64,000 nucleotides of DNA from an uncultured Pelagibacteraceae bacterium (GTDB taxonomy: Bacteria > Pseudomonadota > Alphaproteobacteria > Pelagibacterales > Pelagibacteraceae), in the NCBI GenBank assembly GCA_902630925.1, contig CACOWO010000003.1, positions 6,811 to 70,810 on the forward strand. Direction: 5' to 3'. A program made the translations under genes and the position numbers. The notes under the pieces were generated by a model, which ran no database searches, was not told the DNA's origin, and worked only from the letters and a program-made list of their open reading frames with translations. Shown here in pieces: positions 1 to 64,000 of the stretch (positions within the stretch are counted from its first letter, which is position 1; every line of letters begins with the position of its first letter).

Positions 1-160
1 ACTAACTTTAATACCAACAAAGTTATATTTTTCTAAAGGTAAAGTTAAAGTAGAAATCGCTGTGGCAAAAGGAAAGAAACTTTTTGACAAAAGACAAGTA
101 AAAAAAACAAGAGATTGGAATAGAGAAAAAGCAAGATTGTTAAGTAAAAATAATAAATGA
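1..160 (+). CDS. smpB: SsrA-binding protein SmpB, 3' part (truncated by window start)
   Basis: Frame from base 2 reads [47 protein letters not shown], the SmpB C-terminal signature; TGA at 158-160 overlaps the folK ATG. Not in the ORF track. Confidence 0.93.
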
Positions 161-672
161 TACATTTAAATATTGGATCAAATTTAGTTTCAAAATATGG
201 CTCTAGGTTTAATAATATTTCTATAGCTATAAATCTTTTGATAGAGTCTAAAATTCAGATAAAAAAAATTTCAAATTTTTATGAAACGCCATCATATCCC
301 AATGAGAATTTTCCAAAGTTTTTAAATATCGGATTAATAGCAAACTATGAAAATGATTATTTTGATTTATTTAAAAGAATTAAACTTATTGAAAAAAAGC
401 TAGGAAGAATAAAAACAAAAAAGAATGAACCTAGAGTCATCGATATAGATCTAATTGATTTCAAAAGTGTAATAAAAGATACTAAAGAATTGACTTTGCC
501 TCATCCGAAATGTCATCTAAGAAACTTTGTTTTATTCCCAATTTTGCAAATAGACCCCAATTGGATCCATCCTATTTTAAAGAAAAATGCTCAATATTTG
601 ATAAATAATTTAAGTCAAAAATTCAGGATTGAGATTACAAGATTGCAGAAAAATGTTAATATCAAAACATGA
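157..672 (+). CDS. folK: 2-amino-4-hydroxy-6-hydroxymethyldihydropteridine pyrophosphokinase
   Basis: [18 protein letters not shown] and LPHP motifs of HPPK. Confidence 0.95.
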
Positions 673-2417
673 TTAATAATAATGAACTAATTGATCAAAT
701 TAAGACTTATAATAGGTTTTTAAATTCTGATTCTTTAAATAAAGCTTATAATTTTGCTCTTGAAGCTCATCAAAACCAAAAAAGAGATGAAGGGGTTCCA
801 TATATAATTCATCCAGTAGCAGTCGCAAAAATTTTAACTGAGTTAAAATTAGACAGTGCTACGATAACTACTGGTCTATTACATGACACAATTGAAGATA
901 CTAACGTCACTTATGAAACTGTTAAAAAAGAATTTGGAGAAGAAGTCGCAAATTTAGTGGAAGGTGTCACAAAAATATCAGCCTTGGAAGATAAAGCGTC
1001 CAGTGATTCAAAAGCTGAAAATTTTAGAAAACTAATACTAGCAACCTCAAAAGATATCCGTGTCTTATTAGTAAAATTAGCTGATAGATTACACAACATG
1101 AGAACTATTCAGTTTGTAAAAGATAAAGATAAAGTAATAAGGAAAGCTAAAGAAACCATGGAAATATATGCTCCTTTAGCTGATAGAATGGGGATGAATA
1201 GAATAAGGGATGAATTAGAAGATTTATCTTTTTCTGTTTTAAATAAACCCGCAAGAGATTTAATTTTAGAAAGATTAAATTTTATCAAAAATAATACCGA
1301 AGATACTTTTAAAGTTATATCACGTGAATTGATTGAAATACTTAAAGATAATGGTATCAAGGCCACAATTACAGGACGGGAGAAAACCCCTTTTTCAATT
1401 TGGCGTAAAATTCAAAATAAAAAAATTTCTTTGGAACAACTAACAGATATAATTGGATTCAGGGTAATTGTTGGAAGTATTGAAGATTGCTATAAAACTT
1501 TAGGAATTTTTCATAGTAGGTTTTCAACAATACCGGGTAAATTTAAAGATTATATTTCAACTCCAAAAATAAATAAATACAAATCAATACACACTGCAGT
1601 AATTGGGCCAAAAAAAAATAGAATCGAAATACAAATTAGAACACACGATATGCATGAATTTGCTCAAAGAGGTATAGCGTCTCATTGGAAATACAAATCT
1701 TCTGAAAAATTTTCAGAATTATCATGGAAAGAGTATGATTGGTTGAGAGATCTAGTTGAAATAATTGAAGCTGGAACTAGTCCAGAACATTATTATGAAT
1801 TTACTAAATTACAGATGTTCCAAGAAAATGTTTTTTGTTTCACACCCAAAGGCGCTGTAATAAAATTACCAAAGAAAGCAACACCTATCGATTTTGCTTA
1901 TGCCGTACATACAAAAATAGGAAACAATGCAATAGGCTGTTTAGTGAACGGAAGTCATGCAACTCTTCAAACAATTTTAAAAAATGGAGATTTAGTTAAT
2001 ATTGAAACATCAAAGAACGCATCTCCTTCTTTGCATTGGCTTTCATCATCAGCTACAGGAAAAGCTCGTTCAGCTATACGTAGATATTGGCAAGATAAAT
2101 CAACAGAAAACTCAAAAATAGCTGAAAAAAACTATTCTAGCACTATTGAAGTTGATTTACCTCACAAGCCAGGTGTCTTAGGTCATATCACCTCTTTAAT
2201 AGGCCTTAATAAAGGAAATATTGTTAATTTGGAAATTATCAAAAGAAAAAAGGAACATTTGACTTTTTCATTCGATTTACAAATTAAAGATTTGAAAAAT
2301 TTTACAAACTTGATAAGTCAAATAAAGCAAAGTAATTTAAGTTTTAAGATAATTCGACACAAACAGAAAAAAAATGCTTTCATCAAAAGAATCTTTGAAA
2401 ATTTTAAAAGAAACTAA
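669..2417 (+). CDS. spoT: Bifunctional (p)ppGpp synthetase/hydrolase (RSH), compact form
   Basis: HD domain (PYIIHP, LLHDTIED, KLADRLHNMRT), synthetase (GREK, YKSIHT, EIQIRT), TGS (TPIDFAYAVHT) and C-terminal ACT-like region. Confidence 0.93.
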   Translation: MINNNELIDQIKTYNRFLNSDSLNKAYNFALEAHQNQKRDEGVPYIIHPVAVAKILTELKLDSATITTGLLHDTIEDTNVTYETVKKEFGEEVANLVEGVTKISALEDKASSDSKAENFRKLILATSKDIRVLLVKLADRLHNMRTIQFVKDKDKVIRKAKETMEIYAPLADRMGMNRIRDELEDLSFSVLNKPARDLILERLNFIKNNTEDTFKVISRELIEILKDNGIKATITGREKTPFSIWRKIQNKKISLEQLTDIIGFRVIVGSIEDCYKTLGIFHSRFSTIPGKFKDYISTPKINKYKSIHTAVIGPKKNRIEIQIRTHDMHEFAQRGIASHWKYKSSEKFSELSWKEYDWLRDLVEIIEAGTSPEHYYEFTKLQMFQENVFCFTPKGAVIKLPKKATPIDFAYAVHTKIGNNAIGCLVNGSHATLQTILKNGDLVNIETSKNASPSLHWLSSSATGKARSAIRRYWQDKSTENSKIAEKNYSSTIEVDLPHKPGVLGHITSLIGLNKGNIVNLEIIKRKKEHLTFSFDLQIKDLKNFTNLISQIKQSNLSFKIIRHKQKKNAFIKRIFENFKRN

Positions 2418-2955
2418 GGCTTTAATTGAGGGTCATTTTATACTTTCTTCGGGTTTACATAGTCCCAAATATGTCCAATGTGCTCAATTAATGAGCAAAC
2501 CTGATCAAGCAATTAAAATCTGTGAGTCTCTAGCTGATAAAATTAAATCGGAGTTTAAAGATTTTGACTTAATCCTATCACCTGCGATGGGAGGAATTAT
2601 TATTGGTTACGAATTGGGCAAAATCCTTAATAAACAAACTATATTCTCAGAGAGAGTGAATGGAGAATTTAAATTAAGAAGAGACTTTCAAATTAAAAAA
2701 GGTATTAAAGTACTAGTGGTTGAAGACGTAATTACTACTGGTAAGTCTAGTTTGGAGTGTTCAAAATTAGTTAAAGAAAATAATGCAAACATAGTTGGTT
2801 ATGCATGTATTATAGATAGATCAAACGGTAAATCAGAAATTAAAGAAAAAATCATTTCTCAAGTAGAACTTAATATACCTACTTATAAAAAAGACAATCT
2901 ACCAAAAGAATTATTATCTATTGAGGCAGTCAAACCTGGAAGTAGAAATCTTTAA
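2374..2955 (+). CDS. pyrE: Orotate phosphoribosyltransferase
   Basis: GHFILSSGLHS and the PRPP-binding loop VVEDVITTGKS. Confidence 0.95.
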   Translation: MLSSKESLKILKETKALIEGHFILSSGLHSPKYVQCAQLMSKPDQAIKICESLADKIKSEFKDFDLILSPAMGGIIIGYELGKILNKQTIFSERVNGEFKLRRDFQIKKGIKVLVVEDVITTGKSSLECSKLVKENNANIVGYACIIDRSNGKSEIKEKIISQVELNIPTYKKDNLPKELLSIEAVKPGSRNL

Positions 2956-3680
2956 TGAAAAAAATTAGGTTGGGTGTAAATATAGACCATGTTGCAACAG
3001 TTAGAAATGCAAGAGGCGAAACTTATCCAAGTCCTTTAAGAGCAGCATTATTAGCTGAAAAAAATGGAGCAGACTCTGTCACCATCCATTTAAGAGAGGA
3101 TAGAAGACATATTAATGAATTAGATTTAAAAAAAATTATACATAAATTGAAGATCCCTCTAAATCTTGAAATAGCAGCTACTAAGGAAATGTTAAAAATA
3201 GCTTCAAGAAGTAAACCACCTTTTATATGCGTAGTTCCGGAAAAAAGAAAAGAAATTACAACAGAAGGAGGACTTAACTTAGATCATAATAAAAATTTTT
3301 TAAGTGAATTAATTAGAAAATTGAAGAAAAGAAAATCTCGTATTAGTCTTTTCATAGAACCAAGTTTAAATGATTTAGAAAAAGCAAAAAAATTAGGTGC
3401 CGATTGTGTTGAAATACACACGGGCAAACTTTGCAATCTAATAAATAATAAAAAAGATTATAAAAATGAAATTAAAAAAATTCAGAAAGCAGTGAGAAAA
3501 GGTGGTCAACTAGGTTTAGAAGTTCATGCAGGTCATGGGCTAACATATTCTTCAGCCAAAATATTATCCAAGATAAAAGGAATCCAGGAATTTAATATTG
3601 GCCATTTTTTAATTGGTGAGTCAATTTTTGAGGGAATGCCGGTAACAATAAGAAAATTTAAGAAAATTTTAAAATTATGA
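2955..3680 (+). CDS. pdxJ: Pyridoxine 5'-phosphate synthase
   Basis: LGVNIDHVATVRNAR, HLREDRRHI, VHAGHGL, FNIGH. Confidence 0.97.
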   Translation: MKKIRLGVNIDHVATVRNARGETYPSPLRAALLAEKNGADSVTIHLREDRRHINELDLKKIIHKLKIPLNLEIAATKEMLKIASRSKPPFICVVPEKRKEITTEGGLNLDHNKNFLSELIRKLKKRKSRISLFIEPSLNDLEKAKKLGADCVEIHTGKLCNLINNKKDYKNEIKKIQKAVRKGGQLGLEVHAGHGLTYSSAKILSKIKGIQEFNIGHFLIGESIFEGMPVTIRKFKKILKL

Positions 3681-4060
3681 GTATTTTTGGTATCGGTACT
3701 GACATTGTCAGTGTTGATAGAATTAAAAATTCTTTAAAAAACAAAAAATTCATTAATCGAATTTTTAATGAAAAAGAAATTTTGAAATGTAAAAAAACTA
3801 AAAATACTTTTAATTGTTATGCGAAAAGATTTGCAGCTAAGGAAGCCTTTTCAAAAGCTTTAGGAACAGGAATATCTAATGGCGTAAACTTTAATGAGAT
3901 CATTATATTAAATAAAAAATCAGGTAAACCATATATAAATATTATTGGCGAAACTAAGAAAATAATAAATAAGAAATTTAAAAGAAAAAAATCTAAAATT
4001 TCACTATCTTTATCCGATGAAAAAAAATATGCGGTTGCTTTTGTAACTATATCATTATGA
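3677..4060 (+). CDS. acpS: Holo-[ACP] synthase
   Basis: GIGTDIV, AKRFAAKEAFSKALGTG; follows pdxJ. Confidence 0.96.
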   Translation: MSIFGIGTDIVSVDRIKNSLKNKKFINRIFNEKEILKCKKTKNTFNCYAKRFAAKEAFSKALGTGISNGVNFNEIIILNKKSGKPYINIIGETKKIINKKFKRKKSKISLSLSDEKKYAVAFVTISL

Positions 4061-4797
4061 AAAAAAATAAAATTCTTTATATAATCTATGATAATGCTAA
4101 AACTCTAATAGGAGCGTTAATAATAGCAATTTTAATTAGATCGCTTCTTTTTCAACCATTCTACATACCTTCCTCATCTATGGAACCTACATTATTAGTT
4201 GGAGATCGTATATTTGTATCGAAATATACATACGGTTATAGCAAACATTCATTTCCATTTAGTCCAAACATTACTGATAAGCGTTTATTTTCAAAATCAC
4301 CAAAGAGAGGCGATTTAGTAGTTTTTAAAACTCCAGCTGACAATAGAACAGATTATATAAAAAGATTAATAGGAATGCCTGGTGATACAATCCAATTTAT
4401 TGAAGGTTCAATATTAATAAATGATAAAAAAATTTTACGTAAAAAAATTGAAAATAAAAAAATTATTAGATGTGGAAATTTTTTACTAGAAACAAACTCT
4501 TTCTTGGAAACTTTACCTAATGGCATAGAGCACATAGTCGTTTATAAAAAAAAAGGCTCATTACAAAATACTAAAGTTTTTAAGGTTCCTGCTAATCATT
4601 ATTTTTTACTTGGCGATAATCGAGATTGTTCAAAAGACAGTAGATATCTAGACAGTGTCGGATATGTTAATAACTTAAATTTAGTAGGAGAAGCTAAACT
4701 AATATTCTTTTCGAATGATACGAACATCAGTAGTTTATTAAAATTTTGGAATTTAAAAGAATCATTTAGATTAGAAAGATTATTTAAAGTTTTATAA
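4057..4797 (+). CDS. lepB: Signal peptidase I
   Basis: IPSSSMEPTL (catalytic Ser), YIKRLIG (Lys), GDNRDCSKDSR. Confidence 0.96.
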   Translation: MKKNKILYIIYDNAKTLIGALIIAILIRSLLFQPFYIPSSSMEPTLLVGDRIFVSKYTYGYSKHSFPFSPNITDKRLFSKSPKRGDLVVFKTPADNRTDYIKRLIGMPGDTIQFIEGSILINDKKILRKKIENKKIIRCGNFLLETNSFLETLPNGIEHIVVYKKKGSLQNTKVFKVPANHYFLLGDNRDCSKDSRYLDSVGYVNNLNLVGEAKLIFFSNDTNISSLLKFWNLKESFRLERLFKVL

Positions 4798-5462
4798 TGG
4801 AAAAAAAGATTAAAGAGCTTGAAAAAATTATAAATTATAATTTTAAGAAATTACCTTTATTAGAAAAGGCACTTACCCATAAAAGTTTTGATAATACGAT
4901 CAATAATGAAAAATTAGAATTTTTAGGTGATAGAGTTTTAGGATTGGTTATTTCTGAAAAACTTTTAGAAAAATTTCCTAGTGAGAAAGAGGGGATAATT
5001 GACAAAAAATTTGCTAATTTAGTTAATAAAAAAACGTGCTCACTTATAGCGAAAAAAATAAATTTAAAAAAATATATTCAATTAGGAGCTTCCCATAAAA
5101 AACTTGAAAGATCTGCGGATAAAATTAGCAGTGATTGCTTAGAGGCCATAGTTGGAGCTATTTATTTGGATGGTGGACTAAAATCAGTTGAAAAGTTTAT
5201 ATTTATATTTTGGGAAGAATTTTTGTTAAAATCTAATTTCACATTAATAGACTCTAAAACAAAACTTCAAGAGTTTAGTTTGAAAAAATTTAAGGAGTTA
5301 CCAAAATATGTTTTTTTTAAAAAGACTGGACCACAACATAGGCCATTATTTAAAACAGAAGTACAAATTCCTAATTCAAAAAAAATTATTGGAATTGGTT
5401 CATCGAAGAAAAATGCTCAACAAAATGCTGCGGCTAAATTATTGAAAATTTTAAATATATGA
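4797..5462 (+). CDS. rnc: Ribonuclease III
   Basis: NEKLEFLGDRVLG signature plus a C-terminal dsRBD. Confidence 0.96.
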   Translation: MEKKIKELEKIINYNFKKLPLLEKALTHKSFDNTINNEKLEFLGDRVLGLVISEKLLEKFPSEKEGIIDKKFANLVNKKTCSLIAKKINLKKYIQLGASHKKLERSADKISSDCLEAIVGAIYLDGGLKSVEKFIFIFWEEFLLKSNFTLIDSKTKLQEFSLKKFKELPKYVFFKKTGPQHRPLFKTEVQIPNSKKIIGIGSSKKNAQQNAAAKLLKILNI

Positions 5463-6139
5463 TTTGGGAAGATGAATGTTATTTGTTATCAAAAAGGAAA
5501 TTCAGAGAAAATGCAAATATTATAAATATTTTTACACAAAATAAAGGTAAAATTGATGGTGTGGTTTACGGCGGCACCTCAAGAAAAATAAGAAACTATC
5601 TTCAAATATCAAATAAACTTTTTGTATCTCATATCTCTAAAAGTGAAAATAAAATTGGATATTTTAAAACAGAATTAATTAAACCTATTTCACCTTTATA
5701 TTTTAATGATAAAGAGAAAACTTCTGCTTTAGTTTCAGTTTGCACTTTATTAAATTTATTACTGCCAGACTCGCAGCCGAACAAAAAAATTTACAATTCT
5801 TTTGAAAAATTGATTAATTCACTTAACTTAGAAAACTGGATATTTATTTATATTTTTTTTGAGATTAATCTTATAAAAGAATTAGGCTATGATACAAACT
5901 TGATTGAACACTCTAATAATATCAATAAAAAGACTGATTTTTTGAAAATTAAAATTGACGGATATATTTACGAAATTCCAAACTATCTAATTAATAAAAA
6001 AATACCTGAAAAATTTTCAAAACTGATTATTCGTAAATCCCTTTACTTTACAAGACAAGTTATGCTTAATAAATTTTTTATTCCAAATAACTTACCGTTT
6101 CCAAAATCAAGGATAATTTTTGAAAACTACTTTAACTAA
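5459..6139 (+). CDS. recO: DNA repair protein RecO
   Basis: Alphaproteobacterial MIWEDE N-terminus, OB-fold region, FEINLIKELGY; position after rnc. Confidence 0.85.
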   Translation: MIWEDECYLLSKRKFRENANIINIFTQNKGKIDGVVYGGTSRKIRNYLQISNKLFVSHISKSENKIGYFKTELIKPISPLYFNDKEKTSALVSVCTLLNLLLPDSQPNKKIYNSFEKLINSLNLENWIFIYIFFEINLIKELGYDTNLIEHSNNINKKTDFLKIKIDGYIYEIPNYLINKKIPEKFSKLIIRKSLYFTRQVMLNKFFIPNNLPFPKSRIIFENYFN

Positions 6140-6141
6140 AT

Positions 6142-7128
6142 TTAAAGTTTATTAGATATATCCAAAGCAAAATATGAAACGATAGCGGTTGCTCCAGCTC
6201 TTTTAAAACTTATTAAACTTTCGATAATTGCGTCTTCGCTTATTAATTTATTTTTAATCCCATTTTTTATAAGACTATATTCACCTGAAACTTGATAAGC
6301 TATTACTGGTATTTTGAAATTTTCTTTCACTTTTTGAATAATATCTAAATAGGGCATACCAGGTTTTACCATTATCATATCTGCACCTTCTTTAATATCT
6401 AAAGCAACCTCTCTCAAAGATTCATCTTTATTAGAAAAATCCATTTGATAATTCTTTTTATCACCTTTTAAAGATTTTTTTGATCCAACTGCATCCCTAA
6501 AAGGTCCATAGAAGTGTGAAGCATACTTGACTGCATAGGAAAGAATTTGTACATCGTGATAATAATTTTTATCTAAGAGTTTTCTAATTTTTCCAACTCT
6601 TCCATCCATCATGTCTGATGGAGCTATCACATCACATCCCATTTGTGCTTGTAATAAAGATTGTTTCATCAAAATTTCTACAGTTTTATCGTTAAGCACG
6701 TAATTATTTTTTAACAAACCATCGTGTCCATGTGTAGTATATGGATCTAATGCAACATCACACATTATACCAATTTTATTCTTAAATTTTTTTTTTATAT
6801 ATCTTATAGCTTTACAAACTAAATTATTTTCATTCAAAGATTCATTTCCATATTTATCTTTTTTATTATTGGGGGTTAGCGGAAAAAGGGCCACCATAGG
6901 TATTCTATGTCTAATAACTTTACTTATTATAACTCCAAGTTTGTCTATAGTATATCTGTATATTCCAGGCATTGATTTAATAGGCTGTCTCTTATTTTTT
7001 CCCTCGATAAGGAAAATTGGATAAATAAGGTCACTACTGGATAAGTTGTTTTCCTGAACTAATTTTCGGGACCAATCGTATTTTCTGCTTCTACGAAGTC
7101 TTAAACTAGGATATTTACCAGTAATCAT
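6142..7128 (-). CDS. hemB: Porphobilinogen synthase (Mg-type, Zn-independent)
   Basis: DVALDPYTTHGHDG, APSDMMDGR, YGPFRDAV, MVKPG, AYQVSGEY. Confidence 0.97.
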   Translation of the reverse strand: MITGKYPSLRLRRSRKYDWSRKLVQENNLSSSDLIYPIFLIEGKNKRQPIKSMPGIYRYTIDKLGVIISKVIRHRIPMVALFPLTPNNKKDKYGNESLNENNLVCKAIRYIKKKFKNKIGIMCDVALDPYTTHGHDGLLKNNYVLNDKTVEILMKQSLLQAQMGCDVIAPSDMMDGRVGKIRKLLDKNYYHDVQILSYAVKYASHFYGPFRDAVGSKKSLKGDKKNYQMDFSNKDESLREVALDIKEGADMIMVKPGMPYLDIIQKVKENFKIPVIAYQVSGEYSLIKNGIKNKLISEDAIIESLISFKRAGATAIVSYFALDISNKL

Positions 7129-7199
7129 GCTATAATATATTTAATGCGACAAATGTATTATACAAATATATAGTACAAAGAGATAAATAACAATAACTC

Positions 7200-7841
7200 A
7201 TGACCATAGAGACAAAAAATATAGTTAATTTAAATTTAAAAAAAGAAGAAAAAATTTTAAATTTTTCAGATTTCCAAAAACAAAATATTAAATTTGATAT
7301 TGTAAAGCTACAACAGGCATACATGCAAATAATACAAACAAAAAAATTTGATGATGGTGGAGGAATATCTCATTTTGGAGCAATTTGCTTAACAAGAAAA
7401 CCTGGAGATCCAGAGTCAGTGAAAGGAAATAAAGCAAGAGGAGTATATTGGACTAAGCCAGATAAATCAGGAAAAGAGGTATCAAGAGACGTAAATATAG
7501 ATGAAGCTGAATATTCAGAATTTATACCTGATTATGAAAATACTTATTTTAAAGAAGTGTTTGACATTTTATCATCTAAATACAAGCTAGGCAGAGTAAG
7601 AATTTTGTTAAAAGAACCTAGATCAACTTTAAGTTGGCATAGAGATCCAGAACCTAGGTTACATATTCCTATAATTACAAATCCAGGATGTATAATGGTT
7701 ATTGATAATGTTGCCAAACACATGCCTGCAGACGGATCAGTTTGGATAACAAATAATACTAAGTATCATAACGCATTTAACGGAGGTGAGGAAAATAGAA
7801 TTCATCTTGTCGCTTGTGTATTAGATTATAAATTTAATTAA
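7200..7841 (+). CDS. Aspartyl/asparaginyl beta-hydroxylase-like Fe(II)/2-oxoglutarate cupin protein
   Basis: H-x-D (WHRD), RLHIPI, distal H (YHNAFN) and RIHL motifs. Confidence 0.7.
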   Translation: MTIETKNIVNLNLKKEEKILNFSDFQKQNIKFDIVKLQQAYMQIIQTKKFDDGGGISHFGAICLTRKPGDPESVKGNKARGVYWTKPDKSGKEVSRDVNIDEAEYSEFIPDYENTYFKEVFDILSSKYKLGRVRILLKEPRSTLSWHRDPEPRLHIPIITNPGCIMVIDNVAKHMPADGSVWITNNTKYHNAFNGGEENRIHLVACVLDYKFN

Positions 7842-7842
7842 A

Positions 7843-8280
7843 TTGAATTTCTTATTTAAAAAAATTTGTATCGCTTCAGACCACGCTGGTTATAATTTAA
7901 AAGAAATAATTAAAGATCACCTTATTGATAAACACATATCAATCTTTGATTTAGGACCATACGAAAACAAATCAGTAGACTATCCAGATTATGCAAAAAG
8001 ATTAGCAAAACGTATCAAAGCAAAAAAAAGTGATATTGGAATCCTAGTATGCGGTTCTGGCACAGGTATGGCCATAAGTGCCAATAAAATCAAAGATATA
8101 AGGGCGGCTGTTTGCTATAATCCAAAGTCTACTAGATTGTCTAGACAGCACAATAATGCTAATATAATTGCTATAGGAGCAAGATTAACGAAAAAAAGTC
8201 TATCATTGAAGTTAGTGGAATTGTTTTTAAAAACTAAATTTGAAGGCGGTAGACACCTAAAAAGAGTTAAAAAAATATAA
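7843..8280 (+). CDS. rpiB: Ribose 5-phosphate isomerase B
   Basis: ASDHAG, SVDYPD, CGSGTG, HNNAN, FEGGRH. Confidence 0.96.
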
Positions 8281-9578
8281 TGTCAGTAATTAAGATAGAT
8301 AAATATTTAAATAGTTTTTTTAAATTAAAACTGCAAGATGCAGATAAAGAACTTTACAATTCAATTAGAGATGAATTTATAAGACAACAAAATCATATTG
8401 AATTAATTGCTTCAGAAAATATTGTATCAAAAGCTGTTTTAGAAGCACAAGGTTCTGTTTTAACCAACAAGTACGCTGAGGGTTATCCTGGAAAAAGATA
8501 TTATGGCGGCTGTGAACACGTGGATGTATCAGAAAATCTTGCAATTGAGAGAGCAAAAAAATTATTTGAATGTAAATTTGCCAATGTTCAACCTCACTCT
8601 GGTGCACAGGCAAATGGAGCAGTTTATTTAGCACTCTTAAAGCCAGGTGATACTACATTAGCAATGAGTTTAAATTCTGGTGGACACTTAACACATGGTG
8701 CAAAACCAGCTCAATCTGGAAAATGGTTTAATGCACTTCATTATGATGTTGATAAAGAAACGGGTTTAATTGATTATAATTCTGTAGAAAAACTTGCTCA
8801 AGAAAACAAACCTAAACTTATTATTGCAGGAGGCAGTGCTTACTCAAGAATAATTGATTTTAAAAAATTTAGAGAAATATGTGATAAAGTTGGAGCTTAT
8901 TTATTAGTTGATATGGCTCATTTTTCTGGTTTAGTGGCGGGAGGAGCTTATCCAAATCCTACTAAGTATGCTGATGTAGTAACTTCTACAACGCATAAAG
9001 TATTGAGAGGTCCAAGAGGTGGAATTATTTTGACTAATAATGAAGAGTTAGCAAAAAAATTCAACAGTGGAATCTTTCCAGGTTTACAAGGCGGCCCATT
9101 AATGCATGTGATTGCGGCTAAGGCAGTTTGTTTTAAAGAAGCTTTATCAGATGAATTCAAAATATATACAAAAAATGTAATTAATAATGCAAAAGTTTTA
9201 GCAGAGCGATTATCCAAAAAAGGTTTTAAAATTTTTTCAGGCGGTACAGATACACACTTAATGCTCCTTGATCTGAGATCATTCAAAGTTACAGGCAAAG
9301 ACGCACAAGCTTCATTAGGAAGAGCCAATATTACTTGTAATAAAAATGGAATTCCATTTGATACAGAAAGTCCTTTTATAACTTCTGGAATTAGGTTAGG
9401 TACACCTGCCTGCACCACAAGAGGATTTAAGGAGGAAGAGTTTAAGTTAATTGCAGATTTAATTTATAAGGTAGTTAAAGGTTTAAGTGAAAATAAGACC
9501 GATAATTCAAAAATAGAAAACGAAGTTAAAAAAGAAATTATTGACCTTTGTTCTTCTTTTCCAATATATGGAAATTAA
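8280..9578 (+). CDS. glyA: Serine hydroxymethyltransferase
   Basis: [27 protein letters not shown] (PLP lysine). Confidence 0.98.
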
Positions 9579-9586
9579 ATAAATTT

Positions 9587-10048
9587 ATGCTTTGTCCATT
9601 TTGTAGAGAAAAAGATACAGCAGTAGTAGATTCAAGACCTTGTGAGGAGGGAACAGCAGTTAGAAGGAGAAGATTATGTACGTGTAATGGCGGAGTGAGA
9701 TTTACTACTTTTGAAAGAGTTCAATTTCAAGAATTAACTGTAATTAAAGGCAATGGTAGAAGAGAACCATTTGACAGAGATAAAATTTCAAAATCAATTA
9801 GAATTGCAACACGAAAAAGGCCGATAGATATTGATGCTATAGACAATTTTGTTTCTAAAATAATTATGAAGATTGAAGGTTTGGGCGAAAGCGAAGTTCC
9901 AACATCTACAATTGGCAAATTAATTATGGAAGGACTACAATATTTAGATACGGTTGCTTACGTTCGTTTTGCCTCTGTTTATAGGAAATTTAAAGAGGCT
10001 AAAGATTTTGAACAGTTCGTAGGCAATTTGGATGACAACAAATCATAA
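9587..10048 (+). CDS. nrdR: Transcriptional repressor NrdR
   Basis: MLCPFC...VVDSR...RRRR...RFTTFE, ATP-cone, [10 protein letters not shown]; start moved to the ATG at 9587. Confidence 0.95.
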
Positions 10049-11099
10049 TCATTTTCTTGATCTAGCTTTTTATTTAGCAGAAAAAAATATAGGCCATACA
10101 GGAACAAACCCATCAGTAGGATGTGTAGTAGTAAAAAATGGGTCAGTTATTTCTTCAGGTGTTACATCAAAAAAAGGAAGGCCTCATTCTGAGTTTAACG
10201 CTCTAAATAATTTAAAAAATTGCACTGGAGCTTCTTTATATACAACTCTTGAGCCTTGTACACATATTGGAAAAACTCCGCCATGTGTGGATATTATCAT
10301 TAAAAAAAAAATTAAAAATGTATTTTATGCTTTTGAGGATCCCGATATTAGAACATTTAAAAAAGCAAAAAATATTTTAAAAATTAATGGAATAAATAGT
10401 AAATTAATTAAATCTAAAAAATTTAATGATTTTTATAAAAGTTATTTTTACAATAAAAAAACTTTAAAACCATATGTTACTGGTAAAATTGCGATCTCTA
10501 AAGACTATAAGACTATAAATAAAAAAAAACGATGGATAACAAACAATACCTCAAGAAAAATTGCTCATTTATTTAGAAATAAACACGATTGTATTATGTC
10601 AACTTCAAAATCTATTAATTATGATAATGCATTACTTAATTGTAGGATTGATGGTCTAAATAATAATAAACCAGATTTATTTATTGTTGATTTAAACCTA
10701 AGGATTGAAGAGAATTTAAGTTTAAATAATTTGTTAAAAAAAAGAAAAACTTATTTAATAACATTAAAAAAGAATTTTAAAAAAATATTCAAATACAAAA
10801 AACTAGGGTACAAATTTATTTTAATTAATTCATTAGAAAGTAAACAAGATTTTAGTAAATTATTTAAAAGAATTTACAAAATCGGCTATACGAGGTTGTT
10901 AGTTGAGTCAGGACTTACATTTTTAAACTGTTTGATTAAAAATAAAATGATGAATGATTTATATATATTTAGATCTAACAATAATTTGGGTAAAAACGGT
11001 AAAAATAATGACACTACAGAGTATTTAAAAAAAAGTTTTTTATCTAAAGAGGTAACAATAAATTTAAATGGTGATAAGCTTTTCAAAAAAAATTTTTAA
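10032..11099 (+). CDS. ribD: Riboflavin biosynthesis deaminase/reductase
   Basis: NPSVGCV, PHSE, TLEPCTH...PPC deaminase; C-terminal reductase region (LLVESG). Confidence 0.93.
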
Positions 11100-11102
11100 A
11101 AG

Positions 11103-11690
11103 ATGTTTAATGGAATTATATATAATACTGGCAAGATAAAATATTTAAAAAAGGGTATAAATAGCACTTATATTGGCATCAAAACAAATATTAATTTCAC
11201 AAAAAAAGATATCGGATCATCAGTATGTTGCGATGGCGTATGCTTAACCGTAACCAAGATGTTTAAAAATATTATTTATTTTTACATCTCAAATGAAACC
11301 TTAAAAAGATCAAATTTTAGATTATTAAAGATTAACCAAATAATTAACTTAGAAAAATCATTACTTTACGGCCAAGATATATCCGGTCACTTCTCTCAAG
11401 GTCACGTTGATACTACGGCAAAAATTATTAAAGTAAATTTTATTGATAAAACATGGTTAATTAAATTAAAAATTAAAGACAATAAATTAAATAAATTTTT
11501 AGCTGAAAAAGCATCTATATCTATTAATGGAGTATCACTTACTATTTCAAAAGTTTATCAAAGCTTTTTTGAAATAAGCGTTATTCCCCATACTTTAAAA
11601 CTTACAAACTTAAAGTATTTAAAACGAAATAGTTTAGTTAATGTAGAATTAGATATATTAAGTAAATATATATATAAATATTCCAATTAA
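11103..11690 (+). CDS. ribE: Riboflavin synthase (alpha chain)
   Basis: MFNGII, DGVCLTV, GHFSQGHVD, NGVSLTI, IPHTL. Confidence 0.94.
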   Translation: MFNGIIYNTGKIKYLKKGINSTYIGIKTNINFTKKDIGSSVCCDGVCLTVTKMFKNIIYFYISNETLKRSNFRLLKINQIINLEKSLLYGQDISGHFSQGHVDTTAKIIKVNFIDKTWLIKLKIKDNKLNKFLAEKASISINGVSLTISKVYQSFFEISVIPHTLKLTNLKYLKRNSLVNVELDILSKYIYKYSN

Positions 11691-12746
11691 ATGGCTAAAA
11701 ATAAATTTTCAAAAATATCTTCGATTATACGAGATGCTAAAAAAGGTAAAATGTTTATTTTGGTTGATGATAAAAATAGAGAAAACGAAGGTGATTTGAT
11801 TATACCTGGCTCTAAGTGTAATTCTAAAAGTATAAATTTTATGGCTAAACATGGAAGAGGTTTAATCTGTCTGGCATTAACTAAAAAACAAGTTGATAAC
11901 TTAAAATTACCATTGATGTCTTCCGTAAATAGATCGAGGATGCAAACAGCTTTTACAATTTCGATAGAAGCGAAAAAAGGAATTACAACCGGCATCTCTG
12001 CTCAAGATAGAGCAAAAACTATTAAAACTGCTATTAATCCAAAAGTTAAAAAAAACGATATAATTTCTCCAGGACATGTATTTCCTCTAGTGGCAAGAAA
12101 TGGTGGTGTTTTAGAGAGAGCGGGTCATACTGAGGCATCGGTGGATATTTCTAAATTATCTAAATTAAATCCTAGTTCAGTAATTTGTGAAGTTATGAAT
12201 GAGGATGGAAGGATGGCAAGGTTAAATGATCTTTTCAAATTTTCAAAAAAACATAAAATCAAATTAGCTTCAATAGAAGATCTAATTTCTTATCGATTAA
12301 AATATGAAAAATTAGTAAAAAGACAATCGTTTAGAACATCAATCATTAAAAATAATGGTAAAATTAATATTTACAACTATAAAAATAAATTAGAAAAAAA
12401 TACTAATTATGTAATAACAAAAGGTAAGTTTAATCAAAAAAAATCTATTCCGGTTAGAGTACTCTCAACTAAAATCAAATATAAGAATATTTTAAACAAT
12501 ATAAAGATTAAAAAATCATTGAAATTTCTGATGAAGTATAAAAATTTTTTATTTCTAATCATTAATAATCAAGATACTAATTATAAAGATAACAGTATAA
12601 GCACATTAAGGTATTATGGAATTGGTGCGCAGATAATTAAAGACCTAAACGTAAAAAATATGATATTAATTTCTAGAAGTAGAAAAAAAATTATTGGTCT
12701 CGAAGGTTTTGGACTAAAAATAAAAAAACAATTAATCATAAAATGA
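11691..12746 (+). CDS. ribB: 3,4-dihydroxy-2-butanone 4-phosphate synthase with a degenerate GTP cyclohydrolase II-like C-terminal domain
   Basis: RENEGD, TTGISA, PGHVFPL, GHTEA; C-terminus keeps YGIGAQI but lacks the GCH-II Cys/His motifs. Confidence 0.92.
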   Translation: MAKNKFSKISSIIRDAKKGKMFILVDDKNRENEGDLIIPGSKCNSKSINFMAKHGRGLICLALTKKQVDNLKLPLMSSVNRSRMQTAFTISIEAKKGITTGISAQDRAKTIKTAINPKVKKNDIISPGHVFPLVARNGGVLERAGHTEASVDISKLSKLNPSSVICEVMNEDGRMARLNDLFKFSKKHKIKLASIEDLISYRLKYEKLVKRQSFRTSIIKNNGKINIYNYKNKLEKNTNYVITKGKFNQKKSIPVRVLSTKIKYKNILNNIKIKKSLKFLMKYKNFLFLIINNQDTNYKDNSISTLRYYGIGAQIIKDLNVKNMILISRSRKKIIGLEGFGLKIKKQLIIK

Positions 12747-13168
12747 AAAAAATTTTAATTATAAATTCTAATTATTATAAAAACATTTCTAAAAATTTAG
12801 TTTTAGGGGCAAAAAAAATATTATACAAAACTAATTTCAAGTTAAGTATTTTAGATGTTCCAGGTATTTATGAAATACCTATTGCAATTAGAAAAAATAT
12901 TAAAAAGTTTGATGGTTTTATTGCATTAGGTTGTGTTATAAAAGGACAAACTCCTCATTTTGATTTAATTTGTTTATCAACATTTAATACGATATTAAAT
13001 ATATCAATCCAGTTTAATAAACCTATTTCTAACGGTATCATAACAGCTTATAATTTTAGTCAAGCCGTAAGTAGGAGCAGACTACTTAAAAGTAAAAAAC
13101 CCAATAAAGGATCTGAAGCAGCTAGTGCAATGATTTCAATTCTAAAAAATGGAAACAAACAAATCTAA
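12743..13168 (+). CDS. ribH: 6,7-dimethyl-8-ribityllumazine synthase
   Basis: VPGIYEIP, ALGCVIKGQTPHFD, NKGSEAA. Confidence 0.94.
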   Translation: MKKILIINSNYYKNISKNLVLGAKKILYKTNFKLSILDVPGIYEIPIAIRKNIKKFDGFIALGCVIKGQTPHFDLICLSTFNTILNISIQFNKPISNGIITAYNFSQAVSRSRLLKSKKPNKGSEAASAMISILKNGNKQI

Positions 13169-13550
13169 AAACTCCTCACCTAGAATAAAAGTAATTCAAA
13201 AACTATATAATTCATTGATGAATCCAGATGCTCAAATAGAATATCCAAAAAGTCAGTATAAAAAATTTATTAAAGATATCGTAAAAGGCACTCTTGAAAG
13301 ATCAGATTTAATTGAGGAAAAAATAAATATTTTTCTTACAAAGGATATTAATTTAACAAAAACTGATAAATTACTTAAAATCATACTATTTGCAGCTATT
13401 TTTGAATTAATGTTTAAACATGGAACACCTAAAAAAGTCATTATTAATGAATATTTGCTAGCATCAGAACATTTTTTAGAGAAAATCCAAACAGGTTATT
13501 TAAACGCAATACTAGACAAAATAGCCAAAGAACTTAGAAAAGATGAATAA
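13149..13550 (+). CDS. nusB: Transcription antitermination factor NusB
   Basis: PKKVIINEY...YLNAILD; follows ribH. Confidence 0.9.
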   Translation: METNKSKNSSPRIKVIQKLYNSLMNPDAQIEYPKSQYKKFIKDIVKGTLERSDLIEEKINIFLTKDINLTKTDKLLKIILFAAIFELMFKHGTPKKVIINEYLLASEHFLEKIQTGYLNAILDKIAKELRKDE

Positions 13551-13617
13551 AAATGTTATTAGGTATAAGTTTAGCTTGCGTTTTTAATATTAATTTGGCA
13601 TTTATGCCCTTTAAATC

Positions 13618-15723
13618 ATGACAAACTATTTAGAATTACTTTATTTAATTTCTTTCATAGGAATTCTAGCCGTAGCTTACAGCTATCTTCTTTCTGGTCA
13701 AATTATTTCATCAAGCGCCGGCAATTCAAGAATGCAAGAAATTGCAGAGGCAATTCAAATTGGTGCGAAGGCTTATCTCAATAGACAATATAAAACTATA
13801 GCCATAGTTGGAATATTAGTTCTAGCAATAGTAACTTATTTTTTTAATTATTTGGTAGGCATTGGATATTTTATTGGCGCATTTTTATCAGGAGTTGCGG
13901 GTTACGTAGGAATGCTTATTTCAGTTAAAGCAAACGTGCGAACAGCTGAAGCAGCTCGTCAAAGTTTGCAATCAGGCCTAACAATAGCTTTTAAGTCTGG
14001 AGCGATAACAGGTTTATTAGTTGCAGGTTTAGCATTATTATCGATTACTTTTTATTACATAGTTTTAATTAATCTAAATGTAGATAACAGAGAGATTATA
14101 AACGCTTTGGTGGCCCTAGGTTTTGGTGCTTCGTTAATCTCAATTTTTGCTAGACTGGGAGGTGGAATATTTACAAAAGGAGCTGATGTTGGAGCAGATT
14201 TAGTTGGGAAAGTAGAGGCGGGCATACCGGAAGACGATCCAAGAAACCCTGCGGTAATAGCAGATAATGTTGGTGATAACGTTGGAGATTGTGCAGGTAT
14301 GGCCGCAGATTTATTTGAAACTTACGCAGTTACTATTGTTGCAACGATGGTGTTGGCATCAATTTTTTCTCCGCAAGATTTTAATTTAATGATTTATCCA
14401 TTAGCTATAGGAGGTGCTTGCATCATTACGTCTATAATAGGAACCTGGTTTGTAAAATTAGGTAAAAGTAAGAATATTATGGGTGCTTTGTACAAAGGTT
14501 TTATCGTTACTGCAATAACATCTTTAATAATCTTGTACCCGGTTACTAATTCCATAGTGGGGATTAATAGCACCTATAATAATAACGCTGGTGCAATTTT
14601 TACAGGCTTTGATTTATATGTTTGTGGTGTTGTAGGTTTTGTGATCACTGGATTATTAATTTGGGTTACAGAGTATTATACTGGAACAAATTATAGACCA
14701 GTAAAAACTGTTGCAAGATCGTCAACAACCGGACATGGAACTAATGTTATTCAAGGATTAGCTATTTCGATGGAAGCAACAGCTATCCCAGCTCTAATAA
14801 TTGTAGCGGGTATTTTATACACAAATAGTCTTGCAGGATTATTTGGTATTGCAATAGCGGTCACATCTATGCTGGCACTCACTGGTATGGTAGTAGCACT
14901 AGACGCTTATGGTCCGGTTACTGATAATGCTGGTGGTATTGCAGAAATGTCTAAACTTCCCAAAAACGTCAGAAAAACCACAGATGCCTTGGATGCAGTA
15001 GGAAACACCACCAAAGCTGTAACAAAAGGTTACGCTATAGGCTCTGCAGGGTTGGGGGCTTTAGTTTTATTTGCAGCATACACTGAAGATATTAAATATT
15101 TTTCAACAGTAAAGGGTTCAGTATTAGAAGGTGTAAATGTAACTTTTGATCTATCAAATCCATTTGTTGTAGCAGGTTTATTGATTGGAGGCATGCTTCC
15201 GTATTTATTCGGTTCAATGGGTATGCAAGCTGTTGGAAGAGCAGGTGGTGCCGTCGTAATAGAAGTTAGAAGACAATTTAAAAAGATACCTGGTATTATG
15301 AAAGGTAAAAGAAAACCTGATTATGGTAGATTAGTAGATTTACTTACAAAAGCGGCAATAAAAGAAATGATTATTCCTTCACTTTTACCAGTTTTATCTC
15401 CAATTATTCTTTATTTTGTAATTTTACAAATTGCCGGGGTTGAATCTGCATTATCATCTTTGGGAGCTATGTTATTGGGAGTAATCATAACCGGTTTATT
15501 TGTTGCAGTATCAATGACAGCTGGTGGTGGAGCTTGGGATAATGCAAAAAAATATATTGAAGATGGTAATTTTGGTGGCAAAGGATCTGAGGCACATAAA
15601 TCTGCAGTAACTGGCGATACGGTCGGTGATCCTTATAAGGATACAGCTGGACCTGCTGTTAATCCTATGATCAAAATAACCAATATTGTTGCTTTATTAT
15701 TGTTGGCTGTTATTGCCCATTAA
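13618..15723 (+). CDS. hppA: Membrane-bound H+-translocating pyrophosphatase (K+-independent signature)
   Basis: [40 protein letters not shown]; many TM helices. Confidence 0.96.
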
Positions 15724-15724
15724 A

Positions 15725-16192
15725 TTATCTATTGCTCTTGTTAGAATACATCTTAGATTTAATACTACTTAGAAAAGATTGAACAAAACTATCTTTTGAT
15801 AAATTATTTTCAGTTTTTTTATCAGAAAAGGTCATCTTATTTATATCATTTTTATCATAAAATTGTTTACGTTTTAAAATTCCATATTTATCAAATTTAA
15901 GTACTAGAACATTATTTGATTTAATAACATTTTGGCCTAATTTATGAAAATCTCCCTTAGTAAGAACTCTTTCAATATATATCCACTGGTTGTTATCATT
16001 GATTGATTTAGTGTGAGGGATTCCTAAAAGCCCGATAACATCGTTTTTATTTTGTTTATTAATTGCTAATTGATTTGCTCTATTTTCCAAATATAAAATA
16101 CCATGTTTGTTAGTTGGCTCTTGTAATTGACATCCAACTAAAATAAAAAAAATGATATAAAAAATAATATTATTTTTAATAAAAATATACAT
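15725..16192 (-). CDS. bamE: Outer membrane assembly lipoprotein BamE (SmpA/OmlA family)
   Basis: Lipobox LVGC, NKNDVIGLLGIP, WIYI, LKFDKYGIL; start set at the ATG giving a normal-length signal peptide. Confidence 0.8.
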   Translation of the reverse strand: MYIFIKNNIIFYIIFFILVGCQLQEPTNKHGILYLENRANQLAINKQNKNDVIGLLGIPHTKSINDNNQWIYIERVLTKGDFHKLGQNVIKSNNVLVLKFDKYGILKRKQFYDKNDINKMTFSDKKTENNLSKDSFVQSFLSSIKSKMYSNKSNR

Positions 16193-16670
16193 GAGCAATA
16201 ATCTATATAATATATTATTAACTTTATCTAGAAACAAATTTTTTTACGAAAAAATTAAACTTCCAGATACATTTGAGACGCGTATTTATTTAATGTTTAT
16301 TCATTTTTCTTTATTGATGATAATATCAAAAAAAAAGGGTAAAAAATTTGATCAAAAAATATATGATCTATTTTTTCATAATATTGAATATAATCTTAGA
16401 GAATTAGGATTTGGAGATGTATCAGTAAATAAAAAAATGAAAGACCTAAATAAGCTGCTTTACGATATACTTTTAAAAATTGAAGAAAAGACCAAAAAAA
16501 ATTCTTTTAATATTAATAAATCATTAATAATAAAATATTTTAAAATGTTAGATGATGCAAAAGGCGATTATTATAGGTATTTTTCTTCTTATTTTACCAA
16601 ATTCTTTAATTTTTGCTTTGAACTACCTTTAGAAAATATGATAAGAGACTCTATAAATTTTAGGTATTAA
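16191..16670 (+). CDS. Ubiquinol-cytochrome c chaperone (Cbp3-like) family protein
   Basis: PDTFETR, LRELGFGDVSVNKKMK; divergent from bamE as in alphaproteobacteria. Confidence 0.85.
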   Translation: MSNNLYNILLTLSRNKFFYEKIKLPDTFETRIYLMFIHFSLLMIISKKKGKKFDQKIYDLFFHNIEYNLRELGFGDVSVNKKMKDLNKLLYDILLKIEEKTKKNSFNINKSLIIKYFKMLDDAKGDYYRYFSSYFTKFFNFCFELPLENMIRDSINFRY

Positions 16671-16672
16671 TT

Positions 16673-16846
16673 ATGGCTGTTCCAAAAAGAAAAACATCTG
16701 TTTCAAAAAAAAGAATGAGAAGATCTCATCATAGACTTACTTCTGTAAATGTTATTGAAGATAAAAAAAGCGGTGAATATAAGCTCTCTCATCATATAGA
16801 CCTAAAATCAGGATATTACAACGGTAAGAAAATTCTGGATATCTAA
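16673..16846 (+). CDS. rpmF: 50S ribosomal protein L32 (Cys-free type)
   Basis: Hand translation MAVPKRKTSVSKKRMRRSHH...HHIDLKSGYYNGKKILDI, 57 aa (below the ORF-track cutoff), upstream of plsX. Confidence 0.96.
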   Translation: MAVPKRKTSVSKKRMRRSHHRLTSVNVIEDKKSGEYKLSHHIDLKSGYYNGKKILDI

Positions 16847-16852
16847 ATCCTT

Positions 16853-17893
16853 ATGTCAAAAAAAATTTCTATTGCAATAGATGCAATGGGCGGCGATAAT
16901 TCTCCTGAAAAGACAATTGCTGGAATAAAAATATTTCTAGATAAATATAAAACCAAAGATGATTTTATTTTGAATATTTTTGGGAAAGAAAAAGAGATTA
17001 AAAATATTGTTAATAAATATAAAATCTCATCTAATCAAATAAACATTATAAATTCTAATCATGTAGTGTCCGATGAAGAAAAACCACTTACTGCAGTCAA
17101 GAATTCTAAAAATACAAGTATGTGGGATTGTATTCAACATCAACTTGATGGAAAATCGGATATAAGTTTGTCTGCAGGTAATACTGGTGTTTTACTTGTA
17201 ATTTCTAGAATGATCTTAAAAATGATTAATGACGTTAACAAACCGGCGCTTGCTGGTCTTTGGCCTAACGAGAATGGGATGAACGTTGTTCTAGACTTAG
17301 GTGCGAATATTGAGTGCAGTGATCAAAATTTAGTAGATTTTGCAGAATTAGGTTCAGCATTATTTAAATCTTTATTCCCAAATGAAAAACCTAAAGTTTC
17401 TTTACTGAATGTAGGATCAGAGGAAATGAAAGGCACTGAAATGTTAAAAATTGCTTCTCAAAGATTAAGAAATTTATCTAATCAAGATAATTTTATTTAT
17501 CAGGGTTATATCGAAGGAAATAATATTATGAACGGTGTATCTAACGTCATAGTCACAGATGGATTTACTGGAAATGTTGCATTAAAAACAGCAGAGGGAA
17601 CAGCAAAATTCATTACAAATAATTTAAAAAAATCTCTTACTGAAAATATAATCTCAAAAATTTCGTTAATTTTTTCCTATTTTTCTTTAAAAAAATTTAA
17701 AGATAAATTAGATCCAAGAAAGTATAATGGAGCAATTTTTCTAGGCTTAAATGGACCAGTTGTAAAAAGTCATGGTGGAATTGACTCTATTGGTTTTTAT
17801 CATTCGATAGATCTATGTTATAAAATAATAAAAGGCGATTTAATGAGTCAAATAAGAAAAAATTTAAACCATTCAAAAAGTGTTAAGGAATAA
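16853..17893 (+). CDS. plsX: Phosphate acyltransferase PlsX
   Basis: IDAMGGD, SAGNTG, LDLGAN, DGFTGNVALKTAEG, VKSHG. Confidence 0.97.
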   Translation: MSKKISIAIDAMGGDNSPEKTIAGIKIFLDKYKTKDDFILNIFGKEKEIKNIVNKYKISSNQINIINSNHVVSDEEKPLTAVKNSKNTSMWDCIQHQLDGKSDISLSAGNTGVLLVISRMILKMINDVNKPALAGLWPNENGMNVVLDLGANIECSDQNLVDFAELGSALFKSLFPNEKPKVSLLNVGSEEMKGTEMLKIASQRLRNLSNQDNFIYQGYIEGNNIMNGVSNVIVTDGFTGNVALKTAEGTAKFITNNLKKSLTENIISKISLIFSYFSLKKFKDKLDPRKYNGAIFLGLNGPVVKSHGGIDSIGFYHSIDLCYKIIKGDLMSQIRKNLNHSKSVKE

Positions 17894-18170
17894 TTTTAGA
17901 AAAATTGATTTAATAAATAATCTTAGTGAGGAAATAGGTTTTTCCTCTAATTATTCAAAAAAAATAATAAATGATTTAATTGAAATAATAATTCAGAACA
18001 TTAAAAAAGGGGACCTTATTTTAAAAAATTTAGGAACTTTTAAAATAAGGAAAAAAAAAGAGAGAATAGGCAGAAATCCCAAAACCAAAGAAAAATTTAT
18101 TATTTTTGAGAGAAATTCAGTTGTTTTTATTCCCTCAAAAAAGATATTAGATATGTTAAATAAAAATTAA
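17880..18170 (+). CDS. ihfA: Integration host factor alpha / HU-family DNA-binding protein
   Basis: LGTFKIRKKKERIGRNPKT...VFIPS; plsX-ihfA-merR synteny. Confidence 0.8.
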   Translation: MLRNNFRKIDLINNLSEEIGFSSNYSKKIINDLIEIIIQNIKKGDLILKNLGTFKIRKKKERIGRNPKTKEKFIIFERNSVVFIPSKKILDMLNKN

Positions 18171-18550
18171 TGAGCAAATTAATAAATATTTCAGAATTGT
18201 CAAAAATGTTAAATTTAATAAATCCTAAAACAAAAAAACCAACAAATCATGTTTTAAGATATTGGGAAAAAGAATTCAAAGAAATTAAACCAAAAAAAAT
18301 TAATAATAGAAGATATTATTCATCTGAACAAATAGAAAAGATTAAATTAATAAAATTTTTACTTAAAAACAAAGGTATGAGTATTATGGGGGCAAAAAAA
18401 ATGTTATACTTAAATAGAAATAAACTTGACGATTATCAGTCTGATAGTTTAAAAGCTGAATATTATAAAGAAAAAATAAAATTAAAAAGTAAATTACTTC
18501 TTAGTAAGATTAATAAAATAAAAAAAAATGGCAAAAAAAACACATCTTAA
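18170..18550 (+). CDS. MerR-family HTH protein
   Basis: ISELS...HVLRYWEKEF...RRYY; conserved position after ihfA. Confidence 0.88.
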   Translation: MSKLINISELSKMLNLINPKTKKPTNHVLRYWEKEFKEIKPKKINNRRYYSSEQIEKIKLIKFLLKNKGMSIMGAKKMLYLNRNKLDDYQSDSLKAEYYKEKIKLKSKLLLSKINKIKKNGKKNTS

Positions 18551-18719
18551 AGTCAGAATGGTTCCTGAAAGCAACCCTGATAGCAAATTTATTTACTATG
18601 CAAAAAAACCTACAAAGGGTGAAAAGGCAAAAGAAAAATTAAAGTTAAAAAAATATAATCCTAATACACGTAAACACGAATACTTCGTTGAAAAAAAATT
18701 ACCACCGCATAGTAAGTAA
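18528..18719 (+). CDS. rpmG: 50S ribosomal protein L33 (Cys-free type)
   Basis: KLKLKKYNPNTRKHEYFVEKK. Confidence 0.9.
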   Translation: MAKKTHLKVRMVPESNPDSKFIYYAKKPTKGEKAKEKLKLKKYNPNTRKHEYFVEKKLPPHSK

Positions 18720-19001
18720 TTATTTTTTTTTAAAATTTCTGTATTCATAGTCAATAAAGGCCTTAATCATAGCTTTCCATACTTTGTTAGTTATTTTAGG
18801 GTCTATTCTCTTTTTTTTTGATTTTTTAGATATATTTTTTAAGATTATTGAAATTCTTTTCTTATCAACAATATCTTTTTTAAATTTTTTATTTTTTATA
18901 ACAATATCAACTAAGTGTGATCTCTTTTTAATGATATCCAGTAAACTATTATCTAGTTTATCTAATTTTTTTCTTATATTAAGTATGCTTTTATTTACCA
19001 T
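18720..19001 (-). CDS. Chorismate mutase type II (AroQ-like)
   Basis: IRKKLDKLDNSLLDIIKKR helical motif, DKKRI, 93 aa. Confidence 0.8.
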   Translation of the reverse strand: MVNKSILNIRKKLDKLDNSLLDIIKKRSHLVDIVIKNKKFKKDIVDKKRISIILKNISKKSKKKRIDPKITNKVWKAMIKAFIDYEYRNFKKK

Positions 19002-19054
19002 AGCGACAAAATTTAAATTTAAGATTTATAAATAAAATATATATATTATAAAAA

Positions 19055-20080
19055 ATGTACGTAGACGAGAAAAAAATTAATAAGCTATTTCTTTATTGGC
19101 TGATCATTTCATTAATACTTGTTTTTATGATTATTATCGTAGGTGGATTGACGAGATTAACTAATTCAGGACTTTCGATAACAGAGTGGGAACTATTTAC
19201 AGGATTACTACCACCATTAAATGAGAGCTCTTGGCAATTCTATTTTGATCAATATAAAGAAATCCCGCAATACAAGTTATTAAATTTTAATATGAGTTTA
19301 AATGAATTTAAAATTATATTTTATTGGGAATATTTTCATAGAATACTAGCAAGAATAATTGGTTTATTTTTTCTGGTGCCTCTAATTTACTTTCATTACT
19401 CAAAAAAAATTGACATTAGCCATATGAAAAAATGTTATTTAATATTTTCTTTAATAATTTTACAAGGTTTTATTGGATGGTATATGGTTAAAAGTGGATT
19501 AGTAAACAATATATCTGTAAGTCATTATAGATTAGCAATGCATTTATTTACAGCTTTATTGATTATTTCAATTATCTTTTGGCTTATCAAAAATTTATTT
19601 TCAAAAACTAAGAAAATTTTTTTCGATTTTTCAAATAATAACTTACCTTTCTTGAGTTTAATTTTTTTACTTTTTGCCCAAATAATAATTGGTGCGTTTG
19701 TATCTGGGTTGGATGCAGGCAAAATTTATCAAACTTGGCCATTAATGGGAAATTCTTATTTTCCTAATGATTTAAACGTAAAAAATTTTGAAAATATTTT
19801 TGAGTTTGATAATCATTCATTAGTACAATTTTATCATCGAAATTTAGCGTATATAATAACTATTTATATTATAATTTTAGGTATATATATCTATAAAAGG
19901 GAAATGACACATCTCTTCTTACCTTTAAAAATTTTTTTATTTTTCTTAGTTTTACAAGGATTATTGGGAATTTTAACTCTTATAAGTGGTTTGAATATTT
20001 ATTTGGCTTCAGTACACCAAATTACTAGTGTGGTTTTGATATTAAGCGCTCTAAATCTATATTTTTTCAAAGTTAAATAA
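19055..20080 (+). CDS. ctaA: Heme A synthase (COX15/CtaA)
   Basis: VGGLTRLTNSGLSITEW, EYFHR, GWYMVKSG, VSHYRLAMH, QFYHR, SVHQ. Confidence 0.95.
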   Translation: MYVDEKKINKLFLYWLIISLILVFMIIIVGGLTRLTNSGLSITEWELFTGLLPPLNESSWQFYFDQYKEIPQYKLLNFNMSLNEFKIIFYWEYFHRILARIIGLFFLVPLIYFHYSKKIDISHMKKCYLIFSLIILQGFIGWYMVKSGLVNNISVSHYRLAMHLFTALLIISIIFWLIKNLFSKTKKIFFDFSNNNLPFLSLIFLLFAQIIIGAFVSGLDAGKIYQTWPLMGNSYFPNDLNVKNFENIFEFDNHSLVQFYHRNLAYIITIYIIILGIYIYKREMTHLFLPLKIFLFFLVLQGLLGILTLISGLNIYLASVHQITSVVLILSALNLYFFKVK

Positions 20081-20416
<336 letters not shown>

Positions 20417-20463
20417 ATATAATTTGCTTGTTAATCTAAAGTTTTTAATATAATTGTTTTTTA

Positions 20464-20748
20464 ATGAGTGGACAGGGAATAGCACAGTTTATACCATTAA
20501 TATTAATTTTTATAATTTTTTATTTTTTTTTAATAAGACCTCAACAAAAAAGAGTCAAAGATCATAAAGCTATGGTGGAGTCTTTAAAAAGAGGTGACGA
20601 AGTAATAACATCCGGTGGTATCATAGGCATTGTTGATCGAGTAATGGAAGATGACCGTATAGAGGTGACAATTGGTGAAAATACAAAAGTTCAAATAATT
20701 CGATCTACAATAACAAGTTTACTTAAAAAAGAAGAAGTTAAAAAATAA
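20464..20748 (+). CDS. yajC: Preprotein translocase subunit YajC
   Basis: FYFFLIRPQQKR, GDEVITSGGI. Confidence 0.97.
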   Translation: MSGQGIAQFIPLILIFIIFYFFLIRPQQKRVKDHKAMVESLKRGDEVITSGGIIGIVDRVMEDDRIEVTIGENTKVQIIRSTITSLLKKEEVKK

Positions 20749-20757
20749 CTCTTTTTC

Positions 20758-22302
20758 GTGTTAAATTTTTCTAAAATAAACGTTTTAATCATTTATCTTT
20801 TATTCATATTTATAGCTGTATTTTCGTTTTTAAACCTTCAAAATGATAACAATCAATTAATCAATAAAAAAATAAACTTAGGTTTAGATCTTCAGGGGGG
20901 ATCTTATTTATTATTGGAAATTAATTCAGACAGCTTAGTTAAAGAAAAAATTCAATCTAAAGTCATTCCTATAAAAAAATTGCTTAAGAACAATGAAATA
21001 AAATATAAAAATTTCAAAATAAATGATGATAATTTATCGCTATCAATAGATAACTTAGAAAAATTTGATTTATTATTTAACTCTAGAAAAGATAATCTTA
21101 TAAATCCTTATATTGATAATTATAGATCTCACGAATTAGATTATACAAAGATCAATAATAACCAAATCAAAATATTTTTTTCAAAGTTTGGATTACTAAC
21201 TATAAACAATTCAGCTTTGAAACAATCAATAGAAATAGTTAGACGTAGAATAGACGATGTTGGAACAAAAGAACCAACTATACTTCAAAGGGGTGAAAAA
21301 AGAATTCTCGTAGAGCTTCCTGGATTGAAGGACCCTGAAAGAATAAAAGCCTTATTAGGTAAAACCGCTCAACTTAATTTTAGACTTGTTTCAGATAATA
21401 ATGAATTTGGAACTGATGAGTTAATTTCTGAAAATGGAGAAAAACTTAATATAAGCAAAAGAATAATTATGAGTGGAGAAAATCTAATAGACGCTCAGCC
21501 AAGTATTCAAAATCAAAATAATGAACCAACTGTATCTTTCACATTAGATAGGGTTGGAGCCCAAAAATTTGGAAGAGCAACCACTGATAATGTTGGAAAA
21601 AGATTAGCTATTGTTTTGGACGGTGAAATAGTAAGTGCTCCAAATATCAATGAACCTATTACTTCTGGCAATGGAATGATTTCAGGAAATTTTACTTTTC
21701 AAGAGGCAACAGATTTAGCATTATTGCTTAGATCTGGAGCTTTGCCTACACCATTAATTGTAGTAGAGGAGAGAACAGTGGGACCAGATTTAGGTGAAGA
21801 CTCAATTAAATCTGGAGTTATATCTTTAGTAGTAGGCTTTATTTTAGTGATTTTATTTATGTTATATAAATACAAAATTTTTGGACTAATCGCTAACACT
21901 GCCTTAATTGCAAATTTATTAATGTTAATTGGCGTTCTTACAATTTTAGAGGCAACACTTACATTACCAGGTATTGCTGGAATTATTTTAACTGTGGGTA
22001 TGGCTGTTGATGCTAATGTATTAATTTTTGAGAGAATAAGAGAGGAGCTTAAAACAGAAAAATCAATAATCCATGCTTTTGACTCTGGTTATACTAGAGC
22101 AAAAATAACAGTTTTAGACGCAAACATAACTACCCTAATTGCAGCTGTCATTTTATTTGCGTTTGGTTCTGGCCCAGTTAAAGGTTTTGCTATCACTTTA
22201 GGAATTGGAATTATTACAACTCTTTTTACTGCATATTTTTTAGCAAGGCACCTCACTTCATTAGTGGTTTTAAATACGAAAAATAAAGAGATTAAAATCT
22301 AA
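20758..22302 (+). CDS. secD: Protein translocase subunit SecD
   Basis: LGLDLQGG, VGPDLG, GMAVDANVLIFERIREE. Confidence 0.97.
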   Translation: MLNFSKINVLIIYLLFIFIAVFSFLNLQNDNNQLINKKINLGLDLQGGSYLLLEINSDSLVKEKIQSKVIPIKKLLKNNEIKYKNFKINDDNLSLSIDNLEKFDLLFNSRKDNLINPYIDNYRSHELDYTKINNNQIKIFFSKFGLLTINNSALKQSIEIVRRRIDDVGTKEPTILQRGEKRILVELPGLKDPERIKALLGKTAQLNFRLVSDNNEFGTDELISENGEKLNISKRIIMSGENLIDAQPSIQNQNNEPTVSFTLDRVGAQKFGRATTDNVGKRLAIVLDGEIVSAPNINEPITSGNGMISGNFTFQEATDLALLLRSGALPTPLIVVEERTVGPDLGEDSIKSGVISLVVGFILVILFMLYKYKIFGLIANTALIANLLMLIGVLTILEATLTLPGIAGIILTVGMAVDANVLIFERIREELKTEKSIIHAFDSGYTRAKITVLDANITTLIAAVILFAFGSGPVKGFAITLGIGIITTLFTAYFLARHLTSLVVLNTKNKEIKI

Positions 22303-23198
22303 TGACAAATTATAATTTTTCATCAAAATTTAAGCATGCAAATATTTTCTCAGTGACTCTATTCTTTATAAGTATCATTTTGATTGCATTTAAAGGATTA
22401 AATTATGGAATAGATTTTAAGGGAGGCACGCTTATTGAATTAAGATCAAATAATACTGAAGCTTCTTCAATTAGAGATGTTCTTAAAAATATGGATTTAG
22501 GAGATGTTAATGTAAAAAAATTTGGTAAAGAAGGTGATTTTTTAATAAAAGTTGAAGAAAAGGGAGATAACAACAAATTAATTCCGAAAATTAAAAAAAA
22601 TCTATCTAACAGTTTAAATTCTGATGTTAACTTTAGGCGAGTAGAAAATGTAGGTCCAAAAGTAAGTGCAGAATTATTACAATCCGGTGTAATTGCTATC
22701 TCATTGTCGTTAGTTGCAATGCTTTTTTATATTTGGGTAAGATTTGAATGGCAGTTTAGTATAGGTTCTATCATAGCATTATTTCACGACGTAATAATAA
22801 CTCTTGGTATTTTTTCACTTTTATCTTTAGAGATCAACCTTTCAATAATTGCAGCTGTTTTAACTATTGTCGGTTATTCTATGAATGATACTGTAGTAAT
22901 ATACGACAGGATCAGAGAAAATCTTGGAAAATTTCATAAATTAAATATTAGTGATATAGCAAATTTATCCATTAACGAAACTTTAGCTCGAACAATTATT
23001 ACATCTGTTACTACCTTATTAGCATTATTTTCAATATTTATTTTAGGTGGTGAAATTTTAAGAGGATTTTCGTTCGCTATGATTTTAGGTGTTTTAATAG
23101 GTACATATTCTTCTATATTTGTAGCTTCACCAATTTTAAAATTTTTCAAGGTAAGTTATAAAACTATAGAGAAAGAAGAAGAAAAAATAGTTCCCTAA
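22302..23198 (+). CDS. secF: Protein translocase subunit SecF
   Basis: GIDFKGG, GYSMNDTVVIYDRIRE, GTYSSIFVA. Confidence 0.97.
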   Translation: MTNYNFSSKFKHANIFSVTLFFISIILIAFKGLNYGIDFKGGTLIELRSNNTEASSIRDVLKNMDLGDVNVKKFGKEGDFLIKVEEKGDNNKLIPKIKKNLSNSLNSDVNFRRVENVGPKVSAELLQSGVIAISLSLVAMLFYIWVRFEWQFSIGSIIALFHDVIITLGIFSLLSLEINLSIIAAVLTIVGYSMNDTVVIYDRIRENLGKFHKLNISDIANLSINETLARTIITSVTTLLALFSIFILGGEILRGFSFAMILGVLIGTYSSIFVASPILKFFKVSYKTIEKEEEKIVP

Positions 23199-23199
23199 A

Positions 23200-23802
23200 T
23201 TAATAGAGATTTTGAGCTGCTACCATCGAAAGTAACATTGGTAAAGAAAGGAGTGTATTGGTTCTTGAAAATAACATTGCGGTTTTAGCTGAAGAAGCTT
23301 TTTCTTCTGGATTACATTCTATCATGCCTAAAGCTTTTTTTTGATTTGGCCAGATTACAAACCAAACATTATATGCCATTATTATTCCTAACCACATACC
23401 TATGCCTATCGCAGTATTTTTGCCTCCGGATCCATCTAAACCTAATATCATAGCACTGTGAACGTATCCATTAATCCATGCTAATATTAATCCAGATAAA
23501 ACCGTGATTGCGGCGGCCCATCTAAAATAGAATAGTGCTGTTGGGGCAATTACTTTTCCGACTGCAGGTTTTTGTTCATCTGGTATTTTAGGCATACTTG
23601 GTATTTGAACAAAATTGAAATACCATAACAAACCAATCCACATTATAGCTACAACCACATGAACAAATCTGAATAACCAACTCCAAAAGAGAGTATCAAA
23701 AGCAAATCCGTCACCAAAAAAGTGTAATCCTAAAAATAATAAAATTGCTATTCCTAGCGAAAGATGAACTGTTTTTGATAAGGATTGTAGTATACCTGCC
23801 AT
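23200..23802 (-). CDS. Membrane protein resembling the PuuD/urate-oxidase N-terminal domain family
   Basis: RFVHVVVAIMWIGLLWYFNFVQ, FRWAA, NVWFVIWPNQKK, SRTNTLLSLP. Confidence 0.7.
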   Translation of the reverse strand: MAGILQSLSKTVHLSLGIAILLFLGLHFFGDGFAFDTLFWSWLFRFVHVVVAIMWIGLLWYFNFVQIPSMPKIPDEQKPAVGKVIAPTALFYFRWAAAITVLSGLILAWINGYVHSAMILGLDGSGGKNTAIGIGMWLGIIMAYNVWFVIWPNQKKALGMIECNPEEKASSAKTAMLFSRTNTLLSLPMLLSMVAAQNLY

Positions 23803-23828
23803 GATTCATAATAACATAATTTTTAATA

Positions 23829-26708
23829 TCAGGCAGTTTTTTTCATGGAATTTTCACCCATAATTTCTTTGATAAATTTACCTGTATAACTCTCTTTTAC
23901 TGTTGATACTTTTTCGGGAGTACCTTCAGCAATTATTTTTCCACCATTTACTCCACCTTCCGGTCCCATATCAATAATATGGTCAGCTGTCTTTATAACA
24001 TCTAAATTATGCTCAATTACTACGACTGTATTTCCAGTGTTGGCGAAGGCCTGAAGTATTTCTAATAATTTTTTAATATCATGTGAATGTAAACCTGTAG
24101 TAGGTTCATCTAATATGTACAAAGTTCGTCCGGTAGGTCGTTTCGACAATTCTTTCGCAAGCTTTATTCTTTGTGCTTCACCACCAGACAAAGTTGTCGC
24201 TTGTTGACCTATTTTCATATACCCTAATCCTACGTGTTTTAAGGTGATTAATTTTGACCTGATAGTTTGTATATTTTCAAAAAACTCACACCCTTCATCA
24301 ACAGTCATATCTAACACATCAGCAATATTTTTATTTTTAAATCTTATTTCTAAAGTTTCTCTATTATATCTTGCACCTTTGCATGTATCACAAGGAATAA
24401 AAACATCTGGCAAAAAGTGCATTTCATAAGTTATTACACCGTCGCCCTCACATGTTTCACATCTACCGCCTTTGACATTAAATGAATATCTCCCAACTTT
24501 ATAACCTCTAGCTTTTGACTCAGGCAATCCAGCAAACCATTCTCTAATTGGACCGAATGCTCCAGTATATGTTGCAGGGTTAGATCTAGGTGTTCTTCCA
24601 ATAGGTGACTGATCGATATCTATTATTTTGTCAATTAATTCAGTTCCTTTAAAACCAGTGAAAGCTTTAGGAACTTTACGACTTTTATTTTTATTTAACA
24701 TCAAATTAAAAGCATTGTACAAAGTATGTAAAATTAATGTTGATTTACCACTTCCAGAAACCCCTGTAACGCATGTAAAAGTTCCTACTGGTATTTTAAG
24801 ATTTACTTTCTTTAGATTATTTCCACTAGCTCCATTTATTTCTATAAATCTACCATTTTTAGCAGATCTTCTTTTTTTTGGTATCGTTATAAATTTTTTA
24901 CCGGATAAATATTCACCAGTAATACTTTTTGGATTAGCAATGATTTCTTTTATAGGTCCATCAGCAACAATTTGACCACCATTCAATCCCGCTTCTGGAC
25001 CAATATCTATTATATGATCAGAATTTTCCATTGTTTCTATATCATGTTCAACAACAATTACTGTATTTCCTAAATCTCTTAATTTTTTTAAAGCTTTTAT
25101 TAATTTTTTATTATCTCTTTGATGCAAACCTATTGAAGGCTCATCTAATACATATAAAACACCTGTCAAACCAGATCCAATTTGAGAGGCTAATCTTATT
25201 CTTTGTGCTTCTCCACCTGATAAAGTTCCAGACTCTCTTGATAAGGTTAAATAATTTAAACCAACATTTAAAAGAAAATTTAGCCTTTCATTAATTTCTT
25301 TTAAAATATGTTGTGCTATTTTGTTTTCACGTTCAGAGAGAAAATTTTGTAAATTTTCAAACCATTTTTGTGCATCATCGATTGACTTTTCTGTTACTTC
25401 ACTAATATTTAAAGAATTAATTTTTACACAAAGAGCTTCATCTTTAAGTCTCATACCTTTGCATTTCTCACAATCCGTTTCACTTTGGTACTGAGATATT
25501 TCTTCCCGTTTCCATTCGCTATCAGTTTCTAAATATCGCCTTTCAAGATTATTTACCACACCTTCAAAAGTTTTTTTTGTTGTGTAAGACTCATATCCAT
25601 CATCGTAGGTAAATTTTATTTCCTCATCATCTGAACCATATAGAATAATTTCTTGGATTTTTTTAGGGATTTTTTTCCATGAATCTGCCATTGAAATTTT
25701 ATAATGCTTCGCAATTGATGCTAATGTTTGAGCATAATAAAGAGAAGTCGATTTAGCCCAAGGTTCAATGACACCATCTTGCAGACTTTTTTTTGAGTCA
25801 GAAACAACTAAATTTGGATCTACATTCAAGTTATGCCCAATACCTTCACACTCTTCACATGCCCCATAAGGAGAATTGAATGAAAATAATCTTGGCTCTA
25901 TTTCTTCAATAGTAAAGCCACTTTCGGGACATGAAAATTTTGAAGAAAAAGTTATTGTTTCACGTTTTCTAAATTTTTTTGGCAACGTCTCATTTTCATA
26001 CTCTACCACTAATAATCCGTTTGAGATATTTACAGCTGACTCCACACTGTCAGCCAATCTGTTTCCAAGATTTGAGTTAAGAATAACTCTATCGACGATT
26101 ATGGAAATTTCGTGTTTAAGTTTTTTATTAAGATCTGGAAATTCTTCTATATTTAAATATTTTCCATCAACTTTGATTTTTGTAAAACCTCTTTTTTTGT
26201 AATTTAAAATTTCTTTTTTATATTCACCTTTTCTTCCTCTTACTATTGGAGCGAGGAGATATATAGTACTATCTTTAGGTAATTTCTTTATTTTATCAAC
26301 CATTTCACTTATTGGCTGAGATACTATAGGTTTACCGGTGAACGGTGAATAAGGAACCCCAACTCTTGCAAAAAGTACCCTCATATAGTCATAAATTTCT
26401 GTAACAGTTGCAACTGTTGATCTTGGGTTTTTAGATGTATTTTTCTGTTCAATTGATATAGCTGGACTTAGACCCTCAATTAAATCAACTTTAGGCTTTT
26501 TCATTTTATCTAAAAATTGTCTTGCATAAGAAGAAAGGCTTTCTACATATCTTCTTTGTCCCTCAGCATATATTGTATCAAAAGCTAAAGACGATTTTCC
26601 TGATCCAGAAAGACCGGTTATAACAACTAGTTTCTCTTTTGGTATCTCAAGAGAAACATTTTTTAAGTTGTGTTCTTTAGCGCCTTTTACAACGATTTTT
26701 TTCAACAT
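23829..26708 (-). CDS. uvrA: Excinuclease ABC subunit A
   Basis: Two ABC ATPase modules ([27 protein letters not shown] twice) and zinc fingers. Confidence 0.98.
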
Positions 26709-26809
26709 TTTTTTTCTCTAAAATAACATACACCTTATAATTATCTTGTAATTATGATATAAATAAATACTTTTTATAAATTATAAATCAAAATTTATTC
26801 AAAATTATT

Positions 26810-27268
26810 ATGGCTGGAAGTTTAAATAAAGTACAATTAATAGGTCGTTTAGGCGCAGACCCTGAAATTAAGCAAATGGTTAATGGAAAAAGTGTTGCAA
26901 GATTAAGCATAGCAACAAGCCAAAATTGGAAAGACAAATCTAGTGGAGAGAGAAAAGAGAAAACTGAATGGCATAGAGTTGTGATATTTAACGAGGGTTT
27001 AGTTAATGTTGTTCAACAGTATGTGAAGAAGGGAGCTAACGTCTATATTGAAGGTCAATTAAGCACTAGAAAATGGAAAGATGAGTCTACTGGTCAAGAT
27101 AAATATTCAACAGAAATCGTTCTTCAGGGATATAACTCAAGCTTAACAATGTTAGATAGCAGAAGTAACAACGGTAATTCAAATTTGGTCTCTGAGAATA
27201 AAAGCTCTTTACCTAACGACAGCCTAAATCAAGATAGCTCAGATTTAGACGATGAAATTCCTTTCTAA
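26810..27268 (+). CDS. ssb: Single-stranded DNA-binding protein
   Basis: NKVQLIGRLG, TEWHRVV, acidic tail DDEIPF. Confidence 0.98.
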   Translation: MAGSLNKVQLIGRLGADPEIKQMVNGKSVARLSIATSQNWKDKSSGERKEKTEWHRVVIFNEGLVNVVQQYVKKGANVYIEGQLSTRKWKDESTGQDKYSTEIVLQGYNSSLTMLDSRSNNGNSNLVSENKSSLPNDSLNQDSSDLDDEIPF

Positions 27269-27274
27269 AGCTTC

Positions 27275-29848
27275 ATGGAAAAAAATATTGTAGAGAATAA
27301 TAAATCATTCAAGCCTATTTTTGTACAAGATGAGATGAGCTCATCTTATCTGTCTTACGCAATGAGTGTAATTGTTAGTAGAGCTTTACCAGACGTAAGA
27401 GACGGATTAAAACCTGTTCATAGAAGAATCATTTACGCAATGTACAAAGGTGGTTACGATTGGTCTAAACCTTTTAGAAAATCAGCACGTATAGTCGGAG
27501 ATGTAATTGGTAAATACCACCCCCATGGAGATCAATCTGTTTATGATGCTCTAGTAAGACTTGTTCAAGACTTTTCAATGAGTGTGCCATTAATAACTGG
27601 TCAAGGTAATTTTGGATCTATTGATGGCGATCCGCCTGCAGCCATGAGGTACACAGAAACTAAATTAGGTAAGATTGCACAATTTTTAACAGAGGATTTA
27701 GAAAAAAACACAGTTAATTATAGAAGCAATTATGATGAAACTGAAAAAGAACCAGAAGTTTTACCTTCACAATATCCGAATATTTTAGTCAATGGAGCTG
27801 GTGGTATTGCTGTTGGTATGGCAACAAGTATTCCTCCTCATAATTTAGGTGAAATTATAAATGGAACTGTAGCTTACATTAACAATAAAGATATAACTAT
27901 TGCTCAATTAATGAAGCATGTACCGGGACCAGATTTTCCAACCGGTGGAATTATTATAGGAAAAGATATCATTAAACAAGGATACAATAAAGGAAGAGGC
28001 TCATTCAAAATTAGAGGTGAAATTGACCTAGAGGAAAAAAAAGGTGGTAGAGAGACATTAATTATAAAATCAATTCCTTATCAAGTAAATAAGTCAATTT
28101 TAATCGAGAAGATAGCTCAGCTTGTTAGAGATAAAAAAATTGAAGGTATTAGAGATTTAAGAGATGAGTCAAATAGGGAAGGTATCAGAGTTGTAATTGA
28201 ATTAAGAAAAGGAGTAGAACCTGAAACCATAAGAAGACAGCTTTATAAACTAACTAATATTGAAAGTTCTTTTGGTTTTAACACTTTAGCAATAGTAAAC
28301 AATAAACCAAAGATTTTAAATTTAAAAGAATTTATTTCTGAATTTTTAAAGTTTAGAGAAGATACAGTTTTAAAAAGAATAAAATATGATTTAAAAAAAG
28401 CTGAAGAGCGAGCTCATATTTTAATTGGTTTAGCAACTGCAGTTGAGAATATTGACGAGGTAATAAAGATCATTAAAAATTCAAAAGATACCGAGATTGC
28501 GAAAAAAAATTTATTATCAAAAAAATGGAAAATTAAAAAAAGTATAAAACTAATTTCTAAAATCGAAAGAAAAAAAAATATTTCTTCCTATTCATTATCT
28601 TTAGAGCAGGTTAATGCTATCCTTGAATTAAGATTACAAAAACTTACAGCATATGGTATTGGAGAAATTGAAAGTGAAATAAATAAAATTGCAAATTTAA
28701 TATTACAATATAATAAGATTATTAACTCAAAAAAAGAACTCAATAAACTAATTATTGATGAACTAGAGAATATTAAAACTAAATTTGCAAAACCAAGAAA
28801 AACAAAAATTATAGATGCAGTTCTTAATTACAATATAGAGGAAACAATACAAAAAGAATCTGTAGTAATAAGTATTACTAATCAAGGATATATAAAACGA
28901 AGTCCTTTAAGTTCTTTAAAAGCTCAAAAACGTGGTGGAAAAGGTAAAACTGGTATATCTACAAGAGAAGAGGATTTCGTTGTTCAAATATTTACTGCTA
29001 ACACACATACACCTGTTTTATTTTTTTCAACTCAAGGCTTGGTTTATAAGATTAAAGCTCATAAAATTCCAGAAGGCACTGCTGCATCAAAAGGAAAATC
29101 AATATTTAATATTCTTCCATTAAAAAGCCATCACTCAATAAGTTCTATCATGCCTTTACCAGAGGATGAGTCAGAGTGGAAAAATTTGATGGTTATTTTT
29201 GCAACATCTAAAGGAAATATTAGAAAAAATACACTAGAGGATTTTATCAATATAAATAATAGCGGAAAAATTGCTATGAAATTAGATCAAGACGATAGGA
29301 TTATAGGTGTAAAAATTTGTAAGGATGATCAAGATATTTTACTTAGCTCACAATTTGGAAAATGTATACGGTTTAAGTCAAAAAAATTGAGATTATTTAA
29401 GGGCAGATCCTCAAAAGGCATTAAAGGAATTCAACTAAAAGATAAAGATAAAGTTATATCATTGTCTATTCTGGATAATTCTAGCATAGACACAAAAACA
29501 TTAAAAAAGGATAAACAATTAAAAAATGGTGTAAATAAATTTATTTTGTCTGTATCAGAAAATGGCTATGGGAAACGATCTTCTTACTTGGATTATAGAG
29601 TTACAAACAGAGGAGGAAAAGGCATTATAGGAATTATAAATTCACCACGAAATGGTAATATCGCATCTTCTTTAGTGGTAAGCGAGAATGATGAAATTAT
29701 TTTATCTACTGATAAAGGAAGTATAATGCGTTGTGCTGTAAAAGAAATTAGAGTTGCGGGCCGTAATACACAAGGTGTGAGAATTAAAAAACTATCAGGT
29801 AGCGAAAAAGTAGTTTCCGTTATAAAAATTGAAGACAATATTCAATAA
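27275..29848 (+). CDS. gyrA: DNA gyrase subunit A
   Basis: RALPDVRDGLKPVHRR, HPHGD, AAMRYTE, GyrA-box QKRGGKG. Confidence 0.97.
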   Translation: MEKNIVENNKSFKPIFVQDEMSSSYLSYAMSVIVSRALPDVRDGLKPVHRRIIYAMYKGGYDWSKPFRKSARIVGDVIGKYHPHGDQSVYDALVRLVQDFSMSVPLITGQGNFGSIDGDPPAAMRYTETKLGKIAQFLTEDLEKNTVNYRSNYDETEKEPEVLPSQYPNILVNGAGGIAVGMATSIPPHNLGEIINGTVAYINNKDITIAQLMKHVPGPDFPTGGIIIGKDIIKQGYNKGRGSFKIRGEIDLEEKKGGRETLIIKSIPYQVNKSILIEKIAQLVRDKKIEGIRDLRDESNREGIRVVIELRKGVEPETIRRQLYKLTNIESSFGFNTLAIVNNKPKILNLKEFISEFLKFREDTVLKRIKYDLKKAEERAHILIGLATAVENIDEVIKIIKNSKDTEIAKKNLLSKKWKIKKSIKLISKIERKKNISSYSLSLEQVNAILELRLQKLTAYGIGEIESEINKIANLILQYNKIINSKKELNKLIIDELENIKTKFAKPRKTKIIDAVLNYNIEETIQKESVVISITNQGYIKRSPLSSLKAQKRGGKGKTGISTREEDFVVQIFTANTHTPVLFFSTQGLVYKIKAHKIPEGTAASKGKSIFNILPLKSHHSISSIMPLPEDESEWKNLMVIFATSKGNIRKNTLEDFININNSGKIAMKLDQDDRIIGVKICKDDQDILLSSQFGKCIRFKSKKLRLFKGRSSKGIKGIQLKDKDKVISLSILDNSSIDTKTLKKDKQLKNGVNKFILSVSENGYGKRSSYLDYRVTNRGGKGIIGIINSPRNGNIASSLVVSENDEIILSTDKGSIMRCAVKEIRVAGRNTQGVRIKKLSGSEKVVSVIKIEDNIQ

Positions 29849-29849
29849 A

Positions 29850-30338
29850 ATGAAAATAGCTATTTATCCAGGCACGTTTGACCCAATTACATATGGACAT
29901 ATTGACGTAATTAAAAAATCTTTAAATGTATTTGATAAATTAATTGTTGCTACAACTGATAATTTTAACAAAAACTACCATTTTTCTATTGAAGATAGAT
30001 TAAGTATTATCAATAATTCTCTATTTAATGATCTAAAATTAAATAAAAATAAAATTAAGGTTATTTCATTTGATAATCTAACCATAGATTTGTGTAAAAA
30101 GCACAAAGCTTGGACAATTATAAGAGGTTTAAGAGCAGCTTCAGATTTTGAATATGAATTTCAACTTGCTGGAATGAATAAAAAACTTAATTCAAAAATC
30201 GAAACTATGTTTTTAATGTCAGATATAGAAAACCAGATAATTTCCTCAAAATTTGTTAAAGAAATTGCAAGTTTAGGTGGAAACATAGATAGATTTGTAA
30301 CTAGGTCAACGGTGAAACTCTTTAAAAATAAATTTTAA
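29850..30338 (+). CDS. coaD: Phosphopantetheine adenylyltransferase
   Basis: YPGTFDPITYGH, IRGLR, DFEYE; start moved to the ATG at 29850. Confidence 0.96.
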   Translation: MKIAIYPGTFDPITYGHIDVIKKSLNVFDKLIVATTDNFNKNYHFSIEDRLSIINNSLFNDLKLNKNKIKVISFDNLTIDLCKKHKAWTIIRGLRAASDFEYEFQLAGMNKKLNSKIETMFLMSDIENQIISSKFVKEIASLGGNIDRFVTRSTVKLFKNKF

Positions 30339-30895
30339 TGAAACAAGTTATCTATTTATTTATCATTTTTTTTAGTTTAGTAAGTACTAAAATTAATGCA
30401 CAAAATAATATTATGATTCTTAAATTAACATATGGTGAAGTTGAAATAGAACTTTACCCAGATAAAGCTCCAAATCATGTAAAAAGATTTAAAGAACTCT
30501 CTGATGGCGGTAAATATGACGGAGTAGTTTTCCATCGAGTGATAGATGGTTTTATGGCTCAAACGGGTGATGTGAAATTCGGGAATTCTAATAGTTCAGA
30601 TTTTGATTTATCTCTAGCAGGAACTGGAGGATCAGATCTACCAAATTTAAAGGCTGAGTTTACTGATATAGCTCATACGAGAGGAATTATTTCTGCAGCT
30701 AGATCAGCTGATCCTGACAGCGCAAATAGTCAATTTTTTATATGTTTTGACTCAGCTCCTCATTTAGATAGACAATATTCAGCATTTGGTAAAGTGACCA
30801 AGGGAATGGAGTTTATAGATATGATTAAAAAAGGTGACCCAAACAGCGGTTCTGTTTTAGATCCAGATAAAATAATTTCTCTAAGATCAAAATAA
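30338..30895 (+). CDS. Cyclophilin-type peptidyl-prolyl isomerase (exported)
   Basis: Signal peptide; FHRVIDGFMAQTGD, SANSQFFI. Confidence 0.93.
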   Translation: MKQVIYLFIIFFSLVSTKINAQNNIMILKLTYGEVEIELYPDKAPNHVKRFKELSDGGKYDGVVFHRVIDGFMAQTGDVKFGNSNSSDFDLSLAGTGGSDLPNLKAEFTDIAHTRGIISAARSADPDSANSQFFICFDSAPHLDRQYSAFGKVTKGMEFIDMIKKGDPNSGSVLDPDKIISLRSK

Positions 30896-30901
30896 CATTT
30901 A

Positions 30902-32017
30902 ATGTTTAATAAAGAATTTTCTTTTGAGTTAATTACTCAAGATGACAAAGCTAGATTAGGTAAAATTTTTACCAAAAGAGGAATAATAGATACCCCTGCT
31001 TTCATGCCTGTAGGAACACAAGGAACTGTAAAAGGAATTTTCACAGATGATCTTTTAAAAACTAATACTCAAATCATTTTAGGGAATACTTATCATTTAT
31101 TACTTAGACCAGGAGCTAAAATCTTAAGTAATTTTAAAGGTTTACATAATTTTATGAATTGGAATAGACCAATTTTAACAGACTCGGGTGGATATCAAAT
31201 AATGTCCTTATCAAAATTTAATAAAATAGATTTAAAGTTAGGTGCAATATTTAATTCTCATATAGATGGAAAAAAAATAATTTTAAGCCCAGAAAAAAGT
31301 ATTCAAGTTCAAAAATCTATAAATTCAGATATTATAATGGTTTTAGATGAATGTCCGAAGTTAACAAAAGATAAAAAAATTTTATCAAATGCTATCGACA
31401 CATCGACTAAATGGGCGAAACGAAGCAAAATTGAATTTGGAAATAATAAATCCAAAGGTCTTTTTGGAATAGCTCAAGGAGGTTTATATAAAGACTTAAG
31501 AGTCGAGAGTATTGAAAAATTAATTGAAATTAATTTTAATGGCTATGCAATGGGTGGTTTAGCTGTTGGTGAAAAACAATCAGATATGTTTCAGATTCTT
31601 AATGAAACCACTGATTACTTACCAAAAAATAAACCAAGATATTTAATGGGTGTTGGAACTCCTTCTGATATACTGGGAGCAGTCAATGAAGGTATCGACA
31701 TGTTTGATTGTGTAATGCCGACCAGATCAGGTAGAACAGGTTTAGCTTTTACTTGGGGTGGTAAAGTTAATTTAAAAAACTCAAGATATCAAAATGAAGA
31801 ATCACCATTAGATGAAAATTGCAAAGTACGAGACTTGAACAAATACTCTAAAAGTTATTTAAATCATCTTATAAAATCTAATGAAATGATGGCTTCAATG
31901 CTTATATCCTTACATAATATATACTTTTATCAACAATTTATGCGCGAAATTCGATCTAGTATAAAAAATGGCACATTCAAATCCTTCTATAAAAAATATA
32001 TAAAATTATTTGATTAA
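30902..32017 (+). CDS. tgt: tRNA-guanine transglycosylase
   Basis: TPAFMPVGT, LTDSGGYQ, VLDEC, GGLAVGE, DMFDCVMPTR. Confidence 0.96.
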   Translation: MFNKEFSFELITQDDKARLGKIFTKRGIIDTPAFMPVGTQGTVKGIFTDDLLKTNTQIILGNTYHLLLRPGAKILSNFKGLHNFMNWNRPILTDSGGYQIMSLSKFNKIDLKLGAIFNSHIDGKKIILSPEKSIQVQKSINSDIIMVLDECPKLTKDKKILSNAIDTSTKWAKRSKIEFGNNKSKGLFGIAQGGLYKDLRVESIEKLIEINFNGYAMGGLAVGEKQSDMFQILNETTDYLPKNKPRYLMGVGTPSDILGAVNEGIDMFDCVMPTRSGRTGLAFTWGGKVNLKNSRYQNEESPLDENCKVRDLNKYSKSYLNHLIKSNEMMASMLISLHNIYFYQQFMREIRSSIKNGTFKSFYKKYIKLFD

Positions 32018-32062
32018 ATATTTGAAATTTATTTAATTAGTATATAAAAGATCATTCTTTTA

Positions 32063-32138
32063 GGGCCCTTAGCTCAGTTGGTAGAGCACCTCCCTTTTAA
32101 GGAGGGTGTCGATGGTTCGAGTCCATCAGGGCTCACCA
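32063..32138 (+). tRNA. tRNA-Lys(TTT)
   Basis: GGGCCCTTAGCTCAGTTGGTAGAGC...CCTCC-CTTTTAA-GGAGG...GGTTCGAGTCC...CACCA, 76 nt. Confidence 0.97.
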
Positions 32139-32141
32139 ATA

Positions 32142-32975
32142 TTAAATCTTTATTGGTGGATACTTAATTATCACTTCGGTTATCCAATTATTTAAATTTT
32201 CAATTCTTTTTTCACTACTAGGATGTGTACTCAAAAAAATCGGTGGCTCTTTACCTTTATTTTTTATCGCCATTCTTTTCCATAATTTAACAGACTCTCT
32301 AATATCGTAACCTGACAATGAAGAAAAAATTAAACCTAAGTAATCTGCTTCAGTTTCTTGTTTCCTGCCAAAAGGATTCATTATACCTAATTGAAAAATA
32401 TCTAATCCAGTATTTTGACCAACTGTATTTCTTGTTCTATTAATAGCACCACCTAAAAAAATATCTGCAACATTTGTACCTAAATTGATTGTCATAGCGT
32501 GACTCATTCTCTCTAAAGAGTGTCTTGCAACAGCATGAGCTATTTCATGACCCATCACTATTGATAGTGCATCAGTATTTTTTGTTATTTTAAGCAACCC
32601 TGTATAAACTGCAATTTTACCACCTGGCATGCACCAAGCATTTGCTATTTTGTCGTTATCAACTAAAACATAGTCCCAACCAAAATTCCTAGTTGGATCT
32701 TCTTTTCCTTGATTAATAAAAAAAGCACTAACTGCTGATTGTATCCGACCACCTATTTCTCGAACTTCTTTTAGCTGGACACCAGATGTTATCAATTTTG
32801 ATTTTTGTCTAAATTTTTCATATGCAGTTGCTGCTTGTCTATTAATACGAGACTCAGGAATAATGCTTAATTGTTTTCTTTCAGTTATTGGAACAGTTGC
32901 GCAAGAGGGTAACAATAAAGAACAACAACCACATCCAAAATAGCTAAGAAATTTTCTTCTATTTATGTTATACAT
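32142..32975 (-). CDS. M48-family zinc metallopeptidase, probable Tat-exported lipoprotein
   Basis: NAWCMPGG, GHEIAH (HExxH), ETEAD, LSTHP; N-terminal RRKFL and LPSC. Confidence 0.9.
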   Translation of the reverse strand: MYNINRRKFLSYFGCGCCSLLLPSCATVPITERKQLSIIPESRINRQAATAYEKFRQKSKLITSGVQLKEVREIGGRIQSAVSAFFINQGKEDPTRNFGWDYVLVDNDKIANAWCMPGGKIAVYTGLLKITKNTDALSIVMGHEIAHAVARHSLERMSHAMTINLGTNVADIFLGGAINRTRNTVGQNTGLDIFQLGIMNPFGRKQETEADYLGLIFSSLSGYDIRESVKLWKRMAIKNKGKEPPIFLSTHPSSEKRIENLNNWITEVIIKYPPIKI

Positions 32976-33065
32976 TTTATAAGTATGATATTAAATAATA
33001 AATTATTAATTGCAATTTTTATATTAATCATCGTTTTCATTATATACTCTAGTTATTCTTAATAA

Positions 33066-33680
33066 ATGTCTGATTTAAATATAAAAAAATCTATTTTCGC
33101 TAAAATTAGAAATAACTTTATTGCAGGAGTTGTGGTTTTAATTCCTATAGGTATTACATTGTACCTCACTGTTTTTTTAATAAGAGTTTTTGGTAAAATT
33201 ATTCCAAAAGAGATCAATCCTAATAATTACCTACCATTTGATATACCGGGAGTAGAAATATTAATAGCATTAATTATTATTACTTTTATAGGCTGGTTGT
33301 CTCTTTCTTTTTTAGGAAAAAAATTTTTCGAATTATTTAACAATCTTTTAAAAAAGATTCCTATTTTAAGAACTATTTATTCTGCGATAGGTCAAATGAC
33401 AGAGAGTTTTACAAAAACGGATAACAAACAGAAAAGTGTAGTACTTCTAGAATATCCAAGAAAAGGTGTTTGGGCAGTTGGTTTTGCAACAAAAGAAAAC
33501 GAGGGCTTAATTAAAGAAAAAATTAAAGAAGAGGTAATAAATGTTTTTGTTCCAACAACTCCTAATCCAACAAGTGGTTTTTTATTAATGGTTCCAAAAA
33601 AAGATTTAATTTATTTAGATGTCTCTTTTGAACAAGCATCAAAATTCATTGTTTCGGCTGGTACGACAAATATTGATTAA
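33066..33680 (+). CDS. DUF502-family membrane protein
   Basis: FIAGVVVLIPIGIT, EYPRKG, VFVPTTPNPTSGFL. Confidence 0.88.
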   Translation: MSDLNIKKSIFAKIRNNFIAGVVVLIPIGITLYLTVFLIRVFGKIIPKEINPNNYLPFDIPGVEILIALIIITFIGWLSLSFLGKKFFELFNNLLKKIPILRTIYSAIGQMTESFTKTDNKQKSVVLLEYPRKGVWAVGFATKENEGLIKEKIKEEVINVFVPTTPNPTSGFLLMVPKKDLIYLDVSFEQASKFIVSAGTTNID

Positions 33681-35722
33681 ACGTTATCAAAGTTTATGAT
33701 TTCAGCCTTATCGAAAAGTTTTAAAAGAAAAGTAAATTTTTCATGATTAATATCACTTATAACGTTTTTTACAAATTTTTCAGCCAATTTAAATAAATCA
33801 TTATGATTTATCGGATCAGCAAACTTAAAGTTTTTTATGCCACTTTGTTGGAAGCCTACTAAATCTCCAAAACCTCTTAATTTTAAATCTTCTTCAGCAA
33901 TAAAAAAACCATCATCAGATTTTTTTAAAATTTTTATTCGTTTTATCGCATTTTTGCTCAAACCATCTTTAAATAACAATATACAAGTTCCTTGTTTTCC
34001 TCCACGTCCAACTCTTCCTCTAAGTTGATGTAATTGAGCAAGCCCAAATTTATTTGCATTTTCAATAATTATTAAATTTGCATTTGGAAAATCTATACCT
34101 ACTTCGATTACAGTTGTTGAAACAAGTATTGATTTATCTCCAATCAAAAATTTCTTTAAAATTTTTTCTTTCTCATCTTTTTCTAAATCCCCATGAATAA
34201 GACTGACTGTGTTAGGAAATTTTTTTTCAATTATTTGGTATTTTTTTTTGGCTGAGGAATATTCTAAAAAAGCTGAGTCTTCAATTAAGGGACAAACCCA
34301 AAATATTTGATTTCCCTCTTTTATTTGTTTTTTTATAAAAGGCCAAAGTTCATTAATTTTTTTTTCTGGTTTACTTAGAGTTATTATTTTTTTTCTATTT
34401 TTTGGTTTTTCTAAAATTTTTGAAACATCCATATCTCCATATAATGACATCATCATTGTTCTTGGGATTGGTGTTGCGGACATAAGCAATACATCACAAT
34501 TGTTCCCACCTTTTTTTGCAAGATCACTTCTTTGTTTAACCCCAAACTTATGTTGTTCATCAATTACAATTAAACCGAGATTCTGAAAATTTATTTTTTT
34601 TTGAAATAAAGAATGTGTTCCAATAATTAAATCTATTTCACCATTTTTTAGATTGTTTAAAATTTCTTTTCTTTTTTTATAATCAGTTTTTCCAGTTAAA
34701 TATTCAATTTTTAAATTATCTTTTTTAAAAATATTTTTAGCTAATTCAAAGTGTTGTTTTGATAAAATTTCGGTTGGACTCATTAAAGCACACTGGTACC
34801 CACTTTTAATAACATTTATAATTGCGATTAAAGAAACAATAGTTTTTCCAGATCCGACATCCCCTTGTAAAATTCTAAACATTCTACGGTTACTTAAAAG
34901 ATCATAATTAATTTCATCTAAAACTTCTTTTTGACTTAAGGTTAATTCAAATGGCAATTTTTTGATTAATATTTCAGAGTATTTATTGGTAAATTTTTTT
35001 GGAATTTTGATTTTTTTAATTCTTTTTCTGTTTTCAGATAATGTTAAAAAATTAGCACAAAGTTCATCAAAAACTATTCTTCGATAGCTTTTTGATTGAA
35101 TATTTTTTGAGTCATTCGAATAGTGAAGTTTTTTGATACATTCATTCCAGCTAATTAAATTATTTTCTTTAATAAATGTATCTTCTAACCAATCAGAAAT
35201 TACCGGGAGATCATTGATAACTTTTTCACTTATTGATCTATATTTTTTTTCATTAATACCTTTTGTTAAAGCATATTTTGGAATATTTTTTACAACATAA
35301 TCTTTATTTTCTATAGATGTTACATAATCAGGATTTGTAATCTGGTAACTTTTATTAAAGTAATTAATTTTTCCACTTATGATTACATATTCATTTATTG
35401 GATATAATTTTCTAAGGTATCCTTCTCGACTATTAAAATAAACGATATCAATTTTACCAGTTTCGTCTTCACAAATGATTTTATTAGGTAAATTTCTTAT
35501 CCTTGGAAAATTTAATTTTTTAACCTTAACTTTTATAGATTGAATTTTACCAACTTCTAAAGAATTTAAGTTAACAATTTTAGATCTATCTGTTTCTGAA
35601 TACGGTAGATTAAGAATTATATCCTTGATTTTTTCAATTTTTCTTTTTTTTAAATACTTTGATAATTGAGGACCAATTCCGTCTAATTTATTAACTTCAT
35701 TAAATATAAATTCTTTTTTCAT
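33677..35722 (-). CDS. recG: ATP-dependent DNA helicase RecG
   Basis: QGDVGSGKT, DEQHKFG, MSATPIPRT, QLHQLRGRVGRG. Confidence 0.97.
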   Translation of the reverse strand: MKKEFIFNEVNKLDGIGPQLSKYLKKRKIEKIKDIILNLPYSETDRSKIVNLNSLEVGKIQSIKVKVKKLNFPRIRNLPNKIICEDETGKIDIVYFNSREGYLRKLYPINEYVIISGKINYFNKSYQITNPDYVTSIENKDYVVKNIPKYALTKGINEKKYRSISEKVINDLPVISDWLEDTFIKENNLISWNECIKKLHYSNDSKNIQSKSYRRIVFDELCANFLTLSENRKRIKKIKIPKKFTNKYSEILIKKLPFELTLSQKEVLDEINYDLLSNRRMFRILQGDVGSGKTIVSLIAIINVIKSGYQCALMSPTEILSKQHFELAKNIFKKDNLKIEYLTGKTDYKKRKEILNNLKNGEIDLIIGTHSLFQKKINFQNLGLIVIDEQHKFGVKQRSDLAKKGGNNCDVLLMSATPIPRTMMMSLYGDMDVSKILEKPKNRKKIITLSKPEKKINELWPFIKKQIKEGNQIFWVCPLIEDSAFLEYSSAKKKYQIIEKKFPNTVSLIHGDLEKDEKEKILKKFLIGDKSILVSTTVIEVGIDFPNANLIIIENANKFGLAQLHQLRGRVGRGGKQGTCILLFKDGLSKNAIKRIKILKKSDDGFFIAEEDLKLRGFGDLVGFQQSGIKNFKFADPINHNDLFKLAEKFVKNVISDINHEKFTFLLKLFDKAEIINFDNV

Positions 35723-35754
35723 TAAATAGGTTAAATTATGTATAATACTACATT

Positions 35755-36012
35755 ATGGACAATAAATTAGAATTATTTAAAAAAAAATTAATTTATAGAG
35801 CTGGATATAGAGGAACTAAAGAAATGGATATTTTATTAAGCACATTTGTGAATAAACATATACACAGTTTTGATGAAAATCTTTTAATAGAATTGGAGAA
35901 ATTTTTAAATTTTGAAGATGAAATAATACTAAATTTTTATAATAAAAAGATTACAGAAAAAGAAATTGATAAAAATGAGATTTCGAAACTTTTTAGTAAT
36001 TTTAAATTATAA
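35755..36012 (+). CDS. sdhE: Succinate dehydrogenase flavinylation factor (SdhE/Sdh5)
   Basis: YRAGYRGTKEMDILL (RGxxE motif); divergent from recG. Confidence 0.88.
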   Translation: MDNKLELFKKKLIYRAGYRGTKEMDILLSTFVNKHIHSFDENLLIELEKFLNFEDEIILNFYNKKITEKEIDKNEISKLFSNFKL

Positions 36013-36102
36013 TGGCGGAGAGGGTGGGATTCGAACCCACGAACGAGTTGCCCCGTTGCTGGTTTTCAAGACCAGTGCTTTCAACCGCTCAGCCACCTCT
36101 CC
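36013..36102 (-). tRNA. tRNA-Ser(TGA)
   Basis: Reverse complement GGAGAGGTGGCTGAGCGG...CTGGT-CTTGAAA-ACCAG...long variable arm...GTTCGAATCCCACCCTCTCCGCCA, 90 nt. Confidence 0.97.
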
Positions 36103-36209
36103 TAAAAATAAATTTAAGCTCTTTAATACTATCAAAGTAGTAAAATAACAATAATTAAGTATAAATTTGTTAAACTAGTTAATTTTTATTAATTATGATA
36201 ATTAATTAA

Positions 36210-37205
36210 ATGTTTAAATTTATTTTTAAGACATTCTTTTTATGCTTTCTTATTTTCAAGCCTGTTTGCGCAAACGAAGATTTCAACAAATGGCTTAAAG
36301 AATTTCAAAAAAAAGCGATAGACTCAGGCATATCCAAAAAAGTAGTTAATGAAATAATGTCAGATGCAAAATTTTTACCTAAAGTAATCCAATATGATCG
36401 TTACCAACCCGAATTTTATGAAGATACTTTTACTTATGTAAAAAAAAGATCCTCAAATAAAAAAGTAAAAGAGGGAATTAAACTTTATAAAAAAGAAAAA
36501 AAAATAATAGAAAATGTAGAAAAAGATTTTCAGGTTGAGAAAGAATTGTTACTAGCTTTAATGGGAATCGAGACAAACTTTGGTAAGTATCTTGGTAAGA
36601 TGGATATTATTTCTTCACTTGCAACCCTTAGTTTTGATAAACGAAGAAGTGATTTTTTTACTGAAGAATTACTAATTTTATTAAAACTAGTAGATAAAAA
36701 CATTATTGATAAAGATATTTTATATGGATCGTGGGCAGGTGCATTTGGAAACTTTCAGTTCATGCCTAGAACTATAAGAAATTATGCAATAGATTATAAC
36801 AAAAATAAAACAATTGAACTCAAAAATATTGAAGACTCATTTGCATCCGCTGCAAATTATTTAAAATCCATTGGTTGGAAACAAAAAGAGCCTTGTTTTT
36901 TTAAAATAGAACTTAAAGATAATATTCCAAAAAAATACTTAAACTCATCAGCAAGAAATATTAAAAATAAAAAACGAGTCAAATTTTTAAAAAAATACAT
37001 CAAGGATAATGAAAATCTAAATATAAATAATAATTTAATTGCTGCCATAATTATTCCAGATAAAGATATAATACCTGGAGCTGAAACTCTTTCTCCTGCA
37101 TACATTGTTTTTGAAAATTACGAAAAAATATTGAATTGGAACAGATCTTTAAGATTTGCCTTGGCTGTTTGCACTTTAAAAGAAAACTTCAAAAATGAAA
37201 TTTAA
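36210..37205 (+). CDS. mltB: Lytic murein transglycosylase (MltB/SLT_2 family)
   Basis: GIETNFG, SLATLSFD, GSWAGAFGNFQFMP, SAANYL, WNRS. Confidence 0.9.
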   Translation: MFKFIFKTFFLCFLIFKPVCANEDFNKWLKEFQKKAIDSGISKKVVNEIMSDAKFLPKVIQYDRYQPEFYEDTFTYVKKRSSNKKVKEGIKLYKKEKKIIENVEKDFQVEKELLLALMGIETNFGKYLGKMDIISSLATLSFDKRRSDFFTEELLILLKLVDKNIIDKDILYGSWAGAFGNFQFMPRTIRNYAIDYNKNKTIELKNIEDSFASAANYLKSIGWKQKEPCFFKIELKDNIPKKYLNSSARNIKNKKRVKFLKKYIKDNENLNINNNLIAAIIIPDKDIIPGAETLSPAYIVFENYEKILNWNRSLRFALAVCTLKENFKNEI

Positions 37206-37932
37206 AATTTTTACTCTTTTATTATTTACTGTCTCTTGTGCTCCACATTTAGAAACTTTTAATCTAAAAAAGCCTTATTCGGCAAAAGGTTTTGCATATA
37301 TTTATAACGAAAAAGATTTTAATGAAAAAATTATTAATGGAAAAATGAACAATGAAAAATTTCAAATTTCTCATCAGAATTTAAAAACTGGTACCTACTT
37401 AATGATTTCAAACCCCAGAAATAAAGAAAGTATAGTTCTTAAAAATACAAAAAGAATTAGGTATCCCGAATTTTATAAAATTCTAATAACAAAACCTGTA
37501 GCAGAAAAACTTAAACTTAGAAATGAATTACCCTTACTTGAAATAAATGAAATTAAGAAAAATAAATCATTTGTTGCTCAAAAAGCAAAGGTATATAATG
37601 AAGAAAAAAAAATTTCTTCAAAAGCACCAGTGGCTTCAGTAAAAATTTCAAATATTTCAAAAGATAAGGCTAAAAAGACAAAAAAAAAAATTGATAATAT
37701 TTATTTTGATCTAGGTATATTTTACTCTATGGATACTGCAAAATTTTTAAAAAAGAGAATCATTAAAGAGTTAACAGAATTTGACAATTCAAAAATTAAA
37801 ATTAAAAAGATTAATAATAAAGAAAACCAAGTTATAGTTGGACCATATATCTCTGTTAATTCATTGAAAAATGATTACATTAAGCTGAAAAGTTTTGGAT
37901 TCGAAGAATTAGATATTTTTTTAAATGATTAA
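37195..37932 (+). CDS. RlpA-like lipoprotein, divergent, with a SPOR-like C-terminus
   Basis: Lipobox TVSC; sits between mltB and dacA, the usual rlpA position; SPOR-like tail (VIVGPY). Confidence 0.55.
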   Translation: MKFKIFTLLLFTVSCAPHLETFNLKKPYSAKGFAYIYNEKDFNEKIINGKMNNEKFQISHQNLKTGTYLMISNPRNKESIVLKNTKRIRYPEFYKILITKPVAEKLKLRNELPLLEINEIKKNKSFVAQKAKVYNEEKKISSKAPVASVKISNISKDKAKKTKKKIDNIYFDLGIFYSMDTAKFLKKRIIKELTEFDNSKIKIKKINNKENQVIVGPYISVNSLKNDYIKLKSFGFEELDIFLND

Positions 37933-39073
37933 ATTTTTATTAATTATATTTTTTACGTTTAATATTACAATTAACGTACTAGCAAACCCAAATATAAAGG
38001 CTAGGACAGGAATACTAATTGATTATCATTCTGAAGAAGTTTTGTTTGAATTAGACCCTGATGCTCAAATTTATCCTGCTTCAATGACAAAAATTATGAC
38101 GTCAATTGTTGCGTTTGATCTTTTAAAAAAAAATCAATTATCTTTAGATGATAAAATCACTGTATCTGAAAATGCTTGGAGATTATCTCAAGCAGGATAT
38201 TCATCTATGTTTATAATGATAAATGATCAGGTAAGTGTTGAAGATCTTCTTAAGGGTATAATTATTGCTTCAGGAAATGATGCATGCGTGGCCTTAGCAG
38301 AAGGTATAGCAGGATCTGAGGAGAACTTTACAGATATGATGAATGAAAAAGCTGGAGAAATTGGAATGACATCAACTAATTTTACCAATTCATCTGGTAT
38401 CAATGATCCTGACAATGTTTCAACTGTGAGAGACATTGCTATAATGAGTAAATATTTAATTCAAAATTATCCTATTTATTACGAGATGTTTGCTGAGAAA
38501 ACCTTTACATGGGATAGAACTGGTGGCGAACCAATTAAACAAGGAAACCGCAATCCTTTATTATACAAAAATGTTGGCGTAGATGGTGTTAAAACTGGAT
38601 ATTTAGCAGTCGAAAAATACTCTTTAGCTAGCTCGATGAAGAAAAAAGATAGAAGAATTATTGCAGTTGCTTCTGGTTTTGAAACAAAAAATGCAAGAAG
38701 TTTGGAGTCATTAAAGCTTTTAAATTGGGGACTTAGAAATACTAGCACATTTGAAATTTCAAAAAAAGACGAAACAATTTTTGAGCTAGATACTTGGCTT
38801 GGTAAAAAAAATAAAATTAATGCATCTAGTAAAGAAGATTTCTATATTACAATTAACAAAAAAGACATAAGACATTTAAATGTTACATTAGAATATGATG
38901 GACCAATTTCTGCTCCAATAGACAAAGGAACACAAATAGCAAACGTAATTATAACAAAAAAAGATAAAGTGATTAAGAAATTACCATTGTATGCTAATGA
39001 AGATTTAAAAAAAGTAAATTTTTTTAAAAGCTTGATAACTTCTCTAAATTATTTGATTTGGGGAGATGTATAA
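37925..39073 (+). CDS. dacA: D-alanyl-D-alanine carboxypeptidase (PBP5/6)
   Basis: PASMTK (SxxK), SGND (SxN), KTG. Confidence 0.93.
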   Translation: MIKFLLIIFFTFNITINVLANPNIKARTGILIDYHSEEVLFELDPDAQIYPASMTKIMTSIVAFDLLKKNQLSLDDKITVSENAWRLSQAGYSSMFIMINDQVSVEDLLKGIIIASGNDACVALAEGIAGSEENFTDMMNEKAGEIGMTSTNFTNSSGINDPDNVSTVRDIAIMSKYLIQNYPIYYEMFAEKTFTWDRTGGEPIKQGNRNPLLYKNVGVDGVKTGYLAVEKYSLASSMKKKDRRIIAVASGFETKNARSLESLKLLNWGLRNTSTFEISKKDETIFELDTWLGKKNKINASSKEDFYITINKKDIRHLNVTLEYDGPISAPIDKGTQIANVIITKKDKVIKKLPLYANEDLKKVNFFKSLITSLNYLIWGDV

Positions 39074-39713
39074 AAAAAAACCTTTTTTCATCGTATTTGA
39101 AGGCGTAGAAGGTTGTGGAAAATCCTTCCAAAGCAAAAAGCTTTTCAAAAAATTAAAAAAAAACAAGATTGATACTGTACTAACTCGAGAACCTGGTGGA
39201 ACAAAAAGCTCGGAATTAATACGAAATCTCATACTTAAAGATTATTTTTCAAAAAACAAATTAGAAAAGTTTGATAAATACACAGATACTCTGCTTTACA
39301 TGGCTGCCAGAAATGAACATGTTAAAAATAAAATTAAACCTGCTCTATTGAGAAAGAAAGTTGTCATTTGTGATAGATTTATTGATTCGACTTTAGCATA
39401 CCAAGTTTATGGAAAGAAAGTTGATTTAAATTTTATTAGAAATATCCATAAAAAAATACTAGATGGAGTTAGACCTAATATAGTGTTTGTTCTAAAAGTT
39501 TCAAAAAAATCTTCAAAAAAAAGATTAAAAAAGAGAAAAACTAGAAATCGTTATGATAATTTTTCTCAGTCTTTTTACGATAAAGCGCAAAAAGCGTTTA
39601 TCAAAATAGCTAAAAATAAAAAGAATTATTATGTGCTTAACTCCTCAACAAATGACAATTCTTTAGAGAATGAGGTTTTTAAAATAACAAAGAAGTATTT
39701 AAAGATTAAATGA
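39066..39713 (+). CDS. tmk: Thymidylate kinase
   Basis: FEGVEGCGKS, TREPGG, CDRFIDSTLAYQ. Confidence 0.97.
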   Translation: MYKKKPFFIVFEGVEGCGKSFQSKKLFKKLKKNKIDTVLTREPGGTKSSELIRNLILKDYFSKNKLEKFDKYTDTLLYMAARNEHVKNKIKPALLRKKVVICDRFIDSTLAYQVYGKKVDLNFIRNIHKKILDGVRPNIVFVLKVSKKSSKKRLKKRKTRNRYDNFSQSFYDKAQKAFIKIAKNKKNYYVLNSSTNDNSLENEVFKITKKYLKIK

Positions 39714-40645
39714 ATTATCCCGCTTTTTTTAATTCTAAAAATTCTCTAAATTTATTCGGATTACAAAGCGATCTAAATTTTATTCAGGATTTGTATTTAA
39801 AAAAAAATTTACCCAAGGTGTTGATGTTTACTAGTAATAAAGGATCAGGTAAATCAACTATAATAAATCATTTTTTGTTTTCTATATTTGATATTGAAAA
39901 TTACGATAAAAAAAATTCTATTCTATTAAAAAATTCAGTTTTTCTAAAACAATTTCAGGAAGACTTATTTCCAAATATTATTTATATTAAAGGTGAAGAA
40001 TTCAATTCGGTAAAAGTTGAGGATATCAGAAATTTAAAAACAAAAATTTTACAATCTACAATCTCTAATCAAGACAGATTTATAATTTTTGATGATATTG
40101 AGCTTTTTAACCAATATAGCCTTAATGCCTTGCTCAAAATAATTGAGGAACCGTCTGAAAAAAACTATTTTATTCTGATAAATAATAAATCAAAACCATT
40201 ATTGGAAACAATTAAATCAAGATGTCTAGAAATTAAGAGTATTTTTAATGAAAAAAAGAGATTTCAAATTATCAATGAACTTGTTAATTTTTATAAGCCT
40301 ACGTTAGTGCTTGATCCAAAAAGTTCAAAATTATCTCCCGGAAATTTTTTAAAATTTAACCATTTGTGCCATGAATTTAACATATCCCCAACTAATAATT
40401 TTGTAGAAAATCTCTCGTTATTATTAAATTTATACAAGAAAAATAAAGATGTTTTATTTATAAACTTAATTTTTTTTATAACTGATTATTATTTTAAATC
40501 CTTAAAAGAAAAAAGCATATTTAAAAATGATAAAATATTTGAGACAAAAAACTTTGTTTTTGATAATTTAAATAATTATATGTTGTATAATTTAAATCAA
40601 AATTCTCTCATTAATGCTGTAAATGAAAAATTAAAAAATGAGTAA
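39710..40645 (+). CDS. holB: DNA polymerase III delta' subunit (divergent)
   Basis: KGSGKST, NALLKIIEEP, TIKSRC; tmk-holB-metG-tatD synteny. Confidence 0.87.
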   Translation: MNYPAFFNSKNSLNLFGLQSDLNFIQDLYLKKNLPKVLMFTSNKGSGKSTIINHFLFSIFDIENYDKKNSILLKNSVFLKQFQEDLFPNIIYIKGEEFNSVKVEDIRNLKTKILQSTISNQDRFIIFDDIELFNQYSLNALLKIIEEPSEKNYFILINNKSKPLLETIKSRCLEIKSIFNEKKRFQIINELVNFYKPTLVLDPKSSKLSPGNFLKFNHLCHEFNISPTNNFVENLSLLLNLYKKNKDVLFINLIFFITDYYFKSLKEKSIFKNDKIFETKNFVFDNLNNYMLYNLNQNSLINAVNEKLKNE

Positions 40646-42179
40646 AAACTATTATATTACTACTCCAATTTATTATCCCTCAGGCAAACCACACATGGGT
40701 CATGCTTATTCAAGTATAGTGGCTGATATTTTTGCTCGTTTTAAAAGACTTGAGAATTATAATGTTTTATTTTTAACAGGAACTGACGAACATGGTCAAA
40801 AAATTGAAAAGGAAGCCAAAAAAAATAACAAAGATCCAAAAATTTTTTGTGACGAACTCTCTGAAACATTTAGATCTTTAACAAGGACCTTAAATTTATC
40901 AAATGATGATTTCATTAGAACTACTGAGCACAGACACCATAAATCTGTAATTGAAATATGGAATAAACTTGCTGATTCAGGCGATATTTATCTTGATAAA
41001 TATAGTGGTTGGTACTCAGTTTCTGATGAGGCGTTTTATGACGAAGATGAAATTGAAGATAAGAATGGTAAGAAAATATCTAAATCTTCTGGCTCATTAG
41101 TTGAATGGGTTGAGGAAGAGTCTTACTTTTTTAAATTATCAGCTTGGTCAGATAAACTTTTAGAATTTTATAAAAAGAATCCTAATTTTATTCTTCCAGA
41201 GTCCAGAAAAAATGAAGTTGTTAGATTTGTAGAGAAAGGATTGAAAGATTTATCTATAAGCAGAACATCATTTACATGGGGCATACCTGTACCTAAAAAT
41301 GAAAAACATGTAATTTATGTCTGGTTAGATGCTTTAACTAATTATATAAGTGCTTTAAATTTTCCAAATATCGAGGACAAAAAATATAAAGCTTTTTGGC
41401 CAGCAAATGTTCATATCATCGGTAAAGATATCTTAAGGTTTCACGCTGTTTTTTGGCCAGCATTTTTATTAGCAGCAAAATTACCACTACCAAAGAGAGT
41501 TTTCGGCCACGGTTGGATTCTTTCAGATGATAAAAAAATGTCAAAATCATTAGGAAATATTCTAGACCCTATAGAAATTATTGATAAATTTGGAATAGAC
41601 CAATTAAGATATTATTTAGTAAAAGAGGTATCACTCGGGAACGATGGATCAATTTCTTTAGAAAATTTGAAAAATTGCATTAATAATGATTTGGCAAATA
41701 ATTATGGAAATTTATGCCAAAGAGTTTTTTCATTTATTAAAAAGAATTGTGATAATAAAATACCTTATAGTACAAAATTAAATAATTCAGATAAAGCACT
41801 TTTGGAAAATTTAAAGAATAGTTTACCAAAACTTCAAAATTTGATGGATAATCAAGATTTAAATGAATATATAAAAACAGTTGTAGGTTTTTCTTTTGAG
41901 GCTAATAAATATTTTAACGACTCCGAACCGTGGACAGTTAAAAAAAAAGACCCAGAAAGAATGAATACAATTCTATTTACTGTTGTTGTTCAAATCAAAA
42001 ACATTAGTATATTACTTAACCCAATAATTCCAAAGGCAACAAACAAAGTTCTTGCTATGATTAATATTTCCAATGAAAATATAAAAATTGATAACATAAA
42101 AAATGAGAAAATCTTAAATCATAAAAAAGAATTAGGTGAATTAGAAATACTATTTAATAAGATTGAAAATGATAATTGA
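40638..42179 (+). CDS. metG: Methionine--tRNA ligase
   Basis: PHMGH (HIGH-like), GTDEHG, YVWLDAL, KMSKS. Confidence 0.97.
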   Translation: MSKNYYITTPIYYPSGKPHMGHAYSSIVADIFARFKRLENYNVLFLTGTDEHGQKIEKEAKKNNKDPKIFCDELSETFRSLTRTLNLSNDDFIRTTEHRHHKSVIEIWNKLADSGDIYLDKYSGWYSVSDEAFYDEDEIEDKNGKKISKSSGSLVEWVEEESYFFKLSAWSDKLLEFYKKNPNFILPESRKNEVVRFVEKGLKDLSISRTSFTWGIPVPKNEKHVIYVWLDALTNYISALNFPNIEDKKYKAFWPANVHIIGKDILRFHAVFWPAFLLAAKLPLPKRVFGHGWILSDDKKMSKSLGNILDPIEIIDKFGIDQLRYYLVKEVSLGNDGSISLENLKNCINNDLANNYGNLCQRVFSFIKKNCDNKIPYSTKLNNSDKALLENLKNSLPKLQNLMDNQDLNEYIKTVVGFSFEANKYFNDSEPWTVKKKDPERMNTILFTVVVQIKNISILLNPIIPKATNKVLAMINISNENIKIDNIKNEKILNHKKELGELEILFNKIENDN

Positions 42180-42945
42180 TTCTCACTGTCACTTAAATTA
42201 TGAACCTATGTCTTTAACTTTAAAAGAGACGATTGAAAGAGCGAATAGAGATGGAGTAAAATATTTACTTACAATCTCAACTGAAGATAAATCTTATGAT
42301 AAAATTTTAAATATTATTTCAAATAATGAATGTGTATATGGCTCTTATGGAATTCATCCTCATGAAGCTAAAAATCATCAATTTTTAAAATCCGATGAAA
42401 TAATTAAAAAAACTAAACTTAATAAAAAAATAATTGGAATAGGTGAGAGTGGTCTTGATTTTTACTATAATTATTCTGATAAAAAAGACCAAATTAAATG
42501 TTTTGAAGAACATATAACTGCCGCACAGAGCTCTCAGCTTCCACTAATAGTTCACACTAGGAATGCAGAAACAGAAACGTTAGAAATACTTAATAAAAAA
42601 CTAAAAGAAAAGAATTTCAAAATTTTAATCCATTGCTTCACAGGTTCAAAAAAATTTGCGTTTAAATTAATAGACCTTGGTGCTTATATCTCTGCAAGCG
42701 GAGTAGTTACTTTTAAAAAATCTGATACTTTAGCAAATACCTTTAAAGAACTTCCGAATGACAGAATATTAGTTGAAACAGACTCACCTTACTTAGCGCC
42801 AGTACCTTTAAGAGGAAAACCTAATGAACCCAGTTATATTATTCATACTGTTAAATTTTTATCAAAATTAAAAAATATTTCTTTTGAAGATTTTTCAAAG
42901 ATTACTACCAAGAACTTTTTTAATTTATTTGGTGAGTTAAATTGA
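42169..42945 (+). CDS. tatD: TatD-family hydrolase
   Basis: DSHCH, GIHPH, GESGLD, HCFTG, ETDSPYLAP. Confidence 0.94.
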   Translation: MIIDSHCHLNYEPMSLTLKETIERANRDGVKYLLTISTEDKSYDKILNIISNNECVYGSYGIHPHEAKNHQFLKSDEIIKKTKLNKKIIGIGESGLDFYYNYSDKKDQIKCFEEHITAAQSSQLPLIVHTRNAETETLEILNKKLKEKNFKILIHCFTGSKKFAFKLIDLGAYISASGVVTFKKSDTLANTFKELPNDRILVETDSPYLAPVPLRGKPNEPSYIIHTVKFLSKLKNISFEDFSKITTKNFFNLFGELN

Positions 42946-43709
42946 CAAATAAATTTACTATTCTTGGATGTGGAAGTTCTCTTGGTTCGCCTTGGATAAC
43001 AAATTATTTAGGAAAACTTAAAAAAGATTCGAAAAATTTTAGAACTAGATGTTGTGCTCATATCCAAAAAGGTAATTTATCAATACTTATTGATACATCT
43101 CCTGACATTAAAAACCAATTTTTAAAAAATAAGATTAATACATTGGATGCAATAATCTACACTCATGAACACGCTGATCAAACTACAGGTATTTTTGAAA
43201 TGAGGCCTTTTTTTTGGAAAAACAAAAAGAAAATACCAATATATGGATCTTTAAGAACAATCAATAAATTAAAAGATAAGTACACTTTTTGTTTTAAACA
43301 TAGTTATGGCTACAAACCAATAATGAAAGCTAACATTGTAAAAAAGAAATTTAAAATTTCTAATAAAAATTATAGCATTGAAATAGAGCCCCTTGAAGTT
43401 ACTCATGGAATGATTAAAGCAACTGGCTATTTGTTTGATAAAATAGCTTATATTAGTGATTGTAACAAAATTAGTAATAAAGTTACAAAAAAACTTATGA
43501 ACCTAGATTTTTTAATTATTGATTGTTTAAGAAGAAAGAAACATCCTTCACATTTTAATTATGATGATGCTATTAATTTTGCAAAATTTACTAATCCTAA
43601 AAAAACAATCTTAACTAATTTGCATGTAGATTTAGACTACTTTGTTCTTAAAAAGAAATTACCAAAAAATATAATTCCTGCCTTTGATGGTTTGAGTTTT
43701 AATTTTTAA
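42942..43709 (+). CDS. MBL-fold hydrolase (PhnP/YycJ-like)
   Basis: LGCGSS, IDTSPD, THEHADQ, HPSHF. Confidence 0.88.
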   Translation: MTNKFTILGCGSSLGSPWITNYLGKLKKDSKNFRTRCCAHIQKGNLSILIDTSPDIKNQFLKNKINTLDAIIYTHEHADQTTGIFEMRPFFWKNKKKIPIYGSLRTINKLKDKYTFCFKHSYGYKPIMKANIVKKKFKISNKNYSIEIEPLEVTHGMIKATGYLFDKIAYISDCNKISNKVTKKLMNLDFLIIDCLRRKKHPSHFNYDDAINFAKFTNPKKTILTNLHVDLDYFVLKKKLPKNIIPAFDGLSFNF

Positions 43710-44242
43710 ATTAATTTTTCAATCGATTTGATGAATTTGTTTGATGTAGGTTTTGTAAAAGATGCAAAGGTATCTACAACTTTACCATTTTTATCTATGA
43801 TAATTTTATGAAAGTTCCATTTAGGAATAGCACTAATCCCATAATCATTTTTTGCCCATTTATAAAATGGATGGGAATTTACTCCAATAACATCAATCTT
43901 TTCTGTCATTGGAAATGTTATACCAAAATTTGTCTCGCAAAAATCTTTTATTTGATCATTAGATCCTGGCTCTTGTTTAAAGTTATTTGTTGGAACTCCT
44001 ATTACAACTAAATTTTTATCCTTATAATTATTATAAAGCGTTTGAAGATCTTCATATTGAGGAGTATATCCGCACCTACTTGCAACATTTACAATTACAA
44101 TTACTTTATCTTTATAATCACTAAGTTTAATCTGGCCACCATCTATATTATCAAATTTATAATCATAAGCATCACCAGAACTGCTAGAAACTGATTTACT
44201 AAAAAAACTAAACATAAATAAAATTATTAATAATTTTCTCAT
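43706..44242 (-). CDS. Cys-type glutathione peroxidase family protein with signal peptide
   Basis: NVASRCGYTPQY, PTNNFKQEPG, KWNFHK. Confidence 0.92.
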   Translation of the reverse strand: MRKLLIILFMFSFFSKSVSSSSGDAYDYKFDNIDGGQIKLSDYKDKVIVIVNVASRCGYTPQYEDLQTLYNNYKDKNLVVIGVPTNNFKQEPGSNDQIKDFCETNFGITFPMTEKIDVIGVNSHPFYKWAKNDYGISAIPKWNFHKIIIDKNGKVVDTFASFTKPTSNKFIKSIEKLI

Positions 44243-44640
44243 AACTTTAATGCTTTAATTACCGCATCGAAAGGTAAAAATATACAATTATATCTATTTA
44301 AATTGTCGCTATTTAAAAGTTTTTTATACTCTTCAAATCTTTTAGGAATTTTAAGCTCTTTCTTTTTAAAAAAATTTTTTAAATTTCTAAAATCACTTTT
44401 TATGGTTTCAATATTAAATTTATTAATTTTTTTAGATAATAGACTTGCTGAAGCCTCGCAATATACACAGGACTCAGTCTCATATTTCATTGATATTATT
44501 TTGTTTTTTAATACTACTAATTCTAAAGTTATTTTATCTCCACATAATTTATTTTTTAACGAAATTTTATGTGAATATTCATTATTTAATCCTACATTGT
44601 GTGTATTAGAAGCTATTCTAATAATATCTTTGCTAATCAT
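44239..44640 (-). CDS. NifU/SufU-like Fe-S scaffold domain protein
   Basis: NKLCGD, CVYCEASASLL, RYNCIFLPF. Confidence 0.8.
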   Translation of the reverse strand: MISKDIIRIASNTHNVGLNNEYSHKISLKNKLCGDKITLELVVLKNKIISMKYETESCVYCEASASLLSKKINKFNIETIKSDFRNLKNFFKKKELKIPKRFEEYKKLLNSDNLNRYNCIFLPFDAVIKALKL

Positions 44641-45809
44641 TTTTTTGAAAATAATAATAATAAAAAATAACCGAATAATGTTGATAGCAATGATCCAGCT
44701 AAAACTCCAATTTTTACACCATCCATATATTCCATATTATTTGCAAAAGCCAAGTTTCCTACAAATAAACTCATAGTAAAACCAATTCCTGTAAGAATTG
44801 ACACTGCATAAAAAGCCGGCCAAGTTGAGTTAGTTGGTTTGTCAGCAAATTTTAGCTTTACTGATATATAAGATAAAACAAAAACTCCAATTTGTTTTCC
44901 AAAAAATAATCCTAAAACAATTCCTAACGGCACTGGATTCAAAAGAGTTGAGAAAGTTAAACCTTCCAATGAAACGCCTGCATTAGCAAATGCAAATATT
45001 GGCATTATTCCAAAAGCTACATAAGGGGAAAGGCCATGTTCCAATTTTAACAATAAAGAATCTTTATTATTTTTAGTGTTGTGAGGTATTGTTAATGCCA
45101 AAAGAACTCCCGCTATTGTGGCATGAATGCCAGACTGATGGGTGAAGTCCCACAAAAAAATTCCAACTATTAAATAAGGTAAAAAATTATTTACTTTAAA
45201 TTTATTTAATCCAATTAAAACTATTAAGGATAATAACATTAAAACTAAGTAAATAGATTGAATTTTTCCTGAGTAAAAAAAAGCAATAATAACAATCGCT
45301 CCTAAATCATCTATAATAGCTAGTGCTGTTAAAAAAACTTTTAAAGAAATAGGAACTCTTTTACCAAGCAAAGATAAAACACCTAAAGAAAAAGCGATAT
45401 CGGTGGCCGAAGGAATAGCCCAACCGTTTAATGTGGTGCTATCAGAGTAGTTAATAAATATATAAAATAGAGCAGGTACAACCATACCTCCTACTGCTCC
45501 AATTATTGGCAACATAGCTTGTTTAGGATTTGATAATTCACCTTGCAAAAATTCTCTTTTAATTTCTAAAGAAACAAAAAAGAAAAAAATCGCCATTAAA
45601 ACGTCATTAATCCAATGCAGTACACTTAATTTAAGTCCAAAACTATCTGTCCCTAGCGTTATGTATCGTTTTAAAATAGAAAAATATTCATCACTATAAG
45701 ATCCGTTACTTATAAATAACGCTAGTATCGCTGCTATCAAAAGCATAATTCCAGAGGATGCCTCTAATTTAAAAAATTCTCTAAACGGTTTAGTTATATG
45801 TTGGATCAT
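44637..45809 (-). CDS. nhaA: Na+/H+ antiporter NhaA
   Basis: WINDVLMA, GWAIPSATDIAF, LAIIDDLGA, GIGFTMSLF. Confidence 0.97.
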   Translation of the reverse strand: MIQHITKPFREFFKLEASSGIMLLIAAILALFISNGSYSDEYFSILKRYITLGTDSFGLKLSVLHWINDVLMAIFFFFVSLEIKREFLQGELSNPKQAMLPIIGAVGGMVVPALFYIFINYSDSTTLNGWAIPSATDIAFSLGVLSLLGKRVPISLKVFLTALAIIDDLGAIVIIAFFYSGKIQSIYLVLMLLSLIVLIGLNKFKVNNFLPYLIVGIFLWDFTHQSGIHATIAGVLLALTIPHNTKNNKDSLLLKLEHGLSPYVAFGIMPIFAFANAGVSLEGLTFSTLLNPVPLGIVLGLFFGKQIGVFVLSYISVKLKFADKPTNSTWPAFYAVSILTGIGFTMSLFVGNLAFANNMEYMDGVKIGVLAGSLLSTLFGYFLLLLFSKK

Positions 45810-45844
45810 AGGTACTATTTACTTGTATAGCGGTTATCTTTCAA

Positions 45845-45873
45845 TTGCCAAAAAGGCATAATTAACCTATAAA
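45845..45873 (+). promoter_or_regulatory. Putative sigma70 promoter of tRNA-Pro
   Basis: TTGCCA, 17 bp, TATAAA ending 9 bp before the tRNA. Confidence 0.6.
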
Positions 45874-45882
45874 ACAGACGAT

Positions 45883-45959
<77 letters not shown>

Positions 45960-45965
45960 TATAAC

Positions 45966-46250
45966 ATGAAAAAAGCTAAAATTTACATACCATCTAAAAC
46001 TGCTATGCAATCGGGCAGGGGTAAGCTCAAAAAATGGGTTTTAGAATTTGAAACAAAAGACCCATCTATAAACCCTCTTATGGGCTGGGAGACTTCTTCA
46101 GATACACTAGAAGAAGTTATTCTTAAATTCTCTACAAGGGAGCAAGCCATAGAATATGCAAAAAAAAATAATATCTCATTTAAAGTTATTGAACCTAAAA
46201 AGAGAGAATTTGTTATTAAATCTTATGCAGACAACTTTCTTAAGAACTAA
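45966..46250 (+). CDS. Complex I accessory subunit (NDUFS4-like, ETC complex I subunit family)
   Basis: [32 protein letters not shown]. Confidence 0.92.
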
Positions 46251-46252
46251 TT

Positions 46253-47257
46253 ATGTGGCGTAGTTATTTTACAGAAAGCAAGTGGTTACTTTGGTCCTGG
46301 GGTGGTTTTGCTTTTATAATTTTATCTCTTTTAGCTCAAACATATATAGATGTTAAAATTAATGAATGGTACAAGGGTTTTTACGATCTTTTACAAAAAG
46401 CCCCTGAGAGAGAATTATCAGAATTTTATGATGGAATAGCTTTATTTATGAAATTAGCTATTCCATATGTAATTATTTATACGATAACAAATTACTTTAC
46501 TAGGCTATGGGCTTTTAGATGGAGAGAAGCTATGACTTTTTCTTACATGCCTTATTGGCGTGCTGTCGATGCAAAAGTAGAAGGTGCTTCTCAACGAATT
46601 CAAGAAGATGCAATGAATTTTGCTAAAATTGTAGAAAGTTTAGGTTTACAAATAGTAAGAGCAATCATGCTTCTTATTGCTTTTCTTCCAATTCTTTGGG
46701 GACTTTCATCTAATGTAGTAATTCCTTTTTTCAAAGATATTTCAGGATCATTAGTATGGGTATCATTAGTAGCTAGTTTAGGTGGTTTAATAATTAGTTG
46801 GATTGTGGGAATCAAACTTCCAGGGCTTGAATATAATAATCAAAAAGTAGAAGCTGCCTTTAGAAAAGAATTAGTTTATGGAGAAGATGATAGAAAAAAT
46901 TATGCTCAAGCTCCTTCTATTCTACAATTATTTACGGGAATAAAATTTAATTATCACAGGCTTTTTTTACACTATGGATATTTTGATCTTTGGTTAATTA
47001 TGTATAACCAAACTATGATTATAGTACCTTATTTGTTAATGGGTCCAGGCTTATTTACCGGTGCTATGACGTTAGGTGTTTTAATACAAACATCTAGTGC
47101 TTTTAGAGAAGTACAAAGTAGCTTCTCACTATTCTTACAAAATTGGACTAGAATTACTGAATTAAGATCAATTCACAAACGTTTAATGGAATTTGAGGAA
47201 GCTATTAACTTCAAAAATAAGTTGAGAAAACCCAGGAAATCTGATGTAAGAGTTTAA
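46253..47257 (+). CDS. SbmA/BacA-like peptide transporter
   Basis: INEWYKGFYDLLQ, FRWREAM, EGASQRIQED, NQKVEAAFRKELVYGED. Confidence 0.88.
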   Translation: MWRSYFTESKWLLWSWGGFAFIILSLLAQTYIDVKINEWYKGFYDLLQKAPERELSEFYDGIALFMKLAIPYVIIYTITNYFTRLWAFRWREAMTFSYMPYWRAVDAKVEGASQRIQEDAMNFAKIVESLGLQIVRAIMLLIAFLPILWGLSSNVVIPFFKDISGSLVWVSLVASLGGLIISWIVGIKLPGLEYNNQKVEAAFRKELVYGEDDRKNYAQAPSILQLFTGIKFNYHRLFLHYGYFDLWLIMYNQTMIIVPYLLMGPGLFTGAMTLGVLIQTSSAFREVQSSFSLFLQNWTRITELRSIHKRLMEFEEAINFKNKLRKPRKSDVRV

Positions 47258-48156
47258 TGGAGCTCTACCTAAAACTCATTGATGTAATTGCCCCTGTATT
47301 TTTTGTCATTGGCATTGGATATTACCTTGGAAAAAAAAATCCAGAAATTAGTACTGATTTCATAACTACATTCGCAGGTAACGTAGGTACACCCGCAATG
47401 ATTTTCTACACAATAACAACCACTGGAGTAACTTTAAGCGTTTTTATTGAATACTTCGTTTATGCACTAATTATAATCGGAGGTTTTTCTCTTGTAGGTA
47501 TTCTATTTCTTATAATACTTAAAAAAGATTTTATAAGTGAATTACCACCATTAATTTTACCCAATACTGGAAATATGGGCATTCCTATTTGTTTATTCGC
47601 TTATGGAACAGCTGGGCTAGGGGTCGCATCTGCTATTGCATCAGTAATTATTCTTCTTCATTTTACACTTGGAGTTTTATTAGCCAAAAAAAGCTTTTCA
47701 TTTAAAATCTTAATTAAGAATATGCCAATTTATGGAATAATTGTTTCAGTCATATTTTTATATTTTGATTGGGATGTTCCTGGATATTTAGAAAACACTA
47801 CATTTTTGCTTACATACGCTACTATATTTTTAGTTTTAATGTCTTTAGGTATTGCTTTATCAAGATTAAAAGTAGTGTCTTGGACTCATGCATCAATTTT
47901 AGGAGCAGTTAGAGTTATTATTGGACCTTTAATAGGATTTGGATTAATTAAATTTCTTAATTTAAATGGTTTTGCTGCTGGTGTTCTTCTAATTCAATCA
48001 TGTATGCCAAGTGCGGTTTTAACTTATTTAGTGGGCTCAATGTATTCAGAGAGAAAGGTGGTGGATAGCGTAGCAAGCGTTATCGTGACATCTACTGTTT
48101 TCTCATTTCTCACTATCCCAATTGTAGTTTATTATAGTCTTAAATATTTTCAATAA
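47257..48156 (+). CDS. AEC (auxin efflux carrier)-family transporter
   Basis: PNTGNMGIPI, MPSAV; about 10 TM segments. Confidence 0.87.
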   Translation: MELYLKLIDVIAPVFFVIGIGYYLGKKNPEISTDFITTFAGNVGTPAMIFYTITTTGVTLSVFIEYFVYALIIIGGFSLVGILFLIILKKDFISELPPLILPNTGNMGIPICLFAYGTAGLGVASAIASVIILLHFTLGVLLAKKSFSFKILIKNMPIYGIIVSVIFLYFDWDVPGYLENTTFLLTYATIFLVLMSLGIALSRLKVVSWTHASILGAVRVIIGPLIGFGLIKFLNLNGFAAGVLLIQSCMPSAVLTYLVGSMYSERKVVDSVASVIVTSTVFSFLTIPIVVYYSLKYFQ

Positions 48157-48568
48157 ATACAGTCATTTACAAGATATAATTAAAGTAGTTAGTAAAGTAA
48201 TAGGTAAGGATTATTTATATATATAATTAAAAATGCAAATAAACATTGAAAAATAAAGCTTATTTAAACTAAAAAAAACAATAAATTATTTAAAAGAAGT
48301 GCTTAAAATTAGGGTTTTACAAAATAAACTCTTAAAAAATAAGGATTGATAGGCTAAAATTCAGCAAAATAGGGTGATTTAGACTGCTCTTAAAGCAGCA
48401 ATAATCAATAATTCTACAAGCTTTGCGTGTCCTGAATATAGCGTTTAAACGGCCATAGAGGGTGTTTTTTTTGCAATCATTGATTTTAGAGTACAACTTA
48501 CTGGTGTGTGGGTAAAAAATACATTGAAATATGGGCTAATAGACCCGATCGCCCGTCAAATAACAATT

Positions 48569-48844
48569 CTAGAGCCTTATACCCTCTTTTTTTAGTAAAA
48601 ATCTCTTAGTTTTTACACCTCCTTTCCCTGAATAGCCTCCAAGTGATCCATCTGATCTGATCACTCTATGGCAAGGTATTTTGGGAGCGTAGGGGTTTTT
48701 TCCTATAGCATTGGCCACAGCACGTGCTGCAAGCGGTTTTCCTATGGCTTTTGCCACTTGAGAGTAGGTTTTAATGCTCCCACGAGGTATTTTCCTCAAA
48801 TAAGCCCATACTTTTAGTTGAAATTTAGTTCCTATTAGCTTCAT
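48569..48844 (-). CDS. ogt: Methylated-DNA--protein-cysteine methyltransferase, single-domain form
   Basis: GTKFQLKVW, TYSQVA, ARAVANA, IPCHRVI (active Cys), GGYSG. Confidence 0.9.
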   Translation of the reverse strand: MKLIGTKFQLKVWAYLRKIPRGSIKTYSQVAKAIGKPLAARAVANAIGKNPYAPKIPCHRVIRSDGSLGGYSGKGGVKTKRFLLKKEGIRL

Positions 48845-49008
48845 TAGTCAAATATTAGATAAATTGTTAGAGATATGCCTGTTATAAGCGCTATTATTAA
48901 GCCTAAGGCTATCATTTTTTTGCCTTTTGAGTCTGAGTTAGTCCAGAAGTACGAAATTCCGTAAACAGCAGCTATAAATACTGCTATGGGAAGTAAAAAC
49001 TTAATCAT
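48844..49008 (-). CDS. Small two-TM membrane protein, hypothetical
   Basis: MIKFLLPIAVFIAAVYGISYFW...KKMIALGLIIALITGISLTIYLIFD; its stop overlaps the ogt start; start at 49008 preferred. Confidence 0.65.
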   Translation of the reverse strand: MIKFLLPIAVFIAAVYGISYFWTNSDSKGKKMIALGLIIALITGISLTIYLIFD

Positions 49009-49028
49009 GAGATCATAAATTATACATA

Positions 49029-49057
49029 TTGACATCTAAAATCACTTATTATATTAT
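49029..49057 (+). promoter_or_regulatory. Sigma70-type promoter of the tyrosine recombinase
   Basis: TTGACA (49029-49034), 17 bp, TATTAT (49052-49057). Confidence 0.7.
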
Positions 49058-49084
49058 TTCCGATAATTAATGGTTATCGGAAAT
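49056..49084. repeat. Perfect inverted repeat (11-7-11), dif/lox-like candidate recombination site
   Basis: ATTTCCGATAA-TTAATGG-TTATCGGAAAT, ending 1 bp before the recombinase ATG; repeat seen directly, function inferred. Confidence 0.8.
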
Positions 49085-49085
49085 T

Positions 49086-50000
49086 ATGAATGATTTAACG
49101 ACTGAAATAAAAAAATTAGAAATCCAGACTTTAGACAATTTAAAGCTTTCAAAAGCTAAAAATACTATTCGAGCGTATAAATCTGATTTTAATGATTTTG
49201 TTTTATTTTGCTCCAAACATGGAATGAAAAGTATGCCAACAGACCCTAAGGTAGTGTCGCTTTACTTAACTTACTTATCAAAAAAATCAAAATACAGCAC
49301 CCTAAAAAGACGTTTAGCCTCTATAAATGTAATGCATAGATACAAAGGACATTACCTGGACACCAAACATCCGATTATTATTGAAAACTTATTAGGGATT
49401 AAAAGACTAATAGGAGTTCATCAAAAAGCAAAAAAACCTTTATTATACAATGACTTAAAAAAGATAATTGAAGTTATTAATGCATCTAATGAAAGTGAAT
49501 TTAAAAAACTTAGAGATAAATCCATAATATTAATTGGATTTGCTGGTGGTTTTAGAAGATCAGAATTAGTTTCTATAACAAGAGATGATGTAGAATTTGT
49601 TAATGAAGGGGTAAAAATATTTGTCAAAAAATCAAAATCCGATCAATCAGGAGAAGGAATGACTAAAGCTATCCCCTCTTTTAAATACATAGAATATTGT
49701 CCCGTTAATCATCTTAAAAATTGGATGTTCGAGAATAAGGGCGATTTGATTTTTCCAATATCTGATAAAAATGTAGCCTTAATAATCAAGAAACATGCAT
49801 TAAAGGCAGGATTAGATGAAAAAAAATATGCTGGACATAGCTTAAGATCTGGTTTTGCTACTACAACAGCGGAGTATGGAGCCAGCGAAAGAAATATAAT
49901 GGCTATGACAGGCCACAAGTCTGTTGATATGGTTAGAAGATATATTAAAGAAGCTGATTTATTTAAGAATAACGCTTTGAATAAAATTTCGAGTAAATAA
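49086..50000 (+). CDS. Tyrosine recombinase, Cre-like subgroup
   Basis: SAM-like N-domain (NTIRAYKSDF); catalytic R (GFRRSEL), K (KSKSDQ), HxxR (GHSLRSG), H (TGHKS), Y (RRYI). Confidence 0.93.
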   Translation: MNDLTTEIKKLEIQTLDNLKLSKAKNTIRAYKSDFNDFVLFCSKHGMKSMPTDPKVVSLYLTYLSKKSKYSTLKRRLASINVMHRYKGHYLDTKHPIIIENLLGIKRLIGVHQKAKKPLLYNDLKKIIEVINASNESEFKKLRDKSIILIGFAGGFRRSELVSITRDDVEFVNEGVKIFVKKSKSDQSGEGMTKAIPSFKYIEYCPVNHLKNWMFENKGDLIFPISDKNVALIIKKHALKAGLDEKKYAGHSLRSGFATTTAEYGASERNIMAMTGHKSVDMVRRYIKEADLFKNNALNKISSK

Positions 50001-50007
50001 GGTGATA

Positions 50008-50979
50008 TTAAAATTTTAATATTTTATCAATAAAATTTTCACTTTTAACACCGTAAGATAAAATTTTTTCATAGACTGTGTTAGAGTTTAAATTTGAAAA
50101 ATTATCTTGATTAAAAATACATTCTCCATTCACAATTGGTGGAATTGTAGCTTTTAAATTATTTTTGTGATTTTCGTACCAATTAGTCCCCAATACGATC
50201 ATTGGATGATTATAAGCAGCCAATACCCACATAGATCCTGAGTCAGTTCCCAGAGCAAGCTTTGTACCTAAAGAAATCTTAATTTGATTAAAAAAATTAA
50301 GATTAGTTAGGTTATGATAATGTTTTTTATTTTCTGATAAAAAAGGTTCTTTAAAATAACCAAAATGATAAACATTAATTGAGTTATCAGTTAATTTTTT
50401 TACTAATTCACCCCACCATTTTTGAGAGGGATTACGGTTAATGCTTCTTCCATAACCAGCAAAAGGCCATATAGCCAAAGATTTACTTAAGATTTTATTT
50501 TTTTTAGAATCTACTTTATCGTATGTATAAGCAGCTTTTTTTTGCTCATTCTCAAAACCAACATCAAACCATTTGTTCAAGTATGGAATTTTTTCAATTT
50601 CACTTAAAGCAATATCTAAATCGGTTATACCAGACATTAAAGCTGTTTCTTCAATACAAGATCTTTGATTATACCAGTACTTATCACTATGAAATCTGTC
50701 TAGAATTTTCTTATTTTTGTGATCAAGTTTAGTTGTAATAACATCACACTTAGAAGCAATATTATAATCGTTTAAATTAAACGAACTCCATTCACCAGAA
50801 ATTAATATTTTATCTATATCTGGATGATTAAAAAAAAGAGGAGCACAGTAAGATATTTTCTTATGAATCACAAAATTTATATATGTATTTTTATGTTTTT
50901 TTTTAAAATATTTGAGCTGAGGTAAACTCATAATTAAATCCCCTATTAAACTAAATGAAGTGCCCCAAATCTTAATCAT
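50008..50979 (-). CDS. GT9 (heptosyltransferase-like) glycosyltransferase
   Basis: LIGDLIMSLP N-terminal motif, HPDIDKI, GTDSGSMWVLAA. Confidence 0.72.
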   Translation of the reverse strand: MIKIWGTSFSLIGDLIMSLPQLKYFKKKHKNTYINFVIHKKISYCAPLFFNHPDIDKILISGEWSSFNLNDYNIASKCDVITTKLDHKNKKILDRFHSDKYWYNQRSCIEETALMSGITDLDIALSEIEKIPYLNKWFDVGFENEQKKAAYTYDKVDSKKNKILSKSLAIWPFAGYGRSINRNPSQKWWGELVKKLTDNSINVYHFGYFKEPFLSENKKHYHNLTNLNFFNQIKISLGTKLALGTDSGSMWVLAAYNHPMIVLGTNWYENHKNNLKATIPPIVNGECIFNQDNFSNLNSNTVYEKILSYGVKSENFIDKILKF

Positions 50980-52016
50980 TAGAATTTCTTTGAACTATTA
51001 AAAATATTTTTAAAGATATTATTTAAAGTTATTAATCCTTTAGAGTTTGATTTAAAAACAAATTTATGGTTGGTATTTAAAGGTCTCCAACAACTATACC
51101 ATGTTAAATCTTTTTTATTAATAATATCAATAACATTTGTCTTATTAAACCCTGAAATTTGAACTAAAAATCCAGAATGACAGCTTATAGCAAAGGAAGA
51201 CATCGCTATTAACCTTTCAAACAAAGCTAGATTTAAATTTTCTAAAAAAATAATTTTTTTATTTGTTTTTAGGTTTTGTTTTAAAGTTTTATAGTAAAAA
51301 TCATTATTTTTATTTGATGTAATTACTAATTTTTTATTAATTTTTTTTTGAAAAATTATTAATTCTTTTGAAAGATCTTTGTTGATAAGATGAATATCAT
51401 TCCATTTTTCATCTAGATGAATCAATACATATTTTGATTTAATTTTTTTATTAAATAATTTTGTAGATAGAAAAATATCTTTTTTTTTAATTTCGTAATA
51501 ATAATTTTCTTTTGAGCTTATTTTTAAATTTAGATTATTAGCTAATTTAATCAAAAGAGATGGTAAATGTTCTGCTTTAGATAGATTTTTCTTACTAGTA
51601 AAAGACTCGAATTTATCAAAAATTAAATGATTATAAATAAAATTTGGTTTTGACCATGTTAAATTTAATATTGAATTAAAAAAATTGAAAACGTAAGAAA
51701 TTCCATATTTTTTTTCTGCTTTCAAAAATAAATTAGTTAAATTGGAAAAAGATTTTCCATCTAAGCTTAATGAACAATAATAATTATGTCTTATTATATT
51801 TTTAAAAATTGAAATTTTATTAATTAATTTACTGTTTTTATCATAAACAATTACCTTGTTTATGTTTTTATAAGAATTGATAAGTTTCTTATTATACGGT
51901 GATCCTACTATTGTTATATGTGACGATTTAAATTTTTTTTTAATTGCTTTAATAATATTTGTAATAATTAAAAAATCACCTAATCTATCAGTTCTAAATA
52001 TAATAAATTTTTTCAT
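50979..52016 (-). CDS. GT9 (heptosyltransferase-like) glycosyltransferase
   Basis: FRTDRLGDFLI N-terminal motif, ISCHSG. Confidence 0.7.
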   Translation of the reverse strand: MKKFIIFRTDRLGDFLIITNIIKAIKKKFKSSHITIVGSPYNKKLINSYKNINKVIVYDKNSKLINKISIFKNIIRHNYYCSLSLDGKSFSNLTNLFLKAEKKYGISYVFNFFNSILNLTWSKPNFIYNHLIFDKFESFTSKKNLSKAEHLPSLLIKLANNLNLKISSKENYYYEIKKKDIFLSTKLFNKKIKSKYVLIHLDEKWNDIHLINKDLSKELIIFQKKINKKLVITSNKNNDFYYKTLKQNLKTNKKIIFLENLNLALFERLIAMSSFAISCHSGFLVQISGFNKTNVIDIINKKDLTWYSCWRPLNTNHKFVFKSNSKGLITLNNIFKNIFNSSKKF

Positions 52017-52849
52017 TATAAAATAAATTTAATTATTCTTTTTCTATATCCTAATTTTCTTAATAAATTTATATTAGCAAATAATCCTGGATATTTTTTA
52101 TTTTCAAATATTAATTTAGTTTTGACGTTATTCTTATCTTTAATAAGCTTAATCAAATTGATTAGGTTAAGTTGCTTACCGCTTCCAACATTTACCACTT
52201 TAGTTATTCTTTTATTTAATATAAAAAATAAAACCTCACAAAGTTGATTTAAATTTATATAATCTCTTGAAGTATTGATTTTCCCAATTTTTAATTTTTT
52301 TTTATTAATTCTTAATCTATTTTTAATATCTTGAATAAAAAAACCCTTTCCGTGTTTGCGGGAATAAAAATTGAAGATCCTTGCAATTCCAATTTTAAAT
52401 TTAATTTTTTTATGATTTTTGAAGATAAAATCTTCAACCTTCTTCTTGGATTTTCCATAAATAGTTGAGGGTTTTCTAGTCGATTTCTCAGATAATGATT
52501 TTAATGAGGGTTTATATACATGTGATGTAGAAGAAAATAAAAAATAATTTAGATTAATTAATTTTGATTTATTTAATATTTTGATTATATCAATTGTTGC
52601 TGATGAGTTTACTTTATAAGTGTTTTTAGGATTTATATTAGCTTTTTCTATAGAAGATATACCTGCTAAGTGAATAAAGTATTGAATATCAGAATTTTTA
52701 CTTAGCCAAGATTTAAAATTTTTTTTATTTTCAATTTTATTTTTGTAAATCCTAAAACTTACTTTGGTTTTATATTTTCTAATTAAATGACTTCCTAAAG
52801 CCCCTCTTGCACCTGTTATTCCAATAATTTTTTTAGATACTCTGTTCAA
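52016..52849 (-). CDS. NAD(P)-dependent nucleotide-sugar reductase/epimerase (extended SDR, RMD-like)
   Basis: TGARGALG, HLAG, SSTSHVY, YGKSK (YxxxK), RIFN, RDYI. Confidence 0.8.
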   Translation of the reverse strand: MNRVSKKIIGITGARGALGSHLIRKYKTKVSFRIYKNKIENKKNFKSWLSKNSDIQYFIHLAGISSIEKANINPKNTYKVNSSATIDIIKILNKSKLINLNYFLFSSTSHVYKPSLKSLSEKSTRKPSTIYGKSKKKVEDFIFKNHKKIKFKIGIARIFNFYSRKHGKGFFIQDIKNRLRINKKKLKIGKINTSRDYINLNQLCEVLFFILNKRITKVVNVGSGKQLNLINLIKLIKDKNNVKTKLIFENKKYPGLFANINLLRKLGYRKRIIKFIL

Positions 52850-54026
52850 AAGTTTTAACTATTTTATTTACAAAAATATTATTAATTTTTTTAGTGGGCA
52901 AACCTATAAAAAAACCACGATCATTCACTATATCTGAATTATAAAATTTTGATCCTTTTAGTAGTTTATATTTTTTTACTGATGGTTGTTTAATAAAGTT
53001 TCCACTTATAATAGGTCTTGTTTCTATACCTCTTTTTTCTAAATTTTTAATAATCTTTTTTCGATTATTTTTATTTTTAATATAAATAGGTATACCAAAC
53101 CACGAGGGCTTAACGTTTTCATTGGCCTCTATAAAATAGAAATTGTCGTTAATAATCTTACTTTTTTTTAGAGAGTTGACAATAAAATTTCTGTTTTTAT
53201 TTCTTAGAGATATAAAACTTTTCATATCATTAAATTGGCTTAAGCCAATAGAAGCTGAAATATCGGTTGGTCTTAAATTAAAACCAGAATTAAAAAAAAT
53301 GAATCTTGAGTCTAGATGTTTATTTTTATTAGAAATTCTTTTTTCATTTTTTAATCCTCTTGACCAACCATGGGCTCTAAGAGCTTTGAGAATTTCATAA
53401 TCCTCAAGATTTCTACAGGTTATCATACCACCTTCACCTGAGGAAATTTGATGTGATGAATAAAAAGAAAAAGATGAAAATTCACCAAATGTACCTAGAA
53501 ATTTATTTTTATATCTTGAGCCAAGTGACTCACAAGTATCTTCAATTAAAATAATATTCTTTTTTTTTATTATTTTCATTAATTGATCCATATTCGTTGA
53601 ATTTCCTAAAACATGGACTAACATTAAAGCTTTCGTTTTTTTATTAATTTTTTTAATTAGGTCTTTGATATCAATATTTAATGTAACAGGATCAATATCG
53701 ACAAAAACAGGCTTTAACCCTGATTGAATTATAGGCCATAAAGATGTCGACCAACAAACAGTTGGTATAAGAACTGAGTCTCCCTTTTTTAACCTTTTTT
53801 TTCTATATGGATTTATCAGACATTGCATAGCTAAGAGATTTGCGGAAGATCCTGAATTTACCATTAAAGAAAATTTTGTCTTAATTGTCTTGGTAAATTT
53901 ATTTTCAAATTTTTTAGTATGTTTGCCTATAGTAAGCTTACCTGTTTTTATTACTTCTATAGCTCTACTAAGATCTTTTTTTCTGTAGGGATCTTCAAGA
54001 AGAGGATAAAAAAAGCTTTTTGGCAT
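52833..54026 (-). CDS. PLP-dependent GDP-4-keto-6-deoxymannose 3-dehydratase (ColD-like, DegT family)
   Basis: NSGSSANLL, EDTCESLG, SFYSSHQISSGEGG (His at the usual Lys position), LRAHGWSR, GFNLRP, ETRPIISGN. Confidence 0.78.
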   Translation of the reverse strand: MPKSFFYPLLEDPYRKKDLSRAIEVIKTGKLTIGKHTKKFENKFTKTIKTKFSLMVNSGSSANLLAMQCLINPYRKKRLKKGDSVLIPTVCWSTSLWPIIQSGLKPVFVDIDPVTLNIDIKDLIKKINKKTKALMLVHVLGNSTNMDQLMKIIKKKNIILIEDTCESLGSRYKNKFLGTFGEFSSFSFYSSHQISSGEGGMITCRNLEDYEILKALRAHGWSRGLKNEKRISNKNKHLDSRFIFFNSGFNLRPTDISASIGLSQFNDMKSFISLRNKNRNFIVNSLKKSKIINDNFYFIEANENVKPSWFGIPIYIKNKNNRKKIIKNLEKRGIETRPIISGNFIKQPSVKKYKLLKGSKFYNSDIVNDRGFFIGLPTKKINNIFVNKIVKTFEQSI

Positions 54027-55075
54027 TAACTATTCTCTAATTCGGAAGAAATCATATCCTCAATTAAATCGTCAGTATTATAGATAGGTTTCCATTTAAG
54101 TAATTTTTTGGCTTTAGAGAAATCTCCTTTTAAGAAATCCACCTCAGAAGGTCTAAAGTACTTTTTATCGATTTCAACTATTACATTTTTACTCTCTTGA
54201 TCAATACCTTTTTCTCTCTCACCTTTACCCGTCCATTTAAGTTTAATATCAAGCTTTTTTGCTACTTTATTTACAAATGTTTTTACAGTGGTTTCTTTAT
54301 TTGTCGCAATAACCCAATCATCAGGTTTTTTATACTGCAAAATTTTCCACATTGATATTGCGTAGTCTTTCGCATGGCCCCAATCTCTAATTGCGTACAA
54401 ATTCCCTAAAGTTAATTTTTTTTGATATCCTTTTTTAATACGAACTAAACCTTGGACAATTTTTTTAGTTACAAAGGTGGGTCCTCGTCTAGGCGACTCG
54501 TGATTAAATAAAATACCATTAGAAGCAAAAATTCCATATGCCTCTCTGTAATGAACTGCTGCATGAAAAGCAAAAACTTTTGAAACACCATAAACCGATC
54601 TAGGATGAAAAGGGGTTAATTCATTTAGAGAATTTCTTTTTTTTACTAATCCATACATCTCAGAACTTGAGGCTTGATAGTATTTTGTTTTTTTTAATTT
54701 TAATATTCTGATAGCTTCTAGTATCCTAAGAGCTCCTAATGCTGTAATATCTGCTGTGTATTCAGGCACATCAAAAGAAACCCTTACATGACTTTGTGCT
54801 GCAAGATTATATATTTCGTCTGGTTTTACTTTATTAATAATACTTAATGTACTCGTACCATCAGATATATCTCCGTAATGTATAAAAAAATTTTTACTAG
54901 TAAAGTTTAAACTATCAAACAAATGATCTATTCTTTCTGTATTTGCACTCGATGATCTTCTCTTTACCCCGTGAATAATATAATTTTTTTTCAAAAGAAG
55001 TTCAGCTAGGTAAGAGCCATCTTGACCAGTAATACCAAAAATAATTGCTGTTTTTCTTTTTCTTAATTTTCCCAT
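54026..55075 (-). CDS. gmd: GDP-mannose 4,6-dehydratase
   Basis: GITGQDGSYLA, YNLAAQSHV, YQASSSEMYG, LFNHESPRRG, RDWGHAKDY. Confidence 0.96.
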   Translation of the reverse strand: MGKLRKRKTAIIFGITGQDGSYLAELLLKKNYIIHGVKRRSSSANTERIDHLFDSLNFTSKNFFIHYGDISDGTSTLSIINKVKPDEIYNLAAQSHVRVSFDVPEYTADITALGALRILEAIRILKLKKTKYYQASSSEMYGLVKKRNSLNELTPFHPRSVYGVSKVFAFHAAVHYREAYGIFASNGILFNHESPRRGPTFVTKKIVQGLVRIKKGYQKKLTLGNLYAIRDWGHAKDYAISMWKILQYKKPDDWVIATNKETTVKTFVNKVAKKLDIKLKWTGKGEREKGIDQESKNVIVEIDKKYFRPSEVDFLKGDFSKAKKLLKWKPIYNTDDLIEDMISSELENS

Positions 55076-57192
55076 AAATATTTCTTTTTTGATTTTATTT
55101 CTAATGTTTTATCTATTATGTATTCTGATACAAGATCAGAATTAAAATATTTCATATATTTTATTTTTCCATTTCTTGCAATTTTTTTTCTTAATCGTTC
55201 ATCTGAGGATACTTTTATAACCTTTTCAGAGAGATCATTCACATTTTTATAAAAAACCATCTCATTATCATTAAAAAAATTTTTATACTTTGTTTTTTCA
55301 TCGATTAAACATACAAGCCCATTACCTACAATTTGTGTTATTCTATCACTGCTATAATATTTAATTGCATCCCCTCTGCTCAAGTTTAATCCCATTTTTG
55401 CATTTGAGATTGTTTTAAAGTAGTGATCCGCCCAAATAGGTTGAATCTTATCAATACCATAGATATCAAATTTAATATTAGGAGTATTTTTTCTTAGATT
55501 GTTTAAGAAAAGTATTCTATCGTCTGTTTTACCAGATTTTAACACTCCTCTATGAACCCCATGACTTAACGCAAAAAATACATCAACATTACAAGATTTA
55601 TTAAAATTATTAAGTGTTTCAAAAGATCTATCACTAGGGTTAGGTATATAAAAACTATTATCACTTTTTAAAAAGTTTAATACGTCCGGACTAGTCGTAA
55701 GAAAAGTTGAGTCTACAACTTTTATTTTATCTAATATTCTATCTTTATTTCTCTCAAAATCAGGTCCATTTTTATTTAACGGATCTAAAAACCATTGGCA
55801 AAATTTTGTGTTCGGATAATCTTGTCTCAACTCCGCTATTTGATCTTTTGAAATAAGATCAGCGTGACCTAATACAATTAGATCAGGTTTATAATTATAA
55901 CAAGTTTTTTTAAGTTTATCATTCAGAGTTTTTGCACCTTTAAAATCTCTTATCGATTTGTAATATTTTTGGATATCTCGATCACTAAATCCAAGTACAC
56001 TATGACCTTGTCTTATAAATCCGTTATTAATTCTTCTGCCAGTATTAAAAAAAAGTCTTCCATCCAATCTTTCATTAAAATTTGTTATATGCAAAATACG
56101 TAGCGATTTTTTTTCTTTTTTATTAAAAAAAAATTTATTTAATTTTAATTTTTCATCTCTATAGTTATCTATCATATTTGTAACAAATTCATGTGTAAGG
56201 TAAAAATTTTCTATTGACTGCTTTTGTAATTTTTTTCTTATATTCTCTTTTTTAATTAAAAAATTAATTTCTCTTGTTAAGGATTTGACTGATAGATTAG
56301 ATAAAATTCTTGCATTGGTAATTGTTTCAGGCAATCCTCCTTTATTTGTAATTATTACAGCACAACCATTAGCAGATGCCTCCAAACTTGTTCTGCCAAA
56401 AGGCTCTTCCCACCTTGAGCAAGCTACAGCTATACTTGAATCTTTAAAAACTTTCAGTACTTGTTCATGATTTAAGAAACCAAGGAGATCTGCATTTTTG
56501 TGGTTAAGATTAATTTTTTCTCTTTTTTCATCTCCTATAATTTTTGCTTTCCATTTTGGATATTTTTTTAAAATCTTTTGAATTGATTTAACAAATATAT
56601 CATATCCTTTTGCTCTGTTTAACTTCCCAACAAATGTAATCCAATTTTTTTTTTTGATGATATTTGAAATTTTTCCCTTTTTAGCTGATTGAAAAAAAAC
56701 AGCTAACTTATTGCTATTAACAAATTTATTTTCCAGTCCTTCTAGAAATCTTTTTTTTGACCAATTACTATTAAAAATTATTTTATAACAGATCTTTAAT
56801 AATTTTTTCCTTTCTTCGATTGTTTTTGAGCCATCCATAGATAATGGATCATTATGAAAATATAACGAGTAAATACTATTAGGAGATTTACTACTTAATT
56901 GTTTAATATAACTAGGCCTATTATGTACTTCAATAATTGTAAATTTATATTTATTTTGCAAATTAATAAATTTATTTACATAATTTTTAGTTTGACTACT
57001 TAGTAATTGTTTAGTTAAGTTTATATTTTCGTATCTTATATTAAATTTTTTTTTAAAATTCGTATTACCAAAAACAATTATATCTTTTTTATATTTACTT
57101 TTTCTTGTAGTTTCGTATACAAATAATGATACTGCCCCCGGATATTCTGGAGAAAAATTTTCTTTGTATGGTAATAAAATTCCTATTTTCAC
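55063..57192 (-). CDS. Two-domain glycosyltransferase (GT4-like plus a second GT-B domain)
   Basis: N-half FVGKL..AKG, WEEPFGRTSLEA; C-half YSSDRITQIVGNGL; 709 aa. Confidence 0.82.
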   Translation of the reverse strand: MKIGILLPYKENFSPEYPGAVSLFVYETTRKSKYKKDIIVFGNTNFKKKFNIRYENINLTKQLLSSQTKNYVNKFINLQNKYKFTIIEVHNRPSYIKQLSSKSPNSIYSLYFHNDPLSMDGSKTIEERKKLLKICYKIIFNSNWSKKRFLEGLENKFVNSNKLAVFFQSAKKGKISNIIKKKNWITFVGKLNRAKGYDIFVKSIQKILKKYPKWKAKIIGDEKREKINLNHKNADLLGFLNHEQVLKVFKDSSIAVACSRWEEPFGRTSLEASANGCAVIITNKGGLPETITNARILSNLSVKSLTREINFLIKKENIRKKLQKQSIENFYLTHEFVTNMIDNYRDEKLKLNKFFFNKKEKKSLRILHITNFNERLDGRLFFNTGRRINNGFIRQGHSVLGFSDRDIQKYYKSIRDFKGAKTLNDKLKKTCYNYKPDLIVLGHADLISKDQIAELRQDYPNTKFCQWFLDPLNKNGPDFERNKDRILDKIKVVDSTFLTTSPDVLNFLKSDNSFYIPNPSDRSFETLNNFNKSCNVDVFFALSHGVHRGVLKSGKTDDRILFLNNLRKNTPNIKFDIYGIDKIQPIWADHYFKTISNAKMGLNLSRGDAIKYYSSDRITQIVGNGLVCLIDEKTKYKNFFNDNEMVFYKNVNDLSEKVIKVSSDERLRKKIARNGKIKYMKYFNSDLVSEYIIDKTLEIKSKKKYLWEN

Positions 57193-57437
57193 AAATATTT
57201 CTTTTTTATATCATTTCTTAATGATCGGTTATTCTTTATATAATATTCTCTAGAAATTGCCTCTTTTTTTGATTTTAATTTTTCTTTATAAATTAATACC
57301 CATTTTCTACCCCTAGTAAACTTTGCTCCTTTACCCGAGTTATGAAGATTAATTCTTTTTTTTAAGTTATTTGTATAACCAACATAAGTAACTGATCTTA
57401 TGCCCTTGGATTTGAGCATATATACATAGTAAATCAA
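57189..57437 (-). CDS. GIY-YIG nuclease family protein (UPF0213-like)
   Basis: YVYML, YVGYTNNL..R...HNSGKGAKFTRGR, AISRE. Confidence 0.9.
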   Translation of the reverse strand: MIYYVYMLKSKGIRSVTYVGYTNNLKKRINLHNSGKGAKFTRGRKWVLIYKEKLKSKKEAISREYYIKNNRSLRNDIKKKYL

Positions 57438-58226
57438 TTAATATCCTTTAGACTTGGATGCTTTAATGCCTTTTAATTTTTCAATATCAGATTTTGCACC
57501 TGATGTAATATATCTACTATCAGATCCCACCGTTACCAAGTTAAAACCTTTTTCTATCATTTTTTGTGCATATTCTGCTGATCCATTGTGTAAACCTGCT
57601 AATAAATTTCTTTTTTTTGCAGACTCAAGAATTCTCAAAATTTCTTGATAGGCTTTTGAATTTTCAGGTTTATCAAAACCCGGTTCTTCACCCAAAGCTA
57701 AACTTAAATCTGCAGGACCTATATAAATTCCATCTAAATTTGGTGTATCTAATATTTCATCAAGTTTCTCTAATGCCTCTTTAGTTTCAATCATAGCCAA
57801 TTTTAATATTTCTTTATCAGCATTTTTTGCATAGTCGTTTCCACCGTATATTGATGCTCTTATGGGTCCAAAACTTCTGTAGCCTTTCGGGGGATATAAA
57901 CATGCCTGTACAAATTTTTCTGCCTCTTTTCTATTACTTACCATTGGACAGATAACTCCGTAACATCCAGCGTCTAAAATTTTCATTATTTGTCCTGGTT
58001 CATTCCAATTGACTCTAGCCATAGGGGTTGTTTCTGTAGTTGAAATGGCTTGTAACATATTCACTGCATTAGGATAATCTATTAGGCCATGTTGCATATC
58101 AATCGTGAGTGAGTCCCACCCTTGATTAGCCATCACTTCAGCTGAAAATGAACTTGGAACTGCCAACCAACTGTTTATAATTGGCTTACCTGCTTTGAAA
58201 AGTTCTTTAATTTTATTTTTTCTCAT
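57438..58226 (-). CDS. HpcH/HpaI-family class II aldolase
   Basis: IDMQHG, ARV, LDAG, YPPKGYRS, MIET, YIGPADL. Confidence 0.9.
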   Translation of the reverse strand: MRKNKIKELFKAGKPIINSWLAVPSSFSAEVMANQGWDSLTIDMQHGLIDYPNAVNMLQAISTTETTPMARVNWNEPGQIMKILDAGCYGVICPMVSNRKEAEKFVQACLYPPKGYRSFGPIRASIYGGNDYAKNADKEILKLAMIETKEALEKLDEILDTPNLDGIYIGPADLSLALGEEPGFDKPENSKAYQEILRILESAKKRNLLAGLHNGSAEYAQKMIEKGFNLVTVGSDSRYITSGAKSDIEKLKGIKASKSKGY

Positions 58227-59668
58227 TCGTATGAGATTCCGAAATGAGTATATTTTATATTTAAATAATCTTTTATTGCCATTGAACCACCTTCTCTTCC
58301 ATACCCAGTTTGTTTTATTCCACCAAAAGGTGCTTCTGCTACAGCTACAACAGGAGTATTAACTGCAACACAACCAGATTCTAGTTGTTCAGATGCTTTA
58401 TTTGCTTTTTTTAAATCAGTTGTATAAACATAACTGCATAAACCTAGATCATTGTTATTTGCTCTGTCCATTACTTCATCAAAATCTTTGAAAGTTAAAA
58501 TAGGTACTATTGGGCCGAATGGCTCTTCCTTCATAACAGTAAAATTATCTTTTATATTATCGAATATTGTTGGCTCGTAGAAATATCCTTTATTAAAGTT
58601 GGCTGCCCTTTTGCCTCCAAGCAAAACTTTACCACCTTCTTTTTTTGTAGTTTCTACTAATTTTTCAACACCTTCTAATCGTTGTTTAGTACATAGCGGT
58701 CCAAGTAATGTATCTTTATCCATACCGTTTCCAATTTTAAGTTTTTTTGTTTTTTCTACCATCAAATTTGCAAATTCATCTTTTTTCTTTTCGTGTATAT
58801 AAAATCTATTTGGTGAAATACATACTTGCCCGTTATTTCTAAATTTTGAAGTTATTGCCATATCAGTAACTTTATTTAAATCAACGTCATCAAAAACTAT
58901 AAAAGGTGAATGACCACTTAACTCCATAGTTACTCTTTGAACTTTGTCTGCAGCTTGTTTTAAAATTAATTTACCAACTCTTGTTGATCCAGTTATTGAA
59001 ATTTTTTTAATTATATCTGACTTTATCAATTCTTCAGAAATGCCCGCTGGATCACCTGATAATAAATTAACTACCCCTGGAGGAACACCTGCCTCTCTAC
59101 AAATATCAATTATTTCCATCACACTGCCTGGTGTTATTACATCTGGTTTAACTATTACTGAACATCCTGCTGCTAAAGCTGTTGAAATCTTTCTTGAAGC
59201 AAGAATAACTGGAAAATTCCATGGGACTAAGGCCGCAACAACACCAACTGGTTGATACATAACGTGAATTTGAGTATTTGGAAACCTACTTTGATTTATC
59301 TCTCCAAAAATTCTTTTAGTTTCCTCGGAATTCCACTCAAATATATCAGCCGCACCACCTATTTCCCCTGGGCCCTCTGTTAATGGTTTTCCTACTTCAA
59401 GTGTTAACCATTTTGAGAGAATATCAACTCTCTTTCTGATTAAATCAGATATCTTTCTTATAATTTTAGATCTTTCCCAAGGTGATGTATTTCTCCAAAT
59501 TTGTAAACCTTTTTCAGCTGATTTAAGAGCTTTTTGAACGTCTGAACTATTTGCTTTTGAGGCCTTCCCTATTACTTCTTCAGTTGCAGGATTAATTACA
59601 TCGTAAGTTTCTCCACTAGCAGACTTTTGCCACTTACCATCAATGAACTGTCCGAATTTATCGTACAT
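58223..59668 (-). CDS. NAD-dependent aldehyde dehydrogenase (succinate-semialdehyde dehydrogenase-like)
   Basis: PWNFP, TGSTRVG, MELSG, GQVC, EEPFGP, PFGGIKQTGYGREG. Confidence 0.9.
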   Translation of the reverse strand: MYDKFGQFIDGKWQKSASGETYDVINPATEEVIGKASKANSSDVQKALKSAEKGLQIWRNTSPWERSKIIRKISDLIRKRVDILSKWLTLEVGKPLTEGPGEIGGAADIFEWNSEETKRIFGEINQSRFPNTQIHVMYQPVGVVAALVPWNFPVILASRKISTALAAGCSVIVKPDVITPGSVMEIIDICREAGVPPGVVNLLSGDPAGISEELIKSDIIKKISITGSTRVGKLILKQAADKVQRVTMELSGHSPFIVFDDVDLNKVTDMAITSKFRNNGQVCISPNRFYIHEKKKDEFANLMVEKTKKLKIGNGMDKDTLLGPLCTKQRLEGVEKLVETTKKEGGKVLLGGKRAANFNKGYFYEPTIFDNIKDNFTVMKEEPFGPIVPILTFKDFDEVMDRANNNDLGLCSYVYTTDLKKANKASEQLESGCVAVNTPVVAVAEAPFGGIKQTGYGREGGSMAIKDYLNIKYTHFGISYE

Positions 59669-59677
59669 ATATTATTG

Positions 59678-59706
59678 TTGAATAAAGAATATTAATTAAA
59701 TAGTTT
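59678..59706 (+). promoter_or_regulatory. Putative sigma70 promoter of iolD in a 49-bp divergent spacer
   Basis: TTGAAT, 17 bp, TAGTTT, 11 bp upstream of the ATG; AT-rich background lowers certainty. Confidence 0.4.
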
Positions 59707-59717
59707 ATATTGAATTT

Positions 59718-61562
59718 ATGAAAAACATTCAACTTACTTGTGCTCACGCTTTAGTTAAATTCTTGATTGCTCAGAAAACTCTTATAGACGGAAAAAAAGA
59801 GCCTTTATTTCCAGGTGTGTTTGGAATTTTTGGTCATGGCAATGTTGCTTGTTTAGGTCAGGCGCTTCAAGAAAACCAAAAAAAGCTTCCTACTTGGCGA
59901 GGACATCACGAGCAGAACATGGCTCTAACAGGAATTGCTTACTCAAGAGCTAAAAGAAGAAAGCAGATTTTTGTTGCAACTTCTTCAGTTGGACCCGGAT
60001 CAACAAACATGATTACAGCAGCTGCTGTAGCAATGAGTAATAGACTACCAATACTTTTTTTACCTGGTGATACTTTTGCTAACAGAATGCCAGACCCAGT
60101 ATTACAACAAGTTGAACACTTTAATAATCCTGGAGTAACACAGAATGATGGATTTAAACCTGTTGTAAGATATTTTGATAAAATTACAAGACCGGAACAA
60201 ATTATTTCAAGTCTACAACAAGCAATTCAAATTATGTTAGATCCAGCAGATTGTGGTCCAGCATGCATTTCATTAAGTCAAGATGTTCAAGGTGAAGTTT
60301 ACGATTATCCAGAAGAATTCTTTAATGAAAGAGTTCATACGATTAGAAGACCTAGACCAGACGATTTTCAAATCAAAGAGGCAGCTGAACTTATTAAAAA
60401 ATCAAAGAAACCAATTATCATAGCTGGTGGAGGGATATTTTATTCAGATGCAACAGATGAATTAAGCGATTTTGCAAAAAAACATAATATTCCTGTAACA
60501 CAAACCGTAATGGGTTATTCATCTATAAAAAAAGATCATACTCATTATTTAGGAACTATTGGCGGTTTAGGCGGAAGAGCTGCAAACAATTTAAGTAAAG
60601 AAACTGACACAGCAATAGCTATTGGAACAAAACTTGCAGATTTTACAACTGGTTCTTGGGCTAATTTTGAAAATCCAAATTTTAAATTAGTTTCCATTAA
60701 TGCAGCTAGATTTGATGCAAATAAACACATGGCTCAAGCTGTAGTTGGAGATGCTAAAGTATCTTTGATAGAACTTTCACAAGCATTAGGAAGTTGGAAA
60801 GCAGATGATAGCTGGCACAAAAAATCAAGAATAGAACTAAAAAAATGGGAAGCTTATGTTGAAAAAGAAAGTGGACCAACTAACCAAAAACTTCCAAGTT
60901 ATGCTCAAGTTATTGGAGCATGCTATAGAAATTCAGATCCATCTGATATAGCTGTAACTGCTGCAGGTGGATTAGTTGGGGAAGTAATACAAGTATGGAA
61001 ACCTAGAGAACTAAATACTCATGAGACAGAATGGGGTTTTAGTTGTATGAGTTATGAAATTTCTGGAGCACTTGGTATTAAAATGGCAAATCCAGAAAAA
61101 GAAGTAGTCTCATTTGTAGGAGATGGGTCGTATCTACTTTATAATTCTGACATATATAGCTCTGTAATTACAAACAACAAATTAATTCTAATAGTCTGTG
61201 ACAATGGTGGTCACGCTGTAATTAATAGATTACAATTATATAAAGGTGGTAAAGAATTTAATTGTTTACTTAAGAGTTCAAACGCTCCTAATTTGGTACC
61301 TGTAGATTTCGCAGGTCATGCTAAGAGTATGGGAGCAGATGGTGAACATGTTAATTCAATTGCTGAATTAGAGCAGGCATTTAAAAGAGCAAAAAAATCC
61401 AAAAAAACTTATGTGATTTCAATTCATACAGATGGTTACCAATGGTTAGAAGGTTCAGCTTACTGGGAAAGCCCTACTCTCGGCATACCTACAACCGAAG
61501 AAAATAAAAAATCTCTTAAAGAACATCTTGAAGGCAAGAAAAAACAAAGAAAAGGTGTTTAA
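59718..61562 (+). CDS. iolD: 3D-(3,5/4)-trihydroxycyclohexane-1,2-dione acylhydrolase (ThDP-dependent)
   Basis: IFGHGNV, HEQNMA, LLPGD-like PGDTFA, PDPVLQQVE, GFSCMSYE, GDGSYL...N (ThDP motif), INRLQ. Confidence 0.88.
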   Translation: MKNIQLTCAHALVKFLIAQKTLIDGKKEPLFPGVFGIFGHGNVACLGQALQENQKKLPTWRGHHEQNMALTGIAYSRAKRRKQIFVATSSVGPGSTNMITAAAVAMSNRLPILFLPGDTFANRMPDPVLQQVEHFNNPGVTQNDGFKPVVRYFDKITRPEQIISSLQQAIQIMLDPADCGPACISLSQDVQGEVYDYPEEFFNERVHTIRRPRPDDFQIKEAAELIKKSKKPIIIAGGGIFYSDATDELSDFAKKHNIPVTQTVMGYSSIKKDHTHYLGTIGGLGGRAANNLSKETDTAIAIGTKLADFTTGSWANFENPNFKLVSINAARFDANKHMAQAVVGDAKVSLIELSQALGSWKADDSWHKKSRIELKKWEAYVEKESGPTNQKLPSYAQVIGACYRNSDPSDIAVTAAGGLVGEVIQVWKPRELNTHETEWGFSCMSYEISGALGIKMANPEKEVVSFVGDGSYLLYNSDIYSSVITNNKLILIVCDNGGHAVINRLQLYKGGKEFNCLLKSSNAPNLVPVDFAGHAKSMGADGEHVNSIAELEQAFKRAKKSKKTYVISIHTDGYQWLEGSAYWESPTLGIPTTEENKKSLKEHLEGKKKQRKGV

Positions 61563-61567
61563 AATTA

Positions 61568-62725
61568 ATGAAGAAAATTTTTAACGTAGGCCTGATAGGT
61601 TGTGGTCATATAGCCGAGACATACTTTAGAGCACATAAATATTTTAATAATTTTAAAATAATAAAATGTGCTGATATCAATGAAAAAGCTGCAATTAAAT
61701 GTGCTAAAGCGAATAGAATTAAAGCTGTTTCAATAAAAGAATTATTAAATGATAAAAATATAAAAGTAATTCTAAATTTAACAATTCCAGCAGCTCATTA
61801 TTCTGTTGCAAAACTTGCTCTTAAACATGGTAAACATGTTTATTCGGAAAAACCTTTAGCTATAAATCTATCTGATGGAATAAAATTGATTAAATTAGCA
61901 AAAAAAAAGAAATTGTACGTTGGAAATGCGCCAGATACATTTTTGGGTGGAGGTATTCAGAAATCAAGAGAGCTTCTAGATAAAAAAACTATTGGTAAAG
62001 TTAAATTTGGAAATGCAATCTTTGCATATCCAGGTGTCCAATCTTATCATCCAAATCCTGAACCGTGGTTTGCAAAAAAAGGTGGTGGTCCTGTAATAGA
62101 TATGGGGCCATATTATTTAACTGCTTTAGTAAACTTATTAGGTCCAGCAAAAGAAGTTTTTAGTCAATCCGAAAAAGGTAAATCAAAGAGAGTTATTGGC
62201 ATTGGCCCTAAAAAAGGTAAAAAGTTTAAAGTGGAATGCCCAACAACTTATTTTTCAACAATTAAATTTTTAAATGGAACTATAATCAGACTGACACTTT
62301 CTTTCGATGTAATTTCACATTTAAGAAATCATATTGAATTATATGGTAATAATGGATCAATGATTGTTCCTGATCCAAATATGTTCGGTGGATCAGTTTT
62401 GATTAGTAAAAAATTAGGTAGTTCATGGAAAAATTTTAAGACAAATAAAATGACTCTTGGAAAAATTAATATTCGAACACAAAGTTCAAGAGCTAATGAA
62501 TCTCCGACTAATGCTAATTATAGAGGCGTAGGCTTGTCTGAGATGATAAGTTCTATTCAAAAAAAAAAATTGCATAAATGTAACGGAGATCTATCTTTAC
62601 ATGTGTTGAACATCATAGATGCAATACACAATTCAGCAAAAAAAGGAAAAAAAGTTAAAATAAATCAGTTGTGTAATAGACCTAGTGTTTTCTCGAAAAA
62701 AGAGATTAAAAATATTACTAAATAA
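61568..62725 (+). CDS. Gfo/Idh/MocA-family oxidoreductase
   Basis: IGCGHI, NLTIPAAH, YSEKP, APDTFLG, DMGPYY. Confidence 0.9.
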   Translation: MKKIFNVGLIGCGHIAETYFRAHKYFNNFKIIKCADINEKAAIKCAKANRIKAVSIKELLNDKNIKVILNLTIPAAHYSVAKLALKHGKHVYSEKPLAINLSDGIKLIKLAKKKKLYVGNAPDTFLGGGIQKSRELLDKKTIGKVKFGNAIFAYPGVQSYHPNPEPWFAKKGGGPVIDMGPYYLTALVNLLGPAKEVFSQSEKGKSKRVIGIGPKKGKKFKVECPTTYFSTIKFLNGTIIRLTLSFDVISHLRNHIELYGNNGSMIVPDPNMFGGSVLISKKLGSSWKNFKTNKMTLGKINIRTQSSRANESPTNANYRGVGLSEMISSIQKKKLHKCNGDLSLHVLNIIDAIHNSAKKGKKVKINQLCNRPSVFSKKEIKNITK

Positions 62726-63602
62726 GATTATCTCTTGCTAAAAACGCTGCGCCTCTGACTCCACTCGCATCACCATGAGCAGGATGACTAAATACTGTAT
62801 GCAATTTTTTAACTTCTAGATATTTTAATACAATATTTTTAATTTTGTCTAAATTTTTAATCTCATTTGATAAACCACCACCGAAAACAATTATATCAGG
62901 ATCAATAATATTTATTAAAGAAGCTAAAGAACGTGCGAGTCTATCTTTAAAAGATAATATAAATTTTTTATTTCTCTTATCATTTAGAATTTGATGAGCA
63001 CTTTTTTTAGAATTATTTTTGATTTTATATAATTTTTCTAACCCCTTTCCTGATATGAATTGTTGAGATGTAAATTTATAACTATATTTAACCTTAGTTC
63101 TTTTTTCATCTAATCCATAACCAGGTAAAAAATTATGACCCCATTCACCAGCTATATGATTTGCTCCACGTATTATTTTTTTATTTATTACATATCCACC
63201 ACCTGTACCCGATCCAAGAATTATTCCAAAAACTGAGCTATAATCTTTTGCCACACCATCAATTGACTCTGATAAAGCAAAACAGTTTGCATCATTTTCG
63301 AATTTTAATTTATTTGGAATTAATGATGATAAGTCGTTTTTAATTTTTTTATCTTTAATACATTTTAAGTTATATGTATTAAAAACTTTACCTTTTGAAT
63401 CCATTGACCCTGGGTGGCAAATACCTACATTTAAATTTTGATTATATTTTGTTGATAATCTTTTAATGATAGATGAAATTGTTTCTAAGAGTTTTTTATA
63501 ATTGCTTGGTGTATTTTCCCTTTGTCTAACTATTTCTGAATTATTACTATCTAAAACAACATATTCAATCTTAGTAGCGCCTAAATCTATACCTATTTGC
63601 AT
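62718..63602 (-). CDS. ROK-family sugar kinase (Mak/fructokinase-like)
   Basis: GIDLGATK, ENDANCFALSE, ILGSGTGGG, GEWGH, GDASGVRGAA. Confidence 0.88.
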   Translation of the reverse strand: MQIGIDLGATKIEYVVLDSNNSEIVRQRENTPSNYKKLLETISSIIKRLSTKYNQNLNVGICHPGSMDSKGKVFNTYNLKCIKDKKIKNDLSSLIPNKLKFENDANCFALSESIDGVAKDYSSVFGIILGSGTGGGYVINKKIIRGANHIAGEWGHNFLPGYGLDEKRTKVKYSYKFTSQQFISGKGLEKLYKIKNNSKKSAHQILNDKRNKKFILSFKDRLARSLASLINIIDPDIIVFGGGLSNEIKNLDKIKNIVLKYLEVKKLHTVFSHPAHGDASGVRGAAFLARDNLI

Positions 63603-63604
63603 TT

Positions 63605-64000
63605 CTAAGAAGAAATTCTATTCATTTCTTTAAGTTCAACCTCTAATTTATCAAGTTCTTCTCCACCGGCCATCATACTCAGAAGTTTTTCTCTGGAAAT
63701 ATCTTTCTTTTCATATGTTCCTAAACTTTTACCTCGATTGAGAACTGTAAAACTATTTCCTACTGGATAAGCGTGATGCACGTTATGTGTTATTAAAATT
63801 ACTGCTAAACCTTGTGATGCAGCTTTAACTATATATTTTAGTACTACTGAGGCTTGATGAACTCCTAATGCAGAAGTAGGCTCATCGAGAACTAAGACTT
63901 TAGCCCCAAAGTATATAGCTCTACTAATTGCAAGACATTGTCTTTCTCCACCAGACATAGTCCCGACCGCTTGTGATGGGTCTCTTATATCAATTCCTAT
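63605..64000 (-). CDS. Sugar ABC transporter ATP-binding protein, C-terminal part (5' end beyond window)
   Basis: Frame is open to the window end ([21 protein letters not shown]); [13 protein letters not shown]. Confidence 0.9.

Follow-up and report, generated by a model that had tools for sequence, protein, structure and literature searches.

How do bacteria of the SAR11 group, which outnumber all other bacterial groups of the ocean and recombine often, resolve chromosome dimers? RecA is present in HTCC1062 (Carnoy & Roten supplement, PMC2731167), so chromosome dimers should arise in these organisms. A survey of proteobacterial dif/Xer systems lists P. ubique as devoid of dif/Xer, and its supplement records the 'absence of dif-related sequence' for HTCC1062 (PMC2731167). 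In the literature searched, no description of a SAR11 Xer or dif was found, only this absence statement and automated labels, which read 'XerC/XerD' or 'XerD' or, in a 2026 preprint, a Prokka-derived 'XerC and XerD'. The stretch of DNA analysed here (64,000 nucleotides from an uncultured Pelagibacteraceae bacterium, hereafter the window) contains a tyrosine recombinase gene immediately preceded by an inverted repeat, a pair that the original prediction read as a single-recombinase system for chromosome dimer resolution. This reading is now supported by the position of the locus at the replication terminus, by the absence of XerCD/dif and by the conservation of the site, and by nothing biochemical. 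In particular, we assign a probability of roughly 80% to the locus being a one-enzyme chromosome dimer resolution module, whose binding, catalysis, role in dimer resolution, dependence on FtsK and autoregulation are all inferred. There is no biochemical or genetic evidence for the module, and no proven Xer is orthologous to its enzyme.

The gene (49086..50000, plus strand) is an intact open reading frame for a tyrosine recombinase of 304 aa with a predicted Cre-like fold, in which Pfam detects a Phage_integrase domain (E 2e-21) together with an N-terminal SAM-like domain. Alignment to XerD identifies the catalytic set R157, K184, H251-x-x-R254, H277 and Y286, which is invariant across 34 orthologues. 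The inverted repeat sits between the ATG and a near-consensus promoter. Specifically, it consists of a left arm of 11 nt (49056..49066), whose inner 9 nt are nearly invariant among sites of the window's type (type 1), an asymmetric 7-nt central region, TTAATGG (49067..49073), conserved as TTAATKG and presumed to be the directional segment of strand exchange, and a right arm of 11 nt (49074..49084), the perfect reverse complement of the left one. The arms are presumed to bind recombinase monomers, in the absence of any binding data, and a single base separates the end of the repeat at 49084 from the ATG at 49086. The promoter (49029..49057, plus strand), made of TTGACA, a 17-nt spacer and TATTAT, is the best match of the region (11/12), and the last bases of its -10 hexamer are also the outermost of the left arm. 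The original prediction had described an 11-7-11 repeat with perfectly complementary arms ending 1 bp before the start of an intact gene, a full R-K-HxxR-H-Y set and an 8/11 match between the arm and the E. coli XerD arm; the first two descriptions are borne out by the analysis and the third holds by inspection. It was also right that phage and transposon genes are missing from the immediate surroundings, where there are no tRNA genes either, and that gene orientation flips at the locus: among ORFs of at least 100 aa, plus outnumbers minus by 39 to 9 left of the site, and minus outnumbers plus by 9 to 2 right of it. An Rfam scan of 47500-50500 returned no match, and neither did a two-site pattern search of the window. 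A palindrome of this kind is not rare in itself: perfect repeats with arms of at least 11 and spacers of 4-10 give 47 register hits, at about 25-30 loci, in the window's assembly (818 kb, 31 contigs, 72% complete), and most of them are terminator-like. Consequently, the case rests on comparative evidence, that is, on conservation.

The recombinase gene is a chromosomal, vertically conserved, single-copy core gene of the family. An orthologue is found in 118 of 151 Pelagibacteraceae genomes (50 of the 57 high-quality ones) and, in a second sample restricted to a completeness of at least 80%, in 90 of 93 family genomes. About 80 of the 112 high-quality family genomes having any Phage_integrase match possess exactly one, the orthologue, and the additional matches in the family are sporadic phage-type integrases. 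The complete genome G120 (1,308,759 bp, 29.7% GC), which we take to be HTCC1062, is among those with exactly one match, and the gene at 49086..50000 is the sole tyrosine recombinase found in the window's assembly. In five few-contig assemblies of low completeness (G006, G054, G061, G089 and G097) the recombinase is heavily interrupted by stops, with a perfect site beside it in all but G097; these interruptions are most likely long-read assembly indel errors rather than pseudogenes.

Conservation extends to the site. The type-1 core (up to 2 mismatches) occurs in 57 genomes, always directly 5' of the recombinase gene and in constant orientation, with one copy in 56 of them; the lone exception has two sites, each beside a recombinase fragment. 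The window's own assembly, G120 and a second complete genome, G036, have one copy of the site each. Across 49 loci, whose recombinases are 51-100% identical, core and spacer are nearly invariant and the intergenic flanks diverge freely. Whatever their type, nearly all these loci have TTAATKG as the spacer, with six single-base exceptions counting both searches, and the orientation of the spacer relative to the gene is constant. The palindrome first noticed in a single genome is thus conserved among orthologues, together with its spacer, upstream of the gene and in single copy.

The promoter is conserved as well, as TTGACA and a TATAWT-like hexamer lie at a fixed distance from the site in the 49 orthologous loci. 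Since the left arm overlaps both the -10 hexamer and the expected transcription start, the bound recombinase would probably repress its own gene, and part of the conservation of a palindrome in this operator position could come from autoregulation alone. Taken further, the palindrome might be nothing but an operator, at which the recombinase or some other dimeric protein acts as a repressor, with the true substrate or role of the enzyme residing elsewhere or lost. The overlap with the -10 hexamer and transcription start, and the invariable distance from the -35 hexamer, are what this explanation would predict; however, it has no need of an invariant asymmetric spacer, no other candidate site is conserved that could serve as the substrate, and the catalytic residues are invariant. 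Together with the terminus position and the phage copies described below, these points make it quite unlikely that the palindrome is only an operator.

A second type of site provides further information on how the repeat is recognised. All 20 examined family genomes that possess the orthologue and lack a type-1 match, G120 included, carry a variant (type-2) site, which retains the inner GATAA, the spacer and TTATC and differs in the outer arms (left ACTAACGATAA, right TTATCAATAGT, reaching about 15 nt each). Between the two types, two arm positions are changed in parallel on both sides, and in type-2 genomes the outer positions of the left arm change together with the right arm. The recombinase tree is split into two clades (SH-aLRT 97 and 95), with one divergent type-2 sequence (L043) outside its clade, and the two clades coincide exactly with the two arm types. 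This co-variation of arm and clade is the pattern expected if one protein reads both arms. Moreover, both types are found within the same genera, the window's genus included, and do not follow genus. In two members of the window's genus with the other type (L036 and L037), the Ogt-like gene of the left flank is 84-88% identical and a small ORF 72-86% identical to the window's, whereas the recombinase is merely 63-66% identical; in same-type congeners of similar flank divergence, the recombinase is about 80-83% identical. This contrast in identity points to a putative exchange of gene and site as a cassette or, possibly, to an old polymorphism.

The comparison of the two types also bears on the proposal that the repeat works at the RNA level, as a hairpin of the 5' leader that controls translation or stability. 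The repeat would fold at -12.9 kcal/mol (z = -2.5) and some of the differences between arm types are compensatory, but most type-2 sites have two adjacent stem mismatches, the loop sequence is invariant and no Rfam family matches. In addition, the conserved promoter should direct transcription to start inside the left arm, so that the full hairpin would be absent from the RNA, which argues against such a role. Hence, a regulatory hairpin can be given hardly any weight.

A dimer resolution site is expected to act at the replication terminus, and the cumulative skews of two complete genomes and one contig, the only ones in which the position was tested, place it there. In G120 the site (998,842-998,858) lies between the GC-skew maximum at 995,999 and the AT-skew maximum at 1,002,175; dnaA is located at 399 kb, near the skew minimum at 308-369 kb. 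In G036, which belongs to another genus and has the window's site type, the site (426,163-426,179) is followed by the recombinase gene (426,188-427,102), and the GC-skew and AT-skew maxima (427,063 and 427,109) fall at the 3' end of the gene. In the window's own 85-kb contig, in window coordinates, the GC-skew maximum (50,169) is found about 170 bp past the recombinase stop codon and the AT-skew maximum at 46,208, with the site at 49,056-49,084. The distance from the site to the cumulative GC-skew maximum is 2.9 kb in G120, 0.9 kb in G036 and 1.1 kb in the own contig. The skew inversion therefore coincides with the locus in all three sequences, in agreement with the skew shift point published for HTCC1062 at 995,771 (Carnoy & Roten supplement, PMC2731167). 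These genomes are related and syntenic and so do not amount to three independent trials. Still, nothing would oblige an operator to keep to within 1-3 kb of the skew inversion in different genera.

Both flanks of the locus have features of their own. On the left, a non-coding element of about 30-90 nt (48413-48500), inside a 412-bp gene-free stretch (48157-48568), contains the palindrome CGTTTAAACG followed by GGCCATAGA and has no Rfam match; it is 79-97% identical in distant genera, and its distance upstream of the recombinase is always 0.5-0.9 kb, whether or not the genes in between are the same. On the right, a run of minus-strand genes (50008-56838) begins with two genes without Pfam match, followed by an epimerase/dehydratase and a DegT-type enzyme. 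Since the first of these genes recurs at only 1 of 49 related loci, the neighbour of the terminus in the window's lineage is a variable surface-glycan region.

With such a neighbour, the recombinase might be regarded as a domesticated or resident integrase of a mobile element, and the repeat as its attachment site, marking for example the border of an island formed by the right-hand glycan cluster. The variable right flank, a fold closest to that of a phage enzyme and the distribution of relatives outside the order, which tblastn detects in only 20 of 298 other alphaproteobacterial genomes, patchy and distant (25-41% identity), would all suit an integrase. Against it stand a single-copy core gene across the family, one site per genome instead of two flanking an element, a left flank that is syntenic within the genus, the coincidence with the terminus in G120 and G036 and the lack of other mobility genes nearby. 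That the locus is such an integrase with its attachment site is accordingly held to be most improbable, and the reading of the locus as a dimer resolution module is retained.

The window recombinase reaches 41-86 bits on NCBIfam models whose cut-offs are 220-335, and meets none of them: 73.4 and 79 bits on XerC (TIGR02224) and XerD (TIGR02225), against 335 and 330, 40.7 on XerS (NF003462), against 267, and 85.8 on archaeal XerA (NF040815), against 220. The proteins of G120 and G036 score 66-81 bits on the XerC/XerD models. Another family of the same order has two paralogues, with 316-324 bits on XerD and 313-315 bits on XerC, and three of its genomes (G535, G525 and G537) contain an identical, perfect 21-nt canonical dif core together with the xerC and xerD genes. 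The canonical dif core has no match in G120; in G036, a single match with 2 mismatches, 330 kb from the terminus and at the level of the reversed-pattern control, is not credible. In other words, xerC/xerD and a canonical dif, the presence of which would have spoken against the original prediction, were not found in Pelagibacteraceae and are both present in a family of the same order. Judged from this gene and site content, XerCD/dif in Pelagibacteraceae is replaced, not merely missing. An FtsK with a gamma domain is encoded in the window's own genome and in four relatives, a finding that concerns presence only and not coupling to the recombinase. A search for FtsK-orienting words among the strongly strand-skewed 8-mers of G120 and G036 gave no clear candidate; since the site itself had served to delimit the replichores, the search was circular.

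The patchy relatives outside the order lie nearer to the window recombinase than genuine XerC and XerD do. In f161, an AT-rich alphaproteobacterial family with genomes of 1.2-1.6 Mb, a relative of 352 aa is conserved as a single-copy gene in 25 of 31 genomes and is the sole tyrosine recombinase in 2 of the 3 genomes checked. Some 40 nt ahead of the start of this ORF (L182 / L205-L216) lies an invariant 10-6-10 palindrome, with arms ending in CGATAA and starting with TTATCG, which has a TTGACT hexamer on one side and the ATG on the other. Among the patchy alphaproteobacterial relatives, a similar upstream palindrome was found only at this AT-rich locus. Another family of the same order as f161 has no such relative (0 of 30 genomes), and the two of its genomes that were checked carry two strong Xer-like genes. 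On this evidence a second small-genome alphaproteobacterial family shows what seems to be the same layout, the terminus position being untested there.

The site is also present in phages. Exact copies of its 25-nt core are found in 12 IMG/VR contigs (L189-L200), nine of type 1 and three of type 2. No recombinase match was detected in these 12 contigs, and no Phage_integrase domain in the four largest phage fragments (28-46% complete) or in the complete phage HTVC106P. Annotation of two contigs, L198 and L189, shows phage genes around the site, coding for small and large terminase, portal, major head protein and a replication initiator, with the site shortly before the large terminase gene. The portals are 76% identical to that of HTVC106P and 64-66% identical to those of HTVC010P-type pelagiphages. 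In several contigs the perfect site is immediately adjoined by a degenerate one of the other type. Site-like elements occur at the equivalent place in the isolates HTVC106P (L201, 35381-35440), HTVC100P, HTVC035P and Greip (isolate elements in L202-L204, near 1500-1560), with matching arms and an altered centre, often of 6 nt. Phages of this kind are treated as lytic and without integrase (bioRxiv 10.1101/2019.12.14.876532), and tRNA genes are the integration sites of every temperate pelagiphage known (PMC8477408). No prophage was found at the host site: TerL is present in 7 of 401 family genomes, in none of them placeable beside the recombinase (two loci elsewhere on the recombinase contig, the rest on other contigs), and two of the seven genomes have a second integrase-domain match, in one case close to TerL.

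Whether the phages would use the host enzyme for integration, cyclisation or multimer resolution, each of these possibilities implies that the site is a substrate recombined in trans. Neither a pure operator nor an RNA hairpin accounts for the phage copies: an operator would not be expected to turn up beside the terminase genes of phages, and the copies stand outside any leader context. They might instead suggest that the module is mainly phage-related, that is, that the host recombinase and site are kept or exploited for cyclisation, multimer resolution or integration of phage genomes. Copies of the site in pelagiphages without a recombinase agree with this, but a module that only imposed a cost, or only served phages, would not stay a core terminus gene across the family, and with true dif sites mobile elements exploit Xer as a rule (PMC9765430). 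A primarily phage-related function is considered very unlikely. A broader reading that joins the separate observations is possible but doubtful: two mutually incompatible types of the module would be swapped as cassettes, integrase-less pelagiphages would exploit it, type switching would be an escape of the host and dual sites the counter-move of the phage, and a second alphaproteobacterial family would have independently replaced XerCD with a related module. Were it true, the dimer resolution site of the host would be a battleground between host and phage.

As regards the mechanism, two Cre-like recombinase monomers would bind the two arms of the single terminus site. Following the fusion of sister chromosomes by homologous recombination, the sister sites would meet at the division septum, presumably by FtsK translocation, and four monomers would exchange strands across the 7-nt central region, converting the dimer into two monomers. 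In E. coli, Cre-loxP replacing dif resolves chromosome dimers, for which it needs KOPS-guided FtsK translocation and not FtsK activation (PMC2680272). A simple Cre-type pair at the terminus thus suffices, and on this precedent homotetrameric recombination between FtsK-assembled sister sites is proposed for the SAR11 module.

If confirmed, a naturally occurring Cre/lox-like module of the terminus would alter the record of SAR11 as devoid of dif/Xer and would add a further single-recombinase solution to chromosome dimer resolution, with XerCD replaced, and not simply lost, in a free-living streamlined genome. For abundant pelagiphages, so far classed as strictly lytic, the host enzyme may be a means of genome integration, cyclisation or resolution, and such use would bear on estimates of lysogeny in the ocean. 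Furthermore, to our knowledge no genetic tools exist for SAR11, and the compact enzyme with its 29-bp site could serve as one.

To which of the known systems does the module compare? An AlphaFold2 model built from 34 orthologues (mean pLDDT 82.5) was searched with Foldseek, and Cre or Tre chains occupy the first 30 places among the PDB matches (E 1e-11 to 3e-8, TM 0.62-0.71), followed by XerA, XerH (TM 0.66; E 1e-7), an integron integrase and lambda Int. At the sequence level, phmmer against the PDB gives XerD as the best full-length match (5e-11), with a Cre match limited to residues 26-196, the N-terminal domain (E about 1e-7). The label 'Cre-like' used in the original prediction is therefore fair for the predicted fold, because the 30 best structural matches are Cre or Tre, and the modelled protein belongs to no named Xer family.

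Among single-recombinase systems, XerS/difSL of streptococci and lactococci shares with the SAR11 module one recombinase, a site immediately upstream of its gene, the terminus position and the absence of XerCD (PMC1914069). The SAR11 protein is not, however, an XerS orthologue, its arms are symmetric around 7 nt and its host belongs to another phylum. The difSL site itself lacks such symmetry and has a longer central region. XerH/difH of Helicobacter and Campylobacter is similar in having a single recombinase, a dif-like site and a related fold (TM about 0.66), but Cre outranks XerH in the fold search (E 1e-11 versus 1e-7), and HTCC1062 obtains only 47 bits against XerH in the Carnoy & Roten table (PMC2731167). 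Legionellales, once reported to be without dif/Xer, use the divergent single recombinase XerL, and a mobile element carries a mimic of their site (PMC9765430). XerL is thus a precedent for an overlooked system in a proteobacterial group reported to lack dif/Xer; unlike the SAR11 module, for which there is no experiment, it rests on genetic proof, and adjacency of the Legionella dif to xerL is not part of the published description (PMC9765430). As to the phage copies, they resemble the integrative elements that exploit Xer (IMEX, such as CTX-phi and LME-1), in that phage genomes without a recombinase match carry copies of the host site; pelagiphages differ from them in being tailed and described as lytic, with no integrated form found and, in some isolates, a 6-nt centre.

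Two further comparisons are with Cre/loxP and with XerC/XerD-dif. From XerC/XerD-dif the module departs by employing one enzyme instead of two paralogues, by scores of 73-79 bits against cut-offs of about 330 and by its 7-nt spacer; it retains the terminus position, arms of about 11 nt, the inner ATAA/TTAT, the 8/11 XerD-arm match and an FtsK with gamma domain. From Cre/loxP of phage P1 it is distinguished by an identity of only about 18-20%, by an 11-7-11 rather than 13-8-13 site, by a gene that belongs to the natural chromosomal core and not to a phage or plasmid, and by a site that overlaps the promoter of its own gene. With Cre/loxP, which provides its best structural match, the SAR11 module has in common a single enzyme, a symmetric site and an asymmetric spacer.
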